From: Parvularcula sp. BBD 1991-13 | GTDB lineage: Bacteria > Pseudomonadota > Alphaproteobacteria > Caulobacterales > Parvularculaceae | DNA: 64,000 nt | Assembly: GCA_001657385.1 (NCBI GenBank) | Contig: LYSZ01000010.1 | Coordinates: 32,394-96,393 of the forward strand | Direction of reading: 5' to 3' | Shown: piece by piece, positions 1 to 64,000 of the stretch | Position numbering within the stretch: the first letter of the stretch is position 1 | Layout of the letters: each line of letters begins with the position of its first letter | Made by a program: the position numbers and the translations under genes | Notes under the pieces: generated by a model | Database searches by the model: none | Told to the model about the DNA's origin: nothing | The model's input: only the letters and a program-made list of their open reading frames with translations

Positions 1-106
1 GTCCAGAGTGAACCTCCCACTGAAGACATGCCAACGTTACGAGGGTTATCCCTTATGCGATGAATATATGCCCCTTCGCCCCGGGCTCCAACCGCATGGG
101 CGGAAA

Positions 107-1108
107 TTAACTGTTGCTTAAAAGGCACGCCGCGTACCACCCCCTCGCGTCCGTCCACGCCGCCTCGACCCGCCAGGGGGTCGGCGCGATCAGGGCGTTG
201 AACCGCTCCAGTGTGTATTTATGGGAATTTTCCGTGTGCAGCGTCTCGCCCGCCGCGAAGTTGAAACGGCGTTCGCCGAGGACGATGGCGGTGTCGCGGC
301 GCGCGCGCAGATGCATCTCGATGCGGGCCTCCGCCTCGTTGTAGAACGCCAGATGCTCGAAATCCTCCAGCGCCAGTTCGGCGTCCAGTTCGCGCCGCAT
401 CCGCCGCAGAAGGTTGAGGTTGAACGCGGCGGTCACCCCTTCGGCGTCGTCATAGGCCGCTTCGAGGACGGCCTTGTCTTTTTCGAGGTCGACGCCGATC
501 AACAGTTTGGCGGACGCGCCCAGCGTGTCGGCCGCATTGTCTAGGAAGCGCGCCGCCGCTGTCGGGGCCATGTTGCCGATGGTCGAGCCGGGGAAAAAGC
601 CGAGCCACCGCCGCGCGTCCGGCAGGTGCGGGGCCGGCGGCGGGACGGGGGCGTGAAAGTCCGCGCATATGGCGGCCACCGGCAGGTCGAGCCGTTCGGC
701 CAGCGCCGACGCGCTCTCGATCAGGTGGTCTTTCGAGATATCCATCGCCACATAGGCGACCGGGTCTTTCAGTCCCCGGACAAGCCATTCGATTTTTTCG
801 CTGGAACCCGATCCGTATTCGAAGACCGCGGCGCCCTCGCCGATCGCGGCGGTGATGGCGTCGGCGTGCTCCAGGAACAGCGCGCGCTCCGTGCGCGTCG
901 GGTAGTATTCCTCCAGCCCGGTGATCCGGTTGAACAGTTTCGATCCGGGTTCGTCGTAAAAATATTTCGGCGACAACCCCTTTTGCGGGAGCGACAGTCC
1001 CTCGATGACGTCGGTCCTGAAATCGCCGAGATCGGGATGGAGGTCGAGGAAGAAGGCGAGCGGTCCGTAAGGCGATTTCAAATCGGCGTCGGTCGGGGAA
1101 TAAGTCAC
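107..1108 (-). CDS. egtD: L-histidine N(alpha)-methyltransferase (ergothioneine biosynthesis)
   Basis: Motifs LSPKYFYDEPGSKLF..ITGLEEYYPTRTE, EYGSGSSEK, FFPGSTIGN, GVDLEKD, ETLHTENSHKY typical of EgtD. Confidence 0.93.
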   Translation of the reverse strand: MTYSPTDADLKSPYGPLAFFLDLHPDLGDFRTDVIEGLSLPQKGLSPKYFYDEPGSKLFNRITGLEEYYPTRTERALFLEHADAITAAIGEGAAVFEYGSGSSEKIEWLVRGLKDPVAYVAMDISKDHLIESASALAERLDLPVAAICADFHAPVPPPAPHLPDARRWLGFFPGSTIGNMAPTAAARFLDNAADTLGASAKLLIGVDLEKDKAVLEAAYDDAEGVTAAFNLNLLRRMRRELDAELALEDFEHLAFYNEAEARIEMHLRARRDTAIVLGERRFNFAAGETLHTENSHKYTLERFNALIAPTPWRVEAAWTDARGWYAACLLSNS

Positions 1109-1143
1109 GTTCAGGGCGTCTCCGTTGTGGTGTGTCGGGCGCT

Positions 1144-1743
1144 TCAGGGCGCGGCGTTCCTAATGGCGGTTGATGACAGCGGATTGTCGGTGTCGGAAAA
1201 AAACACCCATGCGGGCGCTTCAGCGTCGGCCAGGCCGCCCGCCCGGTCGGGCGCAACGCGGAACGCCGCGAGGGCGCGCGCCGCCTCGCCCTTCAGCGCC
1301 GCCTCGCCATGGCCGGGGCGGTTGAAGACCGCGATGGGGACAAGGCCGGCGATGCGCCGCCAGTCTTTCCAGCGGTGGAACCCGGCGAGGCTGTCCGCGC
1401 CCATCAGCCAGACGAAGGCCGCGTCCGGATGCAGGTCGGCGAGCCGCTCCAGCGTGTCCGCCGTGTACTGAAGGCCCTGCCGGCGCTCGAAATCGCTGAC
1501 GACGATGTCGGGATGGCCGGCGGTCTCGCGCGCCTGCGCCAGGCGGATTTCATACGGGGCGTAATCGTCCTGGTTTTTCAGCGGATTGCCGGGAGAGACC
1601 AGCCACCACACCACGTCGAGGCCGAGCCGCTCGAGGCCGGCCAGCGAAATTTCGCGATGCCCCTCATGGGCGGGATTGAAGGACCCGCCGAGCAAGCCGA
1701 TGCGGCGGCGCCGCTGCGGCGGGCTGGAGGCGGGGTGCGTCAA
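1144..1743 (-). CDS. nadD: Nicotinate-nucleotide adenylyltransferase
   Basis: IGLLGGSFNPAHEGH (HxGH), WLVSPGNPLK, WLMGADSL, SSTAIR; start placed at TTG 1743. Confidence 0.92.
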   Translation of the reverse strand: MTHPASSPPQRRRRIGLLGGSFNPAHEGHREISLAGLERLGLDVVWWLVSPGNPLKNQDDYAPYEIRLAQARETAGHPDIVVSDFERRQGLQYTADTLERLADLHPDAAFVWLMGADSLAGFHRWKDWRRIAGLVPIAVFNRPGHGEAALKGEAARALAAFRVAPDRAGGLADAEAPAWVFFSDTDNPLSSTAIRNAAP

Positions 1744-1885
1744 GGTCTCTTCTCGCGCCTGCGATCGATCATCGACGCGTACATAAGGGCTCCGGCCGGA
1801 AATGCAAAATCCGCGGCGTCCGATTGCGGCCGCGCCTGACATTCGGGCGGTCGCGCCGACGCGCAACGCCCGCTTTGGCGGCCGG

Positions 1886-2932
<1,047 letters not shown>

Positions 2933-2969
2933 TTACACCCCCCGGCGCCCCGGCGCAAAGGCTCGCCGC

Positions 2970-4601
2970 CTATTGCGGCTCGCCGAGGCGGTCGAGGTTC
3001 ACCGTCGCGGCGTCGTAATTGGCGCGGGCGATGCGCGATTCCAGTTCCGCGGCGAGCAGCCGGATGCGGGTGTCGGCGGCGGTTTCCTCGCGCACGTTGA
3101 CCAGGAAAAAGTCGCTCGCCCCTTGTGCGAAGCGCTGATTTTCCGCGCGCTGCATAATCAGCGCCTGTTCGACTTCGCCCTCCGCGATCGCGGCGACCTG
3201 GAGCGAGACGTCGAGGTCGATGAGGATGTTGCGCAGCTCGATTTCCATCCGCTCCATCGCCTCGCGCCGGCGCTGGGTCAGGGCTTCGGCCTCGGCCCGC
3301 GCCTTTTGCAGCCGGCCGCGCGCCTCGCTGCGCTGGAAGGGAACGGAAAAGCGGAAACCGACGATCGCATCGGTGGAATCGAACGTCGATCCCCCCTCGG
3401 CGATGTCGCCGAGATCGTGGGAGACCTCCGCGCGCACGTCGAACCGCGGCTGCAATTCGTTGCGGTTCAGCTCGATCCGCCGCCTTGCGCGGTCGAGGGC
3501 GACGCGCAGCCGGGCGAGTTCGGGGCGCTGCGCCAGCGCGTCGGCGATGGGCGGCGCGGCGCTGATGTCGAGCGCGCTGATCGGCTCCAGCATCTCGTCG
3601 GGGGGCAGTCGGCGCTCCTGCGGGATCAGGGGCGATCCCGCGGCGTCGCGGTAAAACATGGAAAGGGCGTTCGCCGCCGTCATGAAATCGCGCCGCGCCT
3701 GGGTGGCGAGCCGCTGGCGGCGCATGATGTTCTGGAGGTTCTCGGCGAGGAAAATCTCCGCGATCGCCCCCCGGCGGACCTGTTCCTCCAGGCCCGCCTG
3801 GCGCTGCTCGGCGATGCGCAGCAGGTCGTCATAGACGTCCAGTTGCCGGCCCGCGATGACCCAGCGCCAATAGGCGAGGATGGCGCGATGCTGAACACCG
3901 ATATGGATGAGCAGGCTGTCCAGCTCCGCCTGCTCCAGCGCCAGGCGCGCATCGGCGGTGCGGAACCGCCGGTCGTCGATGGCGCGGTCGCGCAGCAGCG
4001 AGAAAATGGCGCCGACTTTCAACTCGCCGCCGGTATTGGTGAAATTGACGTTCTCATAGATGGGAAAGAACCCGTCCGAACGGCGATAGCCGCCATAAAG
4101 CGTCCCGCCCAGAGGGCGCAGGTTCTGGCGCAGTTCGGTATTGACGACGCGCCCCGTCCAGACCCCGGAGACGCGGTCGAAGCCGTCGGCGGCGAAAACG
4201 AGGTCGAAGGCGCCGTCCGCCGTCAGGACGTCGCCCGCCGCGGCGCGCTCGTTCGCGAACGCCTGCAGGATGGTCGGAAAGTGCGCCGCCGAGGAGCGCA
4301 GGACATCGTCCAGCAGCAACGGTCCGCTCTGAGACGACGGCGGCGAGACCGGGGGCAAGGATTTCAGCGACGGCGCCGCCGGCGGCGCGCGCCGGGCGCT
4401 GAAGGCGGTCTCGCCGGCCTTGAGGCGCTGTTGGGATCGGACATATGGCGCGTCTTGAACGGGCTGGGCGTTTTGAGCAGACTTGGCCTCTTGAACAGGC
4501 TGGGCAGCGGCGCCGGCGGCGAGCCCGGCGTTCGGCGCGGACGCGGTCCAGGCGACAAATCCCGCCGCGGCGCTGGCAAGCGCGTTCAGCCTCATCATCA
4601 A
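2970..4601 (-). CDS. TolC-family outer membrane efflux protein
   Basis: Signal-like N-terminus, helical OEP-type repeats, last gene of ABC-HlyD-OMF operon. Confidence 0.8.
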   Translation of the reverse strand: MMMRLNALASAAAGFVAWTASAPNAGLAAGAAAQPVQEAKSAQNAQPVQDAPYVRSQQRLKAGETAFSARRAPPAAPSLKSLPPVSPPSSQSGPLLLDDVLRSSAAHFPTILQAFANERAAAGDVLTADGAFDLVFAADGFDRVSGVWTGRVVNTELRQNLRPLGGTLYGGYRRSDGFFPIYENVNFTNTGGELKVGAIFSLLRDRAIDDRRFRTADARLALEQAELDSLLIHIGVQHRAILAYWRWVIAGRQLDVYDDLLRIAEQRQAGLEEQVRRGAIAEIFLAENLQNIMRRQRLATQARRDFMTAANALSMFYRDAAGSPLIPQERRLPPDEMLEPISALDISAAPPIADALAQRPELARLRVALDRARRRIELNRNELQPRFDVRAEVSHDLGDIAEGGSTFDSTDAIVGFRFSVPFQRSEARGRLQKARAEAEALTQRRREAMERMEIELRNILIDLDVSLQVAAIAEGEVEQALIMQRAENQRFAQGASDFFLVNVREETAADTRIRLLAAELESRIARANYDAATVNLDRLGEPQ

Positions 4602-4610
4602 AACCGCCCC

Positions 4611-5642
4611 TTACGCGTTTTGTTCAATCTGCCGGTTCGGCGGGAATTCCGGCGGGAAATTGTTCAGCTGACGCCATAATTCGTAGCCGATCGAAACGGT
4701 TTCCAGAAGGATCCAGCCTCGCGCCGACGCGCCGAAGCGGACATAGTCATTGTCAGGCCACGGAACGGTGTAATCCTCGTCTTCCGTGACCAGGACGCGA
4801 AAGCGTCCGTTGGCTTCCGCCGATGCGTCCACCGACACGACCTCGCCGCCGAAGACGCCGACGGAGATCGACGGCCATCCGCTGAACTGGACCGCCGGCC
4901 AGCCCTCGAACTGCAGGCGCACTTTCGCGCCCGGCCGCACCAGCGCGACGTCGCGCCCGTCGATAAAAAGCTCGACGGCGCGCACCGCGTTGTCGGGAAC
5001 GAATGTGGCGACGACCTCGCCCGTATTGACGAAGGTCGCCGCGTCGCCGGCGTTGACGCGCAGGATCATGCCGTCGCGGGGCGCGATCACGGTCTGCACG
5101 GACTGTCGCGACAGGCTCACCTGGATGCGGTTCAGCTCCGCGGCGGCCTCCGCCTCGCGGCCGCGCAGATCGTCGACGCGGATCTGCGCCTGTTCGAAAT
5201 CGCGCCGCGCGGCGAGGCCCTGGTTGTACAGATCCTGCATTCGCTGCAGGTCGATCTGGGCGGTCCGGTGGGCGTTGCGCGCCGCTTCCAGTTTCGCTTC
5301 GATCTGCATTTTTTCCGCCTCAAGACGGTCCAGCAGGAGCGGATCGTTGTCGACGATCTCGACGATCGGCTCGCCCGCCTTGACGCGGCTGCCGTCGCGC
5401 ACGTGCCAGGTTTCGATGCGGCCCGAAACGAGCGCATTGATCTCCTGCAGGCGGTCATTGGGGCTGAGCGCGGTGACGGACCCCGCGCCCGCCGTCGTCT
5501 GCACCCAGGGCACGAAGGTGAGGAACAGAATGATGCTGACCGCGCCGAGCGCCAGGATCCAGGCGACGACCCTCATGACGCCCGGCGTCCTGACGCCGTT
5601 GAGCGCGGTGAAATACTCAGCATGCCTAGCGTATAGCGACAT
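4611..5642 (-). CDS. HlyD-family membrane fusion (periplasmic adaptor) protein
   Basis: N-terminal TM, lipoyl-like VSGRIETWHVRDGSRVKAGEPIV, coiled coil, VRLQFEGWPAVQFSGWP. Confidence 0.88.
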   Translation of the reverse strand: MSLYARHAEYFTALNGVRTPGVMRVVAWILALGAVSIILFLTFVPWVQTTAGAGSVTALSPNDRLQEINALVSGRIETWHVRDGSRVKAGEPIVEIVDNDPLLLDRLEAEKMQIEAKLEAARNAHRTAQIDLQRMQDLYNQGLAARRDFEQAQIRVDDLRGREAEAAAELNRIQVSLSRQSVQTVIAPRDGMILRVNAGDAATFVNTGEVVATFVPDNAVRAVELFIDGRDVALVRPGAKVRLQFEGWPAVQFSGWPSISVGVFGGEVVSVDASAEANGRFRVLVTEDEDYTVPWPDNDYVRFGASARGWILLETVSIGYELWRQLNNFPPEFPPNRQIEQNA

Positions 5643-5648
5643 CGACCT

Positions 5649-7433
5649 TTATTCCCCGATCAGCTTCATTTGCGGGTTGGGTTCGGGAAGCGCGAGGGTC
5701 GGCGCCGGCGGTTCGCCGTAGGCCGCGCTGTAGAAATCCCGGAAATTGTCGAACGCATATTGCTTTTCCGGTTCGAGATAAAGGAACAGATCGAAGCCGA
5801 GGTCGCGCTGCCGGTTGGAGAAGTAGACGACCGTGATCTGCGCGTCCTCGCGCAGGGTTTTCAACGCTTCAGTGAGGCAGTTTTCCGGCATCAGATCGTA
5901 AAGCTGGTTCAGGATCAGCACCCGCGGCCGCGCGATGATAGCGCCGGCGAGCTTGAGCTGCATGGTCTCCGTCAGCGACAGCGGCCAGCCGGTGCTCGCG
6001 ATATGGGTGTCGAGGCCCTCTTCCAGGCGGGCGACGGCCGTTTCCAGGCCGACGGCTTTCAGCGCGGCGAGGGCGCGTTCCGGGGTCGTCGTCTCCGCGC
6101 TCAGGGAGAGATAGTTGCGGATGCTGGTCTCGATGGTCGTCGGCCGGTCGAGCAGCAGGATTTCCTGGCGCAGGGCCGAAGGGTCCGTATCGAGAATATC
6201 CATGCCGCCGAAGCTGATATAGCCGCCCTTGGGCTCGACATTGCGTTTCATCAGTTGCGAGACGAGCCGTTGCAGGCCGTGGTCCGAGGCCGCGGCCATG
6301 ACATTGGCGCCGGCGGGGATCGAGAAGGTCAGCCGCGCCGGCCCGCCGCGGGCCTCGCCGCCGACATTGATGAAGGCGAGCGCCGTGTCGCCGCTCTGGC
6401 GCGGATGCTCGCCGCCGAGGGTGTCTTCCTGCGGCACCTTGTAAAACAGCGACAGCTCGTCGATCGCGGCGCACAGATCGTAGAAATAGTTGAGATACGC
6501 GCCGAACTGGGAAAGCCCGAAGAACGCCGCCGACAGGACCAGCTCGGCGGCGACAAGCTGGCCCAGCGTCAACTGCCCCTGGATGACGAGCCAGCCGCCG
6601 AGCCCGAGCAGCACCGCGCTCGCCGCCGCGTACATGACGAGAAAGGCGAGGGTCTGCGCGAAGTGCTGGCGGAAATGGTCCTTGTGGGCCTCGATATAGC
6701 TCGCGGTGGAGGCGTCGGTGCCTTTCATGGCGTAGGCGATGTGGTGTTTCGATTTGTAAAACCCGTTCGACGAGCCGAGCCCTTCAAGCCAGGCCGCGGT
6801 TTCGTGCTTGCGATGCGACAGCTCCAGCGCGGTGCGGATGGCGCGCCGGCCCCAGGTCAGCCAGATGATCCAGATCGTCGCCACGAGCACGAGGTTGAAG
6901 ATCAGAAACAGCGGATGATAGAGCGAGACCAGGACGAACCCCACCCCCGCCTGAAGAATGACGGTAAAGCCGCCGATCAGGAGGATCGGCATGGTCCTCT
7001 GCACCGTGATGATGTCGAAGTACCGGTTGAACAGCGGCGCGCGGCCCTCGTCGTTGAAAAACGGGTTCTGCGCATAGACCGAGCGCAAGGCGATCTCGGA
7101 GACCATGCGGGCGAAGAACCGGCGGCCGAAAATCTCCATCAGGTGCACGCGCAGCGCATTCAAGAGCCCGGACAAAAGCAAAAGGCCGAACAGGGTTGCG
7201 GAGAGGACGAACAGCGGCTGGGCGAGCCCGGTATGGGCGACGGTGTTGATCAGCATCTGCACCGAAATCGGCGTCGCCAGCGACAGGAAGCTGATGCCGA
7301 GACCGTAGATGATCGCCATCACGTAGTAATCGCGTTCCGGCGCGAGCAGTTTCTTGAAGTAGGAAAACAACTGCGGCACTGATGCGCCTTCGTGGTGGTC
7401 TTTTGCGCTGACTTGGAAGTCGCTGCTCTTCAT
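5649..7433 (-). CDS. Type I secretion-type ABC transporter (TMD + degenerate NBD)
   Basis: Multi-TM domain with GQLTLGQLVAAE; NBD region recognisable but Walker A, signature and Walker B altered. Confidence 0.8.
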   Translation of the reverse strand: MKSSDFQVSAKDHHEGASVPQLFSYFKKLLAPERDYYVMAIIYGLGISFLSLATPISVQMLINTVAHTGLAQPLFVLSATLFGLLLLSGLLNALRVHLMEIFGRRFFARMVSEIALRSVYAQNPFFNDEGRAPLFNRYFDIITVQRTMPILLIGGFTVILQAGVGFVLVSLYHPLFLIFNLVLVATIWIIWLTWGRRAIRTALELSHRKHETAAWLEGLGSSNGFYKSKHHIAYAMKGTDASTASYIEAHKDHFRQHFAQTLAFLVMYAAASAVLLGLGGWLVIQGQLTLGQLVAAELVLSAAFFGLSQFGAYLNYFYDLCAAIDELSLFYKVPQEDTLGGEHPRQSGDTALAFINVGGEARGGPARLTFSIPAGANVMAAASDHGLQRLVSQLMKRNVEPKGGYISFGGMDILDTDPSALRQEILLLDRPTTIETSIRNYLSLSAETTTPERALAALKAVGLETAVARLEEGLDTHIASTGWPLSLTETMQLKLAGAIIARPRVLILNQLYDLMPENCLTEALKTLREDAQITVVYFSNRQRDLGFDLFLYLEPEKQYAFDNFRDFYSAAYGEPPAPTLALPEPNPQMKLIGE

Positions 7434-7560
7434 CTAATCACACTCGTCTGATCGCACTCGTCAATTGTCGCGGCGCCGCGCCGATGGGCAACCTGCCAAG
7501 TGCGCGCGACTTGCCAAATGGGTTGTCGCGCTGCGTTGCACAATAACATCTCCGACGGCT

Positions 7561-7620
7561 TCTTATAAATTTATCCTATCAATACCCTATTTATGATAAA
7601 ATACGATTAATCTCAATAGA
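7561..7620. promoter_or_regulatory. AT-rich regulatory patch with LysR/OxyR-like ATAA-N7-CTAT and ATAA-N7-TTAA boxes upstream of the ABC-HlyD-TolC operon
   Basis: 13/60 GC (22%); ATAA(7565)-N7-CTAT(7576)-N7-CTAT(7587); ATAA(7596)-N7-TTAA(7607). Confidence 0.4.
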
Positions 7621-7978
7621 CTAAGCTTTTCTCCCGGTTGCGTTTGCAAGCCGGTTTTGAGGCGGCTTTTCGCGCCTTCGTCTTCCCTTCATCGCCCCGT
7701 CGCGGTTTGCGCCGCAGCGCCGGGCGTGCGGCGCACGCTCCATCTCGCGTTCCATCTCGCGTTTCATTTCGCAATCCTGGCGGCGCCGTCAACGCTGCCC
7801 GGCAGGTCTTGTCGCCCGCCGGTTTCAGCGTCAGCAGGCGGCGGCTGCTTGCGGCGCGCGCCTTTCTCCCTTACGGCCTCCCTCAAAGGCGCCTGTGGTC
7901 GGGCGGCGAGACGCCGCCATCGCCGCCGCGCGCGCGATCTCAACCCCGCGGTCTCACAGTAGCGAACAAGGAGAGCCC

Positions 7979-9082
7979 ATGACCAGTGTGAATATTCTTT
8001 TCCAGCCGGTCGACCTTGGCGTCATCAAACTCGCTAACCGGATCGTGATGGCGCCCATGACGCGGAGCTTCTCGCCCGGGCATGTTCCGGGGCCGGACGT
8101 GGCCGCCTATTACCGCCGCCGCGCCGAAGGCGATGTCGGGTTGATCCTGACCGAGGGCGTCTCGACCAACACGACGACGGCGACCGGCACGCCGAACGTG
8201 CCGAACATCGTCACCGAAGAGGCCAGGGCGGGGTGGAAAACCGTTGTCGACGAGGTCAAGGCGGCCGGCGGGAAGATCGGCGTGCAGCTCTGGCATGAGG
8301 GGCCGTTCCGCAACCCGTCGAAGACGGCGCATCCCGACATTCCCTCTTGGTCCGCGTCCGGCGAGAAAACGCCCGGCAAACCGCTTTGGGCGCCGATGAC
8401 GGAAGCCGAAATCGAAACCGCCATCGTCGAATTCGTCGACGCCGCGGTCGCGGCCAAGGCGCTGGGGTTTGACTGCGTCGAGTTCCACGGGGCGCACAGC
8501 TATCTCATCGACAGCTTTTTCTGGGCGGCGACCAACCATCGCGACGACCGCTGGGGCGGGCCGGACTGGAAAGACCGCACCGCCTTCGCCTGCGAGATCG
8601 TCCGCCGCGCGCGGGCCGCGGTGGGGCCGGACTTCCCCCTGCTGATCCGCCTGTCGCAATGGAAGCAGCAGGATTTCGCCGCCAAGCCCGCCGCGACGCC
8701 GGACGAGATGCTGGCGTGGCTGACCCCGCTGGTCGACGCCGGCGTCGACATTTTCCACTGTTCGCAGCGCCGTTTCTGGGAGCCGGAATTCGACGGCTCC
8801 GATCTCAACTTCGCCGGCTGGGCGCGGAAGCTGACCGGCAAGCCGTCGATCTCCGTCGGTTCGGTCGGCCTGTCGGGCGAGTTCACCGCCGCCTATGCGG
8901 GCGAGGAATCCGAGCCGACCAGCCTCGACAGGCTGGTCGAGCGCATGGAGCGCGAGGAGTTCGACCTCATCGCCGTCGGCCGCGCCCTGTTGCAGGATCC
9001 GCAATGGGCGATCAAGGTGCGCGAGGGGCGCAGCGATGCGTTGATGCGCTTCACCAAGGACGCGCTCGCCACGCTCTCGTAA
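7979..9082 (+). CDS. NADH:flavin oxidoreductase (old yellow enzyme family)
   Basis: NRIVMAPMTR, GLILTEG, EFHGAHSYLIDSF, RDDRWGG, IAVGRALL; RBS GGAGAG before ATG 7979. Confidence 0.92.
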   Translation: MTSVNILFQPVDLGVIKLANRIVMAPMTRSFSPGHVPGPDVAAYYRRRAEGDVGLILTEGVSTNTTTATGTPNVPNIVTEEARAGWKTVVDEVKAAGGKIGVQLWHEGPFRNPSKTAHPDIPSWSASGEKTPGKPLWAPMTEAEIETAIVEFVDAAVAAKALGFDCVEFHGAHSYLIDSFFWAATNHRDDRWGGPDWKDRTAFACEIVRRARAAVGPDFPLLIRLSQWKQQDFAAKPAATPDEMLAWLTPLVDAGVDIFHCSQRRFWEPEFDGSDLNFAGWARKLTGKPSISVGSVGLSGEFTAAYAGEESEPTSLDRLVERMEREEFDLIAVGRALLQDPQWAIKVREGRSDALMRFTKDALATLS

Positions 9083-9111
9083 CAACGGTTCACCAACAAG
9101 GACGCTCTCTC

Positions 9112-9780
9112 ATGCTGACGGTTCACCATCTTGAAAACTCCCGCTCCCAGCGCGTCCTGTGGATGCTCGAAGAGCTTGGCGCCGAGTATGAAGTCATGCG
9201 CTACGAACGCGATGCGAAGACGAGCCTCGCGCCGGCGGCGCTGAAACGGGTGCATCCCACCGGCAAGTCCCCGATCCTGGAGGATGACGGGGTCGTCATC
9301 GCCGAGACCGGCGCCATCGCCGATTACCTGGTGGACAAGCATGACGGGGCCATGGCCCCGCCGCGCGGGTCGGATGCGTATTTGCGCTATCGCTACTGGA
9401 TACACGCGGCGGAGGGCTCCTACATGCCGCCCATGGTGTTCAGCCTGTTCCTCAACAGGATGGAAACCGCGCCGATGCCGTTTTTCGCGCGCCCGATCGC
9501 CAGGAAGCTCGCGGGCGCGCTGCGGGACGGATATCTCGACGACACGATCGCCGCGCTGTTCGGCTATCTCAACGACGAGCTGGGCAAGAGCATGTGGCTT
9601 GCCGGCGAGGCGTTGACCGCCGCCGACGTCATGATGAGCTTTCCCATGGAAGCTTTCGTCAGGCGCGCGGGGGGCGCGGACGGCTATCTCAACATCGTCG
9701 GGTTCGTCGAGCGCATCCAGGCGCGAGACGCCTACAAGCGCGCCCTTGACCGGGGCGGGCCGTACAACCTGATGAGCTGA
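9112..9780 (+). CDS. Glutathione S-transferase family protein
   Basis: MLTVHHLENSRSQRVLWMLEELG, HPTGKSP, AETGAIADYL, LTAADVMMSF. Confidence 0.92.
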   Translation: MLTVHHLENSRSQRVLWMLEELGAEYEVMRYERDAKTSLAPAALKRVHPTGKSPILEDDGVVIAETGAIADYLVDKHDGAMAPPRGSDAYLRYRYWIHAAEGSYMPPMVFSLFLNRMETAPMPFFARPIARKLAGALRDGYLDDTIAALFGYLNDELGKSMWLAGEALTAADVMMSFPMEAFVRRAGGADGYLNIVGFVERIQARDAYKRALDRGGPYNLMS

Positions 9781-9900
9781 CGCGTCACGATCTCGTGTCC
9801 CGCGCGCCATCGCGACGCCATTTTTGCGGCCCGCTTTGGCCATCGCGCGGCAATACCGATAGATTGCGCCAAAACCGGCGAGGCGACGAAAGAGGATGTC

Positions 9901-10713
9901 ATGAGCATTGCCATGTTGTCTGCGATTTCCCTGATTTGCGCGGATGCGGCGTTGCCGGCCGCGGCGCTGTCGTCGGCCGCGGCGACGCAGGCGGCGGCGG
10001 CGCAGCCTACAAAGGAGGCGGCGCAGGAAACGCCTTTGGCCGCCGCCGAACGCGACATGCCTGCCGCTCCGGGCGCAGCGTCCGCGGCCCCCGGGCGGGA
10101 CGCCGGAACCGCAGATGCGGCGGAGATCGTTGCGGTCCCGAAATCCATCGAGGACGCGCTCGTCTTCGCCGATGAAAGCGACGCCGCGGTGGTGGCGCGG
10201 CTCGAAGCCTATCTGGCGGCGCTGAAAACCCTGAGCGGCGATTTCACCCAGGTCTCGCCGTCCGGCGGGGTGACGACGGGAAAGGTCTATCTGCGCCGCC
10301 CGGGCCTGTTGCGGTTCGAATACGACCCGCCGACCCCGCTGCTTGTCGTCGCCAATGGCGGCCTTGTTTACGTGCGCGACGAGGCGCTGGAGACGACGGA
10401 TTCCTATCCGGTCCGGACGACCCCGCTGAAGTTCCTGTTGCAGCGGAAGGTCGACCTGGAGGACGCGCGGGTCGTCGGCGTCGACCGAGGCGTCGACAAT
10501 GTCGCGGTGACGTTCGCTTCTGCGGACAGCGAGACCGAAGGCGAACTGACGGTCATCGTCTCCGCCCCGGAAATGGCGCTGCGGCGCTGGATCGTGCGCG
10601 ACATCAAAAACGGCGTGACCGTGGTGGCTCTCGACAACGTGAAAACCGGGGAAAGGCTTTCCAATCGGCTGTTCGAAACGCCGGATGCGGGCGGGATTTT
10701 CCTCGATAACTAG
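9901..10713 (+). CDS. lolA: Outer membrane lipoprotein carrier LolA-family protein
   Basis: GDFTQVSPSG..TGKVYLRRPGLLRFEYDPPTPLLVVANGG; long Ala-rich N-terminal extension. Confidence 0.85.
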   Translation: MSIAMLSAISLICADAALPAAALSSAAATQAAAAQPTKEAAQETPLAAAERDMPAAPGAASAAPGRDAGTADAAEIVAVPKSIEDALVFADESDAAVVARLEAYLAALKTLSGDFTQVSPSGGVTTGKVYLRRPGLLRFEYDPPTPLLVVANGGLVYVRDEALETTDSYPVRTTPLKFLLQRKVDLEDARVVGVDRGVDNVAVTFASADSETEGELTVIVSAPEMALRRWIVRDIKNGVTVVALDNVKTGERLSNRLFETPDAGGIFLDN

Positions 10714-10809
10714 GATTTCTCTCACCCCTTCCGGGGCCGGTCCGGGCGCGCGCGGCGCGCCTTTCCGCTTTGTAACCGAGTCACAGGCAAGCTTTTTTTT
10801 GCCGCCCTA

Positions 10810-10839
10810 TTGAAAAACCGAGCTGTGATGCGTTAATGT
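10810..10839 (+). promoter_or_regulatory. Putative sigma70 promoter of candidate sRNA
   Basis: TTGAAA (10810) with TAATGT (10834), 18-nt spacer. Confidence 0.5.
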
Positions 10840-10844
10840 AACAG

Positions 10845-10990
10845 TACGCGATAGGCGCATCTGGTTCGGCCGGCGTTGCCCCCCCGCTAGCAGGCTGAAC
10901 CGCGTAATCGCGTCGCCGGAATATCCCCTCCCGGCGTAGGCGCAACAGCGCAGCTTGGCGTCCGGTCGCAAGATCGGACGCCTTTTTTTT
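10845..10990 (+). ncRNA. Candidate small RNA (two stem-loops with C-rich loops plus terminator)
   Basis: Own promoter; stems 10846-52/10907-13, 10863-71/10893-901, 10914-19/10931-36; intrinsic terminator; no credible ORF. Confidence 0.6.
10957..10990 (+). terminator. Rho-independent terminator
   Basis: GGCGTCCGGTC-GCAA-GATCGGACGCC followed by T8. Confidence 0.85.
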
Positions 10991-11084
10991 GCAGCGGTTC
11001 CGGGACGCGGGGTCCCGCTTTCCGACGCGGCGCGACACGACGAAAGACTGACTTGGCCGGCGCAAGGACGTAGCCTGAACGCTT

Positions 11085-11681
11085 ATGGACGAAGACGAAC
11101 TCGAAGCGCTTGAACGCGAACTGCCGGGCCTGTCCGCCCTGGCGCGGTTCGCGCGCACGCTTGACCGAATTCCCTGGTTCGCCAATCTCGGCGAGCCGCT
11201 GACGCCGGGGGCGCGCGCCGCCGCATCGGCCTATCTCGACGGGCTCGGCTTTCCCGAGGCGGACGTGGCCATTCTTGTCGACTGGGAGGACGCCGCCGAC
11301 GCGGCGGAGAGCCGCGACTGGCACAGTCCCGCCTGGGAGGCCGAGGAGCTGTTGCGCGCGGACCTTACCGCCGCGGCGCTGGAGACCATGTCCGAGGATG
11401 CGCTGCGCATCGGCATGACCCTGATCGCCGAGAAAGTGTCCGCCGCCGCCCGGGAGGCCATGGAGCAGGCGGCTTTCATCTGGGACGTGGAAGACGAGGC
11501 GTCGCGCACCCTGGCGGTCGGCGCCGCGGTGCAGGCCGCGCATGGCGCGGCGCTGGTGATTGTCGCCGCGGCGGACCCGGAGATCGACGTCGAGGATCAC
11601 GCCTTCGCCGCCAAGTTCAGGCTGTTCGAGTTCGGACGCTGGCCGGTGGGCGTTGTCGGGTCGTCCTTCAACCTGTTCTGA
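11085..11681 (+). CDS. Hypothetical acidic protein
   Basis: 198-aa ORF with host-like codon usage filling the gap; no family recognised. Confidence 0.7.
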   Translation: MDEDELEALERELPGLSALARFARTLDRIPWFANLGEPLTPGARAAASAYLDGLGFPEADVAILVDWEDAADAAESRDWHSPAWEAEELLRADLTAAALETMSEDALRIGMTLIAEKVSAAAREAMEQAAFIWDVEDEASRTLAVGAAVQAAHGAALVIVAAADPEIDVEDHAFAAKFRLFEFGRWPVGVVGSSFNLF

Positions 11682-12450
11682 GGTCCGTTGCGGCCACGGC
11701 GAGAAGATAGAGCGCCACCGCCGTCAGGATGAACCGGAAGCCGCGCGAGAAATCCCGCTCGCCCATGGCGCGCAGGAGGCGCGTGCCGGCGGCCGAGCCG
11801 GCGAAGCCCGCGGCGATGATCCCGGCGATGACGAACGCCCAGTCGGCGAAGGCGAAGCCGAGCGCGCCGAAGGCGAGGCTTTTCAGCCCGTGCTGGGCGA
11901 CCATGCATGCGGCGTGGGTCGAGACGATGCTCAACCGCCCGAGCGCGGTCGCCGACAGCATGGTCGCGGCGATCGGCCCCGTCGCGCCGAAAAACATGGT
12001 CAGGAACGATCCGACCGCGCCAGTGGCGAAAAATGTCTTGGCGCCGGGCTTCAGGGAGCGCGGGCGCGGGCCCCATACCGTGTAGAGGATGAACGCCGCA
12101 ACGCCGCCGCGCAGCGCCCACACCGGCAGTTCCATCGCCGCCCGCCCGCCCAGGGCCGCGCCGAGAACGCCCCCGGCGGCGAACCACATGACGATGGACC
12201 AGACAACGTCCTTTCGCTGAAGAAATAATCTGCTGGCGTTGGCGCCAAGCTGCGCGACGCCGTGCACCGGGATCACCGCCAGCGGCGGCAAGACGGCGCT
12301 CATCACGCCCAGAAGAGCAAGGCCGCCGCCGAGTCCGAAGGCGGCGGTCAGCCCCGCGGTGAAGAAACTGGCGATGACGACGGCGAGCGCCGCCCAGGCG
12401 GAGAGCCCCTCCGGCGTCAGCATGTCGAACGTATGGCCGAATGCGTCCAT
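11668..12450 (-). CDS. Sulfite exporter TauE/SafE family membrane protein
   Basis: AAFGLGGGLALL, VIPVHGVAQLGAN, FFGATGP; highly hydrophobic; start uncertain (12450 or 12423). Confidence 0.85.
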   Translation of the reverse strand: MDAFGHTFDMLTPEGLSAWAALAVVIASFFTAGLTAAFGLGGGLALLGVMSAVLPPLAVIPVHGVAQLGANASRLFLQRKDVVWSIVMWFAAGGVLGAALGGRAAMELPVWALRGGVAAFILYTVWGPRPRSLKPGAKTFFATGAVGSFLTMFFGATGPIAATMLSATALGRLSIVSTHAACMVAQHGLKSLAFGALGFAFADWAFVIAGIIAAGFAGSAAGTRLLRAMGERDFSRGFRFILTAVALYLLAVAATDLRTG

Positions 12451-12570
12451 GGCGCCGCTCTTATGGGGTTTGGCGCCGCCCGGCAATCGCCCGGCGCTGG
12501 AAGGCGGTCGGCCTTGACGGCGCCGGTTCCTCCGCCTAGGCCGGATTTCGCCGGATGGGTGAGGATGTTC

Positions 12571-12597
12571 GGCCCTACCGGCCCTACCGGCCCTACC
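12571..12597 (+). repeat. 3 x 9-bp tandem repeat GGCCCTACC
   Basis: Units at 12571, 12580, 12589 in the tauE-xth divergent spacer. Confidence 0.85.
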
Positions 12598-12665
12598 GCC
12601 CTCTTTTTCCGGCGAACGGTCGAACGACCCTTGATGCGACGATCCGAACAGACAAAGGCCCCTCC

Positions 12666-13469
12666 ATGCTGATCTCCACCTGGAACATCAATTCCGTCCG
12701 CCTGCGCATCGATCAGGTGACGCGGTTTCTCGACGAGCACGCCCCGGATGTTCTGTGCCTTCAGGAAATCAAATGCCTTGAGGACAATTTTCCCTACAAG
12801 CCGCTGCGCAAGGCCGGGTACGACCACATCGCCGTGTCCGGTCAGGCGGGGTATCACGGGGTCGCCATCGTCTCGCGCCTGCCCCTGAAGAAAGTGGAGG
12901 TGCGTCGCTTCTGCGGCAAGGACGATTCCCGGCATGTGGCGGCCAGTCTGCCCGGGGGCGTGCGGGTCCATAATTTCTACGTCCCCGCCGGCGGCGACGA
13001 GCCGGACCCGGAGAAAAACGACAAGTTCGCCCACAAGCTCGATTTTCTCGACGAGATGGCGGACTGGTTTTCCGGACTGGGGCCGCGTTCGAAGTCTGTC
13101 CTGGTCGGCGATCTCAACGTCGCGCCGTCGGAAAACGACGTCTGGTCTCACAAACAGCTCTTGAAGGTTGTCTCCCACACCCCGGTCGAGGTCGAAAAGC
13201 TGTCCGGCGTCATCGACTCCCATGGCTGGGTGGACGTGGCGCGCGCCCTCGCGCCGGAACCGGAAAAACTCTACACATGGTGGTCATACCGCGCGAAGGA
13301 CTGGCGCGCATCCAATCGCGGTCGCCGCCTCGACCATATCTGGGTGTCGCCGTCGCTCCGGAAAGCGGCCCTGGCCGGCGGGCGCGAAGCCTACCGCATC
13401 CATGACGACGCGCGCGGCTGGGAGCGGTCCTCCGACCATGCGCCGGTGTCGCTGAAGCTGGCGCTGTAG
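12666..13469 (+). CDS. xth: Exodeoxyribonuclease III
   Basis: STWNINSVR, PDVLCLQEIK, NFYVPAGG, VGDLNVAP, YTWWSYR, GRRLDHIW, SDHAPV. Confidence 0.95.
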   Translation: MLISTWNINSVRLRIDQVTRFLDEHAPDVLCLQEIKCLEDNFPYKPLRKAGYDHIAVSGQAGYHGVAIVSRLPLKKVEVRRFCGKDDSRHVAASLPGGVRVHNFYVPAGGDEPDPEKNDKFAHKLDFLDEMADWFSGLGPRSKSVLVGDLNVAPSENDVWSHKQLLKVVSHTPVEVEKLSGVIDSHGWVDVARALAPEPEKLYTWWSYRAKDWRASNRGRRLDHIWVSPSLRKAALAGGREAYRIHDDARGWERSSDHAPVSLKLAL

Positions 13470-13478
13470 CGCGCAAGG

Positions 13479-14588
13479 TCAGACGTGGCGTTCCAGGACG
13501 TCCAGCAGCGCGGCGACGTCGCTCTCCTCATTGTAGAGATGAAATGACGCCCTGACCGCGCCTTTACGGGTGTCGTGGATGACCCCCGCCTCGCGCAGGT
13601 CCGCCGCCGCCGCGTCGTAGTTCCGGACCCGGATCAGGGCGGCCGCGCCGCGCGCGCCCTCGGTCCGGGCGGATGCGAGCGCAGCCGGCGGCAGGGTGTC
13701 GATCAGCATCGAGAGGAGCCTCTGGTTATGGGCGTAAATCGCGTCCATGCCGCGGGCGTTGAAAATCGCCTGCGCCGCCGTCGCGCCGGCATAGGGCGCG
13801 AAGGAGGGCGTGCCGCCGGTGAACCGCGCGGCGCCTTCTGCGTACTGAAAATGATGGATGTCGAACTCGAACGGATTTTCATGGGAGAACCACCCGACAT
13901 CCATCGGCCGCGTCGCGGCCGCGGCGTCGCGCGAGGCCCACAGATATGACGCGCCGGTCCCGCCGCATAGGTATTTCTGCGACGTGCCGAGGGCGAAATC
14001 CGCGCCCCAGTCGTTGAGCGCGACCGGGACGGCACCGGCCGCCTGCGCGATGTCGAAGATGGAGAATGTCCCCGCGCGGCGCGCGCGCCGGGCGATTTCC
14101 GCGCATGGGGCGAGCACGCCGGAATTGGAGAACACCTGCGTGACCAGGACAAGCTGGACGTCGTCGCGAAAGGCCGGCGCCCATGCTTCCGGGTCCGCCA
14201 GGCGTTCGCCGCCGGGCAGGAACTCAAGCTCATATCCCAGGCGCCGGGCCTGACCCAGGGTGAAGCCGACGGTGGGAAAGTCGTCCTCGGTCAGAACGAT
14301 TTTCCGCCGTCCAGGCCGTTCCGGCAGCCCAAAGAGGATTTTCGCAAGCCCGCTGGAAACATTGGGCTGCGGACAGATATCGTCCGCAGTCGCGCCGATC
14401 AGCGGGGCAAGGCCCTGGTTGAAGGCGTTAAGGGCGGCGAACCAGCGCTCCCACGCGCCGACGCCCGCGGTTCGCCACGGGTCGAGGTAATGCTCGGCCA
14501 GCGCCGCGTCATGGGATTTCGGCTGCGCGCCGATGGAGTGGGAAAGAAAGTAGTGCTTTCCCGGCAGATGAAACGCGTGACGATCCAT
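13479..14588 (-). CDS. PLP-dependent class V aminotransferase, kynureninase-like
   Basis: YFLSHSIG, DIAQAAG, GTSQKYLCGG (PLP lysine), GWFSHENPF, RASFHLYN. Confidence 0.8.
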   Translation of the reverse strand: MDRHAFHLPGKHYFLSHSIGAQPKSHDAALAEHYLDPWRTAGVGAWERWFAALNAFNQGLAPLIGATADDICPQPNVSSGLAKILFGLPERPGRRKIVLTEDDFPTVGFTLGQARRLGYELEFLPGGERLADPEAWAPAFRDDVQLVLVTQVFSNSGVLAPCAEIARRARRAGTFSIFDIAQAAGAVPVALNDWGADFALGTSQKYLCGGTGASYLWASRDAAAATRPMDVGWFSHENPFEFDIHHFQYAEGAARFTGGTPSFAPYAGATAAQAIFNARGMDAIYAHNQRLLSMLIDTLPPAALASARTEGARGAAALIRVRNYDAAAADLREAGVIHDTRKGAVRASFHLYNEESDVAALLDVLERHV

Positions 14589-14591
14589 CGC

Positions 14592-15107
14592 CTACCCCGA
14601 CAGACGCCGTAATTCGTCCTTGGTCGCCGAACCCGGCACCACCACCACCGGGATCGCCCGCGCGCCGAGATAGGCCGGCTTGCTGGCGAGTTCGGCGACA
14701 AGCGGGCCGGGGCCGCTCGCATTCGTCGATGCGCCGAGAAACAGGAATGCGATCAGCGGATCGTCCTTGATGAGCTTGCGGAGTTCTTCGTCCGCGAGCC
14801 CCTCGCGCAGGATTTCCTCCGGCGCTTCGCCCGACTGCGCTTTGATCTCCGTCGCGAATTCGCGCATCAGCGCCTCGGCGTTCTCCATCGCCTCGGCGCG
14901 CATGGTTTCGGCCACGGTGGCCCAGTGGCCGAATTCAGGCGGCTCCATCACATGCAGCAGCGCGACGCGCGCGTCGGATCGTCTGGCCCTGCGGCCGGCG
15001 AAAAACGCCGCCAGGCGCGCCTCCGGGCAGTCCGACGCGATCACCAGGAACTTGATCCGTTCGTCCGCGGCGGCGGCCGGATCGCTTTGGACATTGTCCT
15101 CGCTCAT
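14592..15107 (-). CDS. Universal stress protein (UspA family)
   Basis: KFLVIASD, ALLHV, LFLGAS..GPGPLV, IPVVVVPG. Confidence 0.85.
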   Translation of the reverse strand: MSEDNVQSDPAAAADERIKFLVIASDCPEARLAAFFAGRRARRSDARVALLHVMEPPEFGHWATVAETMRAEAMENAEALMREFATEIKAQSGEAPEEILREGLADEELRKLIKDDPLIAFLFLGASTNASGPGPLVAELASKPAYLGARAIPVVVVPGSATKDELRRLSG

Positions 15108-15188
15108 GGATGCCATTATGGGCTGAATTTCAGGCGGGCGCCAGCACTCGGCGCCGGAGCGCCGATGAAGAGGACGGAGCGTCAACCG

Positions 15189-15704
15189 ATGCGCGGCTAT
15201 TTCGGGATCGGGGCGGAGCGGATTTCCAAGGCGATGAACCTGGGCGCCGTTCTGCGCACCGCGCACGCTTTCGGCGCCAGCTTCGCCTTTACCGTCGGGG
15301 CGCATCACCGCGCGCGGGAGGTGAACCTGTCCGACACCGCAAAAAGCGATGCGCATCTTCCGCTTTACGAATGGGAGAGCCTGGACGACATGCGCCTGCC
15401 CAGGGGGTGCGCGATGGTCGGGGTCGAACTCGACGAGCGGGCGGTCGATTTGCCGAGTTTTCGCCATCCGCTGAACGCAGCGTATATTCTGGGGCCTGAA
15501 AAAGGCGACCTCTCAGCGGACGCCCGGGCGCGATGCGCACATCTTGTAAAAATTCCGACGCGCTTTTGTGTAAATGTGTCCGTGGCGGCGGCGCTGGTGA
15601 TGTATGACCGGGTCCTCTGTCTCGGCGGTCACGCGCCCCGCCCGGTTTCGCCGGGCGGTCCGCCGCCGGCGGCAAGCTGGACGCCGGTGCGGCGCCGTCG
15701 GTAA
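15189..15704 (+). CDS. TrmH/SpoU family RNA methyltransferase
   Basis: NLGAVLRTAHAFGA, VGVEL, FRHP..AAYILGPEKG, CVNVSVAAALVMYDR. Confidence 0.92.
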   Translation: MRGYFGIGAERISKAMNLGAVLRTAHAFGASFAFTVGAHHRAREVNLSDTAKSDAHLPLYEWESLDDMRLPRGCAMVGVELDERAVDLPSFRHPLNAAYILGPEKGDLSADARARCAHLVKIPTRFCVNVSVAAALVMYDRVLCLGGHAPRPVSPGGPPPAASWTPVRRRR

Positions 15705-15750
15705 GCGCATCGCCTTTAAGCGCGCCGCCTGCAACCGCCCGACGGTCGCG

Positions 15751-15872
15751 ATCGTGCGAAGTGAAATCGTTCGGCGCAGGATCATCCGGCGGATGATTGT
15801 CCGCGGCGCGATTGTCCTGGGTTCAATCGTTCCCTGGGTTTAATCGTTCGAAGAGCGGTCGTTCGCGGCGCG
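15751..15872 (+). repeat. Degenerate 15-bp periodic array (ATYRTYC core, 8 units)
   Basis: Cores at 15751, 15766, 15781, 15796, 15811, 15826, 15843, 15858. Confidence 0.6.
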
Positions 15873-15910
15873 GCCGTCCGGCGGGCTTGCCGGTTCCTCC
15901 GGGCGCTGCG

Positions 15911-15944
15911 AAAAAAAACGCCGCCGGCGAACCGGCGGCGTTTT
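15911..15944. terminator. Bidirectional intrinsic terminator between trmH-like and MarR genes
   Basis: A8-CGCCGCCGG-CGAA-CCGGCGGCG-T4. Confidence 0.85.
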
Positions 15945-15988
15945 GATCGGCAAGGCGCGACCGGCTTTGCGCGGTCTCGCCTGCGGGC

Positions 15989-16546
15989 TCAGCGCTTGGC
16001 GGACTTGCGTTTCGCTGTCTTGCGCTTGGCTTTGGCCGGGGTCTTGCGCTTGGCGGCTTTCTTGGCCGTCTTGCGCTTGGCCGGCGCTTTTTTCTTCGGC
16101 GCGGCGGGCGTTTCTTCCATGGCGTCAAGCGCTTCGGCGTAAGCGCGCAGCGCCTTCATGAACGCGGCCTGCTGCGTTTTCGGCAGGACGGCCAGGGCGG
16201 CGTTTTCCGCTTTGGCGACCTTGCTGTTGGCGGCGGTCAGCATGCGTTTGCCCGCGGCGGTGATGGAAACGGCGTTGGCGCGCGCGTCTTCTTTTGTGCG
16301 TTTGCGAGAAAGCAGGCCCTTTTTCATCATGCGGGCGATCATGTCGGCCAGCGTGGAGCGGTCGATGCCGGTGTGGCGCACGAGGTCGGTCTGGCTGAGG
16401 CCCTCATTGGAGGCGACGACATGCAGGACTTCGTACTGGCGCGGGGTCGGGCCGCTGGATCCGACTTCCTTGGAATAAAGATCGTGAGCGTATTGCTGCG
16501 CGCGGCGCAGGAGGTGCCCCGGGGAGGTTTTAAGCGAGTAAGCCAT
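15989..16546 (-). CDS. MarR family regulator with Lys/Arg/Ala-rich histone-like C-terminal tail
   Basis: GHLLRRAQQ, TPRQYEVL, LSQTDL..GIDRSTLADMIARM, EDARANAVSIT; tail PKKKAPAKRKTAKKAAKRK. Confidence 0.9.
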   Translation of the reverse strand: MAYSLKTSPGHLLRRAQQYAHDLYSKEVGSSGPTPRQYEVLHVVASNEGLSQTDLVRHTGIDRSTLADMIARMMKKGLLSRKRTKEDARANAVSITAAGKRMLTAANSKVAKAENAALAVLPKTQQAAFMKALRAYAEALDAMEETPAAPKKKAPAKRKTAKKAAKRKTPAKAKRKTAKRKSAKR

Positions 16547-16861
16547 GTTTTGCTCCGTTGTTGGCTGTAAGCGAGTCTTCAGTCTCTCAACGCGTTTTTA
16601 CGCCTGTTTCTGCAAGGAAAATCCGATTGCTGCGCATGGCCTATGCGGATTGCTTTAACGCACGTTCCTGGCATGATTCCCTGATAAGCGCAAAATTGCA
16701 CCTGATGCGGATTGTTTGAACCAGACGCCTTAATAAAGTATTGCGCATAATCCCTTGTTGTGGAAAAGGCAAGCCCGCGGGTCGCCGAAACCAGAGATAG
16801 GCCTTAAACTGACATTCAGCAGACGGGCGGATCCGAAAACGCCCGTCCCAAAGGAGGCGGC

Positions 16862-17395
16862 ATGACAAAATCCTATCGGCAGGAGCCGGATTTTGAAAGG
16901 CTGACCCCGCCCGGCGACGACAGGGAGCGGTCCGTGTGCGCCGCCTGCGGCTTCATCGACTACCAGAACCCGAAAATTGTCACCGGATCGGTGGCCGTCT
17001 GGGAGGAGAAAATCCTTTTGTGCAAGCGCGCCATAGAGCCGCGAAAGGGTTACTGGACCTTGCCTGCGGGGTATATGGAGCTTGGCGAAACGGCCGAGGA
17101 ATCGGCGATGCGAGAAGCCTGGGAGGAGGCGCGGGCGCGGCTCGATCTCGACCGGCTGCTCGCCGTCTACAGCGTCCCTCGCATCTCGCAGGTTCAACTG
17201 ATGTTCCGCGCACGCCTCGTCAGTCCGCAGATCGCCGCCGGCCCGGAGAGCGAGGCGGTTGCGTTGTATGCGTGGGAGGATCTTCCTTGGTCGGACATCG
17301 CCTTTCCGACCGTGGGCTGGGCGTTGCGCCATTATCGCGAAACAATGGGACGGGACGATTTCGCCCCTTTCTCCAACCCGGAAGACGGCCTTTGA
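16862..17395 (+). CDS. Zinc-ribbon NUDIX hydrolase
   Basis: CAACG..YQNPKIV; Nudix box GYMELGETAEESAMREAWEEA. Confidence 0.92.
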   Translation: MTKSYRQEPDFERLTPPGDDRERSVCAACGFIDYQNPKIVTGSVAVWEEKILLCKRAIEPRKGYWTLPAGYMELGETAEESAMREAWEEARARLDLDRLLAVYSVPRISQVQLMFRARLVSPQIAAGPESEAVALYAWEDLPWSDIAFPTVGWALRHYRETMGRDDFAPFSNPEDGL

Positions 17396-17538
17396 GTCAG
17401 TTTTTCAGGCGCTGTTTTGAATTCGAAATGAAATTGGGCGCAAAGTTTATGAATTTTCTTTAACAGTGCGGGGCGGGCGCAGTTTTTTTATATCTGTTGC
17501 AAAAGTAAAACATGTCTCGATTATTGTTCAAGTCGATT

Positions 17539-18282
17539 TCAGCTTTCCGCTTCTTCTTCCTCGATCATGTGCCTGGCGATGAACGCCGCCTGGAGCATGG
17601 TGAAGCCGAGAATGACGATCGTGAAGCCGAATACGTCAAGCTGCACCCAGATCTTCTCGCCGGCGCATGCGGTCTCCGCGAAGAGGTCGCAATCACGGGT
17701 CAGGGTTCGCCAGGCGATTTCGTTCAGAACCGCGAGAACGCCGAAAAAGATCGCATAGCGGACCGTCAGGGTGCGCCATGCCGGGTCGGGCATGTGCAGC
17801 GCCCCGTCGAACAGGATTTTCAGGAAATTCCGCTTCGCGATCAGTCCGCCGCCTAACGCCATAGTGAACAGGAGATAGGCGATGGTCGGCTTCATGAAGA
17901 AGAACACCTTGTTGTCGAGCAGGAGGGTCAGCCCGCCCAGGACGCCGACGATCACGCCGCTGACGAACAGCATCGGCGCGATGCGGCGCTCCTTCCAGAC
18001 CGAATAGGCGAAAGCGGCGCAATAGGCCGGCAGGAACAGGGCGATGGCGAAAAACATCTCGCGCCCCTCGGTCACCGACCAGTCGCGCCCGATCATGTCG
18101 CCGGCCGGGCCGGCAAGGCGGGGGCCTAGAAAATAGGCGAGCATGAACACCGCGAGCGGTCCCATGTCCACGGCCATTTTGGCCCCGCCATTGAGCTTGC
18201 GGCCTTTTCCGGCGCCCGGGCCGTCGTTCGGGCCGGCGCTGTCGCCGGCGGACTGATTCGAGGGGGCGGTGTTGTCGCTCAT
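17539..18282 (-). CDS. ispZ: Inner membrane protein IspZ/YciB (septation protein A family)
   Basis: DMGPLAVF, GGLTL..FFFMKPTIAY, WRTLTVRYAIFF..LNE..W, WVQLDVFG. Confidence 0.85.
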   Translation of the reverse strand: MSDNTAPSNQSAGDSAGPNDGPGAGKGRKLNGGAKMAVDMGPLAVFMLAYFLGPRLAGPAGDMIGRDWSVTEGREMFFAIALFLPAYCAAFAYSVWKERRIAPMLFVSGVIVGVLGGLTLLLDNKVFFFMKPTIAYLLFTMALGGGLIAKRNFLKILFDGALHMPDPAWRTLTVRYAIFFGVLAVLNEIAWRTLTRDCDLFAETACAGEKIWVQLDVFGFTIVILGFTMLQAAFIARHMIEEEEAES

Positions 18283-18302
18283 GCCGTTTCTCCGGTCAGC
18301 GG

Positions 18303-19562
18303 TTATTCGGAAAAGCCCGCAAGCGCGCGCGCGAAGCTCCGCGCGCGGAAGGGCTGAAGGTCGTCGACGCCCTCGCCGACGCCGATATAGTGCACGGGCA
18401 GGGCGAACTCGTCGGCGAGCGCGACGAGCACGCCGCCGCGGGCGGTGCCGTCAAGCTTGGTCATGACGATGCCGGTCACGCCGGCGATGTCGGTGAAGGC
18501 CCGGGCCTGGGCGATGGCGTTCTGGCCGACGGTGGCGTCGAGCACCAGGATGACGTCGTGCGGCGCGGTCTCGTCGAGCTTCTTCACGACCCGCACGATT
18601 TTCGCGAGTTCCTCCATGAGCGCCGACTTGTTCTGAAGGCGCCCGGCGGTGTCGATGATGAGAACGTCCGTGTTCGCCTCTTGCGCCGCCTTGATCGCGT
18701 CGAAGGCGAGGCCCGCCGCGTCCGCGCCGACGTCCCGGGCGACGACCGGCGCGCCCGTGCGCTCGCCCCACACGCTCAGCTGTTCGATGGCGGCGGCGCG
18801 GAACGTGTCGCCGGCGGCGAGCATGACGCTCAGGCCCTCGTCCTTGTATTTCTGCGCCAGCTTGCCGATGGTGGTCGTCTTGCCGGCGCCGTTGACCCCG
18901 GTCATCAAGATCACATGCGGGCGACGGCTGCGGTCGATCTCGAGCGGGGTTTCCAAAGGGCTCAGAACGCCCGCCACGTCCTCGGCAAGGGCGGTGCGCA
19001 CCTCCTCGTCCGTGACGGTCTTGTCGAACTTGTCGCGGGCGAGTTTATCGGTGATGCGGGTCGCGGCCTTGACCCCGAGGTCGGCGGTGATCAGGAGGTC
19101 GGTCAGGTCCTCCAGCGTGTCGTCGTCCAGCTTGCGCTTGGTGAAGATGGCGGCGACGCCTTCGGTCAGTTTTCCGGAGGTCTTGGAAAGCCCCGACGTC
19201 AGCCGCGACAGCCAGCCGGTTTTCTTCGGCTTGTCCGCGGACGGTTCCGGCGCGCTTTCAGGAGCGCCGCTTTCTGGGCCGCTGGGCGGCGGCGGAACCG
19301 CTGTGGCCGCATCCGTCCGGGGGGCGTTTTCGGTTTGCCCGCCGTCCTTGTTGTCTGTTGCGCGCGTTTCCGCTTCCTGCGTTTCGGATTTGGGCGTTTC
19401 GGTTCCCGGCGTTGCGAATTCGGGCGCCGCCTGTTGCGCGTCGTCCGGCGCCTCGCTTTCGGGGCCGCGGTCCCCGGTCTCCGTCGGATCAGCCGCGGCG
19501 GACTGATCGTCCGCCGGCGCTTTTTTTCTTCCGAACAGTCCGGAAAAGAATTTACCCGCCAC
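18303..19562 (-). CDS. ftsY: Signal recognition particle-docking protein FtsY
   Basis: [44 protein letters not shown]; acidic N-terminal region. Confidence 0.97.
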
Positions 19563-19601
19563 GTCTGTCGCGTCCTTTCGTCAAACAGGGCGCGCGCCGG
19601 C

Positions 19602-20900
19602 TCATGAGGCGGGCGCGCCGATCAGGCTGTCGCCGTCCCGCCCGGTCAGGACGACGCGGACGATCTCGCCCGGGACGCCGGCCCGGCTTCCGGCGTCGCC
19701 GGCGAGACGCACCGGCGCGAAATTGCCGAGCCGCGCGCGGGCGCCGCTTTCCTGCACCGCGTCCTGTTCCCCGCCGACAAGGCTGTCGAGAAAGGCGTGG
19801 AGCGCGCGCGCCGCAGTGGCGCGCAGCCGCGCGGCGCGTTCTTTCACCACGGCGCGGTCAAGTTGGGGCATGCGCGCGGCGGGCGTTCCGGCGCGGGGAG
19901 AGAAAGGGAAGACATGCAGATAGTTGAGGCCGGCCTCGTCGATGATGTCGAGGCTGCGCTGGAACATCTCCTCGGTCTCCGTCGGAAAGCCGGCGATGAT
20001 GTCGGCGCCGAATGCGATGTCGGGCCGGCGCGCGCGAAGCGCACGGCACAGCTCGATCGCCTGCGCGCGGCTGTGGCGGCGCTTCATGCGTTTCAGGATC
20101 AAATCGTCCCCGGATTGCAGCGACAGATGCAGATACGGCGCAACGCGCGCGTCGCCGGCGATGCGCTCCCTCAGTTCGTCGTCGATCTCGGCGCCGTCGA
20201 TGGAGGACAGCCGCAGGCGGTAAAGATCAGGGACTGCGTCCAGCACCGCCCCCACGAGCGCGCCGAGGCGTGGCGCGCCGTCGAGGTCCGCGCCGTAGGA
20301 CGTGATGTCGACGCCGGTCAGCACCAGTTCGCGGTGACCGGCCCCGGTCAGTCGGCGCGCCTGCTCGATGACCGCCGCGAGGGGAACCGACCGGGAATTG
20401 CCCCGGCCGTAAGGGATGACGCAGAACGTGCAGCGATGGTCGCAGCCGTTCTGGATCTGGAGGAAAGCCCGGGCGCGGTCGCCGTACCCGTCGATCATGT
20501 GTCCGGCGGTGTCGCGCACCGACATGATGTCGTTGACCTGAAGCCGGGGCGGCGCGTCTGGTGCGGGTGCGTCTGGCCCGGACGCGGCGAGGCCGCGCCA
20601 GGTGTCGGCGGTCAGTTTTTCCCGGTTGCCGATCACCGCGTCGACCTCCGGCATGGCGGCGAACCCTTCCGGGTCGATCTGCGCGGCGCAGCCGGTCACG
20701 ACGATGCGCGCGTCGGGGCGTTCGCGGCGGGCGCGGCGAATGCGCTGGCGGGCGGTGCGGACCGCCTCATTGGTGACGGCGCAGCTGTTGACGATGACGG
20801 CGTTGTCCAGCCCCGCGTTCGCGCCCATCCGGCGCATGGCTTCGCTTTCCGCGGCGTTGAGGCGGCAGCCCAGGGTGATGATGTCGACGTCTTTCGCCAT
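19602..20900 (-). CDS. mtaB: tRNA t6A37 methylthiotransferase MtaB
   Basis: TLGCRLNAAESE, NSCAVT, TGCAAQ, radical SAM CDHRCTFC, HLSLQSG; short 345-400 aa C-terminus typical of alphaproteobacterial MtaB. Confidence 0.9.
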   Translation of the reverse strand: MAKDVDIITLGCRLNAAESEAMRRMGANAGLDNAVIVNSCAVTNEAVRTARQRIRRARRERPDARIVVTGCAAQIDPEGFAAMPEVDAVIGNREKLTADTWRGLAASGPDAPAPDAPPRLQVNDIMSVRDTAGHMIDGYGDRARAFLQIQNGCDHRCTFCVIPYGRGNSRSVPLAAVIEQARRLTGAGHRELVLTGVDITSYGADLDGAPRLGALVGAVLDAVPDLYRLRLSSIDGAEIDDELRERIAGDARVAPYLHLSLQSGDDLILKRMKRRHSRAQAIELCRALRARRPDIAFGADIIAGFPTETEEMFQRSLDIIDEAGLNYLHVFPFSPRAGTPAARMPQLDRAVVKERAARLRATAARALHAFLDSLVGGEQDAVQESGARARLGNFAPVRLAGDAGSRAGVPGEIVRVVLTGRDGDSLIGAPAS

Positions 20901-20984
20901 GACCGCGCCTATTTGGGCGATTGCGCGGCGAAGAACAAGGCGGGGCGCGCCTTCAATCGCGCGCCGGCGCTTCCGTCGCGGGGC

Positions 20985-21404
20985 TCAGCCCGCTGCGGTT
21001 TGCAGCGGCGGCGTCGCGGCCGCGGGCGCGCGCCCGTCGTCGATCCTGCGGTCGGTGAGCGCGTCCGCGCGCAGGCAGCGCATCACCTGATAGTAATCCC
21101 CGGCCTCGATCTTGGCTTCGATCGCCGTGCGCAGGTCGCCGGCGGAGAAGGTCTCCAGCGCGCTTTGCAGGATCGCCGCCGCCTCGCTGTTGGTGATCTC
21201 CCCCGAAACCGCAAGCTGGGCGATATAGTAAACCCGTTTCAGCGGCGTGTCGGCCTCCTCGGGTTTCAGCGCGTCGCGCATGCGCAGCACGTGCGCGCCT
21301 TCCGTCTTGATGCGGAGCCGGGCGTTGCGGTCGCCGTTTTCGACCAGAACGCCGTTGATCATCAGCTCTTCGCGCGGGCGGAGTTTTAAGATCAGTCCTG
21401 ACAT
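20985..21404 (-). CDS. flbT: Flagellar biosynthesis regulator FlbT
   Basis: MSGLILKLRPREELMINGVLVENGDRNARL..VLRMRDALKPEEADTPLKRVYY. Confidence 0.85.
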   Translation of the reverse strand: MSGLILKLRPREELMINGVLVENGDRNARLRIKTEGAHVLRMRDALKPEEADTPLKRVYYIAQLAVSGEITNSEAAAILQSALETFSAGDLRTAIEAKIEAGDYYQVMRCLRADALTDRRIDDGRAPAAATPPLQTAAG

Positions 21405-21430
21405 TCGATACGCCCCATGTCTGCAATTTA

Positions 21431-21451
21431 TAGTTGCTATATATACAACTA
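21431..21451. promoter_or_regulatory. Inverted repeat TAGTTG-N9-CAACTA upstream of flbT
   Basis: Perfect 6-bp arms in a very AT-rich spacer. Confidence 0.45.
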
Positions 21452-21490
21452 AAGATTGTGTATTAACAAGTTATGAAGCGTCGTTTCAGG

Positions 21491-22582
21491 TCAGTTTTCC
21501 ATCGCCAGGAGAATCGCGAAACCGACCACCATGAAAAGGGCGAAGGGAAAGAACGCCCCGATGATCGCCGGCAGGACGCCCAGCTTGCCAAGGGCGAGGG
21601 CCAGGTTTTCCGCCACGAAATAGGCGAAGCCGAGGGCCGACCCGGAGACCGCCCGGGCCAGCAGCACCCCCTGGCGGTGAACCCCGAAACCGGCGATCGC
21701 CCCGAGAAGCGGCATCACCAGGGTCGCCATGGGCTGCGAGAACCGGCTGAGGAGCGAGGTCATGGCCGCGCGGGTGTCGGCGTTGTCCTCCTTCAACTGG
21801 CCGATCTTGACGATCAGCTCCGCCATGGTGGTCTGGTCCGGCTCAAGGGTGAGGGCGAACAGGAACTCCGGATCAAGGGCGTTGGTCCAGACCGCGTTTT
21901 CGCTCGTCTCCACGGCGAGGGTGCCGGCGTTCATGATCCGCACGCCGTAAAGCCGCCAGGCGCCTTCGATGTGGCGCGCCGCGCGCGCGCGTGTCAGCCG
22001 CGAGATCAACTGGTTGGAATCGAAGCTGACAATGGTCACGTCGGTCAGCAGGATCGCTTCGCCAAATCGCGCCGCGCTCGCCGCGGAGATGAATTCATCG
22101 TCGAAATTGATCCGAATGTCCGTGCGCGTCTCGCTCTCCGGCTCAAGATCGAGGGCGTAGTCGTTGACCGCCCAGTAGTCCAGCCGCTCTGCCGCCCGCA
22201 CCGCGACCGTCTCGTTGAATGCGAAATGCGCGCCGGCGATCAGCGCGCAGACGATTCCGAGCGGGGCGAGAACGCGGTGTACGGACAGCCCCGCGGCGCG
22301 CATGATGGTGATCTCGCTGGTGTGGCTGAGGCCCGCAAGCGTGAGCACGATGGCGAGGAGCGCGGCGAAGGGGGTGAACTGACGGATCAGTTGCGGCGCC
22401 TGCAGCGAGATGTAGCGCGCGATCGACGCGACGCCCGCACCCTCCACCGCCATCAGGTCGTCGGAGCGGTTCAGCAGGTCGAGCATCTGCAGGATGACGA
22501 CGAAAAACACGAGCAGCCCGAAAAAGCGGATCAGGAACAGCCGTCCGACATAGAAGACGAAGACGCCGCGCACCGGGGTCAT
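21491..22582 (-). CDS. lptG: LPS export ABC permease LptG
   Basis: YjgP/Q-type topology, SEITIMRAAGLS; ATGA overlap with lptF stop. Confidence 0.88.
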   Translation of the reverse strand: MTPVRGVFVFYVGRLFLIRFFGLLVFFVVILQMLDLLNRSDDLMAVEGAGVASIARYISLQAPQLIRQFTPFAALLAIVLTLAGLSHTSEITIMRAAGLSVHRVLAPLGIVCALIAGAHFAFNETVAVRAAERLDYWAVNDYALDLEPESETRTDIRINFDDEFISAASAARFGEAILLTDVTIVSFDSNQLISRLTRARAARHIEGAWRLYGVRIMNAGTLAVETSENAVWTNALDPEFLFALTLEPDQTTMAELIVKIGQLKEDNADTRAAMTSLLSRFSQPMATLVMPLLGAIAGFGVHRQGVLLARAVSGSALGFAYFVAENLALALGKLGVLPAIIGAFFPFALFMVVGFAILLAMEN

Positions 22583-23763
22583 TCCGCAGCTTCCCTGCGT
22601 TGCAGGGCGGCGATGCGCACCGGCTCCTTGTCGCGCCGCGCCATCACCTTGGCCGCGCGCGCCTGGTCGATGGAGCCGGTGTACAGGAACAGCGAGACGA
22701 CGGCGAAAAGGGCGAACACCCCCCACATGGAGATATAGGGCGACATCGCGCCTTCGCCGGCCACCACCTTGCCCCACTCCTCAAGGATCTCGTGATAGAC
22801 GATCAGGATGGCCACGCCGATCACCGGCTTCAGGTTGGAGGCGCGGCGGCGCCCGGTGACGCCCATGGCGACGGCGAGGATCGGCATGATCAGGAAGGTC
22901 AGCGGATGGATCAGCCGCCAGTGCAGGCCGGCGCGGTAGTCGGCGTAAAGCGGGGAGGTCTCCGGCGTTTGCGCGCGCAACAGCGCGACGATCTCGTTGA
23001 TGGTCGCCTCGCGTTCGTCGCCGCCCCGTTCGCGGAACACGCCGATCGTCGGCAGGTCCACCTCAAGGTCGAAGCTGTCGAAGTTGAGCGCCTGGATCTG
23101 TTCGCCCAGCGGGTCGATGATGACCTGCCGGCCCTGTTCGAGTTTCAACAGCAGGCTTTCGATTTCCGGCGTGGTCGAGATCGCGCCGTAGCGCGCGGTG
23201 ATCACCGTGAGCCCGCCGTCCCGTGTCTTGCGTTCCAGATAGATTTCGCGCGCGTCGCGGGTTTCGGGGTTGATTTCCCCCAGGCGGATGGTGACGCGGT
23301 CGGTGATCTGGACGAATTCGCCGGCGGGGATCTTGATGCCGAGGGCGCCGGAAGTGACGTCGAATCGTATCTGCTGGTAGGTGTAGCGCGCATAGGGCTG
23401 GATGTAGGAGACCAGCAGGAAGTCGACCGCCATCAGGAGGATTACCAGCATGTAGATGGGCCGCATCAGCCGGCCGAAGGACGCCCCGCTGGAGCTTAAC
23501 GCGTCCAGTTCGCTCGACATGGAGAGATTGCGAAACGCGAGCATGATGCCGAGAAACGTGCCGAGCGGCAGGGCGAGACCGAGATAATGCGGCACCAGAT
23601 TGGCGAGCATGCGCCAGACCACGTCCACCGGCCCCTGCTCGGCGAGAACGAAATCGAACAGGCGCAGCATCTGCTCCAGCATCAGCAGCATCGCCGCGAC
23701 CCCGAGGGCCAGCAATAACGGCGTGGCGACCGCCCGCAGGATGTAACGGTCAATCAGCGGCAT
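22579..23763 (-). CDS. lptF: LPS export ABC permease LptF
   Basis: MPLIDRYILR, LALPLGTFLG, SSELDALSSSGAS; tandem with lptG. Confidence 0.88.
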   Translation of the reverse strand: MPLIDRYILRAVATPLLLALGVAAMLLMLEQMLRLFDFVLAEQGPVDVVWRMLANLVPHYLGLALPLGTFLGIMLAFRNLSMSSELDALSSSGASFGRLMRPIYMLVILLMAVDFLLVSYIQPYARYTYQQIRFDVTSGALGIKIPAGEFVQITDRVTIRLGEINPETRDAREIYLERKTRDGGLTVITARYGAISTTPEIESLLLKLEQGRQVIIDPLGEQIQALNFDSFDLEVDLPTIGVFRERGGDEREATINEIVALLRAQTPETSPLYADYRAGLHWRLIHPLTFLIMPILAVAMGVTGRRRASNLKPVIGVAILIVYHEILEEWGKVVAGEGAMSPYISMWGVFALFAVVSLFLYTGSIDQARAAKVMARRDKEPVRIAALQRREAAE

Positions 23764-23929
23764 GATGCGGGGCTCGGCTCACCTCGTGCGGTCCACCGGA
23801 TGATGTTGGCGTTGCTTCCCCCCCGCCCGTCGGCGCGCGGTGGAAAATCGAATTCCGGCTCTGTAGCGAATTCCGCGCCCGTCCGAAAGGCGCAGGCGCC
23901 GAATCGGCGCGATTCCCGCGCGCTTTTGA

Positions 23930-24889
23930 TCAGGCCGCGGTTTTGTAGGATGTGCGCGCAAGGTGCGCGGTCGCCAGGAACATGACCGCGTTGAAAAGCT
24001 GGGACAGGCCCGCTTCGGCGACCAGCATCCCCGCCACCGCCGCCTCCGGCGCGCCGACGATCGGCGCCAGCGTCAGGGCGGCGCCGAGATAGACGATATC
24101 CTGGTTCGGCAGGAACGGCACCCGGCTCAGCACCAGTTGCAGGGCGATGAAGGTCAGCCAGGCCAGCAGCGGCGCGCCCGGCAGGGCCGCCGCGTACATG
24201 GCGGCGTGCAGCAGGATCAACAGCGCCTGCCGCCCGCCATGGACGGTGAGCAGCTTGGGCAGGACGCCCTTGGGCAGGGCCATCAGCTTCTCGCGGAAGG
24301 TCATCACCAGCACCGAGAGGAGCCCCGCCGAAATGAAGGCGAACGCAAACAGCCATCCGGCGCCCGGGAAGGCCTCGACGCCGGCCCTGAGGCTGCCGGT
24401 GGCGGCGAGCACGAGGATCAGGATCACCGTCGCCGCGTTGGAGGTGAAGGCCGACAGGAGGTTGTTGTCCTTCACCCCGACAATGATCCGCTTGTCCGAC
24501 AGGGACAAACGCCGGCGCGCCCACAGCGTCAGGAACGCTTCGCCGGAATACCCCATCACCGCGAAGTTGTAGACGCGCTTGCGGATGAAAACGAAGAAAT
24601 GCCGGATCAGGGAGCGCGACCAGACGATCTCGTAGATCGCCACTTCCGACAGCGGCAGGGTGAAAAAGCGCAGCACGAAAAAGGCGTAAAACCACGGCGA
24701 GGACGGCAGGGATTCCGCCACGTCGGTCCAGCCGACCTCGGACAGTTTCTTGACGAGGTAAAGGATGATGGCGCCGAACAGGGCGTACTGGGCGTATTTC
24801 AGGACGCGCTGCACGCCCGGCCGCTCGCGCAGGATCTGCCAGCGGTCGTTCACGGCGCGCGCCGCCGACTTGAGAGCCTCAACGTTCAT
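23930..24889 (-). CDS. Integral membrane protein, flippase/lysylphosphatidylglycerol synthase TM-like
   Basis: Multi-TM 319-aa protein directly downstream of a GT4; family assignment tentative. Confidence 0.55.
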   Translation of the reverse strand: MNVEALKSAARAVNDRWQILRERPGVQRVLKYAQYALFGAIILYLVKKLSEVGWTDVAESLPSSPWFYAFFVLRFFTLPLSEVAIYEIVWSRSLIRHFFVFIRKRVYNFAVMGYSGEAFLTLWARRRLSLSDKRIIVGVKDNNLLSAFTSNAATVILILVLAATGSLRAGVEAFPGAGWLFAFAFISAGLLSVLVMTFREKLMALPKGVLPKLLTVHGGRQALLILLHAAMYAAALPGAPLLAWLTFIALQLVLSRVPFLPNQDIVYLGAALTLAPIVGAPEAAVAGMLVAEAGLSQLFNAVMFLATAHLARTSYKTAA

Positions 24890-24987
24890 TGGCGAGCCTG
24901 GGGTTGTCGGCGAGCATGGCGTCCCTGCTTGTGCGCCTCTGCGTGTTGCATCTTTGCGCGGTTCGGCGGCATCGTGGACTTGAACGG

Positions 24988-26256
24988 TTAAGACGCCGCA
25001 TTCTGTCGCCGCGCCGCGGATGAGGCCGAGGGGACGAAACCGTCGATCGCTTCACGGTAATGCCCGACCAGTTCGGCCAGCACCGCGTCCCAGGAAAAAT
25101 CGGCGCTGCGCGCGCGCGCCGCCGCGCCGAAACGCCGCCGCAGCGCGCCGTCGGCGCCCAGCGCCGCCAGCCTGTCCGCGAAACCGTCAGCGCTCGGCGG
25201 CGCCAGGAAGCCGGTCACCCCGTCCTCCACCAGGGACTTGCTGCCCGCCGCCTCGGCGCAGATCGACGGCAGGCCGCACGCCATGGCTTCGAGGGTGACG
25301 TTGCCGAAGGTCTCGGTAATGCTGGGATTGAAAAAGATATCGGCGCTTGCGTAAGCCCGCGCCAGCTGTTCGCCCTCTTGGTAGCCGATGAACGCTCCGC
25401 CGGGCAGCTTCTGCTCGAAGGCGGCGCGCTCCGGCCCCTCGCCCACCACCAGGGCGCGCAAGGACGGGTTCGCGGCGCGGGCTTTCAGGAACGCCTCGGT
25501 GAAGATGTCGATGCCCTTTTCCAGCACCACCCGGCCGACGAAGGCGACCACCACTTCGGTCTCGGCGAAGCCCTGCGCGGCGCGCCAGGCCATGTCGCGA
25601 CGGTCCGGGCTGAACAGCTCGCTGTCGACGCCGCGGGTCCAGATCCTCACGTCCCGGCCGATGCCGTCGGCGACCAGCTCGTCGATCATCGATTGCGACG
25701 GCGCGTAGACGTGCTCGCAGCGGCTGTAGAAATGGCGCATGTAGTTCGTCAGATGCTTCTCCAGCCAGCCCATGTTGTAGTAGCGCGGATAGGTGTCGAA
25801 GCGCGTGTGAAAGGATGCGACCGCCGGCACGCCGTGATCGCGGGCGTAATTGAGCGCGCCATAGGCGGTGACGTCCGGCGCCGCGACGTGGATGAGCGTC
25901 GGCCTGAACGCTTCCAGCCGCCGCCGCGCGGCGCCGCGCAGGCCGAGGCCGAGCCGGTATTCGCTGCGCTTGCCGGGCAGGGGGAGCGACGGCACCGAAA
26001 TCAGCGTGCCGCTGTGCTCAAAGGCCGGCGTCCTGGTGGTCGGCGCGAAAACCAGCACGTCGTGCCCGTTCCGTTCAAGATAGGCGACCAGCGTGTTGAG
26101 CGCGCGCACCGGTCCGTCCATGACGTAGTTGTAGTTGCCGGAGAACAGCGCGACGCGCAGCGGGGCCGCGCGGGCGGCGTTCGTTTCGCCGGACGCCGGC
26201 GCTGCGGGCTCCAGCCTGGCGGCTTCCGGCCTGGCGGTTTCCGATCGCGTGTTCAT
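24988..26256 (-). CDS. Glycosyltransferase family 4 (glycolipid synthase-like)
   Basis: ALFSGNYNYVMDG, FVGRVVLEKG, ETFGNVTLEAMACG (EX7E). Confidence 0.9.
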   Translation of the reverse strand: MNTRSETARPEAARLEPAAPASGETNAARAAPLRVALFSGNYNYVMDGPVRALNTLVAYLERNGHDVLVFAPTTRTPAFEHSGTLISVPSLPLPGKRSEYRLGLGLRGAARRRLEAFRPTLIHVAAPDVTAYGALNYARDHGVPAVASFHTRFDTYPRYYNMGWLEKHLTNYMRHFYSRCEHVYAPSQSMIDELVADGIGRDVRIWTRGVDSELFSPDRRDMAWRAAQGFAETEVVVAFVGRVVLEKGIDIFTEAFLKARAANPSLRALVVGEGPERAAFEQKLPGGAFIGYQEGEQLARAYASADIFFNPSITETFGNVTLEAMACGLPSICAEAAGSKSLVEDGVTGFLAPPSADGFADRLAALGADGALRRRFGAAARARSADFSWDAVLAELVGHYREAIDGFVPSASSAARRQNAAS

Positions 26257-26416
26257 AGGGCGCGCCTGTTATTGGGCCGCGGGTCGGGGGCGGCGTTGCA
26301 GCTGTCGCGCGGGGGCTGTCGCGTCGGCCCCCGCGAAGGGAGCTAAACAGCATTTACCCGCGCGATGATCAAGCGTCCGTGTCGTGGCGCCCGGCGCTGC
26401 GTCTTGCGGGGCTGGA

Positions 26417-27361
26417 TCAGGCGCCCAGCTTTTTCTCGATCCAGTCGATGAACAGGGCGGAGATGTCCGCCCCGCCGAAGCGGCGCACTTCCTGGACCCC
26501 GGTGGGGGAGGTCACGTTGATCTCCGTCAGCCAGTCGCCGATGACGTCGATCCCGGCGAAGACAAGGCCGCGCTCCGAAAGCGCGGGGCCGATGCGTTCG
26601 CAGATCTCGCGGTCGCGGGCCGACATCTCCACGGCCTCGGCGCGCCCGCCCACATGCATGTTGGAGCGCGCCTCGCCCGGCGCGGGGACCCGGTTGATGG
26701 CGCCGACCGCCTCGCCATCAAGCAGGATGATCCGCTTGTCCCCGGTGGTGACGGCGGGCAGGAATTTCTGCGCGATCATCGGCTCACGGAAGGTCAGCTC
26801 AAAGAGTTCCAGGAGCGCGTTGAAGTTTCCGTCGTCCGGTTTGACGCGGAAAACCCCAGCGCCCCCGTTGCCGTAAAGCGGCTTCAGGATCATGTCGCCG
26901 TGCTCGGCGCGAAAGGCCCGCACCGCGTCGGCGTCGCTGGTGATCAGGGTCGGCGGGGTGAGGTCGAGAAACTCCGTCACGAAAAGCTTTTCCGGCGCGT
27001 CGCGAATGGCGCGCGGATCGTTCAGGACAAGGACGTCCGGCGCCAGCCGCTCAAGGATCTGCGCCGCCGTGATATAGGCCATGTCGAAGGGCGGGTCCTG
27101 CCGCACCAGGAGCGCGTCCATGGACCGCAGGTCGACCGTCTCCGGCGCCGCCAGCGCCGCATGTTCGCCCTGCCGGCGCGCCAGCGTCTCGGCGCGCCGC
27201 GCCCGGGCGAGGACGTCGGCGCCGTTCAGTTGCAGCGCCCGCGGGTGATAGACCCAGACTTCGTGTCCCCGGCCGAAGGCTTCCAGAGCCATGTCGAAAC
27301 TGGTGTCGGCGTTGACGTCGACCGATTCAATCGGGTCCATCTGGATGGCGATTTTCAGCAT
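26417..27361 (-). CDS. gshB: Glutathione synthetase
   Basis: IQMDPIES, RQDPPFDMAY, PEKLF, KPLYGNGG, RSNMHVGG, EINVTSPTG. Confidence 0.97.
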   Translation of the reverse strand: MLKIAIQMDPIESVDVNADTSFDMALEAFGRGHEVWVYHPRALQLNGADVLARARRAETLARRQGEHAALAAPETVDLRSMDALLVRQDPPFDMAYITAAQILERLAPDVLVLNDPRAIRDAPEKLFVTEFLDLTPPTLITSDADAVRAFRAEHGDMILKPLYGNGGAGVFRVKPDDGNFNALLELFELTFREPMIAQKFLPAVTTGDKRIILLDGEAVGAINRVPAPGEARSNMHVGGRAEAVEMSARDREICERIGPALSERGLVFAGIDVIGDWLTEINVTSPTGVQEVRRFGGADISALFIDWIEKKLGA

Positions 27362-27427
27362 GGGGATCTCGTTGCGGGGCTTGGGGGTTTATGGACTGAC
27401 GCGCTTGCGGGCTTTGAGCGCCGCTCG

Positions 27428-27988
27428 TTATCGGCGCGGCTGGGCGGGCGCCAAGGGCGGCTTGACGACGACGTGGTTGACCACTTTTTCCACCCCGGAG
27501 ATCGAACTTGCGATGCCCAGCGCCGTGTCCAGCTCGGCCTGGGTGCGCGCATCGCCGATGAGATAGACGACGCCCTTGGAGACCGCGATCTTGTAGCGTC
27601 CGCTGGTGACGTCCTCGGCGCCGATCAGGCGCGCGCGCAGCACCTGGTCGATGCGGCTGTCCTCGAAGCCCTGCGAAAAGCCGGTGCCCTCCCCGACGAT
27701 GATTTCGTCGATCACCTGGGTCACGCCATCGGCGCGCCAGGCGTTTTCGATCAGCTTTTCGCGGCCGTCTTCGGTCGCCATGGAGCCTGTCAGCATCAGG
27801 CGTCCCTCATGGATGGTGATGTCCACGTCGCCGTAATCGTGGTTGCGGTCGCTGAAGAGGATGCCGCGCAGTTCCGAGCTTGCCGAGAAGTCCGAAAACG
27901 TATCGTCGATCGACCGGCTCGAGGCGCAGGCGGCGAGCCCCGCCGCGGCGAAGGCGAGGACGCAGAGGCGAAGGAGGGGAAAACTCAT
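27428..27988 (-). CDS. BON domain lipoprotein (DolP/YraP-like)
   Basis: Lipobox LAAC, two BON-like repeats, located next to yraN-rsmI. Confidence 0.85.
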   Translation of the reverse strand: MSFPLLRLCVLAFAAAGLAACASSRSIDDTFSDFSASSELRGILFSDRNHDYGDVDITIHEGRLMLTGSMATEDGREKLIENAWRADGVTQVIDEIIVGEGTGFSQGFEDSRIDQVLRARLIGAEDVTSGRYKIAVSKGVVYLIGDARTQAELDTALGIASSISGVEKVVNHVVVKPPLAPAQPRR

Positions 27989-28178
27989 GACGGCGACTCC
28001 GTTGTGTGTTCTTAACATGCTTGCACGGTAACAGTTATTGCCCGCGCCGGTTCTGTCCCGCAGGCGAAACAAGGCCCGGCCCGCATTTGTCTCGCCCCAT
28101 CATTCGCCCTGTTCGCCGGCGAGGGAAACCGGCTTTGTCGCTGCTCGCCGCGCCCTGTCGTTCCTGGCCGCGATGCGG

Positions 28179-28218
28179 CGTTTCCTGTCGCGGTCCGTCG
28201 TTTCCTGTCGCGGTCCGG
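28179..28218 (+). repeat. 2 x 20-bp tandem repeat CGTTTCCTGTCGCGGTCCG plus degenerate upstream copy
   Basis: Units at 28179 and 28199. Confidence 0.8.
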
Positions 28219-28223
28219 CGGGG

Positions 28224-28601
28224 TCAGGCGCGGTCGCGCCAGGCGTCCGGCACATGCCGCAGGCGCCAGCCCGCCACGGCGATGATATCGTATCGGCGCA
28301 TGCATTCGGCAAGCGCGCGGCGGCGGGAAAGGTAAAGATCCGCCGCGGCGGCGACGCGGGCGCGGTTGCGCGGCCCTACCGCCTCGACGGCGTCGTCGAG
28401 ACGCCCTCGCGCCTTGACCTCGACAAACGCCAGGAGGGCGCCGCGGCGGGCGACAAGGTCGATCTCGCCGGCCGGGTTTTTCATTCGCCGCTCAAGGATG
28501 ACAAAGCCCTTCAGCATGAGTAGGGCCGCCGCCAGCCATTCGGCGCGCCGCCCCGCGCGTTCGGCCTGACGGCGTTGTTCTTGCCGGGGTTTTCCAGCCA
28601 T
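28224..28601 (-). CDS. yraN: YraN family (UPF0102) protein
   Basis: GRRAEWLAA..GEIDLVARRGALLAFVEVK, RYDIIAV. Confidence 0.93.
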   Translation of the reverse strand: MAGKPRQEQRRQAERAGRRAEWLAAALLMLKGFVILERRMKNPAGEIDLVARRGALLAFVEVKARGRLDDAVEAVGPRNRARVAAAADLYLSRRRALAECMRRYDIIAVAGWRLRHVPDAWRDRA

Positions 28602-28609
28602 ACCGGCGG

Positions 28610-29458
28610 TTAGGACCGCTTCTTGACGTCGAGCGCGCGGGCGTAGGCTTCCCCGCGCTTGACCCCGAAGGCTTCGGCGGCGGCGCCGGCGGCGTCCTTC
28701 ACGGTCATCTCCGTCAGCGCCTCGGCGAGGAAGTCGTCAAGCGCGGTAGGGCTGACCGCCTGCGCCGCCGGCGGATAGACGATAATGACGATTTCGCCCC
28801 GGGTCGGCGCCGCCCGGTAGCGCCCGGCGAGGGCGTCGAGCGAGCCTTCGCGAAAGGTTTCGTGCAGCTTGGTGAGTTCGCGGGCGACGACCGCGCGGCG
28901 GGCGCCGAAGGCCGCTTCCATCGCTTCGAGGCTGGCGGCGAGACGCGGCGCCGTCTCGTAGAAGATGAGCGCCGCGTCGACGGCCTTCAGCGCCTCGAAC
29001 AGCTTGGCGCGCGCGGCTTGTTTCGGGGGCGGAAAGCCGGCGAAGAAAAACCTGTCGCTGGGCGCGCCGGCGGCGGCGAGGGCCGCGAGGGCCGCCGACG
29101 GTCCGGGCAGCGGAAAGACGTCGATCCCGGCGTCGCGCGCCTCGCGCACAAGCTTGTAGCCCGGGTCGGCGATCAGCGGGGTCCCCGCGTCGGAGACAAG
29201 ACAGATGCGCGCCCCGCCTTGCAGTTTTTTAATGACGCCGGGACGCACCCGCGCGGCGTTATGATCGTGATAGGGGGCAAGCGGCGTTTCGATCCCGTAA
29301 GCGGCGCACAGCTTGGCGCTCTGGCGGGTGTCTTCGCACAGGATCAGGTCCGCCGATTTCAGGGCTTTCACGGCGCGATAGGTGATGTCGCCGAGATTGC
29401 CGATCGGCGTTGCTGTCACATAAAGGCCGGGTTTTAACTCTATGGTCGGCTCGATCAT
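28610..29458 (-). CDS. rsmI: 16S rRNA (cytidine1402-2'-O)-methyltransferase
   Basis: LYVTATPIGNLGDITYRA, CEDTR, VSDAGTPLIADPG, ARELTKLHE. Confidence 0.97.
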   Translation of the reverse strand: MIEPTIELKPGLYVTATPIGNLGDITYRAVKALKSADLILCEDTRQSAKLCAAYGIETPLAPYHDHNAARVRPGVIKKLQGGARICLVSDAGTPLIADPGYKLVREARDAGIDVFPLPGPSAALAALAAAGAPSDRFFFAGFPPPKQAARAKLFEALKAVDAALIFYETAPRLAASLEAMEAAFGARRAVVARELTKLHETFREGSLDALAGRYRAAPTRGEIVIIVYPPAAQAVSPTALDDFLAEALTEMTVKDAAGAAAEAFGVKRGEAYARALDVKKRS

Positions 29459-29773
29459 GGGATACAGCCTTGGCCTTCCCGGCGGGCGCCGTCAATCTCA
29501 CCGTTCGCGGCGCCCGGCGCGTTGCGCTCGAACGCTCGGCTTCGGCGCGTTGCTCCAGGCGTATCGCCGGGCGCATTATTGTGGGCGAACCGCGCCGCGC
29601 ATCGCGTGTTTACGGGCTTTGCGGGGGCGGCTAATCTCCGCACGGACCGTCCGGCGCCGATCCGCGCGCCCCGGTCCGCGCGCCGATCTGACCGGGCGAT
29701 GTAACCGGACGGCGGGCGAGAAGAGAACGGTTGTGAAGAGCGATTGTAAAGGGCGGCACAGAGGGCGGAAGCG

Positions 29774-31129
29774 ATGGGTTTGAACAAGAACGGCGTTATT
29801 CGAATCGGCGTTGCGATGTTGGTCGCGCTGGCCTTGGCGGCGTGCGCCACGCCGAGCGGGACGTCCGGTCCTGTCGTCTCCCGTCCCGACGTCAATCCGC
29901 CGCCGCAGACCCTGCCGCAGGACCTGGACGCGCCGGGCGAGGCGGAAAGCTACGATCCGCGGGGCTTCGTCAATCCTCCCCACATGGAGAGCGAGCCGGT
30001 GCGCGTCGGCCTCCTGCTGCCGTTCACCGCCGGCAGCGACGCGGCGCAAAAAATCGCCGCCGCCATGTTCGACGCCGCGCAGCTTGCGGTGTTCGACGCC
30101 GGCGACCGGCGCTTCCTGCTGATCCCGAAAGACACCAAGGGCAATCCCGAGGGCGCGGCTGCGGCGGCGCGTTCGGCGCTGGCGGACGGCGCGGAAATCA
30201 TCCTCGGCCCGCTCTTTTCCGAATCCGTGGAGGCGGCCGCGCGCGTCACCCGCGCCGCCGATGCGCCGATGATCGCCTTTTCCTCCGACCTCGAAGCCGG
30301 CGGCGACGGGGTTTACCTGCTCAGCTTCCCGCCGGAGCTAGAGATCGAGCGCGTCACCGAATTCGCCGTGACCCGGGAGATGACCCGCTTCGGCGTGCTC
30401 GCGCCCCTCACCGAATACGGCGCGCGGGTTTCCGACGCCTTCGCGGAGGAGGTTTTCGTGCGCGGCGGCGTGATCGTGCATGAGGAGCGGTACCTGCAGG
30501 AGCCCGACGCGATGCTGCAGCCGGCGGAACGGCTCGCGAAGTACTCCAAGGAAATCATTCCGCTGGAAATGCGCCACGAATTCGACCGCAACAATGCCGA
30601 CCCGGACCGGCTGACCCCCGGCGAGGCGGGCCAGGACGGGTTCACCCTCGGCTACCAGGCGGTGCTGATGCCGGAACAGGGAACGCTCCTGCGCGCGTTG
30701 GCGCCGCTCCTGCCCTACTACAATGTGGACATCAACCGCATCAAGCTGCTCGGCGTGTCGTCCTGGAACAACCCGCGCCTGACGCGCGAGCCCGCCTTGC
30801 GGGGCGGCTGGTTCGCCGCGCCGGACCCGGAGATTACGCGCAATTTCGAGAACCGTTTCGCCGGGGCGTTCGGCGCGCCGCCGCCGCGGCTTGCCTCCCT
30901 CGCCTACGATGCGACGCTGCTGTCGGCGCGGCTCGCCCGCGAGCCCCGCGAGCGTCAGCGCTTCTCTGCGTCGGCCATCACCGATCCGAACGGCTATTTC
31001 GGCGCGGACGGCCTGTTCCGGCTCAACGCGGACGGGTCGGTGGAGCGCGGTCTTGCGATTCTCGAGATTCAGCCGGGCGGCATTCAGGTCGTCGACCCCG
31101 CGCCGCGCAGCTTTACCGCCGGGTATTAG
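29774..31129 (+). CDS. Penicillin-binding protein activator LpoA/LppC-like lipoprotein
   Basis: Lipobox LAAC, VGLLLPFT, IILGPLFS, LASLAYDA, GADGLFRL; divergent from rsmI as usual. Confidence 0.85.
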   Translation: MGLNKNGVIRIGVAMLVALALAACATPSGTSGPVVSRPDVNPPPQTLPQDLDAPGEAESYDPRGFVNPPHMESEPVRVGLLLPFTAGSDAAQKIAAAMFDAAQLAVFDAGDRRFLLIPKDTKGNPEGAAAAARSALADGAEIILGPLFSESVEAAARVTRAADAPMIAFSSDLEAGGDGVYLLSFPPELEIERVTEFAVTREMTRFGVLAPLTEYGARVSDAFAEEVFVRGGVIVHEERYLQEPDAMLQPAERLAKYSKEIIPLEMRHEFDRNNADPDRLTPGEAGQDGFTLGYQAVLMPEQGTLLRALAPLLPYYNVDINRIKLLGVSSWNNPRLTREPALRGGWFAAPDPEITRNFENRFAGAFGAPPPRLASLAYDATLLSARLAREPRERQRFSASAITDPNGYFGADGLFRLNADGSVERGLAILEIQPGGIQVVDPAPRSFTAGY

Positions 31130-31150
31130 AGCCGGCGTGAAGGAGATTTT

Positions 31151-31921
31151 TTGATGCGGACCAGGACGATGGCGGCGGTTTTCGTTTCAGCCTGCGCGGC
31201 GGCGGCGGCGGCGCTGGGCGCGCTCGCCGCGGCCGAGGACGCGCCCGCAGACCCGTCCCGGCGGGCGGCGATGGACCTTCTCGTCATGGAAGCGTCGCAT
31301 GCGGAGCAGTATGCCGGCATGCGCTTCGCCTTCACCCTCGATTTCTCCCAGACCCAGAACGGCCAGGAAGCGGCCTTCACCGTGAGTTACGATCCGCGCC
31401 GGGAGAAAGGCGCGCAATGGGCGCTGGAGGGGACGAGCCTCGATGCGCTCGACGACCACGCCCGCAAGGCGTTCGAAAGTCTTCAGGCGTCGAAGCGGGG
31501 CGATGACGGCATCGTCTACGACCGGCTCGGCGAAAACCTGACCCAGGACAATCTCGACAGGTTCGTCCTGGAATCGGAGACGGCGACCGAAGCGGTCTTT
31601 GTCGGGCCGCTGATCGGCGGCGACGCGCCGGAAGGCGTTCTCACCATGGCGATCACCTTCGACAAGACGCGCGATTACATATCCCGCCTTGACGTCCGGA
31701 TGGTGGATGCGTTCAAACCCACCCCCATGGTGAAGGTGAAATCGCTTGAGCAGAGCCAGTTCTTTTCTCCGCCTGCTGACGAGAACGCGCCGGCGCTGTT
31801 GCGCCTGTCGGAGAACGTCACCACTGGCGACGCCATGTTCCGGAAGTTTTCCAGCGACACCCGGCTCGCCTATTCCGACATCAGGGTGGTGGAGGTTCCC
31901 GACCCCTCCGCCGGGGACTGA
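31151..31921 (+). CDS. Hypothetical secreted protein
   Basis: Signal peptide, 256 aa, host-like codon usage; no family recognised. Confidence 0.7.
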   Translation: MMRTRTMAAVFVSACAAAAAALGALAAAEDAPADPSRRAAMDLLVMEASHAEQYAGMRFAFTLDFSQTQNGQEAAFTVSYDPRREKGAQWALEGTSLDALDDHARKAFESLQASKRGDDGIVYDRLGENLTQDNLDRFVLESETATEAVFVGPLIGGDAPEGVLTMAITFDKTRDYISRLDVRMVDAFKPTPMVKVKSLEQSQFFSPPADENAPALLRLSENVTTGDAMFRKFSSDTRLAYSDIRVVEVPDPSAGD

Positions 31922-31928
31922 GCCCGCC

Positions 31929-33041
31929 CTACAACAATTCGCAGAGCACGGCGTTCAACAGCCGCCGTCCGCGCGTCGTGGCGGCGAGCCGGCGCCCGTC
32001 CCATGACAAAAGGCCGTCGGCGATGAGGCGGTCGAGCCTTTCCCGGGCGCCGTTCCGGCTGAAAAACGGGTCTTTTTCGTCAAGGGGCATGCCCTCATGC
32101 AGGCGCAGGCCGAAGGAAAAGCGCTCCACGGTCTGATCGTCCTCGCTCAGCGGCGTTTGCGTCGGCGTCCAGTCCGCCGCCAGATAATCCTGCGGGCGCC
32201 GCGGCGTTTGCGTCGCCAGCCTTGCGCCGCCGGACGAGACCCGTCCATGGGCGCCGGGGCCGACGCCGATGTAATCCTGATACGTCCAGTAAAGGCGGTT
32301 GTGACGCGACTGCGCGCCCGGCGCGGCGTGGTTGGAAATTTCGTAAGCGGGCAGGCCCGCCGCCGCCGTCATCTCCTGCGACAGGTCGAACGCATCGGCG
32401 CAGAGCGCATCGTCGGCGGGCGTCCAGCGGCCGGCGGCGACCTGCGCGTCGAAGGCCGTGCCGGGCTCGATGGTGAGTTGGTAGAGGGAGAGATGGCTCA
32501 CGCCGAGGGCGAGGGCCTCGCCCAGCTCCGCGCGCCAGTCGTCCAGCGACTGGTCCGGGCGGGCGTAGATGAGATCGAACGTGGTCCGTTCAAAGACCGT
32601 CCCCGCGGTTGCGATCGCACGGCGCGCGCCGTCGGCGGCGTGGTTGCGGCCGAGGAACGCCAGCGCCTCGTCGCGCAGGGACTGTACGCCCAGCGACAGC
32701 CGGTTCACGCCCGCCGCCGCCAGGTCCGCGAAGCGCGCGCGCTCCGCGTCGGTCGGATTCGCCTCGATGGTGATCTCCGGGTTGCGATCAAAGCCCCACA
32801 GGCGCGCGCAGGCGTCGATCACCCTTTCGACCAGCCGGACCGGCGCCAGCGAGGGCGTTCCGCCGCCGAAATAAAGACTGTCGAGCCTGCGGTTCGGGGT
32901 TCTCGCCGCCCAGTACCCAAGATCGCGCAGGAGCGCGTTCGCCCACGCCTCTTCGTCGACGGCGCGGGTCTTGTAGACGTTGAAATCGCAATAGGGGCAG
33001 ATCCGGGCGCAATAGGGCCAATGGACGTAAACGCCGAGCAA
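31929..33041 (-). CDS. hemW: Radical SAM heme chaperone HemW
   Basis: GVYVHWPYCARICPYCDFN, YFGGGTPS, EANP, NRLSLGVQS, YEISN; TTG start lacks the usual N-terminal leader residues. Confidence 0.93.
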   Translation of the reverse strand: MLGVYVHWPYCARICPYCDFNVYKTRAVDEEAWANALLRDLGYWAARTPNRRLDSLYFGGGTPSLAPVRLVERVIDACARLWGFDRNPEITIEANPTDAERARFADLAAAGVNRLSLGVQSLRDEALAFLGRNHAADGARRAIATAGTVFERTTFDLIYARPDQSLDDWRAELGEALALGVSHLSLYQLTIEPGTAFDAQVAAGRWTPADDALCADAFDLSQEMTAAAGLPAYEISNHAAPGAQSRHNRLYWTYQDYIGVGPGAHGRVSSGGARLATQTPRRPQDYLAADWTPTQTPLSEDDQTVERFSFGLRLHEGMPLDEKDPFFSRNGARERLDRLIADGLLSWDGRRLAATTRGRRLLNAVLCELL

Positions 33042-33049
33042 CGGATGTC

Positions 33050-33514
33050 TTAGTAGAGCGGGAGCGGCTGCTGGGCCGAGGCCGCCACAGGTTGAGCGTT
33101 CTTGAACGTATCGGTGAGATAGTCGAGCACCGGCGAAAATACATCCAGCTTAAGGGTGTCTTTCATTTCATCCAGCGTCACCCATTTGACTTCTGCTATT
33201 TTGTGCTTTTCGACCGGTTCGCCTTCGCCGCGACGGTGCTGACAGAAAAAGTAGTCGATCTTGTGCTTCGTATGCGGATGGATGCGCCGGCCGAGGCGGC
33301 GCAGGGGTTTGCATTCGATATTGGCTTCTTCGAAAACTTCGCGCTTGGTGGCCGCCTTGCTGTTTTCGTGGGGCTCCACCTTGCCGCCGGGGAAGGCCCA
33401 GACAAGATCGCCTTCCGGATTGGCCCGCTTGATGAGCAACACCTTGTCTCCGCGCACGACGACGGCGAGCGCGACAAGAGGCTCCGGAGTCCGGTTGTGT
33501 TCAGCTCTGGCCAT
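33050..33514 (-). CDS. NUDIX hydrolase (soluble, near-canonical Nudix box)
   Basis: GKVEPHENSKAATKREVFEEANI; lower GC than flanks. Confidence 0.88.
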   Translation of the reverse strand: MARAEHNRTPEPLVALAVVVRGDKVLLIKRANPEGDLVWAFPGGKVEPHENSKAATKREVFEEANIECKPLRRLGRRIHPHTKHKIDYFFCQHRRGEGEPVEKHKIAEVKWVTLDEMKDTLKLDVFSPVLDYLTDTFKNAQPVAASAQQPLPLY

Positions 33515-33532
33515 GAATCAACAGATATACGC

Positions 33533-34087
33533 TTAAGAAGCGATGGTTTCAAGATAATCGGCGACTTTGGCGTCCAGATCCGTAGATATCATGGACTTTA
33601 CGTCTCCGGCGTTAACCCAGGCGACATCGTCATTTTCATCACGATCAAGGTTTTTAGCCTCACCTTCGAGGTAGCGGCAAGCAAAATAGTGGACATAGGC
33701 GCCGGTATCGGGATGCGTTCTCTTGCTCAGTTCCGTATCGACTTCGCAGCGGATATTGGTTTCCTTAAACACTTCCTTAACGACCTCCGCGGCCGGAACT
33801 TCACCGGGACGCACGCCGCCGGAGGGAAACTGCCACGACAGCTTCTCTCCCTTGGGGCGCCGCTTGACCATGAGCACCTGGCCGCGCCTAGCGACCACCG
33901 CCGCCGCGACCACGAGGCTCGCCGACCTGGCGACGTCTTTCCGCGTGGGCGGCGGCGCGTCCGTCGATGGCACCGGAGCGGCGGCTGTTCGCCTCCTCGC
34001 CGAGAAATAGACCCTGTAGACCCACATGCCTCCCGCGCCCGTTGTCGCCAGAATTGTTGCGATCGCGGCAAGGCTCGCCAAGTCCAT
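33533..34087 (-). CDS. NUDIX-fold protein with N-terminal membrane anchor and degenerate Nudix box
   Basis: Hydrophobic LAAIATILATTGAGGMWVYRVYF then GGVRPGEVPAAEVVKEVFKETNI. Confidence 0.85.
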   Translation of the reverse strand: MDLASLAAIATILATTGAGGMWVYRVYFSARRRTAAAPVPSTDAPPPTRKDVARSASLVVAAAVVARRGQVLMVKRRPKGEKLSWQFPSGGVRPGEVPAAEVVKEVFKETNIRCEVDTELSKRTHPDTGAYVHYFACRYLEGEAKNLDRDENDDVAWVNAGDVKSMISTDLDAKVADYLETIAS

Positions 34088-34123
34088 CAGGCTGTCTCCG
34101 ACTTGTTTGTGACTTCAAATTGT

Positions 34124-34171
34124 TTTGAAAAGGCAAAAGACGCGGTTGTCAATCTTGCAGGAAATGCAAGA
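34124..34171 (-). promoter_or_regulatory. Putative promoter (TTGACA) with adjacent palindrome TCTTGCA-N5-TGCAAGA for the Nudix pair
   Basis: TTGACA on minus strand at 34152-34147; perfect inverted repeat 34153-34171; -10 element not clear. Confidence 0.5.
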
Positions 34172-34228
34172 TGAAAAAGGCTGTCTTCTATATTTATACA
34201 GCCCTGAAGAACCGGCGCGTCAGGATCC

Positions 34229-34270
34229 TCAAAGCGCGCCCGCGCCCATGGGATCGTCGCGCGCGATCAT
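34229..34270 (-). pseudogene. Probable stranded 5' fragment of hemW ([13 protein letters not shown])
   Basis: ATG overlaps the rdgB stop (ATGA); the peptide joins in register to GVYVHWP of hemW. Confidence 0.5.
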
Positions 34271-34869
34271 CGATCAAGACATGCTTTCTTCAGCTTACGG
34301 AAGGCGTCGGCGCGGTGGGACATGGCGTGCTTGCGCGCCGGCTCCATCTCCCCGAACGTCGTCTCGAAGCCGTCGGGGACGAATATCGGGTCGTAGCCGA
34401 ACCCCCTGTCGCCGCGCGGCGGGAAGACCAGGCGTCCGCGCGCCTCGCCTTCGAACACGATGTCCTCGCCGTCCGGCCAGGCAAGGCAAAGGACGCATAT
34501 GAAGCGGGCCGCGTAATCGGTCGCGCCTTTCGCCTTCAGCGCCGCCTTGACCTTGTCCATGGCCCGGCCGAAATCGCGGGGCTCGCCCGCCCAGCGGGCG
34601 GAGTAAACGCCCGGATCGCCGCCGAGCGCGTCCACCGAAAGGCCGGAATCGTCGGCCAGCGCCGGCAGGTCCGCCCCGTCCGCCGACGCCCGCGCCTTGA
34701 GGCGGGCGTTCGCCTCGAAGGTCGTTCCGGTCTCTTCCGGGTCGGGCAGGCCCAGCGCCGCCGCGGCGACCGGCGCGATCCCGAAGGGTTCCACCAGCTC
34801 CTTGATTTCCCTGATCTTTCCTTCGTTGTGCGAGGCGATGACCAGCCTTCCCGGCGCCAGTTTTCGCAT
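34267..34869 (-). CDS. rdgB: dITP/XTP pyrophosphatase RdgB
   Basis: [46 protein letters not shown]; RBS GGAGGG before ATG 34869. Confidence 0.96.
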
Positions 34870-34906
34870 CCCTCCAGCCATGGTTTTATCCCTTTTCGAA
34901 AAAAAA

Positions 34907-34971
34907 TTATCGTTTTTCGGCAAAAACCGCTTTACATCGTTTTTCGATAAGGCTATATCGAAAATCAACAA
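34907..34971 (+). promoter_or_regulatory. Sigma70 promoter (TTTACA-17-TATATC, GCTATATC) with three (A/T)(T/C)ATCG-N5-C(G/A)(A/G)(T/C)AA operator-like sites
   Basis: -35 at 34931-36, -10 at 34954-59; sites at 34907-23, 34934-50, 34955-71. Confidence 0.6.
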
Positions 34972-35160
34972 GACGGCGGATCAACCGCTGCACGGACAAC
35001 CCGGTCAAAAGATCTCGCAGGAAGCCTGCGCAAGAGGCGATAGACCGGGACGGCCGCAGGCGAAAGACCTGAACCCGGATCAGCATGAGTTCGCGCATAA
35101 GCGGACAAAAATATAAACGAGTAAAAAAATGAGCGGCAGGGAAATCCCTAACCGCTCAAG
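34965..35160 (+). ncRNA. Candidate structured 5' leader or sRNA
   Basis: Nested stems 35000-06/35043-49, 35016-21/35025-30, 35057-60/35068-71, 35130-36/35152-58. Confidence 0.4.
35123..35158 (-). terminator. Intrinsic terminator-like hairpin with U-tract on the minus strand
   Basis: TGAGCGG..GGGA-A-ATCCC..CCGCTCA preceded by A7 on the plus strand. Confidence 0.55.
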
Positions 35161-35214
35161 AAAATCAGAATGAGTTGCGTCAGATCAACACGTCAAAAGA
35201 AAAGGAGAAACACC

Positions 35215-35349
35215 ATGCGTCACCAACACTCGAACGATAGCTTTGGAAATTTCGCCGGTCTTGTCAATAGCCTGATTGCTTTCGCCGCCGTAACCGTCAT
35301 TGGCGCGGGCTACCTTTCGGCTCTTGGCGCCTTTGCGGGGATCGCCTGA
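35215..35349 (+). CDS. Small hydrophobic protein, 44 aa (MRHQHSNDSFGNFAGLVNSLIAFAAVTVIGAGYLSALGAFAGIA)
   Basis: Strong RBS AAGGAGA before ATG, one TM-like segment, TGATG coupling to next ORF; below the ORF track cutoff. Confidence 0.7.
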   Translation: MRHQHSNDSFGNFAGLVNSLIAFAAVTVIGAGYLSALGAFAGIA

Positions 35350-35498
35350 TGTCGAAACTTGCACAGATCGGGGCCGCGGCGGCGTTCGCGGCCCTGGCGG
35401 CGGCGAGCCTCGTCGGTTTCGCCGGCGCCGCGTCCGAGACCCCCGCCGCCGGCGCCGCGCGGTGCGAGCCCGGCGCCTGTTTCATCGCCATCTTTTAG
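35349..35498 (+). CDS. Small signal-peptide protein, 49 aa (MSKLAQIGAAAAFAALAAASLVGFAGAASETPAAGAARCEPGACFIAIF)
   Basis: ATG overlaps upstream stop; GC3-rich codons; signal-like N-terminus and C-terminal CxxxxC. Confidence 0.62.
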   Translation: MSKLAQIGAAAAFAALAAASLVGFAGAASETPAAGAARCEPGACFIAIF

Positions 35499-35558
35499 CC
35501 GCGGCCGGCTCTGGACTTTGGGCGCGGCTGCGCTGACGAAAGGAAACGGGAGGGATTG

Positions 35559-36077
35559 ATGCGCGCAATCGGCAAGGGGTCGCTGTCATCCATACTGGCC
35601 GCCGGCCTTCACATCACCCGGATCATCCTCTGGGTCGGGTTCATCGGCCTGTCGGTCGCGATGGTGGTCATTCCGTTTCTGTCGGGCATCCTCGCCCTGG
35701 CGGAAAGCGCTTCGGGCGGCGCGGTCAACGCCGATATCGACGTCGAGCCCGGCGACTATATCGAGGTCTCCCATCATTTCGTCACCTTCGCGGTGATGCT
35801 GTTCGTGGTGAACCGCTTGCTTGAGATTCTCAAAACCCTGCGGTTCGGCGCCCCGTTCGTGAAGGAAAACGCGGACCGCTTCCGCGGGGTCGGCTACGCG
35901 CTCCTCATCGGCGAGGGCGCGAAGATCGCCTTCGGTTTTCTCTCGCTGGTGAACAACGCCGATACCGGCATCGACACCAGCGTTATCTCGTGGCTGTCGA
36001 TCATCGCCGTCTTCGTGCTGGCCGAGGTCTTCCGGGAGGGCGCGCGCATGAAGGAGGAACAGGACCTGACCGTCTGA
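35559..36077 (+). CDS. DUF2975-like membrane protein
   Basis: PFVKENADRF, VLAEVFREGARMKEEQDLTV C-terminus; RBS GGGAGG. Confidence 0.85.
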   Translation: MRAIGKGSLSSILAAGLHITRIILWVGFIGLSVAMVVIPFLSGILALAESASGGAVNADIDVEPGDYIEVSHHFVTFAVMLFVVNRLLEILKTLRFGAPFVKENADRFRGVGYALLIGEGAKIAFGFLSLVNNADTGIDTSVISWLSIIAVFVLAEVFREGARMKEEQDLTV

Positions 36078-36081
36078 CCCC

Positions 36082-36648
36082 ATGGCCGTTTTACCGCTCA
36101 TAGATTTGTTCAAACACGAGGCCCTGCCCGACTGGCGCACCCGCGCCTTCTGGTTCGGCACGCGCCCCACCCTGGCCATGCCGGCGCTGATGATCGGCGT
36201 CGTGTCTTGCCTTTATGTCCTTATCCTGACCAAGCTCGCCGCCGCGCTGCTGTTCTATGCATGGCCCGGGGACGGGGCGCGGTCGCTGGCGCTCGTTCTG
36301 GAGGACGAAATTCCGAACGGGTGGCTGATCGCCAAGGAGACGGCGCTTTACGCCGCCTGCGTTTTCATCGGCGAGAACGCGGCGCGCGCCGCCCTCGACA
36401 TCGCGGCGCTCAAGCCTTTCAGCGACATCAACGCAAAACGGTTCATGCGCGCCGCGGCGGGCGCGGGCGCGGCGGTGGGCTTTCAGTTCTGCGCGCGCCT
36501 CGCCGAGCGGGCGCTGGGCCTGCCCGAGGTCGGCGTCGGCGGCGCAATGGCCGTTTTCGCGGTTCTGACGGGGGCGATCTTCGTCAGCCTCAGCCTGGCT
36601 TTCGCGCAGGGCGCGGAATTGAAAAAAGAACAGGACCTGACGGTCTGA
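36082..36648 (+). CDS. Second DUF2975-like membrane protein
   Basis: PFSDINAKRF, LSLAFAQGAELKKEQDLTV; same C-terminal motif as upstream gene. Confidence 0.78.
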   Translation: MAVLPLIDLFKHEALPDWRTRAFWFGTRPTLAMPALMIGVVSCLYVLILTKLAAALLFYAWPGDGARSLALVLEDEIPNGWLIAKETALYAACVFIGENAARAALDIAALKPFSDINAKRFMRAAAGAGAAVGFQFCARLAERALGLPEVGVGGAMAVFAVLTGAIFVSLSLAFAQGAELKKEQDLTV

Positions 36649-36854
36649 TGGCGATTTCCGTCAAGCTGGACCGCGTTCTTCTGGACAAGGGCATGTCGCT
36701 GACCGAGCTGTCGGAGCGCGTCGGCGTGACCATCGCCAATCTGTCCATTCTCAAGACCGGCAAGGCCAAGGCGATCCGTTTTTCCACCCTGGAGGCGATC
36801 TGCCGGGAGCTTGACTGTCAGCCCGGGGACATTCTCTTTTTCGACGACGGCTAG
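36648..36854 (+). CDS. XRE/Cro HTH transcriptional regulator (YozG-like)
   Basis: MSLTELSERVGVTIANLSILKTGKAKAIRFSTLEAICRELDCQPGDIL; TGATG coupled. Confidence 0.93.
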   Translation: MAISVKLDRVLLDKGMSLTELSERVGVTIANLSILKTGKAKAIRFSTLEAICRELDCQPGDILFFDDG

Positions 36855-36971
36855 AGCCAATTGCGGTCAACGCGGTTCGCCATTGACGCTGGTCCCCATT
36901 AGCTCCGGCTTCTCAAGCGGCGCTCGCCCGCGAACGGCGACACCGGCGATCCGCGTTCGCCGCAACCTGCT

Positions 36972-38459
36972 CTAGCGATAGGGCGCGGCGGCGGGATCGC
37001 GCCCGGCGTCGTCCTCGGCGACGGCGTGGGGGCGCGCCTCGCGCACCGCGCGGCTGCGCCAGGCATAGGCGAAGAGGACCAGGGCGAGGGTCATGGTGAA
37101 CAGGTACGGCGCCTGCGGCGCGACGCCGTACAGCCAGAAGCCGACAAGCGGGGCGACGATGAAACCGGAGGCGCCCGCGGCGTTGGCGAGGCCGATGGCC
37201 GCCCCCTGTTCCTCCGGGCGCACGGCGAGGGACGCCGCGGCGTTGAAGCCCGGCGCGGCGAGCCCGGCGCCGAACCCCGCCAGCACCATGCCGAACACCA
37301 CGACCCCGAGATGGGGCAGCGCGGCGATCAGCAGGTGGCCGAGGGCGAACAGGGCCGGGGCGACCCGCATCAGCGTCGCCGGCGTCAGCCGCAGCCGCTG
37401 CACGATGACAAGCTGGGAAAACAAGGAGGCCATCGCCCCGCCCATCAGTCCGACGCCGACGATCTGCGGCGCGAGATCGGTGGAAAAGCCGAGCGCGTCG
37501 ATGAAGTAAAACGCAACCGTCTGTATCGGGATGGCGTTGATGACGCCGAAGACGAGGCCGTAGATCAGGAACGGCGCGATGCGCCGGTCGGTCGGGCGCA
37601 GGCGCGGACCTTTCATGCGCCGCGTCGGCGCCGTGCGCTCCGGCAAGAACGCGATCACGGCGGCGCTCATCACGAAGGCGAGGGCGGAGATGGCGAAGAA
37701 CGGCGCGGTCTTGCCGAACACCGACGCCGCCGCGCCGAAGCCCGGTCCGAGCATGGCGCCGAAGCCGAACGCGGCGGAAAAGCTGGCGATCCCGGCGGTG
37801 CGGTCAGCCGCGCTGGTGCGGTCGGCGATATAGGCCTGCGCGGCGGGCGGCCCGGCGGAGCCGAGAACGCCGTACAGGCTGCGCGCCAGCACCATCGTCA
37901 AATAGAGCGGCAGGCCGGAAAGGACGCCCGCCAGCCCGAGTTCCACCGAGCCGCCGAAAAACAGCATGGAAACGCCGAAGGCCGCCAGTCCGGTCACGAT
38001 GAAGGGCTTGCGGCCGCGGGCGTCGCTGAGCCGTCCCCAGCGCGGCCCGAGCGTGACCCAGCAGATCGCCGAGATCATGAAAATCAGCCCGACCTTGATC
38101 TCCGGCAGGCCCAGTTCGCGCGCCAGCGGCGGAAGCACGGAAAAAACGATCGTCTGACCCATGCCGGAGCAAACCGCCCCGACGAGCAGCACCGCAATGG
38201 CGAAGGCCCGCGCGCGGGGGCTGGTTCTCGGCGCGTCCGAGGCGTCCTGCCTGTCCCCTTCCTCGGCGTCCCCTTCCTCGGCGTCCCCTTCCGCGGTCGG
38301 CGCCCGGCTGGCGGCGTCCTGCGCCCGGTCGCCGCCGACATCGTTCTCCGCTTCGCTGTTCGTTGCCGTGTTCGCTACTTTGTTTGATCCCGGATGGGCG
38401 TCCTGGGAAGCGGGTGCGGCCGGCGTTGCGTCCGGGCCCTTGTCGTCGGGGGCGGTCAT
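36972..38459 (-). CDS. MFS transporter (TetA/DHA1-like)
   Basis: WGRLSDARGRKPF motif A, AQAYIADRT, ~12 TMs; N-terminal acidic linker with EGDAE repeats. Confidence 0.9.
   Translation of the reverse strand: MTAPDDKGPDATPAAPASQDAHPGSNKVANTATNSEAENDVGGDRAQDAASRAPTAEGDAEEGDAEEGDRQDASDAPRTSPRARAFAIAVLLVGAVCSGMGQTIVFSVLPPLARELGLPEIKVGLIFMISAICWVTLGPRWGRLSDARGRKPFIVTGLAAFGVSMLFFGGSVELGLAGVLSGLPLYLTMVLARSLYGVLGSAGPPAAQAYIADRTSAADRTAGIASFSAAFGFGAMLGPGFGAAASVFGKTAPFFAISALAFVMSAAVIAFLPERTAPTRRMKGPRLRPTDRRIAPFLIYGLVFGVINAIPIQTVAFYFIDALGFSTDLAPQIVGVGLMGGAMASLFSQLVIVQRLRLTPATLMRVAPALFALGHLLIAALPHLGVVVFGMVLAGFGAGLAAPGFNAAASLAVRPEEQGAAIGLANAAGASGFIVAPLVGFWLYGVAPQAPYLFTMTLALVLFAYAWRSRAVREARPHAVAEDDAGRDPAAAPYR
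38253..38297 (+). repeat. 3 x 15-bp in-frame tandem repeat within the MFS N-terminus
   Basis: GTCCCCTTCCTCGGC at 38253, 38268 and a variant at 38283. Confidence 0.8.
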
Positions 38460-38674
38460 GGCCGATGTCTGACCACGACGCCGCCGGCTTGGCAATCCGC
38501 CGCCGGACGGACCGCGCGCCGCAAGTCCCGCCGGCGTCGCCTTTTTTCGCCTGCTGTCAGGGCCTTGCGCGGGGGCGTGCAATCATTTGCCCTTTGTGGA
38601 GGATTTGCTACGCTTCGCGGAGAAACAGGACGCCGGAGCGCAATCCGGCGAGACCGCATTGGGAGCTTCGCCGC

Positions 38675-39529
38675 ATGATGACCGAAACGTCCGCCGCCCC
38701 ATCTTCTTCCGGTCCGTCGCCCTCCTCGTCGTCGCCATCTTCGTCTTCCGGGGACGTGCGCCGCGCCCCGTTAACCCTTCATCCCGTCAATGCGGCGCAT
38801 ATCAACGCCGCGTGGCGGGCGGGGGTGCGCGATTTCACCCGCGCGCCGCTGATCGGGCTGTTCTTCGGCGCGGTCTACGCCCTCGGCGGCGTCGGCATGC
38901 TCGCCGCCGCCGCGGTCTACGACATGGGCTGGATCGTCTATCCGGCGCTGGCCGGCTTCGCCCTGATCGGCCCGTTCGCGGCGGTCGGCCTTTACGAGGT
39001 CAGCCGGCGGCTGGAGGCGGGCGAAACGCCGGGCTGGAGCGGGGTTGTCAACGTCATCTGGGCGCAGCGCAAGCGCGAGATCGCCTGGATGGGGTTTGTC
39101 ATGATCTTCCTGCTGGTGGTGTGGATGTATCAGGTGCGCATGCTGCTGGCGCTGTTCCTCGGTTTCGAGGCGTTTCACGGGATCGACGGTCTCGTCCGGA
39201 CGATCTTCACCACGCCGACGGGGCTCGCCTTCCTGGCGGTGGGGCACGCGGTGGGGGCGCTGCTGGCGCTGGCCGTGTTCTGCCTGACGGTGATCTCGAT
39301 CCCGCTGCTGCTCGACCGCGACGACGTCGATTTCGTCACCGCGATGGTGACCAGCATCAAGGTCGTCAAGGAAAACCCCGGTCCGATGTTCGCTTGGGGA
39401 CTGTTCGTGGTGATCGCGCTGTTCATCTCCGCGATTCCGGCCTTTCTGGGCCTTCTGGTCTCCCTGCCGATGCTCGGGCACGCGACCTGGCATATCTATC
39501 GCCGCGCGGTGGAGCCGAAAGCGGCCTAG
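38675..39529 (+). CDS. DUF2189-like integral membrane protein
   Basis: [51 protein letters not shown]. Confidence 0.85.
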
Positions 39530-39620
39530 CGCCTTACCCTTAATTCTGCACTCGCCTGGCCGCGCCCGGATACGTTGCTTGCTGGACGGGGGCGGCGCCA
39601 GCGCTTATATGCCGCTCGCT

Positions 39621-40787
39621 ATGGCTGAACTCGATCTCTCCAGGCGCTCCTCCATCGCGGCGGCCCCGCCCGCGCATCCCGCCGCCAATCTGGCCGGGAT
39701 GACCCGCGACGCGTTGAAAGAGGCGCTCGTCCGGGCGTTCGAGCTTGACCCCAGAAAGGCGCGCATGCGCGCGACCCAGATCTGGCGCTGGATTTATCAC
39801 TACGGCGCGACCGATTTCGCGGCGATGACCGACATCGCCAAGGACATGCGCGCCAGGCTGGCCGAGCGTTTCGTCATCGCCCGCCCGGAGATCGTCGAGC
39901 GCCAGGTTTCGAGCGACGGCACGCGCAAATACCTCCTCAGGATGGGACCGGGCGTCGACGTCGAATGCGTGTTCATTCCGGATGTGGGGCGCGCCGGCGC
40001 GCTGTGCGTTTCCTCCCAGGTCGGCTGCACCCTGAACTGCACTTTCTGCCATACCGGCACGCAGGCGCTGGTGCGCAACCTCACCGCGGCGGAAATTGTC
40101 GGTCAGGTGATGGCGGTCAAGGACGACCTCTGCGAATGGCCCTCCGGCGGGGACGAGCGGCGGCTTTCCAACATCGTCTTCATGGGCATGGGCGAGCCGC
40201 TCTATAACCTCGACAACGTCGCCAGCGCGATCGACGTGTTGTCCGACGGGGACGGCATATCGATCTCGCGCCGGCGCATCACCGTGTCGACCTCCGGCGT
40301 GGTCCCGCAGATGCGCCCGCTCGGCGAGGCGACCTCGGCGATGCTCGCCATTTCCCTGCACGCGGTGAACGACCCCTTGCGCGACGTTCTCGTGCCGATC
40401 AACCGGAAATACCCGATCGCGGCGCTGATGGACGCCTGCCGCGCTTATCCGGGCGTCGGCAATGCGCGGCGCATCACCTTCGAATATGTGATGCTGAAGG
40501 GCGTGAACGACAGCGACGCCGAGGCGCGCGAGCTTGTCCGCCTGCTGAAGGGCGTTCCCGCCAAGATCAACCTGATCCCCTTCAACCCCTGGCCGGGCGC
40601 GCCCTATGAATGCTCTCCTTGGGCGCGGATCGAAGCGTTCGCCGACATCGTCAACCGCGCCGGCTACGCCTCGCCGATCCGCACGCCGCGCGGCCGCGAC
40701 ATCCTCGCCGCCTGCGGCCAGCTCAAATCCGAAAGCGTGAAGAAACGCGCGAGCGAGATCCGGCGCGCGCGGGCCGGGGCGCCATAG
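39621..40787 (+). CDS. rlmN: 23S rRNA (adenine2503-C2)-methyltransferase RlmN
   Basis: [48 protein letters not shown]; start could be 39609. Confidence 0.97.
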
Positions 40788-40891
40788 CCGCCTGTTTCGG
40801 GCGGCCATCCTTAAGCTTTCGTCATCCGGCTGAATCGCGCCCGCAAAGCTGGTATTCTATATCCGGGAATCATTTTGCAGGGGAGGCCGCC

Positions 40892-41458
40892 ATGATGCGC
40901 CTAATCGCGATTTTTATCAGTTCGCTGTTTTTCTCCGCCGTCGCGTTCGCCGGCGACGCGCCGCTGACCGAGGATCAGGCCCGCCGTTTCGTGGCCAGCC
41001 TCGACGCCGTCGACGCGCTCGGCGACAGGCTCGAAGCGGAGGGCAAGATCGAAAACCTCCGGATCGACTCGCGCCCGAAAGCGGGGGAGGCGTTCAGGCC
41101 CTATTCCGCGGCGGTCAGCGCGCTCAAGGAGAAGCATCCTTCCGACCACGCCAAGCTGTCCAAGGCGCTTAAAGCCCACGGCTTTTCGGCGGCGGACTGG
41201 GGCGTTGTCGGCGACCGGGTGATGGCCGCCTATCTCGCCGTGACCATGGAGGAGAACGACCCGCGCACGTTGGAGATGATGGATGGCATGGACGCCTCCA
41301 TGATGGAGATGATGCCGCCGGAAATGCGCGATCAGATGGAGGGGGTTTTCGCCATGATGGAGACGGTGAAAAACGCCCCCGAGGCCGACAAGCGGACCGT
41401 GGAGGCGGTCAAGGCCGAGCTTGACGCTTATATGGCGCAACAGGAAGAGCGCTCGTAA
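40892..41458 (+). CDS. Hypothetical secreted protein with Met-rich C-terminal region
   Basis: RBS GGGGAGG, signal peptide ending AVAFA, MMDGMDASMMEMMPPEMRDQM. Confidence 0.75.
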   Translation: MMRLIAIFISSLFFSAVAFAGDAPLTEDQARRFVASLDAVDALGDRLEAEGKIENLRIDSRPKAGEAFRPYSAAVSALKEKHPSDHAKLSKALKAHGFSAADWGVVGDRVMAAYLAVTMEENDPRTLEMMDGMDASMMEMMPPEMRDQMEGVFAMMETVKNAPEADKRTVEAVKAELDAYMAQQEERS

Positions 41459-41496
41459 GCCTTGCGCTTCGCGCCGCCTTTTCCAGTGCTGAAATC

Positions 41497-41528
41497 AAAA
41501 GCGCGCGAAACCGTTTCGCGCGCTTTTT
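41497..41528. terminator. Bidirectional intrinsic terminator
   Basis: AAAAGCGCGCGAAA-CCG-TTTCGCGCGCTTTT. Confidence 0.85.
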
Positions 41529-41568
41529 CCATGGCGCGGCCTTTTGTTACCGGTGCGTTTCCATAGGA

Positions 41569-42930
41569 TCAGTCGTCGGAATGATAGGGAATGCGCACGA
41601 GGTCGTGGGCGCCGCGGAGGGTCGCCTGCGTCACGCCCTGGCTGACCAGCGTGTCGCCGTTTTCAATGGAGAAAAAATCGATGAAACCGCGGGCCCTGTC
41701 CGGTCCTTTGCGGCGGTGGAACACCGCGACGGCCAGGTTTTGCCCGCCCTCGTCGAAGATCACGTCCTCCGGCAGGACGCCGGCCTGATAGATGCGGTCG
41801 ATTTCCTCCAGCGCGCCGGTCTCCGGGTCGAAGTCGAGGAGGGACACCGAGTAACGCCGCCGCCCCGGCCAGGCCGTGAGGAACGGCGTCTGCGGCAGGT
41901 AGGTGCGCTCCATGTTGATCGTGGCGATCCGCCGGCCGTCGGCGCTGACGCCGAAGCCTTCGGGGGAGCGGCCGACATAGGTTTTGCCGACAATGCGCGG
42001 CGCGTCCGTCGCGGCGCGCGGCGGCGCAAGGACGGTGAGCGCGCCCGGTCCCTGCGTCAGCATGTGCAGCGCGCTGTCCGCCCAGTTGGTGTCGGTGACG
42101 ATGAAGTATCGCCCGTCGGGCGTCCACTTGCCGACGGCGATGCGTCCGCCGATCCTGTCGGTTTGGGGGCCGAGTTTGACCGCGCCCCGCGGCAGGCCCT
42201 CGTCGTCGAAATCAAGGCGATAGAACTGGATGCGGCGGTTGGCCACGTTCGCCGCGAGCGTGCGCCCGTCCGGGGAGACATGGATGGCGCGCACGCGGCG
42301 CTCCTGATCCGTATCAAGATAATCCGGTGAAAGATCGAACCGGCGCGCCTCGCCCATGGCGCCGTCCGCGCCAATTTCGACGACGACAAGTTCCGCGCCT
42401 TCGGTTTCGCTGCCGATGACGACGAAGCCGCGCCCGTCCGCGTATTCCACCGATTGCAGGTTGAGGCCAAGTCCCGCGCGCTTGTCGACAAGGTCAAGGG
42501 CGCCGTCGCCGATGGCGAAAACGCTCAGCGACGAGCCTTCGGGAAAATCCGTGTAGACACTGTCATAGGCGTCTATATCGCGCGGGGCCGGGCCGCGGGT
42601 TTCGACCACGAAGGCGAGGCGGCCGTCGTCGGAGACATCGACGATCTGCGGCCATGAGATAACCGAGTTGGACGCGGGCGCGCGGGCGGCGGCGCGGCCG
42701 TTCTCGAACAGGACAAGCTCGTCGACGGCGTCCGCGCCAAGCGGTTCAAGCCGCCCGTCGGCGTAGGCGGTCGCGGCCATGTCCGCATCGGCGACCGCCA
42801 GAAACCGCCCCGCGAATGCGCCCGGCGCTTCGTCGAGGCCAGGATCGTCGCTGGCGAAATCGCCCAGCGCCGCGCAGGAGGCCGCCGCAATGGCGGTCGT
42901 CAGCAGGATTGTCCACCGTGTCAGCCCCAT
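41569..42930 (-). CDS. Beta-propeller lactonase-like lipoprotein
   Basis: Lipobox-like AASC; repeated blades (DVSDDGRLAF, HVSPDGRTLA, KWTPDGRYFI, GVSADGRRIA); start 42930 or 42945. Confidence 0.7.
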   Translation of the reverse strand: MGLTRWTILLTTAIAAASCAALGDFASDDPGLDEAPGAFAGRFLAVADADMAATAYADGRLEPLGADAVDELVLFENGRAAARAPASNSVISWPQIVDVSDDGRLAFVVETRGPAPRDIDAYDSVYTDFPEGSSLSVFAIGDGALDLVDKRAGLGLNLQSVEYADGRGFVVIGSETEGAELVVVEIGADGAMGEARRFDLSPDYLDTDQERRVRAIHVSPDGRTLAANVANRRIQFYRLDFDDEGLPRGAVKLGPQTDRIGGRIAVGKWTPDGRYFIVTDTNWADSALHMLTQGPGALTVLAPPRAATDAPRIVGKTYVGRSPEGFGVSADGRRIATINMERTYLPQTPFLTAWPGRRRYSVSLLDFDPETGALEEIDRIYQAGVLPEDVIFDEGGQNLAVAVFHRRKGPDRARGFIDFFSIENGDTLVSQGVTQATLRGAHDLVRIPYHSDD

Positions 42931-42975
42931 GAACCCGTCCTTCATTGTCGTCGCGGCTCTAGCGACAAGCCTAAA

Positions 42976-42998
42976 GTAAAATGAAAATTTTCGTTTAC
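42976..42998. promoter_or_regulatory. Candidate TetR operator (imperfect palindrome centred on GAAAATTTTC)
   Basis: GTAAAATGAAAATTTTCGTTTAC between divergent tetR and lactonase-like genes. Confidence 0.5.
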
Positions 42999-43020
42999 AA
43001 GGCCCGGCGAACACAATCTG

Positions 43021-43656
43021 GTGCCGACGATGACCCTTGAAGCGTTTCGACAGACGCGCTCGCGGCAAAAGCGGGCCGCCATTTTCGCCGCCGCGCGGGC
43101 GATGTTCCGCCGGGACGGCTTCGCCCGCGCGGCGATGGAGGAAATCGCGCGCGAGGCGGGGGTGTCCACCGCGACGCTCTACCGGCATTTCCCCTCCAAG
43201 GCGGCGCTGTTCGAGGCGGTGGCGGCGCAAAGCATCGAGACGCTGGCGCTGGGCGAGGCGGGCGGGGCGCCGCTTCCCCGACTTGAGGCGCTGGCGTCGC
43301 GTTACGCTGCGCTCCTGTGCGCGCCGGACACGCGGGGGCTGTTGCGGATGCTGATCGCCGAAACCGGCGCCGGGGGGGATCTCTCGGAAAGGTTTTACGC
43401 CGCGGTGAAGTCGCAGGTCGGCGAAGCGTTCGCCGGCGCCGTCATCGCCGCCATGGAAGCGGGCGTCGTCACACCGCACGACGATCCGGCCCACCTCGCC
43501 GGGCAGCTCCAGGGCATGATCGAGCACGGCACGTTGCTGCGCGGCCTGATCCTCGGCGACGAGGTCGAAACGCTGAAACCGCCGGCGGCGATCGCCGCGG
43601 AGGCCCTTCGGACATGGCTGGCGCGCTGGGGCGCAGAAGCCGCGCCGGCGCGCTGA
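43021..43656 (+). CDS. TetR/AcrR family transcriptional regulator
   Basis: AIFAAARAMFRRDGF..MEEIAREAGVSTATLYRHFPSKAALF. Confidence 0.93.
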   Translation: MPTMTLEAFRQTRSRQKRAAIFAAARAMFRRDGFARAAMEEIAREAGVSTATLYRHFPSKAALFEAVAAQSIETLALGEAGGAPLPRLEALASRYAALLCAPDTRGLLRMLIAETGAGGDLSERFYAAVKSQVGEAFAGAVIAAMEAGVVTPHDDPAHLAGQLQGMIEHGTLLRGLILGDEVETLKPPAAIAAEALRTWLARWGAEAAPAR

Positions 43657-43680
43657 AGACCGGTCCCGTCATGTCGCGCC

Positions 43681-43722
43681 GGTCTGTTTGCGCCGATCTG
43701 TTCGCAACGGTCTGTTTGCGCC
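43681..43722 (+). repeat. 3 x 14-bp tandem repeat upstream of trpA
   Basis: GGTCTGTTTGCGCC / GATCTGTTCGCAAC / GGTCTGTTTGCGCC. Confidence 0.75.
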
Positions 43723-43843
43723 TGCGGGAAGATGGTGTAGACAGCGGCATTTCGCGAGGTAGCGGGGCCGCGTCCGGCTTTTGCCCTGGTTGCGTTCGCC
43801 CCATTTCCGTTCGTTCCGCCGGAGTGTCGAAGTCCAGTCCCTC

Positions 43844-44707
43844 ATGTCCCGAATCAAAGCGCGTTTCGATCAACTGGCGGCGGAGGGCCGCGCCGCGTTC
43901 GTCCCGTTTATCATGGCGGGGGACCCGGACGGCGCGGCTTCCCTCGACCTGTTGAAAAAACTGCCCGCCGCGGGGGCGGACATTATCGAGCTTGGCGTCG
44001 CCTTCACCGATCCCATGGCCGACGGCCCGGCGATCCAGGCCGCGGGCCTGCGCGCGCTCGGCGCCGGGCAAACCTTGCGCAAAACCCTTGACATGGTTCG
44101 CTCGTTTCGGCGTGAAGACGATACGACGCCGATCATTCTCATGGGCTATTACAACCCGTTTTACGCCTATGGGCAAGACGCTTTCGTTCGCGACGCGAAA
44201 GACGCGGGTGTCGACGGGCTGATCGTCGTCGATCTGCCGCCGGAGGAGGACGAGGAGCTTTGCCTGCCGGCGCGGGCGGCGGGCCTCGATTTCATCCGGC
44301 TTGCAACGCCGACGACGGATGCCGGGCGCCTGCCGCAGGTGGCGCGCAATACGTCCGGTTTCATCTACTATGTGTCGGTCGCCGGCGTGACCGGCCGCGG
44401 GGTCGGCGGATCGGAAAGCGTGGCGGACGCGGTCGCGCGCCTCAAAGCCGCATCGGGCTTGCCCGTCGCGGTCGGTTTCGGCGTCAAAACCGCGGAAAAA
44501 GCGCGTGAGTTCGCCGCTTTCGCCGACGCCGTGGTGGTCGGTTCCGCGCTGGTGGAGGCGCTGGCGACAACCGTCGGCGCGCCCGCCCTTGAAGGGGCCG
44601 CCCGCGAGGCCGATAATGGTGAAGAGAAAGCCGGGGCGGGCGTTAACGCGGTATTGAGCCTGGCGCGGGATATTGCCGGCGCCGTCAGAGACGCGCGGCG
44701 CTCTTGA
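43844..44707 (+). CDS. trpA: Tryptophan synthase alpha chain
   Basis: [47 protein letters not shown]. Confidence 0.97.
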
Positions 44708-44807
44708 GGCCGGTTGAGAAACGGACGCAGCGGGCGCGGGGCGAAGCCCGGCCGAGCGTCAGAAACCGCAAGGATGCGGGCGCAAAACAGGAGTTCGCGT
44801 AGGGATC

Positions 44808-45782
44808 ATGAGCTGGCTATCCAACATTCCGCCCGGCATCAAGAACATCTTCCGCCGCGAGGACGACGGCAAGGACGCCCTGTGGAGCAAGTGTCCCGGC
44901 TGCGGCGAGATGATCTTCCAGCGCGACCTGGAAGCGGCGCGCTATGTCTGCCCGTCCTGCAATCACCATATGGCGATCACGCCGGAGGAGCGTCTCGCGC
45001 TCATTTTCGACGACGGCGCCTACGAGGCGGTGGAAGCGCCGGAACCGGTGACGGACCCGCTGAAGTTCCGCGACGAAAAACGCTACACGGACCGCCTGCG
45101 TGAAAACCGCCGCAAGACCGGCCAGCCGGATGCGATGCAGATCGCCGTCGGCGCCGTCGGCGGCGCCGAAGCGGTGGTCGCGGTGCAGAATTTCCGTTTC
45201 ATGGGCGGCTCCATGGGCATGGCGCTGGGCGAGGTCCTGGTGAAGGCGGCGGAGGAGGCCGTGGCGCGCCGCGCCGCGCTGATCGTTTTCGCCGCTTCCG
45301 GGGGCGCGCGCATGCAGGAGGGCATCCTTTCGCTCATGCAGATGCCGCGCACGACCGTCGCCGTCGACATGGTGCGCGAGGCGCGGCTGCCCTATATCGT
45401 CGTTCTCACCAACCCGACGACCGGCGGCGTGACCGCGTCCTACGCCATGCTGGGCGACGTGCACCTGGCCGAGCCCGGCGCCCTGATCGGCTTCGCCGGC
45501 CCGAGGGTGATCGAGCAGACGATCCGCGAAAAGCTGCCCGAGGGGTTCCAGCGGGCGGAGTTTCTCGAGGAGAAAGGCATGGTCGACCTGGTCGTCCACC
45601 GCCACGAACTGAAGGACACCCTTTCCCGCCTGATCCGCGTCCTGATGAAAAAGCACCGCCAGCCGGCGAAACCCCAGGCCGAGGAAGCCGTCAAAGAGGC
45701 GGAGGCGGACAATGTCGCGACGCTGGAGCCGCCGAAGGCGATGCCGTCATCCCCCGTTAACCTCGACAAGGCGGCGGAATAG
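44808..45782 (+). CDS. accD: Acetyl-CoA carboxylase carboxyltransferase beta subunit
   Basis: [12 protein letters not shown] zinc finger, [25 protein letters not shown]. Confidence 0.97.
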
Positions 45783-45821
45783 ACCGAACCGGCCTTCTCG
45801 ACCCCGCATCGGACAGCTCCG

Positions 45822-47123
45822 TTGGACAAGGTTGAAGCGCTTCTGGAACGGGTCGCGGCGCGCCGCCCGAGGGTGATCGATCTGTCTCTCGACCGCGTAT
45901 TCGCCGCCTTGGAACGGCTTGGCGATCCGCATAAAAACATGCCCCCGGTTTTCCACGTGGCGGGGACCAACGGCAAGGGCTCGACAATCGCCTTTCTGCG
46001 CTCGATCCTCGAAGCGGCCGGAAAATCCGTACACGTCTATACTTCGCCTCACCTGGTGCGGTTCAACGAGCGCATCGTCGTCGCCGGCCGGGAGATCGGG
46101 GACGACGCGCTGATCGACGCGCTGGAGCGTTGCGACCGGGCGGTGGGCGAGGAAAAGCTCACCTATTTCGAAACGACGACATGCGCGGCGCTGCTCGCCT
46201 TCGCCGAGACGCCCGCCGATTTCGCCCTCATCGAAGTCGGCCTCGGCGGCCGGCTCGACGCGACCAACGTGTTCGACCGTCCGCTCGCCGCGTTGATCGC
46301 CCCCGTCGACCTCGACCACCAGCAGTTTCTGGGCGACAGCCTGTCGCTGATCGCGGCGGAAAAAGCCGGCATCCTCCGCCCCGGCGCGCCTGCGGTCGTG
46401 GGCGTTCAGGCGCCGGCGGCGATGGCGACGATCGAGGCCCGGGCCGGGGAGGTCGGCGCGCCCCTGTTCGCTTTCGGCCGGCAGTGGCAGGTTTACGCCG
46501 AGCACGGACGGATGATCTACCAGGACGAGGCGGGCCTGTGCGACCTCGATCCGCCGCGCCTGCCGGGGTCGCATCAGATCGCCAATGCCGGGCTCGCCGT
46601 TGCGGGGTTGCGCGCGGCGGGGCTCGGTCTCGCCGACGGCGTCGTCTCCCAGGGGATCGCATCCACGCGGTGGCCGGCGCGGCTGCAACGGTTGACCTGC
46701 GGACCGATTGTCGATCTCGCCCAGACCCTGATCGGGGCGCAGCCGGAAATCTGGCTTGACGGCGGTCACAACCCTCATGCCGGGCGCGCGGTCGCCGCCG
46801 CGCTCGCCGGTTTCGAAGAGCGAAATTCGAAACCGCTGGTAATGATCGCCGGCATGCAGGCCAACAAGGACGCAGAGGGGTATTTTTCAGCCTTCGCCGG
46901 GCTGGCGTCGAAGCTGTACGCCGTCGCGGCCGACCATCCCGGGGTCGCCGCCGCCGAGGATGTTGCCCGGGCCGCGCAGGCCGCCGGGCTTGATGCGGAA
47001 TGCGCCGGCGCCGTGGAGGCGGCCCTGCGCCGTGCGTGTACTGAAAAATACGGCGAGCCGCCGAGATTGCTCATCAGCGGCTCGCTTTACCTGGCGGGGG
47101 AAATCCTGAGGGAGAACGGTTGA
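45822..47123 (+). CDS. folC: Folylpolyglutamate synthase/dihydrofolate synthase
   Basis: HVAGTNGKGS, YTSPHLVRFNERI, EVGLGGRLDATN, LDGGHNP, SGSLYLAG. Confidence 0.96.
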   Translation: MDKVEALLERVAARRPRVIDLSLDRVFAALERLGDPHKNMPPVFHVAGTNGKGSTIAFLRSILEAAGKSVHVYTSPHLVRFNERIVVAGREIGDDALIDALERCDRAVGEEKLTYFETTTCAALLAFAETPADFALIEVGLGGRLDATNVFDRPLAALIAPVDLDHQQFLGDSLSLIAAEKAGILRPGAPAVVGVQAPAAMATIEARAGEVGAPLFAFGRQWQVYAEHGRMIYQDEAGLCDLDPPRLPGSHQIANAGLAVAGLRAAGLGLADGVVSQGIASTRWPARLQRLTCGPIVDLAQTLIGAQPEIWLDGGHNPHAGRAVAAALAGFEERNSKPLVMIAGMQANKDAEGYFSAFAGLASKLYAVAADHPGVAAAEDVARAAQAAGLDAECAGAVEAALRRACTEKYGEPPRLLISGSLYLAGEILRENG

Positions 47124-47179
47124 CGCCGGTTGCGGCGACGCCGCCGACCGTTGCCTTGCCGCTCAGCGCCGGCGCAGGC

Positions 47180-47515
47180 TTACGCGGCGGCGTCCTTCAG
47201 AACCTGGTCGATCCATGAGGTCAGCTGGCCTTTCGGCGCGGCGCCGACCTTGGTCGCGGCAAGCTCGCCGTTCTTGAACACCATCAGGGTCGGAATGCCC
47301 CGCACGCCGAACTTGCCCGGCGTTTCGGGATTTTCGTCGATATTCACCTTGGCGACGGTCAGCTTGCCGGCGTATTCGTCGGAGATTTCCTCCAGCGCCG
47401 GGCCGATCTGCTTGCACGGGCCGCACCATTCAGCCCAGAAATCAACCAGGACAATGTCGTCGGCGTCAAGAACGTCGCTTTGAAAGCTGCTGTCGGTTAC
47501 GGGTTTCGTAGCCAT
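47180..47515 (-). CDS. trxA: Thioredoxin
   Basis: [16 protein letters not shown]. Confidence 0.97.
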
Positions 47516-47594
47516 GTCTCATACTCCTTGGCGCCCTTCGGGCGGTTCGTTGCTGGATAGCGAGGTAAGTCCCGCATGCGGCGTTTCAACCTGT

Positions 47595-50500
47595 CTATAG
47601 CATACGCTCGAAAGCGTGATCGAGCATATCTTTCGGCACTTCGGCAAGGCGCGCCGCGTAGGTCCATAACAGCGCGCAGCGGATCTCATGATCGGGATAG
47701 ATTTCCTGAAGCAGCGCGCGATACGCCGCCAGTTGCGCGATATAGGCCGGGTTCGCGCGGCGGATGTCGTCCGGGGGCGGGCGGTTGGTTTTGTAATCCA
47801 CGATCAGCACCTCGCGCGCGGAAACGGCCAGGCGGTCGATCTGGCCTGAAATCCGCACATTTTCCGGCGCGCCTCGCGGCCTGCCCGCCACGGCGACTTC
47901 GGCCCGGGAGCCGGGGGCGAAGACCGCCGCGAAGGCCGGCTCGGCAAGGACCGTCATGACTTCCTCGCGCCAGGCCGCGCGTTCGCCGGAAGGCAGATCG
48001 CCCGCCAGCGCGCCGAGCAGCCGGTCGGCGGCGGCGCGCCGCGCGTCCGGCGCGATGTCCGGCAGAAGCTCCAGCAGGCGATGCAGCGTGCGTCCGCGGA
48101 AATAACGGTCGCGGGCGAGCGTCGGCGGATAAACCGGTTCGCCGGCCGCGGCGTCATCGCGGTCGCCGTCGGGGCCGTCCGCCCCGCCCTCGCGCCGGGG
48201 GCTTGCGTCGCTTTCGCCGACAAGCCGCGAGGGAACGATCCGCCTGGGGCCGGCTTCCGGCGCCGCCGGTTCGAAAAGCCATGGCGGGGGCGCGGCCGCC
48301 GGCGCCTCCTGAGCAGCCCCGGCGGCGAACTGGCCGGCAGACTGGTCAGCGGACTGGCCGGCGGACTGGTCTGCGGTTTGGGCGGCGGCGGTCTGGCGGC
48401 TTGAGAGCCGGCGCAGCGGCGCGCCGCCGCTCGGCCAGAACGCATCCCGGCCTTCCTCCACCGCGTCGGCGAGGCGATCGAAAGCGTCCTGCGCCAGGGC
48501 GTGCCATGACTTGACGGCGACGTCCTTGTCCCGCGCGTCGCCCTTGCGCCCGTCCTCGACGCCGCAAATATACAGCCGGTCGCGCGCGCGGGTCGCGGCG
48601 ACGTAGAAAAGCCGGCGGTATTCCTCGTAGTCCCGGCGTTTTTTCTCCGCCCGGGCTTCATCCGTACGCGGTGTATCGCGCCCGGCGGCGCCGGCCAGCA
48701 CGCTTAACGGCGCGCGTAAAGGCGCGTCGTCGCCCGCGCTCGCGGAAAGCTTGAGCACGCCGTCGGAGACCTGGCGCGGCGTGCGGTGGGCGTCGATCAG
48801 GAAGACGATATTCGCCTCCAGCCCCTTGGCGCCGTGGGTCGTCATTACGCGGACGGCGTCCGTCGCCTGCTCCATCTCCCGTTTGATGTCGCCGGCGTTC
48901 GCCTCGAACCAGGAGAGAAAGCTGCGCAGGCTGCGCGGGCGGCTGTTCTCGTAATGCAGCGCCTGGCGCAGGAGTTCGTCGACGCCGTCGCGGGCCGCTT
49001 CGCCCAGCCGTCCGTGAAACCGTTTGCGTCCGGATCGTTTGCCGTCGGATTCGAGGATATGACAGAAGAACGAATACGGCCCTTCATTCCGGCCTGTCGA
49101 CCGGGCGGCGGCGATTTCCTCGCCGGCGCGCGCCCAGCGGGGGTTTTCCCCCGCGCGCGCCCGCAGCGCCGACCACAGGCTCTGGCCCGGCGCGCGCGGA
49201 TGGGCGAGGGGGAACAGGTCCGTATCGTCGTCAAAGCCGAAAAGCGGGCTTTTCAACACCTCCGCCAGGGACAGGTCGTCATTTTCGTAGAGCGCCGTCC
49301 TGGCGTAGGACAACAGGTCTTCGACGGCCGGATCCTCAAGCAGGCGCAGGCGGTCCGCGCCGGCGACCGGCACGCCCGCGGCGGCGAGGCGGCGGATGAC
49401 CTCCTCGAACAGCGCGCCGCGGCTCTGTACAAGGATCATCACGTCGCCCGGCGCGATCGCACGCGCGCGGGACTCCAAAACGGCGCCGGCGTCGATCCAG
49501 CCGCCGATGATCGATGCGATGCGCGCGCTCAGGGCCTTGACCGGATGATCCTCGGCGGGGGCGTCTACCGGCGCGTCCCAAGGGTTCGGTTTTTCCGTAT
49601 CGGGACGGGGCGCCAGCGGCCACAATTCGACCAGCCCCGCCTCTCCCTCGCGCTGGACGCCGTGGGCCGGGATCGGATAATCGCCGAGCCCCTCGGCGGC
49701 GGCGCGGTCGTTGAATGTTTCATCGACGAAGCGCAGCACCGGCGCGGCGGTGCGGAACGACAAGGTCAGCGGCACGTTGTCGTAAGGCGCGACCGCGCCA
49801 AGCCGCTTGCCGAGGTCCAGTTCCTTCTCGCGGAACAGCGCGACGTCCGCGCCCTGGAACGAATAGATCGACTGTTTCATGTCGCCGACCGCGAAGAAGC
49901 TGCGCGCCTCGGCGCGCGCGCCGGCGCCGCTCAGATAATCCGCGAACAGCGCTTCGATGACCGCCCACTGGGCGGGGCTCGTATCCTGCGCTTCGTCGAT
50001 CAGGATATGATCGACGCCGTAGTCCAGTTTGTACATGACCCAGGCATTATCTGTATGCTGAAATAGCGTCAGCGCCCGCGCGATCAGGTCGTCGAAATCG
50101 AGGGCGGCGCGGGCCGCCTTGGCGGCGGCGTAGCGGGTGATCGCCGCGTCGGTCAGGCGATAATAGGCGGCGCTGTCGTGGAAGATGTCCAGCGCACGCA
50201 CGGCGCCGGCCGCCTCGGCGAACGCGCCCTGCATCCGGTCGAGCCTGTCCCGCGCCGCCGGATCGGCCTTGTCCGTCGCCTTGGTGGCGATTTTGTCGCG
50301 CGGTTTGCCGGCGGCGGTCAGGAACAGCTTTTCAAGCGCCGCCCACTGATCGTCCGTCGCGTCGGCGTCGAGAAAGGTCTGAATGTGCGCGGCGAGCTTG
50401 GCGGGATTGCCGCCGGATTGATGCAGCGCTTCGTAACAGCGCTCCAGGTCGTGACGCGGCAGCGCCGCGAGAAACGACCGCCGCGCCGCCTCGGCGGTCG

Positions 50501-51209
50501 TTTCCGGATCGACGCCGAGCGCTTCGGCCAACGCGCCGCAAACGCCGCGCACATCGCCGCCATGGGCGCGCAGCGCGGTTTCGAACTCCAGCCGGGCCGC
50601 CGCCCCGCCGCGCAGGAGATCGCGCAGTTGCCGTTCGTTTCGCGCGCGCCCGAGCCGGCGCAAGTCAGCGCCGAGACTGTCGTCATAGAGCGCATTGCGG
50701 GCGAGATCGTTCAGCGCGTCGCCCGCCAGCCGCCGCGCCTCCGCGTCCTCAAGGACGGTAAAGCCCGGCGGCGCCCCCGCCTCGATCGGAAAGCGCCGAA
50801 GCGCGCTTTCGCAGAACGAGTGGATGGTCTGGATTTTCAGCCCGCCCGGCGTCTCCAGGGCGCGCGCGAACAGCCGACGGGCGTTCGCAAGCTCCGCGGC
50901 CCCGCGCGGGGCCGCGCCGGGGCCTTCCAGCGCAGCGAGCGCCGCGTTGAGACGGTCGTCGTCGAAAAGCGCCCAGGCGCCGAGAACGTTGAACAGCCGC
51001 TCCGCCATTTCCGCCGCCGCGGCTTTCGTGAAGGTGATGCAGAGGATCTTTTCCGGCGCCGCGCCCGCCAGCAGCAGCCGCGCCACGCGATTGGTCAGGA
51101 CACGGGTTTTCCCCGAGCCTGCGTTCGCCATGACGAACGCGGACCGTCCGGGGGTCGCCGCCTTGCGCTGGTTGCGGGTGGTCTCGTCGAGGAGCGACGG
51201 CGCGGTCAT
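47595..51209 (-). CDS. addA: Double-strand break repair helicase-nuclease AddA
   Basis: ANAGSGKT, TFTKAAA, IDEAQDT, VGDMKQSIY, HGAKGLE, GQIDRL..DYKT. Confidence 0.96.
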   Translation of the reverse strand: MTAPSLLDETTRNQRKAATPGRSAFVMANAGSGKTRVLTNRVARLLLAGAAPEKILCITFTKAAAAEMAERLFNVLGAWALFDDDRLNAALAALEGPGAAPRGAAELANARRLFARALETPGGLKIQTIHSFCESALRRFPIEAGAPPGFTVLEDAEARRLAGDALNDLARNALYDDSLGADLRRLGRARNERQLRDLLRGGAAARLEFETALRAHGGDVRGVCGALAEALGVDPETTAEAARRSFLAALPRHDLERCYEALHQSGGNPAKLAAHIQTFLDADATDDQWAALEKLFLTAAGKPRDKIATKATDKADPAARDRLDRMQGAFAEAAGAVRALDIFHDSAAYYRLTDAAITRYAAAKAARAALDFDDLIARALTLFQHTDNAWVMYKLDYGVDHILIDEAQDTSPAQWAVIEALFADYLSGAGARAEARSFFAVGDMKQSIYSFQGADVALFREKELDLGKRLGAVAPYDNVPLTLSFRTAAPVLRFVDETFNDRAAAEGLGDYPIPAHGVQREGEAGLVELWPLAPRPDTEKPNPWDAPVDAPAEDHPVKALSARIASIIGGWIDAGAVLESRARAIAPGDVMILVQSRGALFEEVIRRLAAAGVPVAGADRLRLLEDPAVEDLLSYARTALYENDDLSLAEVLKSPLFGFDDDTDLFPLAHPRAPGQSLWSALRARAGENPRWARAGEEIAAARSTGRNEGPYSFFCHILESDGKRSGRKRFHGRLGEAARDGVDELLRQALHYENSRPRSLRSFLSWFEANAGDIKREMEQATDAVRVMTTHGAKGLEANIVFLIDAHRTPRQVSDGVLKLSASAGDDAPLRAPLSVLAGAAGRDTPRTDEARAEKKRRDYEEYRRLFYVAATRARDRLYICGVEDGRKGDARDKDVAVKSWHALAQDAFDRLADAVEEGRDAFWPSGGAPLRRLSSRQTAAAQTADQSAGQSADQSAGQFAAGAAQEAPAAAPPPWLFEPAAPEAGPRRIVPSRLVGESDASPRREGGADGPDGDRDDAAAGEPVYPPTLARDRYFRGRTLHRLLELLPDIAPDARRAAADRLLGALAGDLPSGERAAWREEVMTVLAEPAFAAVFAPGSRAEVAVAGRPRGAPENVRISGQIDRLAVSAREVLIVDYKTNRPPPDDIRRANPAYIAQLAAYRALLQEIYPDHEIRCALLWTYAARLAEVPKDMLDHAFERML
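48329..48376 (+). repeat. 4 x 12-bp in-frame repeat in the AddA linker (DQSAGQSADQSAGQ)
   Basis: ACTGG(C/T)C.GC.G units at 48329, 48341, 48353, 48365. Confidence 0.8.
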
Positions 51210-54200
51210 GGGCCGGCCCCCTCGGCTGTCTCGCCTTGTGCATTGCGCTCGCGGCGCCGCGCAAGATGGTCGTAGTCCCCATAGGCGTCCATGAATTGCG
51301 GGCGCGGCTGGGAAAGGTAGGGCGTGGACGGATCGTTAAAGTGACGCAGCAGGGCGATCAGCCCTTCATGCGCCTCCCGCGCAAGCGCCTCGGCTTTTGC
51401 GCCCTGCGCGCCGACCGTGTCCGCCGCGGCGTTGCCGCGACCGATCACGCGCACATAGTCGAAGCCGGCGACCGTGACCGGGCCCAGCGCCGCGAAGCCG
51501 CCGCGCGCGGCGATGATCGCGGTCAGAGGCAGTTGCGGGCTGAATGTCGCCTGTTGTTTCAGGCTCGGCGGCGCGCCGGTCTTGTAGTCGATGATCTGCG
51601 CCGTTCCGTCATGGAGCCGGTCGATCCGGTCGGCCCGCGCGGACAGGCGGAAGTCGCGCCCGTCAAGGGTGAAATCCCAGGCGCCTTCGCCCTCGATGAC
51701 GGCCGGCGCGCCGCGCGCGCTGCGTTCGGCGTCCCAGGCGGCGAGCCAGTCCAGCGCCGCCTCGATGCGGCTCGACCAGAAGGCGCGGTGATCCGCGGTC
51801 AGACCGTAGTCTTCCGCATGCGCATCGACAAGCCGCGCCAGGGCGGCGACCCTTTCCTTGTGGGTTTGCGGCGGCGCGGCCTGCGCGTAGTCCTGGAGCG
51901 CCCGGTGGAAGAGCTCCCCCGCCTGGCGCGCGCCGAACGGATCGTCCAGAATGTCGAGTTTTTTCAGCCGCAGAACGGCGCGGGCGTAAATGGCGTAAGG
52001 GTCGCGCATCAGCTTTTCGATGCGGGTGACGAAAAACGCCGCCGGGCGCGCCTCGACCGGCGGGCGCGGGCGGGGCGCCGGCGCGGGCGCGACCTTCGCC
52101 GGCGCATCGAGACGGCGCGCGAGGCCTTCGCACCACGGCCCGCGCTCGACGCCGGACAGCGCGTCGGCGCCTTTCAGGATGTTCTTGAGCCTGACGATCC
52201 AGCGCGAGGGTTTGGCGGGCTTGCCCCCGGCGCGGGCCGCGCGGGTCAGCATCAGCCGCGGCGCGGCGGCGAGCTGCATGAAGTCATGCGCGGCGAGACC
52301 GATCCGCCGTTCGGGCGAGGGCAGGCCGAGATCTCTTCGCATTGGCCGCGACAGGAACGGATCGATCGCCGCGTCCCGCGGCCAGACCCCTTCGTTGAGC
52401 CCGCCGAGGATGACCGTGTCCGCGGTTTGCAGCCGCGCCTCCAGGGGGCCGAGGATCGACAGCCGCGGATGGCCGCGGTCGCGGCGGCGCACGCTCGCGC
52501 CGGCGATCAGACGGGCGAATATCGCCGGGTAATCGCGCGCGCGGTCATGTGCGATATGGTCGAGCCCGTCCCGCAACTGCGCCAGCAGCGCCGCCCCCGT
52601 TTCCCCGTCGGGACCCCGCCACAGCCGTCCGGGCGCGTCCCCGGCGGTTTCGGCGAGACGCTCGCTGATCTCAAGATGCGCGTCGAGCCGCGAGGCGAAG
52701 GCCGCGTCCGCTTTCGGCCACCGCCCGGCCGCCGCGGCGATCTGTGCAAAGAGTTCCTCGCCTTCCTCCGCAAAGGCCGGGTCTTCCGCCAGTTTGCGCC
52801 GCAGCCCGTCGACGCCGGGCCGCGGACGGAGCCCGCGCAAGGCCCGGTCGAACGCCAGCGTCGCCTTGCGGCGCGCTCCCGGCGCCATGGCGCCGCCGAA
52901 CAGAGGATGGTCGAGCATCGCCATCAGGGCGACCGGATCGGCGATATCGGCGAGCCAGGCGGCGGTCAGGCGCAAAAACGTTCCGCATGGTGAATTTGAG
53001 AACGGAACGCCGCCGGAATCGTCCACCGAAATCCCCCAGCGGCGCATTTTCGCCGAGACCCGGCGGGCGAGGTCCCGGTCGGGGGTCACGAGCATGGCCG
53101 TCCCGCCGCCGCTTTGCGCGGTTTCGCGCAGTTTCAACGCAATGGCCGCGGCTTCAAGCTCCTCGTCAGGCGCTTCCACGAGTTCGACCCCCTCAAGCGC
53201 GCGGGCGAGCGTTTCGGGATGGGCGCGCGCGTCCTCGGCCCAGCCGCGCCAGTCGTCCGAGGCGTCGGCGGGACGAAGCGCCATGGTCAACAGACCGGTT
53301 CGCGCCGCGGCCCGCGCGTCTTGAGGCGGCGCGAGGAAGGCGACGTCGGACCGCGAAATGCTCAGGGTGGAGAGCAACTCCTTCAGCCCGCTCTGGGGGT
53401 GCGGTTCGTCCACCGCCGTCCAGACATGATCGGGCGCGCCCTGATCGAGCCCCGGCAGGATGACGGCGCCCCGCGGCAGGGCGGCGACGGTTTTCATCAT
53501 GCGCGCCACCGCCGGGGTCGATCCGGTGGTGCCGGCGATGATGACCGGCGTTTGCGGCGGCGCCCTGCGCCAGGCGGCGGCCTGCCGCTCGATCAGGGCG
53601 ATGCGCCGTTCCGCCGGATCCATCCGCCCGCGCGCGGCGAGATAGGCCGGCCAGGTCCGGGTGACGATCGAGAGAAAGTCCAGATTGCGCCGCCAGTGAT
53701 CCGCGAGCGCGTCCGGCGCCAGGGTTTCGAAGCGGGTGAAGTCTATTTCTTCCGTATAAAGCGAATCCAGCAGCTTGCCCAGCTCGTCCGCCGCGGCGAC
53801 GGCGCCGGCCCAGTCCCGCTGGCCGTCGAAAAAGGCCTTGTCCTTTTCCGCCACCATACGCGCCAGCGCCAGGCGCCGCTCCGACGACGAAATGACGGGG
53901 GCGAGCGCCGCGCGCCCCTCGCCCCTTTCGCTGTCGCTCCCTTCGCTGACGCCCTCATCGCTGTAGACCGGCGCGCCGTCGAAGACGTCGAGCGCATCCT
54001 CCTCCGCATCGCCAAGGGCCCGGATCCGCGGCAACAGGCTTGCGCGTCCGTTCGGCGCCGTATCCACGAACGCATCCAGCAATCCGCGTACCGCGCGTCG
54101 CGTCGGCAGGTAGACAAGCGCGTCCGACAGGGCGACGGGATCGCCGCCGGCAGAATCGCGCAAGGCGGCTGCAAGCTCGCGCAAAAACGCCCGGCCCGGC

Positions 54201-54253
54201 GCGATGGTGAAGTAGCGCGGGGTCGCGCCCGAGAAGAGCGCCGGCGCCGTCAC
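51206..54253 (-). CDS. addB: Double-strand break repair protein AddB
   Basis: LPTRRA, GTTGSTP, VDDSGG, ILGPLEARL, ARADRID..DYKTG; GTG start overlapping murU stop. Confidence 0.94.
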   Translation of the reverse strand: MTAPALFSGATPRYFTIAPGRAFLRELAAALRDSAGGDPVALSDALVYLPTRRAVRGLLDAFVDTAPNGRASLLPRIRALGDAEEDALDVFDGAPVYSDEGVSEGSDSERGEGRAALAPVISSSERRLALARMVAEKDKAFFDGQRDWAGAVAAADELGKLLDSLYTEEIDFTRFETLAPDALADHWRRNLDFLSIVTRTWPAYLAARGRMDPAERRIALIERQAAAWRRAPPQTPVIIAGTTGSTPAVARMMKTVAALPRGAVILPGLDQGAPDHVWTAVDEPHPQSGLKELLSTLSISRSDVAFLAPPQDARAAARTGLLTMALRPADASDDWRGWAEDARAHPETLARALEGVELVEAPDEELEAAAIALKLRETAQSGGGTAMLVTPDRDLARRVSAKMRRWGISVDDSGGVPFSNSPCGTFLRLTAAWLADIADPVALMAMLDHPLFGGAMAPGARRKATLAFDRALRGLRPRPGVDGLRRKLAEDPAFAEEGEELFAQIAAAAGRWPKADAAFASRLDAHLEISERLAETAGDAPGRLWRGPDGETGAALLAQLRDGLDHIAHDRARDYPAIFARLIAGASVRRRDRGHPRLSILGPLEARLQTADTVILGGLNEGVWPRDAAIDPFLSRPMRRDLGLPSPERRIGLAAHDFMQLAAAPRLMLTRAARAGGKPAKPSRWIVRLKNILKGADALSGVERGPWCEGLARRLDAPAKVAPAPAPRPRPPVEARPAAFFVTRIEKLMRDPYAIYARAVLRLKKLDILDDPFGARQAGELFHRALQDYAQAAPPQTHKERVAALARLVDAHAEDYGLTADHRAFWSSRIEAALDWLAAWDAERSARGAPAVIEGEGAWDFTLDGRDFRLSARADRIDRLHDGTAQIIDYKTGAPPSLKQQATFSPQLPLTAIIAARGGFAALGPVTVAGFDYVRVIGRGNAAADTVGAQGAKAEALAREAHEGLIALLRHFNDPSTPYLSQPRPQFMDAYGDYDHLARRRERNAQGETAEGAGP

Positions 54254-54984
54254 GCGCGCCCGGCGAGGCGCCGTTCGGCCTCTTCCAGCCCCGCCGGATC
54301 GCCCACATGCAGCCAGAACCCGTCGATGACCGCGCCGTAAAGACGGCCGCGCGCGGCGGCCTTGTCCCACAGGAGCCGGGTCGAAAACGGGCCGTCCGGC
54401 CCTTCGGCGACAAGCGCCGGCGCGATGATCTGGAGGCCGGTGAACACATAAGGCGCGCGCGCGCCGGCGCGCAGCGCGATGCGGCCGTCCTTGTCCTGAT
54501 CAAAGTCGCCCTTGCCGGCATACCCGCTGGTCGCCTCGATCGGGATCAGGAGGAGAAGGGCGTCCATCGCCGCGCCGTCCCAGCGCTCGGCGAGGGCGCG
54601 GCAGCCCTCGCGCGCGCCGTCGACGAGAATGGCGTCGGTGTTGGCGCAGTAGAATGGCTTCGCGCCGAAATGCGGCAGCGCTTTTTTCAGGCCGCCGCCG
54701 GTCTCCAGCAGCGCGCCGCGTTCGTCGGAGATGACGATCCGCGGCGGCGCCGGGCGTTGCGCCAGATGCGCCTCCATCTGGTCGGCGCGGTAGTGCACGT
54801 TGACGACCGCTTGCGTCACGCCGGCTTGCGCGAACCGGTCGAGGGCGTAATCGATGAGCGTCTTGCCCGCGACCCGGATCAGCGGCTTGGGTGTTGCGTC
54901 CGTCAGCGGGCGCATCCGCGTGCCGAGGCCGGCGGCGAGCAGCATGGCCGCATCCGGGCCGGCGTCGCGCGCGGCGCCCATCAC
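54250..54984 (-). CDS. murU: Nucleotidyltransferase, MurU-like (MurNAc-1P uridylyltransferase)
   Basis: MLLAAGLGTRMRPLT..PKPL, LLETGGG, WLHVGDP; follows amgK. Confidence 0.85.
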   Translation of the reverse strand: MMGAARDAGPDAAMLLAAGLGTRMRPLTDATPKPLIRVAGKTLIDYALDRFAQAGVTQAVVNVHYRADQMEAHLAQRPAPPRIVISDERGALLETGGGLKKALPHFGAKPFYCANTDAILVDGAREGCRALAERWDGAAMDALLLLIPIEATSGYAGKGDFDQDKDGRIALRAGARAPYVFTGLQIIAPALVAEGPDGPFSTRLLWDKAAARGRLYGAVIDGFWLHVGDPAGLEEAERRLAGRA

Positions 54985-56063
54985 GCAAACTCCGGCAGGG
55001 CGCGGGCGAAAAACGCCTTCAGGGGCTCCATCCCGGGCCGGGCGAGGTCGCGGCGGAAATGGCCTTCCACCCGCGGCAGCCAGTCGAGATAGCGCGGTTT
55101 GCCGTCGCGCTCGGCGAGGCGCGCGAAAATGCCCAGGATCTTGGCGTTGCGCTGGGCGGCGAGGATGGCGTAGTCGCTCGCGAACGCTTCGGCGTCGAAC
55201 CCGCCGGTCCCGGCGGCGCGCTCGGCGTAATAGCGCAGCACCGCCTCGGCGAAGGCCGGCGCCACGTCGCGCCGCGCGTCTTCCAGCAGGGAGACGACGT
55301 CGTATGCGGATGATCCGTACAGCGCGTCCTGGAAGTCGATGACGCCGACGCGCCGGTATCCCTCGCGCCGGGAAAGCCAGAGAAGATTTTCCGCGTGGTA
55401 GTCGCGCATGACGAAGCTGTGCGGCGGCTGGAGGCGGGCGATGACCGTCTCCCAGCAGGCGGCGAGGTCGCTCCTTGCGCCGGCCGGCGCCGGCTCGCCC
55501 TTGCGCAGCGGCCAGTACCAGTCGACGAGGAGCGACGCCTCCGCCGCCAGCGCCGCCGCGTCATAGTCGAGCATGACATAATCGTCCGTGCACGGCGGTT
55601 CCGGCGCGGCCTCGCGCAGGGCGATCAGCGCGTCGACGGCGCTCCGGTAAAGGGTTTCCTCGTTGTCCGGCGCGGCGATCCGCGCGAAGAGGGCGTCGCC
55701 GAGATCCTCGATAAGGGCGAAGCCGGCGCGCGCATCGGCGGCGTAGATCTCCGGCGCGGACAGCCCGGCGCCGCGCAGCGCGCGCGCCAGCGTCGTGAAG
55801 GCGTCGAGATTGGGGCCGGCGAGGCGCGCCAGCGCGTTGTAGCCGAGGCGCGCGCGGTCCTGCGGGCTTGCGGCGGGCGGGCAGGCGGGCTCCTCCGCGC
55901 CGGGCGGCGCGATCATCAGCACCGCGACGGCGCCGTTCCTCTCCAGGCGCTCATAGCGGCGGGTCGAGGCGTCGCCCGCCAGGGGGCGGGCGACGGCGTC
56001 CGCCCATCCGGCCTCGGCCAGGAAGTCGGCGCGGTCGATCGTTCTTTCGCTCGGGTCGTGCAT
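54981..56063 (-). CDS. amgK: Aminoglycoside phosphotransferase-family kinase, AmgK-like
   Basis: LAGDASTRRYER, EDLGD, RDYHAENL, IDFQDA, RNAKILGIFARL. Confidence 0.85.
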   Translation of the reverse strand: MHDPSERTIDRADFLAEAGWADAVARPLAGDASTRRYERLERNGAVAVLMIAPPGAEEPACPPAASPQDRARLGYNALARLAGPNLDAFTTLARALRGAGLSAPEIYAADARAGFALIEDLGDALFARIAAPDNEETLYRSAVDALIALREAAPEPPCTDDYVMLDYDAAALAAEASLLVDWYWPLRKGEPAPAGARSDLAACWETVIARLQPPHSFVMRDYHAENLLWLSRREGYRRVGVIDFQDALYGSSAYDVVSLLEDARRDVAPAFAEAVLRYYAERAAGTGGFDAEAFASDYAILAAQRNAKILGIFARLAERDGKPRYLDWLPRVEGHFRRDLARPGMEPLKAFFARALPEFA

Positions 56064-56074
56064 TGCTTTTTCTT

Positions 56075-56533
56075 TTAGACGATTCCTGCGGCGTCGAGGC
56101 GCGCGGCCCAGCTTTCATTCGCCTTTATGGCTGCAATACGGCGATTGTCTTCGATTTCAAGGCGAAGCTGAAGCGCGTGCGCGGGGGCCAGCGCGCCGAT
56201 CCGCTCCGGCCATTCGATCAGCGCCGCGCCTTCCTCAAGAGCCTCTTCATAGCCCAGCTCCCAGACATCGTCCGGTTTTTCGAGGCGGTAAAAGTCGAAA
56301 TGCCAAAGGGTGACATCGCCGGCGTCGTAGGTTTCGACAAAGGTGAAGGTCGGGCTCGGCGCTTCGCGCGCCCCGGCGCGCGCGGCGATCAGCCCCCGCG
56401 CCAGGGTCGACTTGCCCGCGCCGAGATCGCCGGAGAGGCAGATCGCGTCGCCGGCGCTCAGCAAGGGCGCGAGGCGGGCCCCGAGCGCCCGCGTTTCACC
56501 TTCGTCCCTCAGATCGATGCTGATCTTCTTCAT
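56075..56533 (-). CDS. tsaE: tRNA threonylcarbamoyladenosine biosynthesis ATPase TsaE
   Basis: LSGDLGAGKST, SPTFT, HFDFYRL, LIEWPE. Confidence 0.95.
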   Translation of the reverse strand: MKKISIDLRDEGETRALGARLAPLLSAGDAICLSGDLGAGKSTLARGLIAARAGAREAPSPTFTFVETYDAGDVTLWHFDFYRLEKPDDVWELGYEEALEEGAALIEWPERIGALAPAHALQLRLEIEDNRRIAAIKANESWAARLDAAGIV

Positions 56534-56667
56534 CGCCTCAGTCCTAGCGGCTGTTGGTAAACGCAACCACAATTCATTCCCGGCTGTCCTTTTGACGCGG
56601 GCGTTCTTGCGGCGCATAAAAAGCTTGCTCCTGCGCGCGCAGCCCTTAAATCACGACAACTGGATAA

Positions 56668-57015
<348 letters not shown>

Positions 57016-57071
57016 GGGCCGACCCCGCCTGAAGGCGGGCGCGCCGGGCGCGCGATTTTCACCCACGCCGG

Positions 57072-57115
57072 TTGACCTCGCGTTGCTCCGGGTTTCAAAT
57101 GAACAAATGGAGAAC
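57072..57115 (+). promoter_or_regulatory. Promoter with alphaproteobacterial LexA (SOS) box GAAC-N7-GAAC
   Basis: TTGACC(57072)-17-TCAAAT(57095); GAACAAATGGAGAAC at 57101-57115. Confidence 0.75.
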
Positions 57116-57571
57116 GCAAAGGCGCTGCCTGACGCGGGCGACGACGCCGCAGCGCGGTTTCGTCCGCAGACGACGCTGTCCCTGACGCGGGGCGTCGCGC
57201 GCATGTTCGTCAACATGGGGCTGAGCCCGCTGGCCGAGTTCACCCTCGCCAATGGCCGTCGGGCCGACATCGCCGCCCTTGACCGGCGGGGGCGCGTCGT
57301 CATCGCGGAGGTGAAATCGTGCCGCGCCGATTTTGAGTCGGACGCCAAATGGCCCGATTATCTCGATTTCTGCGACCGGTTTTATTTCGCCGTCAGTCCC
57401 GAATTCCCGCAAGACATTCTGCCGCCGTCGGAAGGGTTGATCCTCGCCGACGCCTATGGCGCCATGATCGCCCGCGAGGCCGAGGCGCGCGCGCTCGCCC
57501 CGGCGCGGCGCAAGGCGGTGACGCTGCGGTTCGCGCGCCAGGCGGCGCTCAAAGCCCTGTCCGGCGCGTAG
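57107..57571 (+). CDS. mmcB: DNA repair putative endonuclease MmcB
   Basis: LANGRRADIAAL, EVKSCRADF..D.KWPDYLDFCDRFYFAV, LAPARRK; SOS box at start. Confidence 0.88.
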   Translation: MENAKALPDAGDDAAARFRPQTTLSLTRGVARMFVNMGLSPLAEFTLANGRRADIAALDRRGRVVIAEVKSCRADFESDAKWPDYLDFCDRFYFAVSPEFPQDILPPSEGLILADAYGAMIAREAEARALAPARRKAVTLRFARQAALKALSGA

Positions 57572-57651
57572 CCCCCCCGTAGCCCACCCTAGTCACCCTG
57601 ACCCGGCCCGGATCGCCGTTGCTTTCCGCGCTTGTTTCCGCGCTTGGCGCC

Positions 57652-58923
57652 TCAGTTGCGCGGCGTCAGGCGCAGGACCTTGCCGACCGGCGCGCCGCCC
57701 CGGTCTTCGGTCGTGACATAGACGGCGCCGTCCGGGCCGACGCGCACGTCGCGAATCCGCTCGCCAACGAGATAGCGCTCCTCGCCGATGGGCAGGTTCG
57801 CATCCATGATCACGCGGTGCAGCGCCTGGCTCGAATGGTCGGCCATGGCCCCGACCAGCAGGTCGCCTTCCCATGCCGCGAACATGTCGCCGCGGTAAAC
57901 CGCCATGCCCGACGGCGCGATGGACGGCGTCCAGTATTTCACCGGCTGGCGCGCCCCTTCGAATTCAGTGAACGGCGTCACCTTCGATCCGTTGTAGTTG
58001 ATGCCGTATGTCGCCGCCGGCCAGCCGTAATTGGCGCCCGCCTGGACGTCGTTGATCTCGTCGCCGCCGCGCGGACCGTGCTCGTTCGACCAGAGAACGC
58101 CCCGCCCGGCGTCATAGACGAGCCCTTGCGGGTTGCGGTGTCCCTTGGAGTACAGCTCCGGCAGGGAGCCCGGTCCGAAGGTCGGATTGTCCGCCGGGAG
58201 CGATCCGTCCTCGTTCAGGCGCACGACGGCGCCGAAGCTCGTCGCCATGTCCTGCGCGCGCTCCTGGTAGCGTCCGCCGTCGCCGGTGGTGAGGTAGAGC
58301 CTGCCGTCGCCGCCCCACGCCATGCGTCCGCCGAAATGATGGCCCGTGTCCTTCAGCGGCGTGACCTCGTAGATCGTCTCCACGTCGCTCAGGGTCGCGC
58401 CGTCGAAAACGCCCCGCACCACGCGGGTCGCGTTGCCCTCCCGCGTTCCATGGGCGTAGGAAAGGTAAAGAATGTTGTTCTCGGCGAAGTCCGGATGCGG
58501 AAGAACGTCGAAATAGCCGCCCTGGTTCCACACCAGCGGTTCCGGCGCGCCGGCGACCGGGTCGTCGACGAGCGCGCCCTCGCGGATGATGCGGATGCGC
58601 CCTTCGCGCTCCGTCACCAGCATGTCGCCGTTCGGCAGGAAGGCGAGACCCCAGGGATTGACCAGGCCCTCGGCGAGGGTTTCCACGCTCAGCGCGGTCT
58701 CTCCCTCCGGCGCGATCTCCTGCATCGTTTCCTGGAGCGCCGGATCGCCGCCGCCGCCGCCGGGAACCAGCGCGCCCGGCAGGGCGCCCGCCGCCGCGGA
58801 GGCGTCCTCGACGGCGTCGTTCGACGCCTCGGCGTCCTCGCTGTTGGAACAGGCCGAAAGCATCGCCGCCGCGCACAGGCCGGCTGAAAGGAACGCCAGG
58901 GATTTCGCCGTGAAAAGGGCCAT
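57652..58923 (-). CDS. PQQ-dependent sugar dehydrogenase (glucose/sorbosone dehydrogenase family) lipoprotein
   Basis: Lipobox LSAC, PWGLAFLP, QGGYFDV, HFGGR, GHRNPQG, EHGPRGGDEIN, IAPSG, RIRDV. Confidence 0.9.
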   Translation of the reverse strand: MALFTAKSLAFLSAGLCAAAMLSACSNSEDAEASNDAVEDASAAAGALPGALVPGGGGGDPALQETMQEIAPEGETALSVETLAEGLVNPWGLAFLPNGDMLVTEREGRIRIIREGALVDDPVAGAPEPLVWNQGGYFDVLPHPDFAENNILYLSYAHGTREGNATRVVRGVFDGATLSDVETIYEVTPLKDTGHHFGGRMAWGGDGRLYLTTGDGGRYQERAQDMATSFGAVVRLNEDGSLPADNPTFGPGSLPELYSKGHRNPQGLVYDAGRGVLWSNEHGPRGGDEINDVQAGANYGWPAATYGINYNGSKVTPFTEFEGARQPVKYWTPSIAPSGMAVYRGDMFAAWEGDLLVGAMADHSSQALHRVIMDANLPIGEERYLVGERIRDVRVGPDGAVYVTTEDRGGAPVGKVLRLTPRN

Positions 58924-59106
58924 GATGGGGGTCCGTTGTCCTGTCTGAAACCGATAGCCCAAGAGTTGAACGATCGCCCGCGGCGCGTCAATGCCCACGT
59001 CCCGGAGCGGCGGAGCGGATTTGACCGGCGCGTCGCCCTCCCGCATGCTGGCGTCCGCGCGTCCGGCATTCGGCGGCGCGACAAGGGCTGATCCGAGGGG
59101 CTGACC

Positions 59107-59547
59107 ATGGCGTTTCGCAGAACGGCGATTGCATTCATCCTGACGGCGCTGACCGCCTACGGGCTCGCGGTCGGTTTCTACACCCAGCAGGTCATCGCCA
59201 GCCAATCCTTCATCCGCTATACGCCCGCCCAGGCGTTCGAGACATTCGCCTACAACCTCGCCGGTTTGTGGATGTACGGCGTCGTCATCGCCATCGCCCT
59301 CATGATCGGCTTTATCGTCGCCGCGCTCGTCAAGCGCGTCCTGCGCCCCCTCGCGCCGGTCGCGTATCCGGTTGCGGGGGCGCTGGCCATTCCGTTGACG
59401 GTGGTTCTCATCGAGCAGGTGCTCGGCGGCGGCGCCGGCGTCATGAGCGGCGCGAGGGGCCCCGTCGGGCTCGCCCTTCAGGGCGTCGCCGGTTTCGCCG
59501 CCGGCGTCGTCTTCTCGGTAATTCGTCCGCATCAAAACAATTCGTAA
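59107..59547 (+). CDS. Hypothetical membrane protein
   Basis: 146 aa, about 4 hydrophobic segments. Confidence 0.7.
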   Translation: MAFRRTAIAFILTALTAYGLAVGFYTQQVIASQSFIRYTPAQAFETFAYNLAGLWMYGVVIAIALMIGFIVAALVKRVLRPLAPVAYPVAGALAIPLTVVLIEQVLGGGAGVMSGARGPVGLALQGVAGFAAGVVFSVIRPHQNNS

Positions 59548-59613
59548 ATGCAAAAAAAGCAAATGCAGTAAAGACGGGGCCGCCTGCGCCCCGCGTCAAG
59601 GAGGAACTTTTTC

Positions 59614-61386
59614 ATGGGTCTGAAGATTATTCTCGCCGCCGCCCTGTCCGCAGCGTCCGCCGCGTTCGCATCGGCGGCGTCGGCGCAACCGGACGCCGCC
59701 GGGCGGTTGCAGCGCCTGATGGACGAGCATTGGGCGTGGACCCTGGAACAGCGGCCGATCCTGGCCACCTCGCTCGGCGTGCGCGATCATGACGACCGCC
59801 TGCGGTCGGTGTCGCTTGAGGCCGCCGCGGCGCGCGACGCCCAGGCGGCGGCGTTTCTGGAGCGGCTTGAGGCGATCGACGCGGCGGCGCTCGATCCAGC
59901 CGACCGCATCAACTACGACCTTCTCCGGCTCGATCTGCGGACCGATGTGGAGGCCGCGCCCTACGGCATGGAATACCTGCTGATGAGCAATCGGTCGGGG
60001 CCGCACACTTTCCTGGCGCGCCTGCCCGGCCAATTGCCGTTCTTCACCATGGCCGACTATGAAAGCTACATCGCCCGCCTCGGCGACGCGCCGCGCTATC
60101 TCGGCGAGGCGCAGCAAACCCTGCGCGCCGGGGCGGCGGCCGGCTGGACGCAGCCCTGCGAGCCGATGGCGGGGGTCGAGGCCTCGATCCGGTTCCATGT
60201 GACGGACAGCGCCGACGACAGCGTTTTCATGAAGCCGTTTGCGCAAAAGCCCGATGCGATTTCCGCGCGCGACTGGCGCGGCCTCAGACGCCGCGCAGCG
60301 CGCGCCGTCGAGCGCGACGTCCTGCCGGCGATGGCCGCGTTCGCCGATTTCTATGCGGAGGAATACGCACCCGCCTGCCGCGAGGATCTCGGCGCCTCGG
60401 GCTTTCCGGACGGTGAAGCGTATTACGCCTGGCGCGCAAAGGTCTTCACCACCACGGACATGAGCGTCGATGAGATTCACGACCTCGGCCTTTCGGAGGT
60501 CGCGCGCATTCGCGCCGAGATGATGGAGGTCATCGGAGAGGTCGAATTCGACGGCGACTTCAAGGCCTTTCAGACGTTTCTGCGCACCGATCCGCAGTTC
60601 TACGCCGGAACGCCGGAAGAGCTTGTCGCGGCGGTTTCGGTGATCGCGAAAAAGGCCGACGGCGCGATGCCGCTGGTGTTCGGCACGCTGGCGCGCATGC
60701 CCTACACGGTGCAGCCGGTGCCGGCCGACATCGCCGAAGGGACGACCACGGCCTATTACGAGCGCCCCGCCGGGGACGGCACGCGCGCCGGCGTTTACCG
60801 CATCAACACCTCGCTTCTCGATCAGCGCCCGCTGTTCGAACTGGAGGCGCTCGGCCTGCATGAAGCGGTTCCCGGCCATCACCACCAGATCGCCCTGTCG
60901 CAGGAACTCGACCTGCCGCCGTTCCGGCGCTATGGCGGCTTCACCGCGTTCATCGAAGGCTGGGGACTGTACGCCGAAAGCCTCGGCCTTGAGATGGGGT
61001 TCTACCAGGACCCGTACTCGAATTTCGGCCGTCTTTCCTACGAGATGTGGCGCGCCTGCCGGCTCGTGGTCGACACCGGGCTGCACGCCAAGGGATGGAC
61101 GAAGCAGCAGGCGGTGGATTTCATGGCGGAGAACACCGCGCTTTCACTGCACAACATCGAAGCGGAAGTGAACCGCTACATCACCGGTCCGGGGCAGGCG
61201 CTGGCCTATAAAGTTGGCGAACTGAAAATGCAGGCCCTGCGCGATCGCGCCGAGGAGGAACTGGGCGCCGCCTTCGACGTGCGGCGATTCCACGACGCGC
61301 TTTTAGGAAACGGCGCCGTGCCGCTGTCGTTCCTGGAAACCCATATGGACGCGTGGATCGAGATGGAAAAAGCGCGAACACGGTAG
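59614..61386 (+). CDS. DUF885 family secreted protein
   Basis: Signal peptide, HEAVPGHHHQ, FIEGWGLYAE, RACRLVVDTGLH, EVNRYI..PGQALAYKVG. Confidence 0.9.
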   Translation: MGLKIILAAALSAASAAFASAASAQPDAAGRLQRLMDEHWAWTLEQRPILATSLGVRDHDDRLRSVSLEAAAARDAQAAAFLERLEAIDAAALDPADRINYDLLRLDLRTDVEAAPYGMEYLLMSNRSGPHTFLARLPGQLPFFTMADYESYIARLGDAPRYLGEAQQTLRAGAAAGWTQPCEPMAGVEASIRFHVTDSADDSVFMKPFAQKPDAISARDWRGLRRRAARAVERDVLPAMAAFADFYAEEYAPACREDLGASGFPDGEAYYAWRAKVFTTTDMSVDEIHDLGLSEVARIRAEMMEVIGEVEFDGDFKAFQTFLRTDPQFYAGTPEELVAAVSVIAKKADGAMPLVFGTLARMPYTVQPVPADIAEGTTTAYYERPAGDGTRAGVYRINTSLLDQRPLFELEALGLHEAVPGHHHQIALSQELDLPPFRRYGGFTAFIEGWGLYAESLGLEMGFYQDPYSNFGRLSYEMWRACRLVVDTGLHAKGWTKQQAVDFMAENTALSLHNIEAEVNRYITGPGQALAYKVGELKMQALRDRAEEELGAAFDVRRFHDALLGNGAVPLSFLETHMDAWIEMEKARTR

Positions 61387-61450
61387 AATTTGGAAGAAAA
61401 TCACGGGCGGCGTTGCGTCGGCTGCGCCGCGCGCCTAGGGTCCGGCTCTT

Positions 61451-62848
61451 ATGCAGGAGGATCTCGCCACCCTTATCCGCAACACCGCCGCGCGGGTGCG
61501 CGCCCGCGATTTCATGTGGGCGGTGGGCATCAGCGCCGGGGTCGGGGCGGCGGTCATCCTCGCCGATCTCGCCGAATGGGGGCCGGTTCTCCTGGCCTGG
61601 GGCGCGTTCCTGGCGGCGCTCGCGGTGCGTTATCGGTTTTCGTCGGGGCGCGTATGGGCCGCGCCGGTGCAGCGGGTGGTCGAAACGGAACTGAACGCGC
61701 AGGAGGCCGAGCTCGTCAACCTGCGCATGGTCCGGGACGTGGCCGAGGCCCTGCCCGAGCCGCTGTTTATTCTCGATGCGGAGGGGATCGTCGAACACGC
61801 CAATCCGGCTGCGGAAGAGCTTGTCGGCGCGAAGGACATTTCCGGGCGCCATTTCGCGGCGGTGCTGCGCGCGCCGGCGGTATACGAAGCGGTGGAGCGC
61901 ACCCTGGAGAGCAAGGCCGCGGAGCGGGTCGAGTTTTCCACCAAGGGCTCCGTCGACCGCTGGTGCCGGGCCTATGTGACCGCCATCGAGACCGGCGCGG
62001 ACTGGCCGTCCCATCGCTCGCAGCGCTCCCTCGTCTTCATCCGCGATTTGACCAGCGAGCACCGGCTGGAGCAGATGCGCGCCGACTTCATCGCCAGCGC
62101 CAGCCACGAGCTGCGCACGCCGCTGGCCTCGCTCCTCGGCTTTATCGAGACCCTGCGCGGCCACGCCCGGAACGACCCGGAGGCGCAGAAAAAGTTCCTC
62201 TCGATCATGCAGGCCCAGGCCGAGCGCATGCAGCGGCTCGTCTCCGACCTGATGTCGCTGTCGCATATCGAGTTGAACGAACATGTTCCGCCCAAGGATA
62301 TTGTCGACGTGCGCGCCGTCGCCGCCGACGTCATCGAAAGCCTGGGGCCGCTGTTCGAACAGGCCGGATCGATCGTCGATTTCATCGCCGGGACGGAGGA
62401 GCCGACGACCGTGCGCGGGGCGCGCGACGAAATCTTCCAGGCGGTGCAGAACCTGCTGCACAATGCGGTGAAATACGGCGGCGAGCCGGCGATGATCAAG
62501 CTGCGCGTCGGGCGCGGCGCGGCGCCGGCGCTGACCGAGGACGACGAGCCCGGCGTGCGCGCGGGCGACGCCCCGGAACAGGTCGCCGCGCGTCTCGGCG
62601 TCGAGGTGGGCGATCTGGTTTACTTCCAGGTGCGCGATTTCGGCCCCGGCGTGGATCGCGCCGCCCTGCCGCGGCTGACGGAACGGTTCTACCGCGTCAA
62701 TGTGGAGCGCAGCCGCAAGAGCGGCGGCACCGGCCTGGGGCTGGCGATCGTCAAGCATATCCTCAACCGCCACAAGGGCGGGTTCCAGATCGAAAGCAAG
62801 CTCGCGCGCGGATCGGCCTTCACCTGTTATTTTCAGTCGGCGCCGTGA
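61451..62848 (+). CDS. phoR: Phosphate regulon sensor histidine kinase PhoR
   Basis: PAS-like domain, DFIASASHELRTPL, NLLHNAVKY, GGTGLGLAIVKH; upstream of phoU-phoB. Confidence 0.88.
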   Translation: MQEDLATLIRNTAARVRARDFMWAVGISAGVGAAVILADLAEWGPVLLAWGAFLAALAVRYRFSSGRVWAAPVQRVVETELNAQEAELVNLRMVRDVAEALPEPLFILDAEGIVEHANPAAEELVGAKDISGRHFAAVLRAPAVYEAVERTLESKAAERVEFSTKGSVDRWCRAYVTAIETGADWPSHRSQRSLVFIRDLTSEHRLEQMRADFIASASHELRTPLASLLGFIETLRGHARNDPEAQKKFLSIMQAQAERMQRLVSDLMSLSHIELNEHVPPKDIVDVRAVAADVIESLGPLFEQAGSIVDFIAGTEEPTTVRGARDEIFQAVQNLLHNAVKYGGEPAMIKLRVGRGAAPALTEDDEPGVRAGDAPEQVAARLGVEVGDLVYFQVRDFGPGVDRAALPRLTERFYRVNVERSRKSGGTGLGLAIVKHILNRHKGGFQIESKLARGSAFTCYFQSAP

Positions 62849-63065
62849 GATGAATCTGTTACGACAGGCGCAAATTTTGCGCCATCGCCGCTGTTGCCCT
62901 GCAAGGCGCCCCATACGGCGCCGCGTCGGGAGCCGGGCCGGATAACAGGGAGCCGATAAAAGACCCGACAGGAAAGGACCGGAAAAAAAGGCCGGACAAG
63001 AATATGTCACAAAACAGGTGCACTAACACTGCCCTTCGCTTTGCAAACCCTAGAACTGGTCGCTT

Positions 63066-63800
63066 ATGGCCGTAACCGATCTAAAGACTGCATTGCCCGA
63101 ACGCCGCCATCTGGAGACGGAGCTTTCGCGCATGGCCGCGCTCGTGGAAACGCAGCTCGCGGGCGCGATCTCCGCGTTCGAGCGGCGAGACGTGGCGGCG
63201 GCGACGGCGCTGATCGCCGCCGACCAGCGCATCGACGAGTATGACCGCGATATCGAGGTGAAGGTCATGGAGCTGCTCGGCAAGGGCGCCCTGCCGCAGG
63301 ACGCGCTGCGCGACGTCATGACCATGATGAAGATCGCCGGCGAGCTGGAGCGGGTCGGCGACCTCGCCAAGAACATCGCCAAGCGCACCCGCGTCGTCAG
63401 CAGCGAGGGCATGCCGGCCCAGCCGACCTCCGGCGTCACCCGCATGGGCCGCGTCAGCCTGCGCCAGATGTCGGACATCCTCAACGCCTACGGCGCGCGC
63501 AACATCACCGCGGCGCGGGCGGTGTGGGGCGGGGACAACGAGCTGGACGCCCTCTACAACTCGGTTTTTCAGGAAATCGTCCAGTCCATGATGGAAGACC
63601 CGCAACTGATCAATGTGTGCACCCATCTGGTGTTCATCGCCAAGAATTTCGAACGGGTCGGCGACCACGCCACCAACATCGCCGAGGCGATCCACTTCCT
63701 CGTCACCGGCACGCCGCTGGTGGAAGAGCGCCCGAAGGGCGATGAGACCTCGACAATCGCGGTTCCGCCGCCTAAGCATCTGCCCGCATCTGGTCTCTAG
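63066..63800 (+). CDS. phoU: Phosphate signaling protein PhoU
   Basis: ELERVGDLAKNIA, AKNFERVGDHATNIAE. Confidence 0.95.
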   Translation: MAVTDLKTALPERRHLETELSRMAALVETQLAGAISAFERRDVAAATALIAADQRIDEYDRDIEVKVMELLGKGALPQDALRDVMTMMKIAGELERVGDLAKNIAKRTRVVSSEGMPAQPTSGVTRMGRVSLRQMSDILNAYGARNITAARAVWGGDNELDALYNSVFQEIVQSMMEDPQLINVCTHLVFIAKNFERVGDHATNIAEAIHFLVTGTPLVEERPKGDETSTIAVPPPKHLPASGL

Positions 63801-63842
63801 GGCGCGCTGGGGGCGCCCGCATCGGAGGTTGCGGAGGTTGCC

Positions 63843-64000
63843 ATGGCGACACGAGTGTTGATTGTCGAGGACGAGGAGGCGCTCGCCACCCTGCTCGAAT
63901 ACAATCTCGGTCAGGAGAAGTTCGACGTCACCCTCGCCTCGGACGGCGAGGAGGGCATTTTGAAGATCGAGGAAAACCCGCCCGACGTGGTGATCCTCGA
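63843..64000 (+). CDS. phoB: Phosphate regulon response regulator PhoB (5' part, runs off window)
   Basis: MATRVLIVEDEEALATLLEYNL..PDVVILD; follows phoU. Confidence 0.9.
   Translation, partial: MATRVLIVEDEEALATLLEYNLGQEKFDVTLASDGEEGILKIEENPPDVVIL

Follow-up and report, generated by a model that had tools for sequence, protein, structure and literature searches.

The DNA analysed here, called the window, is a stretch of 64,000 nucleotides from Hyphococcus (Parvularculaceae). Positions 10844-10990 of its forward strand are very likely the gene for a stand-alone small RNA that works in trans, has a length of about 147 nt and is the orthologue, in this genus, of RusT of Caulobacter crescentus; it would act by seed pairing with the ribosome-binding sites of TonB-dependent receptor mRNAs. 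The RNA is a structurally extended relative of this known sRNA family. An earlier reading made from the sequence alone had proposed a stand-alone, trans-acting RNA of about 145 nt with C-rich loops directed against G-rich ribosome-binding sites. The predicted length agrees with that estimate, and conservation, covariation, orthology with RusT and an enrichment of complementary sites at receptor genes all support the proposal. The earlier reading had recognised no named family; Rfam indeed has no match, but RusT, published in 2024, fits.

RusT (CCNA_R0199) was described by Vogt et al. (mBio 2024) as a 118-nt, Hfq-bound RNA controlled by NtrX (PMC11005374). It is induced by iron starvation or zinc, and the mRNAs that it represses encode envelope transporters, TonB-dependent receptors among them (PMC11005374). 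Its gene is located between lolA and xth, and the RNA has four stem-loops, the last of which is a Rho-independent terminator (PMC11005374). The seed, nt 45-57 (AACCUAUCCCCUC), lies in the loop of the second stem-loop, and C53 within it was validated by compensatory mutation; Hfq, which is needed for regulation, is bound through stem-loop 3 (PMC11005374). The homologues reported to date are confined to Caulobacteraceae (PMC11005374).

Structure and conservation of the RNA

The RNA and its structural elements are as follows.

10844-10990 (+), the sRNA itself, about 147 nt long, with G10844 as predicted start and its 3' end inside the terminal T8; delimited by the fold and matched over its full length by covariance models R1 and R2
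10846-10913 (+), hairpin H1; long bulged stem, with the invariant block GCGUUGCCCCCCCGCUAGC at its apex (C7 at 10879-10885)
10914-10936 (+), hairpin H2; stem CGCCGG/CCGGCG and seed loop AAUAUCCCCUC at 10920-10930, with C10926 corresponding to C53 of RusT
10940-10951 (+), hairpin H3; GCGC-AACA-GCGC, from the fold
10957-10990 (+), Rho-independent terminator; 11-bp stem with a GCAA loop (10957-10982) and T8 at 10983-10990, from the terminator scan

The minimum free energy of positions 10843-10992 was -75.3 kcal/mol, compared with -57.9 +/- 3.9 kcal/mol for shuffled sequences (z = -4.5), and 0 of 200 shuffles were as stable. The minimum free energy fold and the consensus fold both gave the four hairpins H1, H2, H3 and terminator. 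In H1, the outer stem is ACGCGAU/AUCGCGU and the inner stem GGUUCGGCC/GGCUGAACC. The sequence-only reading had described a long stem-loop capped by C7 and a CGCCGG/CCGGCG hairpin with an anti-Shine-Dalgarno loop, and both were found where it had placed them, as H1 and H2; its 11-bp GCAA-tetraloop terminator followed by T8 was confirmed by the fold and by the terminator scan. The small hairpin H3 is absent from that description.

The RNA is present once in its own genome, and each of the 24 genomes of the same genus (Hyphococcus/Marinicaulis) carries one copy with 80-87% identity. Within the genus, 8 base pairs showed compensatory changes, compared with 3.2 in shuffles, and none of 500 shuffles reached 8. 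Across the class, such changes were found at 29 of 40 pairs, compared with 19.7 in shuffles and 7-12 in slid controls. The lower stems of H1 covary. In the class-wide alignment, covariation was seen at 4 of the 6 pairs of the H2 stem, where 100% of cells are paired, and at 9 of the 11 pairs of the terminator stem; the GCGC stem of H3 is retained while its loop varies. The C-rich loops do not vary at all within the genus. The apical block of H1 is invariant in the genus and nearly invariant in at least 13 other families; it was not found in the Caulobacteraceae sequences. The genus-wide presence and the compensatory changes show that the element is more than a chance occurrence. Covariation among relatives had been suggested earlier as a check, and the lack of a conserved structure after lolA in relatives as a sign against the sRNA; the stems covary in genus and class, and the structure is conserved and linked to lolA.

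A coding gene was also considered and rejected. The overlapping open reading frames are all GC-rich and spurious, and the substitutions are those of stem covariation, not codon-like.

Genomic neighbourhood and distribution

The following features surround the RNA.

9901-10713 (+), lolA, outer-membrane lipoprotein carrier (Pfam LolA PF03548, E 3.5e-24)
10744-10772 (+), possible weak lolA terminator; 8-bp GC hairpin followed by UUUCCGCUUU, from the fold of 10711-10812
11085-11681 (+), orf198, conserved hypothetical protein; the usual 3' neighbour, between the sRNA and xth
12555-13469 (+), xth, exodeoxyribonuclease III (Pfam Exo_endo_phos, E 2.3e-29); the downstream synteny anchor

The order in the window is lolA (+), sRNA (+), orf198, tauE on the opposite strand and xth (+). 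Searches of Pfam and NCBIfam gave no family for orf198. Many families of the class have a homologue of it 3' of the sRNA. Caulobacteraceae have no orf198, and xth directly follows the RNA.

A covariance model built solely from the window's genus (R1) was used to search the order and found loci in 89 of 201 genomes. Nearly all of the loci sampled (about 29, including the weakest) adjoin lolA, xth or both. Syntenic relatives were recovered by the covariance-model searches throughout the order, Maricaulaceae included, and at least 13 other families of the Alphaproteobacteria also have them. In order and class, the large majority of the loci inspected have a lolA homologue directly 5' on the same strand, and the linkage of lolA and xth is likewise kept by the large majority of the related loci that were inspected. 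The family of RusT-type RNAs is much more widespread in the Alphaproteobacteria than has been reported so far.

Promoter and upstream region

Four elements were distinguished upstream of the RNA.

10782-10791 (+), upstream box CACAGGCAAG, a candidate site for a regulator; about -62 to -53 relative to the predicted start
10793-10800 (+), T8 tract, at about -51 to -44, a UP-element-like position; the T-run is kept in the genus alignment
10810-10815 (+), -35 box TTGAAA; TTGAAAA is invariant in 24 genus members and aligns with TTGACT of Caulobacter rusT
10829-10839 (+), -10 region, TGc-GTTAAT (hexamer at 10832-10837) or TAATGT (10834-10839), within the genus-invariant block TGATGCGTTAATGTAACA

Alignment to the experimentally mapped Caulobacter rusT promoter, in which the +1 position was fixed via primer KFO-0630, favours TTGAAA-N16-(TGc)GTTAAT with a start at about G10844. 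The spacing of 16 nt between -35 and -10 and of 6 nt to the start is that of the Caulobacter promoter, TTGACT-N16-(TGg)CATATT-N6-G(+1). The sequence-only reading had proposed TTGAAA and TAATGT with a transcription start at about 10845. Both hexamers are present (10810-10815 and 10834-10839), but the -10 element preferred here differs by 2 nt and the start by 1 nt. The sRNA is predicted to be expressed as a discrete transcript.

The motif CACAnnCAAG occurs at an equal upstream distance in the majority of the promoters compared, which come from five families, and that of C. vibrioides rusT (TCACAACAGGCAAG) is among those with the motif. The Caulobacter rusT promoter carries a ChIP peak of NtrX, and its fragment from -87 to +8 is by itself enough to drive a reporter (PMC11005374). 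By analogy with this peak, the CACAnnCAAG box may be bound by NtrX. The T8 tract, judged by its position, may act in the manner of an UP element. Other promoter signals were considered and rejected. The proposed NtrX motif, GCA-N9-TGC (PMC7240162), is not matched: the window has GCA-N10-TGC, the 3' half of which is not conserved in the genus; the Caulobacter rusT promoter likewise lacks the GCA-N9-TGC spacing. On inspection, neither an EcfG nor an RpoH consensus fits within the TGATGCGTTAATGTAACA block.

The possibility was considered that the RNA has no promoter of its own and is derived from the 3' UTR of the lolA transcript by processing or read-through. It lies on the same strand directly 3' of lolA in most genomes examined, and the hairpin that follows lolA is a weak terminator candidate, which was not called by the terminator scan and folded no better than shuffles (z = -0.6). 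A consensus scan called no sigma-70 promoter, with 0 sites at the proposed sRNA promoter, and the 3'-derived C-loop sRNA AbnZ provides a precedent in Caulobacter (PMC11724286). However, the 65 nt or so upstream of the sRNA, which include the invariant -35 and -10 blocks and the upstream box, are conserved as strongly as the RNA itself. Moreover, the layout shows a base-for-base alignment to the promoter of Caulobacter rusT, where the -87 to +8 fragment with the NtrX peak suffices for reporter activity. An origin from the lolA transcript is accordingly improbable, and transcription from a dedicated promoter is the preferred reading.

Relation to RusT

The block AUCCCCUCCCGGCG, defined by experiment as the seed hairpin of RusT, is present in H2 of the window RNA. 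A 14-nt block, ATCCCCTCCCGGCG, is identical in all six aligned lineages, from the window through RusT of C. vibrioides. Both RNAs occupy an equivalent site (3' of lolA and 5' of xth, on the same strand), have four hairpins including a Rho-independent terminator, and share the promoter layout of box, -35, N16, -10 and start. The main predicted targets are TonB-dependent receptors, as in RusT, and the window genome encodes both Hfq (hfq) and NtrY (ntrY). Control by NtrX and by iron may be expected from what is established in Caulobacter.

Model R1 scored 21-32 bits on Caulobacteraceae loci (E 1e-5 to 8e-3). The Caulobacter-type loci match the published rusT primers KFO-0630 and KFO-1575 and the C. 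vibrioides locus. A second model, R2, scored 45-51 bits on RusT of C. vibrioides, C. segnis and C. endophyticus, values that are not independent because the R2 seed includes some Caulobacteraceae. Similarity to Caulobacter RusT is weak except in hairpin 2 and the terminator.

The two RNAs also differ in several respects. The window RNA has 147 nt, whereas RusT has 118 nt. The 5' hairpin of the window RNA is long, and the invariant C7 at its apex is missing from RusT; stem-loop 1 of RusT could not be aligned with the much larger H1. At the position equivalent to the A/U-rich Hfq site of stem-loop 3, the window RNA has GCGC-AACA-GCGC. Because this site is not conserved, the Hfq dependence that is expected by analogy may differ from that of RusT. 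Furthermore, orf198 and the opposite-strand tauE separate the window RNA from xth, and the organism is from a different family (and, by NCBI taxonomy, a different order).

A cmscan search against Rfam, which the sequence-only reading had proposed, gave zero matches at the gathering threshold in the whole window. At E <= 10 with permissive filters (10650-11150), all matches were terminator-level or far sub-threshold partial ones, among them BjrC68 (24 bits; gathering threshold 39 bits) and ctRNA_p42d (21 bits; gathering threshold 50 bits). At the gathering threshold, 45 related loci were also negative.

A second alternative is that a separate C-loop sRNA family, of the kind of GsrN, AbnZ or cuckoo/CcsR and with another regulator and regulon, has come to occupy the intergenic site of RusT by replacement or convergence. 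The convincing alignment to Caulobacter RusT is limited to about 14-20 nt plus the terminator, the 5' half differs, the C-tract recalls GsrN and AbnZ, and C-rich loops arise easily in GC-rich genomes. However, one model finds an unbroken series of intermediates in Parvularculaceae, Maricaulis, Phenylobacterium and Caulobacter at one syntenic site, and hairpin, seed and promoter layout are common to RusT and the window RNA. In addition, the sequence, sigma-T promoter and locus of GsrN do not fit, and no Rfam sRNA family scores. The odds of a separate family are judged to be slimmer still than those of a lolA-derived RNA, and orthology with RusT is retained.

Predicted targets and proposed mechanism

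Genes were called crudely with a GC3-based caller, which recovered 3238 genes. The motif GGGAGGG, the exact complement of the seed, was found 3-11 nt before the start codon of 10 of the 50 TonB-dependent receptor genes, compared with 23 of the 3188 others (0.7%; odds ratio 34, p = 2e-11). Receptor genes with this site include C21:448573-450918, C7:301771-304035, C8:13187-15463 and C4:219914-222637 (genome contigs). The canonical sequences AGGAGG and AAGGAG were not enriched at receptor genes of the same genome. The energies of seed duplexes were also lower at receptor genes (p = 2e-9 for the loop alone), and no such receptor effect was obtained with 12 shuffled seeds, a 16S anti-Shine-Dalgarno control or a C53G-like mutant seed. 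In a second species of the genus, GGGAGGG was present at the ribosome-binding sites of 7 of 23 receptor genes, which account for 7 of the approximately 53 sites of the motif in that genome. Together these complementarities point to repression of TonB-dependent receptors by the window RNA as a prediction from sequence.

The exact 7-mer was rejected as a general receptor signature: among the genes listed, it occurred at 0 of 8 receptors in a third of a Maricaulis genome and once at a receptor in the part of C. vibrioides that was covered. The GGGAGGG signature may therefore be lineage-specific, or may simply be a strong ribosome-binding site specific to receptors. The receptor that is the best predicted target (C21:448573-450918) had no orthologue at E <= 1e-100 in the 24 genus members. 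Sites complementary to the C7 loop were not enriched at TonB-dependent receptors (p = 0.18) and had no preferred position, and none in the genome stood out.

In the proposed mechanism, the sRNA would be made from its own promoter just 3' of lolA and would stop at the intrinsic terminator. The working part would be the 11-nt loop of H2 (AAUAUCCCCUC, continuing into the stem CCC), which would pair with the GGGAGGG ribosome-binding sites of target mRNAs, mainly those of TonB-dependent outer-membrane receptors. Pairing would prevent the initiation of translation and would probably set off decay of the mRNA. The long 5' hairpin with its C7 apex is probably a second module, for target recognition or protein binding.

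The least probable alternative is a cis-acting leader or attenuator of orf198 (and xth) that works through the terminator and not in trans: the RNA is on the orf198/xth strand, its 3' end is about 95 nt away from the start of orf198, and the order RNA-orf198-xth is retained in many families, but the minimum free energy fold is a very stable terminator with no competing anti-terminator pairing, the 3' gene varies (orf198, xth, others) while the RNA stays, the invariance sits in exposed loops, as for seeds, and RusT, a discrete RNA of 118 nt that is bound by Hfq, has targets validated in trans.

Significance and comparison with known small RNAs

Regulator, chaperone and regulon are defined for very few sRNAs of the Alphaproteobacteria. 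RusT is one of these, and has been treated as a feature of Caulobacteraceae. The range of the family now takes in Parvularculaceae and Maricaulaceae as well as at least 13 other families, at a lolA-linked site each time. A covariance model is ready for this RNA family, which is missing from Rfam, and would annotate many intergenic regions that currently carry no annotation. The invariant C7-8 hairpin represents a second module, the function of which is testable. If the receptor prediction is true, the receptors of marine Hyphococcus with a GGGAGGG ribosome-binding site (one fifth to one third) would form a single post-transcriptional regulon, a hypothesis of interest for the way in which oligotrophic marine bacteria adjust their uptake of nutrients.

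Several known sRNAs resemble the window RNA in their C-rich loops. The alpha-r14/NfeR1, cuckoo, CcsR and AbcR (alpha-r15) RNAs of Alphaproteobacteria have several hairpins each, with anti-Shine-Dalgarno loops rich in C and U. The loop motif of sRNAs of this type is CCUCCUCCC. In contrast, the window RNA is single-copy and lolA-linked, and its loop motifs are CCCCUCCC and C7. AbcR and cuckoo RNAs are analogues of the window RNA and not relatives.

GsrN (CCNA_R0081) of Caulobacter, described by Tien et al. (eLife 2018), is transcribed from a sigma-T/EcfG promoter, GGAAC-N16-CGTT (PMC5869019). Like the window RNA, it exposes a run of six or seven C in a 5' hairpin, through which it recognises G-tracts in mRNAs (PMC5869019). 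However, it has no sequence homology to the window RNA, lies at another locus and does not have the AUCCCCUCCC hairpin. A GsrN homologue was rejected on these grounds: the sequences cannot be aligned, the models match another Caulobacter locus and the sigma-T promoter is missing. CGTT is present at 10831-10834, but GGAAC is absent 15-17 nt upstream, where TTGAA/TGAAA is found. The homopolymeric C loops of AbnZ (CCNA_R0123), also from Caulobacter, repress the envelope operon tamAB via G-rich sites near the ribosome-binding site (PMC11724286); its sequence and locus are unrelated to those of the window RNA.

The closest known system is RusT itself. The published 118-nt RNA is a shortened form without the invariant C7-8 hairpin. 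A broader proposal, to which we give even odds, is that RusT is the shortened descendant of an ancient, class-wide, lolA-linked alphaproteobacterial sRNA that is absent from Rfam. The ancestor of about 150 nt would be kept in the window. Of its C-rich modules, two would be invariant: the seed hairpin with AUCCCCUCCC and a 19-nt block, GCGUUGCCCCCCC(C)GCUUGC. The first would have co-evolved in Hyphococcus with the receptor-specific GGGAGGG ribosome-binding site. The second would have its own conserved partner, a regulon or a protein, which would have escaped study because this module was lost from the model organism; the window RNA would preserve the form from which RusT was derived.

A structured RNA between lolA and orf198

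The sequence-only reading had placed a promoter, hairpins and a terminator at 10810-10990, and these elements are present there in the sequence. The RNA fold of 10843-10992 had an energy of -75.3 kcal/mol compared with -57.9 ± 3.9 for dinucleotide shuffles (z = -4.5), and 0 of 200 shuffles were as stable. The claimed 11-bp GCAA-loop terminator followed by T8 was called by a terminator scan, and the fold added a small hairpin, H3, that was absent from the earlier reading. Overlapping open reading frames were limited to spurious GC-rich ones.

Predicted elements of the RNA and neighboring genes
9901-10713, + strand: lolA (Pfam LolA), flanking the RNA
10846-10913, + strand: H1, long bulged hairpin with the C7 run 10879-10885 exposed at its apex (fold)
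10914-10936, + strand: H2, hairpin with stem CGCCGG/CCGGCG and loop AAUAUCCCCUC (fold)
10940-10951, + strand: H3, small hairpin GCGC-AACA-GCGC (fold)
10957-10982, + strand: terminator stem-loop, 11-bp stem, GCAA loop, then T8 (fold and terminator scan)
11085-11681, + strand: orf198, a 198-codon ORF without a family in Pfam or NCBIfam, flanking the RNA
Between orf198 and xth, opposite strand: tauE (gene order)
12555-13469, + strand: xth, beyond tauE

Conservation and covariation

The RNA is present once in the genome carrying the window, and all 24 of the same-genus genomes sampled have one full-length copy each with 80-87% identity. In the oriented genus alignment, the loops and apical parts (GCGTTGCCCCCCCGCTTGCAGG and TCGCCGGAATATCCCCTCCCGGCGTAGGCGC) are invariant, as are about 65 nt 5' of the RNA (GTCACA..CAAG, a T-run, TTGAAAA and TGATGCGTTAATGTAACA), while the lower H1 stems and the top of the terminator vary by compensatory changes. 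RNAalifold recovered the four hairpins again from this alignment, with 99.5% of cells pairing.

The sequence-only reading had proposed covariation among relatives as a check, and compensatory pairs exceeded shuffles at both depths analyzed. Within the genus, double changes were found in 8 pairs; column shuffles gave 3.2 ± 1.2 and did not reach 8 in any of 500 trials, and slid controls gave 1-3. H2 and H3 are invariant within the genus and are therefore uninformative on covariation, either way, at this depth. The class-level alignment, which was fitted to the model and so somewhat favors structure, had compensatory changes in 29 of 40 pairs (shuffles, 19.7 ± 2.1; slid controls, 7-12), including 4 of 6 pairs in H2, which was 100% paired, and 9 of 11 in the terminator.

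The RNA belongs to the RusT family

RusT (CCNA_R0199) is a 118-nt Caulobacter sRNA from the lolA-xth intergenic region that folds into four stem-loops, the last being the terminator (Vogt et al., mBio 2024, PMC11005374). Hfq binds and stabilizes RusT via stem-loop 3 (nt 73-84). ChIP-seq places NtrX at the rusT promoter, and the authors interpret this occupancy as repression in the uninduced state; transposon insertions in ntrX lead to constitutive expression, and dipyridyl and zinc are inducers. RusT represses TonB-dependent receptors, ompW and other genes, using as its seed the conserved loop of stem-loop 2 (nt 45-57), in which C53 was validated by compensatory mutations. Homologues were reported within Caulobacteraceae only (PMC11005374).

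Primer KFO-0630 (GCATGGCGATGGGCGACC), which is given as an oligonucleotide for building the rusT expression plasmid, corresponds to the first 18 nt of RusT, and the reverse complement of KFO-1575 includes CTCCCGGCGGCGGCATG (PMC11005374). Both primers match the C. vibrioides DSM 9893 locus and the weak Caulobacteraceae loci found with the covariance model described below. Nucleotides 45-57 of C. vibrioides RusT are AACCUAUCCCCUC, set on the same GCCGG/CCGGC stem as the H2 loop of the window RNA. A 14-nt block, ATCCCCTCCCGGCG, is invariant from the window to C. vibrioides in a six-lineage alignment, and C10926 in the window is the counterpart of C53.

The promoters also align. The Caulobacter layout, TCACAACAGGCAAG ... 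TTGACT-N16-(TGg)CATATT-N6-G(+1), corresponds in the window to GTCACAGGCAAG ... TTGAAA-N16-(TGc)GTTAAT-N6-G10844. This alignment predicts a start near 10844 and an RNA of about 147 nt, a slight revision of the start (~10845) and length (~145 nt) suggested earlier. The hexamers of the TTGAAA/TAATGT promoter proposed in that reading are present, although a simple sigma-70 scan did not call them. An origin of the RNA from the lolA 3'-UTR is a less likely alternative, since neither the conserved promoter nor the reporter and ChIP results from Caulobacter agree well with it.

Across the five families examined, most promoters carry a CACAnnCAAG box about 53-62 nt upstream of the start (window 10782-10791), the NtrX-bound rusT promoter of Caulobacter included. 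The box does not fit the published guess at an NtrX motif, GCA-N9-TGC, and may therefore mark the actual operator or be bound by a different regulator.

The sequence-only reading recognized no named family, and the Rfam search that it proposed agrees to the extent that no family in Rfam 15 covers the RNA in the window or at 45 related loci. However, RusT is a named family, and the seed, synteny and promoter layout match it. The window RNA is a new member with an extended structure, and RusT had not previously been described from the family and (NCBI) order to which this organism belongs.

Distribution and synteny

A covariance model built from the window genus alone was run on 201 genomes of the same GTDB order and gave full-length matches in 89. 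Matches occurred in most genomes of two other families and in every genus of the window's own family except one; that genus (g14) had none in 8 complete-quality genomes, reflecting either lineage-specific loss or divergence past detection. Weak matches (E 1e-5 to 8e-3) came from one family whose genomes measure 4-5.5 Mb. Nearly all of the approximately 29 loci sampled, the weakest included, adjoin lolA and/or xth, so most weak matches are supported independently by synteny. Most lie on the lolA strand directly 3' of that gene and ahead of an orf198 homologue and/or xth. Lineages among the matches listed in a pattern scan of named genomes were Caulobacter, Phenylobacterium, Maricaulis, Hyphococcus/Marinicaulis and Parvularculaceae. 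By score and protein identity, the genus of the window resembles Hyphococcus. A Hyphococcus MAG (Marinicaulis is the NCBI synonym; Parvularculaceae) scored 165 bits, similar to same-genus members, and its LolA and orf198 identities, 68-81%, are in the same-genus range.

A second model, built from 36 order-wide sequences, matched 55 of 401 genomes of the class (41 of 308 genera). About 30 matches, spread over at least 13 additional families, covered the full length with strong E values (1e-9 to 1e-26). Most strong loci have the gene order lolA-RNA-orf198-xth, and the strong loci retain the H2 seed hairpin and the H1 apex GCGUUGCCCCCCC(C)GCUUGC. About 10 of the 20 weak matches also adjoin lolA and/or xth; the RNAs at these loci are shorter, with UCCCCUG in a loop and a terminator loop rich in C. 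The conserved structure 3' of lolA, whose absence from relatives would have counted against the sequence-only reading, occurs in relatives across the order and the class, and the RusT family is much larger than published.

The acidic 198-aa orf198 protein is 40-80% identical across relatives. Its gene separates the RusT-like RNA from xth in many families of Alphaproteobacteria and is missing from Caulobacteraceae; it is an uncharacterized gene with a class-wide distribution and tight linkage to the sRNA. A role for the RNA as a cis-acting leader of orf198 or xth fits poorly with its stable terminator, with the change of downstream gene among loci and with the proven trans action of RusT.

The C-tract hairpin is absent from the Caulobacteraceae sequences, and the RusT studied to date thus looks like a derived, shortened version. 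That RusT and the window RNA arose separately at one site is improbable: intermediates form a graded series between them, and they have an identical seed hairpin and a common promoter layout. The RusT-like RNAs are a class-wide, lolA-linked family outside Rfam, and the model organism appears to have lost their second invariant module. In many relatives the terminator, too, has a C-rich loop (e.g. CUCCCCCCCUCGAG, CCCCCCC), as at loci L060, L061 and L064 (Maricaulis and relatives) and L196 and L219-L222 (other families), and some of these have one near the 5' end too (CAUCCCCCUGG), so that the number of C-rich loops per family member ranges from one or two to four.

Predicted targets of the H2 seed

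In the genome carrying the window, 3238 genes were called with a crude GC3 caller, and 50 of the 56 Plug-domain (TonB-dependent receptor) genes found could be mapped. Duplex energies were computed between the H2 seed and translation-initiation regions (-60 to +30). The top 30 duplexes included 5 receptor genes compared with 0.46 expected, and receptor duplexes had lower energies overall (Mann-Whitney p = 1.2e-4 when the seed was taken with its flanks and p = 2.3e-9 when only the loop was used). Twelve composition-matched shuffled seeds placed 0-1 receptor genes in the top 30. Receptor enrichment was found neither with the 16S anti-Shine-Dalgarno tail as a control (p = 0.097) nor with a C-to-G seed mimicking RusT-M1 (p = 0.43). 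The C7 loop of H1 gave no receptor enrichment and no standout target in this genome.

Strong seed sites concentrate at -10 to 0, and the signal beneath the receptor enrichment is a specific ribosome-binding site, GGGAGGG. This motif lies 3-11 nt 5' of the start in 10 of 50 receptor genes and in 23 of 3188 others (0.7%; OR 34, p = 2e-11), while AGGAGG, AAGGAG and AGGAGA are not enriched at the receptor genes of this genome. The ten sites have different flanks, indicating that they are not recent duplicates.

Examples of receptor genes with GGGAGGG (contig:positions)
C21:448573-450918, - strand
C7:301771-304035, + strand
C8:13187-15463, + strand
C4:219914-222637, - strand
C32:209863-212277, - strand

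The extra G on each side of GGAGG is unpairable with the 16S tail and pairs with the seed CCCUCCC. In a second, complete genome of the genus, the motif was found 130-211 nt upstream of the Plug domain in 7 of 23 receptor genes, which account for 7 of the approximately 53 motif sites in that whole genome. Among the matches listed, GGGAGGG occurred at 0 of 8 receptor genes in a Maricaulis genome and only once in C. vibrioides; given this rarity, the receptor signature may be a lineage-specific reinforcement. Alternatively, GGGAGGG could be a strong receptor-specific ribosome-binding site whose match to the sRNA is a mere resemblance.

Other genes of the window's genome with the motif at the ribosome-binding site, annotated by eye, are two flagellar rod genes, an SNF-type transporter, mgtE and nuoN. 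The rod genes (C3:134705-135490, - strand, FlgG/FlgF-like; C3:123846-124238, - strand, FlgC-like) have GGGAGGG 7 nt before the start and are possible further seed targets on this sequence match.

The experimental evidence on function comes from Caulobacter. By analogy with it, the sRNA is predicted to be expressed in the window organism, to depend on Hfq, to be controlled by NtrX and iron and to repress receptors. Both hfq and ntrY are encoded in the genome. They lie approximately 7 kb apart on the same strand (hfq, C23:125605-125793, - strand; ntrY, C23:132710-133222, - strand), and the likely chaperone of the sRNA and the sensor of its likely regulator are thus genomic neighbors.

Comparison with known sRNAs

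The sequence-only interpretation of an sRNA with C-rich loops for G-rich sites was right, as judged by the fold, the conservation, the identity with the RusT seed and the enrichment of the ribosome-binding site motif. GsrN, AbnZ, the cuckoo/CcsR RNAs and AbcR, although not relatives of the RNA, likewise present C-rich loops against G-rich sites.

What the first reader, a model, noticed from the sequence alone, without database searches (positions are those of the whole stretch)
33042..34228. Lower-GC cassette of two paralogous Nudix proteins: a membrane-anchored degenerate copy plus a near-canonical copy
Seen: the two domains align without gaps (..WxFPxGxVxPxE..EVFxExNIxC..R(T/I)HPxT..YFxC..). 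Copy A has an N-terminal TM helix and a broken Nudix box (KEVFKE for REUxEE) and an acidic C-terminal half (DRDENDD). Copy B has an intact REVFEE and a basic surface (RRLGRR, HRR, KHK). Some 60-nt stretches are 45-48% GC versus ~70% in the flanks, and the cassette has its own TTGACA promoter. Inference: a horizontally acquired heterodimeric sensor/effector pair, possibly anti-phage or nucleotide-signal processing. Nudix effectors with TM anchors occur in defence systems, and the RxHPxT motif recalls Nudix proteins of actinomycete integrative elements (from memory, unverified).
Basis: partly seen in the sequence, partly recalled or inferred. Interest (0 to 1): 0.72.

Follow-up and report, generated by a model that had tools for sequence, protein, structure and literature searches.

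The report
Split pseudo-Nudix plus active Nudix module
Two small adjacent genes inserted between two housekeeping genes encode a probably membrane-tethered, catalytically degenerate Nudix protein and an intact Nudix hydrolase; the same ordered pair recurs elsewhere as one fused protein carrying immune-type or DNA-binding heads, which suggests an undescribed accessory nucleotide-sensing or nucleotide-clearing module rather than ordinary MutT housekeeping.

Summary
Two minus-strand genes, nudA (33533-34087, 184 aa) and nudB (33050-33514, 154 aa), are both Nudix proteins and are 37% identical. NudA has a hydrophobic N-terminus and a KEVFKE box. NudB has an intact Gx5Ex7REVFEE box. GC is 0.59 against 0.67 for the window.

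The pair sits between rdgB and hemW. These two genes abut directly in about 70 of 80 related alphaproteobacterial loci, and none of the 80 has a Nudix there. One Tara Oceans scaffold has the same insertion, with the same dS as the flanks and dN/dS of 0.19 and 0.10. The cassette is therefore an old insertion that is still under selection.

An exhaustive HMMER search found at least 22 proteins that fuse a NudA-type degenerate domain to a NudB-type canonical domain, always in that order. Their N-terminal heads are a TM helix, XRE-HTH, TIR, HD-CE, DprA/SLOG, an alpha/beta-hydrolase-like domain or a Rossmann-like domain. At least 11 further contigs carry the pair as two adjacent genes, and some relatives lie on AICE-like or conjugative elements.

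The heterodimer and horizontal-acquisition inferences are supported. The anti-phage function is plausible but untested: there are no defence neighbours here, and the only PADLOC hit is the unvalidated candidate PDC-S07. I found no published description of this two-Nudix module.

The parts
33533..34087 (-). nudA: 184-aa A-type (degenerate) Nudix protein, made of an N-terminal hydrophobic segment, a variable linker and a Nudix domain
   Evidence: ORF. Pfam NUDIX 2.3e-16. Scores 153 bits on the HMM of fusion-protein domain 1 against 127 on domain 2. dN/dS 0.19 against the ortholog. AF2 domain pLDDT above 90.
34016..34081 (-). Codons 3-24 of nudA: probable single membrane anchor (LASLAAIATILATTGAGGMWVY), followed by RVYFSARRR
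   Evidence: KD19 of 1.36 is marginal. 21 of 24 codons are unchanged in the ortholog. Aligns with strongly hydrophobic N-termini of homologs. AF2 confidence is low. The N-out, C-in topology is inferred from the positive-inside rule.
33752..33820 (-). Degenerate Nudix box of NudA (G90...E96...K104-E-V-F-K108-E109-T-N-I)
   Evidence: Read directly from the sequence. The same two positions (box Arg and first Glu of EE) vary freely across 17 A-type proteins and 22 fusion domain-1 sequences, while E105, E109 and T110 stay conserved.
33050..33514 (-). nudB: 154-aa B-type (canonical) Nudix hydrolase, the predicted catalytic subunit
   Evidence: Pfam NUDIX 1.7e-22. Scores 145 bits on the domain-2 HMM against 120 on domain 1. 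dN/dS 0.095. The closest solved sequences are MutT-like enzymes, E about 1e-7.
33317..33385 (-). Intact Nudix box of NudB (G44-x5-E50-x7-R58-E-V-F-E-E-A-N-I)
   Evidence: Read directly from the sequence. The corresponding G, E, R, E, E, E columns are invariant in domain 2 of all 22 fusion proteins.
33515..33532 (-). 18-nt spacer between nudA and nudB. The two genes are in the same reading frame, separated by TAA plus six codons that include a TGA
   Evidence: Sequence. The same 573-nt start-to-start spacing is found in L081. The split falls where the fusion proteins have their inter-domain linker.
34088..34266 (-). Leader between rdgB and nudA, holding TTGACA (34152-34147), a conserved TTTTGCCTTTTCAAAACA block and a GGAG Shine-Dalgarno (34099-34096)
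   Evidence: These blocks are conserved with L081 while the rest of the spacer has diverged. No full sigma-70 consensus is found.
34267..34881 (-). rdgB (Ham1-family non-canonical purine NTP pyrophosphatase): the upstream boundary of the insertion, not part of the module
   Evidence: Pfam Ham1p_like 1.9e-62. NCBIfam TIGR00042 scores above its cutoff.
31929..33041 (-). hemW (radical-SAM heme chaperone): the downstream boundary. Its TTG start lies 8 nt after the nudB stop
   Evidence: NCBIfam TIGR00539 scores 255 bits against a cutoff of 205. The junction differs from L081 by a 4-nt indel.

Best explanation
nudA and nudB are the two halves of one accessory Nudix module, acquired by insertion into the rdgB-hemW intergenic gap.

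NudB is the catalytically competent pyrophosphohydrolase. NudA is a paralogous Nudix fold that has lost two signature catalytic positions. It probably serves as the ligand-binding, regulatory and membrane-tethering partner, and the two most likely form a pseudo-dimer equivalent to the single-chain NudA-NudB fusions found in other bacteria.

The module most likely binds and hydrolyses a nucleotide-derived small molecule (NDP-X or a non-canonical NTP) at the cytoplasmic face of the inner membrane. It acts as an accessory function related to conflict or to mobile elements, not as general MutT housekeeping.

Shown: the gene structure, the paralogy, the box states, the insertion, purifying selection, and the recurrence of the ordered A-then-B pair as fusions and as operons.

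Inferred: the physical heterodimer, the membrane anchoring, NudA as a non-catalytic sensor, the substrate class and the biological role.
For: 1. Insertion. rdgB is followed by hemW within about 20-100 bp in about 70 of 80 related loci, and none of the 80 has a Nudix in the gap. The closest relatives carry a STAND-like ATPase or an MBL-fold gene there instead. GC and GC3 are depressed in both carriers.

2. Selection. dS of nudA and nudB (0.57, 0.64) equals that of the flanks (0.56, 0.58). dN/dS is 0.19 and 0.095.

3. Fusions. An exhaustive phmmer search with NudA puts 300-700-aa proteins with two matched stretches at the top. In 22 of them, domain 1 has a degenerate box and domain 2 an invariant G..E..RE..EE. 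HMMs built from the two domain sets separate all 44 domains correctly. They also assign NudA to type 1 and NudB to type 2.

4. Split pairs. The same A-then-B order is found as separate adjacent genes in L081, in L088/L089, and in 10 of 17 metagenome loci.

5. N-terminal heads of the fusion proteins are a TM helix, XRE-HTH, TIR_2, HD-CE, DprA/SLOG and an alpha/beta-hydrolase (DUF676-like) domain. A Trypsin_2 head is seen on a single-domain A-type protein.

6. Mobile contexts of relatives. These include an AICE-like locus with integrase, a GntR domain and HTH_17. The TIR fusion lies in a four-gene operon between TraG/VirD4 coupling-protein genes. Another relative lies next to a PIN toxin-antitoxin pair.

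7. Structure. The AF2 model of the TM fusion P0013 has pLDDT 89, with an N-terminal helix and two Nudix folds joined by a very short linker.

8. Precedents for non-catalytic Nudix sensors and Nudix immunity factors. The TRPM2 NUDT9H domain senses ADP-ribose without hydrolysing it (PMC4974056). Pif of pSAM2 is a Nudix conjugal immunity factor (PMC2440964).
Against: No interaction, membrane localisation, activity or phenotype has been measured.

The NudA N-terminus is only marginally hydrophobic and AF2 is unsure of it.

NudA keeps E96, E105 and E109, so residual catalysis cannot be excluded.

The 64-kb window is otherwise housekeeping and holds no defence system. The GajB hits are due to an AddA-like helicase.

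No INPHARED phage genome carries a match, and only three IMG/VR contigs do: two Streptomyces-like HTH pairs and one distant Nudix.

The position directly after rdgB, a nucleotide-pool sanitiser, would also fit a house-cleaning role.

Some A-type genes stand without a B-type neighbour, so the partnership is not obligatory across the family.
Confidence: 0.62

Rival explanations
1. Stand-alone immune module. NudA is a sensor-effector whose pseudo-Nudix domain binds an infection-derived or mobile-element-derived nucleotide and then drives its N-terminal helix to oligomerise and damage the membrane. This parallels the TIR, HD and hydrolase heads of its relatives. NudB degrades the ligand to set the threshold or reset the switch.
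For: The N-terminal heads are the effector repertoire typical of conflict systems. Relatives lie on ICE and AICE elements. Both proteins hit PADLOC PDC-S07. Nudix proteins with N-terminal TM helices are reported as predicted CBASS and UG23 effectors (PMC9226505). A NUDIX integron cassette was reported among cassettes that confer phage resistance (bioRxiv 10.1101/2024.07.02.601719).
Against: There is only one weakly hydrophobic helix. No signal-generating enzyme or other defence gene lies nearby. PDC-S07 is an untested candidate whose model scores NudB no better than generic Pfam NUDIX does (66 against 80 bits). The pair has been inherited vertically for a long time inside a housekeeping operon.
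Confidence: 0.22
2. Ordinary nucleotide-pool sanitation. NudB, alone or with NudA, is a MutT/NudG/MutT2-like (d)NTP pyrophosphatase recruited next to rdgB to extend house-cleaning. NudA is a decaying or merely structural duplicate.
For: The best solved-structure matches are MutT, CTP pyrophosphohydrolase, MutT2 and NUDT15. The best NCBIfam hits are MutT and NudG models. The pair is co-oriented with rdgB. Public sources name relatives 'MutT'.
Against: All NCBIfam equivalog scores are far below cutoff, for example 38 against 98 bits for TIGR00586. The pair is absent from all 80 related genomes at this locus. NudA is under purifying selection, not decaying. The A-then-B pairing and its fusions to TIR, HD and HTH heads are not expected of a housekeeping enzyme. 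The same gap carries unrelated cargo in relatives, so adjacency to rdgB is probably incidental.
Confidence: 0.12
3. The similarity and adjacency are incidental: two unrelated Nudix genes that happen to lie side by side with no functional coupling.
For: Nudix genes are abundant. A third, unrelated Nudix lies elsewhere in the window.
Against: The ordered pairing recurs in at least 11 independent contigs and in 22 fusions. The spacer is 18 nt and the genes share a reading frame. Both genes were inserted and retained together.
Confidence: 0.03

Closest known systems
Pif (pSAM2 immunity factor) and the 'Nud' genes of actinomycete integrative and conjugative elements
   Same: Both are small Nudix proteins carried as accessory genes of mobile elements. 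In Pif the Nudix motif is needed for immunity (PMC2440964). AICEs also carry clusters of an HD phosphohydrolase, a Nudix and an XRE regulator, which mirrors the HD- and XRE-headed fusions of this family. An HTH-NudA plus NudB pair sits in an AICE-like locus.
   Different: The window pair lies in a chromosomal housekeeping operon of an alphaproteobacterium, with no integrase or transfer genes. It has a TM head rather than an HTH.
NudC / NUDT12 (NADH pyrophosphatase, NAD-cap decapping enzyme)
   Same: The architecture is a non-catalytic Nudix-like N-terminal domain followed by a catalytic Nudix domain. These are the top Foldseek hits to the two-domain model.
   Different: The relative domain arrangement does not superpose (rmsd 12-13 A, TM about 0.35). 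Sequence identity is 11-15%. A zinc-binding motif was not looked for. Here the two domains are separate polypeptides.
TRPM2 NUDT9-homology domain (and, from memory, NrtR-type ADP-ribose-sensing repressors)
   Same: Both are precedents for a Nudix fold that has lost hydrolysis and acts as a ligand sensor. In TRPM2 the sensor controls a membrane protein (PMC4974056); in NrtR it controls a DNA-binding domain. This is the role proposed here for NudA and for the HTH-headed relatives.
   Different: There is no sequence relationship beyond the superfamily. The NCBIfam NtrR model hits NudB only at E 0.003. The ligand here is unknown, and a separate active Nudix partner is an added feature.
TM-Nudix effectors of CBASS and UG23 reverse-transcriptase systems
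   Same: N-terminal transmembrane helices are joined to a C-terminal Nudix domain in predicted defence effectors (PMC9226505).
   Different: Those have two TM helices and are encoded next to a CD-NTase or a reverse transcriptase. Neither is present in the window. NudA hits no PADLOC model other than PDC-S07.
PADLOC candidate PDC-S07
   Same: Both proteins match this 135-position Nudix model (E 8.5e-15 and 6.1e-19).
   Different: It is a single-gene candidate for which I found no functional test in the papers checked. Its score is no better than that of generic Pfam NUDIX.
MutT / NudG / MutT2 small NTP pyrophosphatases
   Same: The single-domain fold and size match, and NudB has the full Nudix box. 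These are the best single-domain structural matches.
   Different: All equivalog models score far below their cutoffs. The distribution is patchy and the genes are inserted. NudB is paired with a degenerate partner.

Membership tests
Nudix superfamily (Pfam PF00293) | Whole-protein score above the Pfam gathering cutoff (21.1 bits) | tested here: met
   NudA scores 60.4 bits and NudB 80.3 bits. The AF2 model of the NudA domain has pLDDT above 90 with the alternating strand and helix elements expected of a Nudix domain.
Catalytically competent Nudix hydrolase | Complete box Gx5Ex7REUxEExGU | tested here: met
   This row is for NudB: G44, E50, R58, E59, E62 and E63 are all present, with Asn for the last Gly. 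Activity itself was not measured.
Catalytically competent Nudix hydrolase | Complete box Gx5Ex7REUxEExGU | tested here: not met
   This row is for NudA: R is replaced by K104 and the first E of EE by K108. The same two positions vary freely across the A-type family.
Two-Nudix module (A-type degenerate followed by B-type canonical), defined here | Gene 1 scores higher on the domain-1 HMM, gene 2 scores higher on the domain-2 HMM, and the genes are adjacent in that order | tested here: met
   NudA scores 153 against 127 bits, and NudB 120 against 145 bits. The spacer is 18 nt. The control of 44 of 44 fusion domains classifying correctly is not independent, because the HMMs were built from those same domains.
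MutT (8-oxo-dGTP diphosphatase) and NudG (pyrimidine NTP diphosphatase) equivalogs | NCBIfam equivalog score above cutoff | tested here: not met
   For TIGR00586, NudB scores 38.3 and NudA 28.9 bits against a cutoff of 97.9. For NF007834 they score 41.5 and 33.1 against a cutoff of 156.
PADLOC PDC-S07 (candidate single-gene defence) | Match to HMM PDLC04899 | tested here: inconclusive
   Both proteins match (52.6 and 66 bits). PADLOC's own threshold is not shown, the model behaves as a generic small-Nudix model, and the candidate is unvalidated.
CBASS / UG23 TM-Nudix effector | Adjacent CD-NTase or UG23 reverse transcriptase, and two N-terminal TM helices | tested here: not met
   No such gene is found among the 53 ORFs of the window. 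There is a single marginal hydrophobic segment.
AICE Nud / Pif | Located on an integrative element with int, xis, rep, tra and kor genes | tested here: not met
   The window flanks are rdgB, hemW, rsmI, an LpoA-like gene and DUF2975 genes. No tRNA and no flanking repeats were found. Relatives do lie on such elements.
AICE Nud / Pif | Sequence homology to Pif of pSAM2 | not testable with these tools
   The pSAM2 record is not in the collections.
NudC / NUDT12 | Superposable arrangement of N-terminal and catalytic domains, with a zinc motif | tested here: not met
   Foldseek gives rmsd 12-13 A and TM 0.31-0.41 for the two-domain model. A zinc-binding cysteine motif was not specifically searched for.

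The most novel reading that the evidence does not exclude
The A-type pseudo-Nudix domain is a previously unrecognised receptor domain of prokaryotic immune and mobile-element-immunity proteins. On this reading it senses a nucleotide-derived alarm or 'self' signal and actuates interchangeable N-terminal heads (TM helix, TIR, HD-CE, SLOG, alpha/beta hydrolase, protease, HTH). The obligately paired canonical Nudix acts as a built-in signal-clearing enzyme. The window pair would be a minimal, split, membrane-acting version, domesticated in a chromosomal operon.
Probability: 0.2. Interest if true: 0.85.

Novelty: new variant of a known kind. Interest (0 to 1): 0.6.

Why it matters
Nudix proteins on mobile elements and in defence-candidate lists have no known mechanism. 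Examples are Pif of pSAM2, the AICE Nud genes and PADLOC PDC-S07. This locus leads to a simple organising rule: a degenerate Nudix domain always comes first and a canonical one second. The two are either fused or adjacent, behind swappable TIR, HD, SLOG, hydrolase, HTH or TM heads. That gives a concrete, testable two-subunit model for these proteins, with a sensor or regulator plus a hydrolase. It also gives a small two-gene system (339 residues in all) in which to test it. If the pseudo-Nudix is a receptor, this would add a new sensor fold to bacterial immune signalling. It could also explain how Pif-type conjugal immunity works. If not, the pair is still a clean case of cargo insertion into a recurrent hot spot between rdgB and hemW.

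Tried and rejected
- Recent tandem duplication: rejected. Each gene is closer to its own type elsewhere than to its neighbour.
- Insertion-sequence or integron-type borders: no flanking direct or inverted repeats of note, and no tRNA.
- Known RNA elements in the window: none at Rfam gathering score.
- A full sigma-70 promoter for the cassette: not found.
- Defence island: a PADLOC scan of 53 window ORFs gave only PDC-S07 (the three Nudix proteins) and GajB hits caused by an AddA-like helicase.
- Phage origin: no INPHARED phage match to the fusion protein. Three IMG/VR contigs matched: two Streptomyces-like HTH pairs and one distant Nudix.
- Plasmids: only six Streptomyces records with weak single-domain matches.
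- Archaeal tandem Nudix locus L086: its second, degenerate Nudix does not belong to this family, scoring 38 and 50 bits.
- Word-indexed homology searches were nearly blind to this family, giving 2-10 hits. Only the exhaustive search revealed it.
- Sequencing runs containing the locus: none could be listed, so there is no expression evidence.
- Metagenome scans with broad alignments failed for lack of conserved stretches. A narrower alignment worked.
- The pSAM2 record was not available.
- Literature searches for 'tandem Nudix' and 'two Nudix domains' found nothing relevant to bacteria.
Full report
**What is there**

On the minus strand, between 33050 and 34087, lie two ORFs 18 nt apart and in the same reading frame. 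They are nudA (33533-34087, 184 aa) and nudB (33050-33514, 154 aa). Both match Pfam NUDIX, with E 2.3e-16 and 1.7e-22. They are 37% identical over 132 residues, BLASTP E 7e-29.

NudB has a complete Nudix box, G44-x5-E50-x7-REVFEE-A-N-I. NudA has G90-x5-E96-x7-KEVFKE-T-N-I, so the box arginine and the first glutamate of 'EE' are both lysine.

NudA carries 55 extra N-terminal residues:
- A hydrophobic stretch at residues 3-24, followed by RVYFSARRR.
- A proline- and alanine-rich linker.

The hydrophobic stretch is only marginal by Kyte-Doolittle (1.36), and AF2 is not confident about it. Several observations still make a membrane anchor probable, though not proven:
- It is the best-conserved part of the gene against the ortholog, with 3 changed codons of 24. 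The linker has 21 of 31 changed.
- A conserved GGAG precedes the ATG.
- It aligns with strongly hydrophobic N-termini in many homologs.

The domain pI is 5.4 for NudA and 8.05 for NudB.

GC is 0.589 against a window mean of 0.67. Only 2.5% of equal-length windows are as low. GC3 is 0.68-0.71 against 0.84-0.86 in the neighbouring genes.

TTGACA at 34152-34147 lies in a conserved block, but no acceptable -10 element was found.

**Where it sits**

Upstream is rdgB (Ham1 family) and downstream is hemW. Both score above their NCBIfam cutoffs. I fetched 80 loci encoding relatives of RdgB from one-genome-per-species bacterial collections and mapped hemW and the two Nudix proteins onto them.
- In about 70 loci hemW follows rdgB within roughly 20-100 bp.
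- No locus has a Nudix in the gap.
- The loci with the most similar HemW have other cargo in the same gap. L001 has an AAA_16/STAND-like ATPase. L016 and L019 have a secreted metallo-beta-lactamase-fold protein. L013, L049 and L065 have a 129-aa membrane protein.

The rdgB-hemW junction is therefore a recurrent cargo site, and the Nudix pair is one such cargo. I found no repeats, tRNA or recombinase that would mark the mechanism of insertion.

**Age and selection**

One other contig, a Tara Oceans scaffold (L081), has rdgB-nudA-nudB-hemW in the same order. Its NudA is 83% and its NudB 88% identical to the window proteins. Nei-Gojobori estimates are:

| Gene | dS | dN/dS |
|---|---|---|
| rdgB | 0.56 | 0.22 |
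| nudA | 0.57 | 0.19 |
| nudB | 0.64 | 0.095 |
| hemW | 0.58 | 0.25 |

The cassette predates the split of these two genomes and has since been inherited vertically. Both genes, including the 'degenerate' one, are constrained at least as strongly as the housekeeping flanks. NudA is not a decaying duplicate.

**The wider family**

Word-indexed searches found almost nothing. An exhaustive phmmer search with NudA against 1.84 billion representatives gave 3076 hits at E up to 1e-3. Its top ranks were filled by proteins of 300-700 aa with two matched stretches.

In 22 such proteins the arrangement is consistent:
- The first Nudix domain resembles NudA and has a degenerate box. Only the second Glu of EE and the following Thr are invariant.
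- The second domain resembles NudB. Its G, E, R, E, E, E box columns are invariant in all 22.

I built HMMs separately from the 22 first and the 22 second domains. They assign all 44 domains to the right class, although these are the sequences the HMMs were built from. They score window NudA at 153 against 127 bits and NudB at 120 against 145 bits.

The same order, A-type gene then B-type gene, appears as separate adjacent genes in several places:
- L088/L089, where a TM-headed A-type gene is followed 5-20 nt later by a canonical Nudix with RIHPTT.
- 10 of 17 metagenome loci found with a family pattern, where the two genes lie in different frames and in some cases overlap.

Each window gene is closer to its own type in other organisms than to its neighbour. 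NudA scores 137 bits to P0028, NudB scores 130 bits to domain 2 of P0021, and the two score 92 bits to each other. The pair is therefore an old two-part module, not a local duplication. The window version is the split form, and the break falls where the fusions have their inter-domain linker.

**What is attached to the module elsewhere**

Pfam and sequence inspection show these heads in front of the two-domain fusions:
- single TM helices;
- XRE-type HTH domains, seen by eye in high-GC, actinomycete-like sequences and not recognised by Pfam;
- TIR_2;
- HD-CE;
- a DprA/SLOG domain;
- an alpha/beta-hydrolase (DUF676-like) domain;
- a Rossmann-like domain (below Pfam cutoff).

Single-domain A-type proteins carry TM, TIR, HD-CE and trypsin-like peptidase heads. 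About twenty of them have N-terminal segments with KD above 2.

Contexts I could inspect include:
- An AICE-like locus with an ORF matching Phage_integrase and GntR, an HTH_17 protein and a further Nudix (L099).
- A TIR-NudA-NudB gene inside a four-gene operon flanked by two TraG/VirD4 coupling-protein genes.
- A TM fusion next to a PIN/DUF433 pair.
- Loci near an integrase or an HNH-helicase.
- One plain metabolic neighbourhood (L088).

The review PMC2440964 states that most AICEs encode a Nudix hydrolase. It also states that Pif of pSAM2 is a Nudix protein whose motif is needed for conjugal immunity, and that several AICEs share an HD-phosphohydrolase + Nudix + XRE cluster. I could not compare the Pif sequence itself.

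**Structure**

AF2 on the TM-headed fusion P0013, using the 22-sequence alignment, gave mean pLDDT 89. The model has an N-terminal helix (residues 3-34), a disordered spacer, and two Nudix folds joined by only a few residues.

Foldseek against the PDB ranks NudC/NUDT12 first. These enzymes also have a non-catalytic Nudix-like domain ahead of the catalytic one. However, the rmsd is 12-13 A, so the domain arrangement differs. Single-domain matches are NudG, MutT2, NUDT15 and NUDX1.

By sequence, the nearest solved proteins are alphaproteobacterial MutT-like enzymes, at E 1e-7 to 1e-10. All NCBIfam equivalog models score far below their cutoffs. No substrate can be assigned.

**Most likely mechanism**

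I take the pair to be one functional unit. NudB is the hydrolase. NudA is a catalytically impaired, ligand-binding or regulatory partner that also tethers the complex to the cytoplasmic face of the membrane.

The pairing rests on the fusions and on the conserved gene order. The division of labour rests on the contrast between invariant catalytic columns in B-type domains and free variation at two of them in A-type domains. A-type domains nevertheless keep their own invariant set (W85, F87, P88, E109, T110, R123, H125, Y134, G142, N146, E151, N152, W157), which suggests a preserved pocket.

Precedents exist for Nudix folds that bind but do not hydrolyse and that control a membrane protein or a DNA-binding domain. 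One is TRPM2 NUDT9H (PMC4974056). Another, from memory, is NrtR.

Whether the biological role is defence or mobile-element immunity remains open. The heads and the mobile contexts point that way. Against it:
- the window itself is housekeeping;
- the only defence-database hit is the unvalidated PDC-S07, which scores no better than generic NUDIX;
- the pair has been stably inherited inside an operon whose downstream gene, hemW, now starts 8 nt after nudB.

A house-cleaning role beside rdgB remains a minority alternative.

**Novelty**

Nudix proteins on mobile elements, TM-Nudix effectors and small Nudix defence candidates are all known (PMC2440964, PMC9226505, PADLOC). Searches of the held literature for tandem, double or two-domain Nudix proteins in bacteria found no description of an ordered pseudo-Nudix + Nudix module with interchangeable heads. 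I therefore rate this a new variant of a known kind.

Noticed in passing
window 34882-35000 (minus strand), and L081, L001, L016 upstream of rdgB: An AT-rich non-coding element of about 110 nt lies directly upstream of rdgB. It is conserved almost base for base in four genomes whose RdgB proteins are only 66-81% identical. It holds a GC hairpin (GCGGCGGTTGATCCGCCGT) and three CGAAAA(A)CGAT(A)-like repeats that end at the start codon. It has no Rfam match. It may be a regulatory leader or an operator.
   Followed up: partly
L001 6690-7874; L016 6621-7496; L019 6588-7397; L013 4029-4508; L049 5650-6039; L065 6721-7110: The rdgB-hemW intergenic gap is a recurrent cargo site in related alphaproteobacteria. 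It holds an AAA_16/STAND-like ATPase (L001), a secreted metallo-beta-lactamase-fold protein (L016, L019), or a 129-aa membrane protein with a weak DUF6750 match (L013, L049, L065).
   Followed up: partly
window 16862-17395 (+): A third Nudix gene (177 aa) resembles the solved structure 3cng (E 4e-43). It is unrelated to the NudA/NudB family, scoring 21 and 35 bits on the two domain HMMs. It lies in another lower-GC patch (about 16000-17300, GC 0.56-0.59).
   Followed up: partly
window 33515-33535: nudA and nudB are in the same reading frame, separated by TAA plus six codons that include a TGA. The same 573-nt spacing is found in L081. The layout looks like a fusion gene split by stop codons, or the reverse. 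Other split pairs are in different frames.
   Followed up: partly
window 33030-33060; L081 8405-8530: The hemW start (TTG at 33041) lies 8 nt after the nudB stop. L081 has a 4-nt indel there, and its hemW call overlaps nudB by 50 nt. hemW has lost the N-terminal residues seen in relatives, and its expression probably now depends on transcription through the cassette.
   Followed up: no
window 35556-36854 (+): Two tandem DUF2975 membrane-protein genes and a small HTH gene lie divergent from rdgB. In L081 the syntenic small gene is called HTH_26. GC is somewhat lower (0.60-0.66). One DUF2975 gene and the HTH gene are also present in L081.
   Followed up: no
L116 6049-12175: The TIR-NudA-NudB protein P0022 sits in a tight four-gene operon: a ClpP-like protease, a 797-aa protein with no Pfam match, P0022, and a 644-aa protein with no Pfam match. 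Two TraG/VirD4-type coupling-protein genes lie just upstream, on the opposite strand. This looks like a candidate multi-gene conflict system on a conjugative element.
   Followed up: no
window 47595-54370 (-): Two large ORFs here are the likely source of the UvrD-helicase and two PD-(D/E)XK nuclease matches in the window-wide scan, which would make them AddAB-like. The per-ORF assignment was not shown. The helicase accounts for the many PADLOC 'GajB' hits, which are not evidence of a Gabija system.
   Followed up: partly
L086 424-1336: An archaeal contig (eIF2-alpha, RadA and SRP54 neighbours) has a canonical Nudix followed by a Nudix with the degenerate box KKIKES, next to a uracil-DNA glycosylase. 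The second protein does not belong to the A-type family (38 and 50 bits). This may be an independent case of the same theme.
   Followed up: partly

Follow-up and report, generated by a model that had tools for sequence, protein, structure and literature searches.

Positions 34965-35214 of the window, the whole 64,000-nt stretch of DNA analysed here, are likely to constitute a genuine long 5' leader of an operon coding for small peptides, DUF2975 proteins and a helix-turn-helix (HTH) regulator, and the conserved core of this leader is not a ligand-sensing or self-switching RNA. Instead, the conserved 3' third of the leader would be common to the sense mRNA and to a convergent, non-coding antisense RNA. 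The explanation which we regard as reasonably probable is that a single-copy, family-restricted cis-antisense small RNA (sRNA) covers the Shine-Dalgarno sequence (SD) and AUG of the first gene of the operon, coding for a peptide of 44 amino acids, and is confined by an intrinsic terminator on the minus strand. The production of this RNA, its ends and its effect are what we infer from sequence features of the locus and its homologues.

The leader is located in a 342-bp gap flanked on one side by the minus-strand rdgB/Ham1 gene (ATG at 34872) and on the other by a plus-strand operon of five co-oriented genes, which extends to position 36854. The first cistron, present in the list of open reading frames (ORFs) at 35215-35349, codes for the 44-aa single-helix membrane peptide and overlaps, by TGATG in the window and by TAATG in most relatives, a second gene coding for a 49-aa peptide with a signal peptide-like N-terminus. 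The remainder of the operon codes, according to Pfam, for two DUF2975 proteins and an HTH_26 (YozG-like) regulator, giving the order peptide-peptide-DUF2975-DUF2975-HTH_26. No Pfam family is matched above threshold by the 44-aa peptide, the sole sub-threshold match being to DUF3149 (E 0.029), and a comparison with the ESM Atlas provided no informative match. Variation at the third codon positions identifies the plus frame as the coding frame of this gene, whose SD (GGAG, 35204-35207) precedes the AUG at 35215. An alternative start at the in-frame ATG at 35170, giving a product of 59 aa (MSCVRSTRQKKRRNT...), was rejected: it has no SD, and AACGAG is found in place of AATGAG in a whole subfamily, suggesting that this upstream ATG is probably not used.

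The peptide operon is syntenic beside rdgB across genera. A set of 44 distinct homologous leaders was gathered, to which four more from distant genera of the Parvularculaceae were later added, bringing the comparison to 48 related genomes from at least five genera; the genus label for the window's DNA and its close relatives is Hyphococcus/Marinicaulis. Across the 48 genomes, conservation of the intergenic region is limited to three parts, namely a promoter/operator block, a hairpin at 34974-34990, and an A-run and hairpin at 35123-35158 together with the 56 bases that lead to the start codon. The A-run before the latter hairpin comprises six to nine A residues in the relatives and seven in the window. 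When the gap was compared by BLAST with 60 relatives, matches were obtained in 35 of the 36 genomes of the Hyphococcus/Marinicaulis genus, and these aligned in two blocks only (query 1 to ~120 and ~232 to 331).

The AT-rich promoter/operator block (34885-34966, plus strand) is almost invariant in the 35-locus alignment (A3), where it shows a mean column identity of 85% and 52 invariant columns; it is better conserved than the flanking genes and is kept in Amphiplicatus and three further genera. It contains TTTTCGAAAA, two copies of ATCGTTTTTCG and a CGATA-N6-TATCG palindrome lying across the -10 element, so that the predicted sense promoter, with its -35 element CTTTAC (34930-34935), 17-nt spacer and -10 element CTATAT (34953-34958), is embedded in palindromes of the TTATCG/CGATAA type. 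These promoter elements fit CTTGAC-N17-CTATAT, which we take to be the alphaproteobacterial sigma-70 consensus. Since this consensus promoter occurs just upstream of position 34965 and is almost invariant across genera, a transcription start site (TSS) at about 34964-34967 and a long leader are both likely, in agreement with the earlier note, in which the TSS had been assumed at the 5' end of the leader; no competing promoter-like site was found near 35200. The leaders of the relatives range in length from 135 to 297 nt. AT-rich inverted repeats upstream of YoaS-YozG (DUF2975 + HTH) operons have been proposed to represent operators of the HTH repressor (bioRxiv 10.64898/2026.09.15.751765). Other families of the order have related palindromes as well, which precede a small peptide gene at locus L044 and rdgB, on the same strand, at locus L045.

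The conserved hairpin at 35130-35158 is selected to fold on the minus strand, where it reads as a predicted intrinsic terminator with a stem-loop from 35158 to 35130 and a U7 tract from 35129 to 35123. A run of six to nine U residues is invariably present on this strand in all 44 relatives. Among 31 distinct versions of the hairpin, the minus strand accounts for all 32 G·U pairs (in 21 versions), the plus strand having none. The minus strand also exceeds the plus strand both in the total number of base pairs (323 vs 288) and in summed folding energy (-559 vs -468 kcal/mol), with the minus-strand fold being the more stable in 28 of the 31 versions. Internal mismatches of the plus-strand fold, of which there are up to three per hairpin, are almost all A·C and thus equate to G·U pairs on the minus strand, although this pattern could also arise where an A-rich, T-poor setting biases the substitutions. 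In the RNAalifold consensus of the minus strand, the position just above the basal stem is occupied by U·G in 24, C-G in 12 and U-A in four cases, and it is paired in 40 of 40 on this strand vs 16 of 40 on the plus strand. The same minus-strand bias is observed in the four distant genera. In genus g20, the minus-strand stem is a perfect one of 9 bp (-16.9 kcal/mol, z -4.3), whereas the plus-strand fold (-7.1 kcal/mol, z -0.9) is no better than shuffles. A simple scan for terminators in the leaders of L053, L021 and the window placed every match on the minus strand, with seven terminator-like hairpins found on this strand in L053 against 1.5 expected. Pairing of the 5' arm of the hairpin with a downstream GAG-YY-GC motif on the plus strand was considered by eye and rejected as far weaker than the hairpin itself. 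The ORF list holds no minus-strand gene upstream that would end at the 35123-35158 terminator.

The body of the predicted antisense RNA (35159-35231, minus strand) coincides with conserved block 2 of the intergenic region. Its complement takes in the final 56 nt of the leader, with the SD, as well as the AUG and five to six opening codons of the peptide gene. Its predicted promoter (35239-35267, minus strand) comprises a perfect -35 element TTGACA (35262-35267), a 17-nt spacer and a weak -10 element AAAGCT (35239-35244). On the coding strand, the -35 element reads TGTCAA and occupies codons 16-18 of the peptide gene, where it is invariant in all 43 aligned genes. This invariance covers the third base of codon 16, though the encoded residue varies between I, F, V and L, as well as the third base of Val codon 17; at the other invariant residues of the peptide the third positions vary freely. 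TGTCAA is likewise kept in four further genera with strongly diverged peptides. Its invariance could also serve another role at the nucleotide level, such as that of a protein-binding site. The -10 hexamer, fixed at 17 nt from TTGACA, reads AAAGCT in the window but GAnnTT in most of the relatives; its conserved positions are A2 and T6, two or three of the six positions match TATAAT, and the hexamer fails a consensus scan. The conserved -10 bases coincide with conserved Asn-Phe/Val codons and may reflect constraint on the protein. The weak -10 is the weakest link of the antisense proposal.

The predicted antisense RNA is of constant length, at 95-111 nt, and would extend in the window from about 35231 to 35123 (~110 nt). 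It is C/U-rich and, according to RNAalifold, unstructured apart from the terminator, and Hfq is encoded in the genome. An antisense ORF ending before the terminator (35364-35185 in the window) was rejected, as stops occur in all three antisense frames at 44 of 44 loci. A covariance model, R1, was built from the predicted antisense RNA sequences and matches exactly one copy in the window's genome. Matches to this model were obtained in all 17 sampled genomes of the genus and in four of 12 genomes from other genera of the Parvularculaceae, with none in 121 genomes from other families of the order. In the distant relative L044, the promoter/operator is the same and a small peptide gene is present, but the leader is of ~55 nt and has no terminator; the long leader and the terminator therefore look like an addition within the Parvularculaceae.

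The leader had been described in the earlier note as a structured RNA with mutually exclusive pairings, and the elements named in that description are all present in the sequence. CCCGGTC (35000-35006) and GACCGGG (35043-35049) enclose the inner hairpin CGCAGG-AAG-CCTGCG (35016-35030), a second CCCGG is found at 35074-35078, CCGCT at 34985-34989 has its counterpart AGCGG at 35100-35104, and the hairpin TGAGCGG...CCGCTCA spans 35130-35158. The region 34965-35214 is also structured as supposed, folding at -77.9 kcal/mol compared to -55.9 +/- 4.2 kcal/mol for dinucleotide shuffles (z -5.28, 0 of 200 as good); the folding z-score of the reverse strand is -3.07. The many GGA motifs noted before amount to eight, counted by eye in 250 nt, but with approximately seven expected from base frequencies they represent no excess. 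The statement that the leader matches no riboswitch was borne out by a search of Rfam at permissive thresholds, in which nothing on either strand came near the gathering score. Membership of a known RNA family was rejected on the same grounds, all Rfam matches being at chance level on both strands. Two further candidates were discarded. A CsrA/RsmA-titrating RNA is contradicted by the failure to find PF02599 in the 98%-complete genome, in which controls were found, and by a GGA count at composition level, while for a repeat or mobile element no second copy was found in the genome by BLAST or with the covariance model.

Covariation among homologues is retained for two hairpins of the leader, which are conserved as structures, but not for the pairings within 35000-35104, which have no homologue. 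The 5' hairpin (CGGCGG-AUCAA-CCGCUG, 6 bp, 34974-34990) is situated ~10 nt past the predicted TSS. In this hairpin 88.9% of cells are paired and 11 cells have both sides changed, a result equalled in 0 of 500 shuffles, while slid controls are 17-59% paired. A completely different stem occupies this position in genus g20. Wobble pairs occur in both orientations, with no clear strand preference. This hairpin is followed by a hypervariable middle (34991-35122) of GC-only hairpins and A-rich linkers, which holds the 35000-35049 hairpin and its proposed competitors. Query positions ~127-231, within this middle, found no match in the 60 relatives, and the middles of the 44 leaders, 23-181 nt long, are not alignable from one lineage to another. 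Because this segment has no homologue and such variable length, covariation cannot support the proposed switch pairings (35000-35049, 35074-35078 and ~35100). The terminator scan identified no terminator-like site on the plus strand of the leader, with no U-run after any plus-strand hairpin, and most leaders, with 3-11% T, are too T-poor to provide a CUCC-type partner in an SD-sequestering helix with the AAGGAG SD. There is therefore no riboswitch expression platform of either kind, since a plus-strand U-run is lacking and the purine-rich SD can find no pairing partner in the T-depleted leader. As regards the novel cis-regulatory RNA put forward in the earlier note, the long leader is real, but a riboswitch-like switch is not supported.

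The base composition of the middle is strongly skewed. Pooled middles consist of 37.9% A, 28.3% C, 29.0% G and 4.8% T, against 17.6% A and 17.9% T genome-wide, with stems of G-C pairs only and loops and linkers made up of A. Depletion of T on the plus strand extends to all 44 leaders (3-15% T, ~40% A), and start-like triplets number 26 in the pooled middles against ~156 expected. Both strands of the middles fold better than shuffles (mean z -3.5 and -3.1), and neither strand is singled out when folding energies and 1x1 mismatch types are compared. Hairpin modules are duplicated in tandem in places, for example in L053. Whole hairpin modules, of the type CTCCAGCGAAGGCTGGAAAACAAAAGACCCGG, distinguish the middles of the close relatives L053, L032, L034 and L036 from one another, and the middle therefore grows and shrinks by tandem duplication. 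In the 24 middles of at least 80 nt, A-tracts begin at recurrent lags of 9-11, 19-21 and 28-31 nt, a periodicity of ~10 nt which could reflect helical phasing (DNA curvature) or simply the size of the modules. A coding function for the leader was rejected, as leader lengths are not multiples of three and no start is conserved, as was a GTG-started, K/R-rich frame of some long leaders, which is lost in L025.

T-poor leaders do not form a genome-wide class: about 70-110 strongly A/T-skewed windows were found in the genome, most of which are Lys-rich coding sequence. Two strong A/T-skew outliers within the analysed window, at 15939-16161 and 19254-19497 (minus strand), are both coding, one representing a Lys/Ala-rich basic tail (AKRKTAKKAAKRK...) after a regulator-like domain and the other belonging to a large protein, in which it forms a low-complexity stretch that is acidic and rich in Pro. 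Elsewhere in the genome, an A-rich, T-poor non-coding stretch with GC hairpins (G000:C21:482973-483125) precedes a gene for a small membrane protein (MLGWALTFFVIAII..., by eye DUF1328-like) and may be a second leader of similar style. Candidate explanations for the T depletion are a polar array of weak minus-strand terminators that spares the sense transcript, a composition inherited through duplication of the modules, the avoidance of promoters and start codons, and DNA curvature.

The antisense RNA alone leaves the T depletion of the whole leader unexplained. It is possible, as a tentative extension, that the leader is a polar transcription insulator built from tandemly duplicated modules of an A-tract and a GC-only hairpin, combined with a dedicated antisense RNA regulating the first cistron. 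Each module would then supply a hairpin and U-tract on the minus strand and stop antisense polymerases, sense polymerases would pass as no U follows the plus-strand hairpins, and the size of the array would change between species (23-181 nt). The main rival to the antisense RNA is a plain insulator role of the terminator, in which the terminator and the weaker modules would stop stray antisense transcription and read-through into the divergent operon and rdgB promoters, with no discrete antisense RNA transcribed from a promoter of its own. This role, which we judge rather unlikely, would account for the strong minus-strand terminator signature, for the additional terminator-like hairpins found in L053 on the minus strand only, and for the weak -10 of the proposed antisense promoter. 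It leaves unexplained, however, both the invariant TTGACA at synonymous sites and the tight conservation of the 56 nt between the terminator and the AUG, and no upstream minus-strand gene is in need of termination at this location.

It appears distinctly unlikely that the hairpins act in the sense mRNA, whether by stabilising or processing it or by binding Hfq or another protein on an A-rich, U-free leader, with the minus-strand bias stemming from A-biased substitution. Such a role would fit the better plus-strand z-score, the covariation of the 5' hairpin with plus-strand G·U pairs in several species, and T depletion as a strand-specific property of the whole leader. Against it, the plus-strand fold of the conserved hairpin contains as many as three A·C mismatches and in genus g20 is no better than shuffles, and the invariant A-run makes sense solely as a minus-strand U-tract. 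A new riboswitch-like or self-switching leader, operating through the mutually exclusive pairings of 35000-35104, is very improbable. Its pairings are present, the fold is significant and no known family accounts for the leader, yet the segment concerned has no homologue in any relative and varies eight-fold in length, and the T-depleted leader allows neither a sense terminator nor an SD-sequestering partner. It had been set beforehand that a lack of structural covariation in homologues would count against this switch, and with no such covariation obtainable the reading is largely refuted.

According to the favoured cis-antisense explanation, sense transcription would start at the operator-controlled promoter (34930-34958) and run through the leader, passing the terminator hairpin because no U-run follows it on the plus strand. 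The convergent promoter inside the peptide gene would make the antisense RNA from near 35231, and pairing of this RNA with the SD, AUG and first codons would repress translation and/or lead to cleavage of the duplex; the two converging promoters could, in addition, interfere with each other. The terminator would stop antisense transcription short of the divergent operon and rdgB promoters, and the middle of the leader would represent fast-evolving filler of duplicated GC-hairpin/A-linker modules.

Type I toxin-antitoxin systems, such as hok/sok and symE/symR, employ cis-antisense sRNAs which lie over the 5' UTR or ribosome-binding site of small membrane-peptide genes. The locus in the window resembles these systems in its small hydrophobic 44-aa peptide, its long structured leader and the predicted convergent non-coding RNA of ~100 nt, which has its own intrinsic terminator and is fully complementary to the SD and AUG. 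Unlike in those systems, the peptide gene is the leading cistron, with translational coupling to the next, of a single-copy operon of five genes that is inherited vertically, and the peptide matches no toxin family. A self-contained two-gene toxin-antitoxin module, often multicopy or mobile, was rejected for this locus, which is present in one copy per genome, is syntenic and has the peptide gene as the first of five. The predicted RNA would thus act in the manner of the antisense partner in type I toxin-antitoxin loci while falling outside the definition of that family. The conserved hairpin is comparable to unidirectional Rho-independent terminators in that a GC-rich stem-loop is followed by a tract of six to nine U on one strand only, and in that compensatory and wobble changes keep the stem. 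It differs from the usual terminators of this type in being placed within a 5' leader whose gene is on the opposite strand and in the variable array of weaker hairpin/U-tract modules which comes after it. As in the YoaS-YozG operons (bioRxiv 10.64898/2026.09.15.751765), AT-rich inverted repeats overlap the promoter of a DUF2975 + HTH_26 operon, but here the DUF2975 genes are set apart from the operators by an insertion comprising a long leader depleted in T, the antisense terminator and two small peptide genes.

The asymmetry between G·U and A·C pairs can assign the strand of the conserved hairpin without transcript data, and the leader, extremely poor in T and growing by modules, is testable as a unidirectional terminator array. 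The predicted RNA of ~110 nt, its promoter and its terminator provide a handle on the control of the peptide. In the Parvularculaceae, a previously undescribed, family-restricted pair of a predicted antisense RNA and its leader would thus head a widespread, uncharacterised type of operon coding for DUF2975 proteins and a YozG-like HTH regulator.
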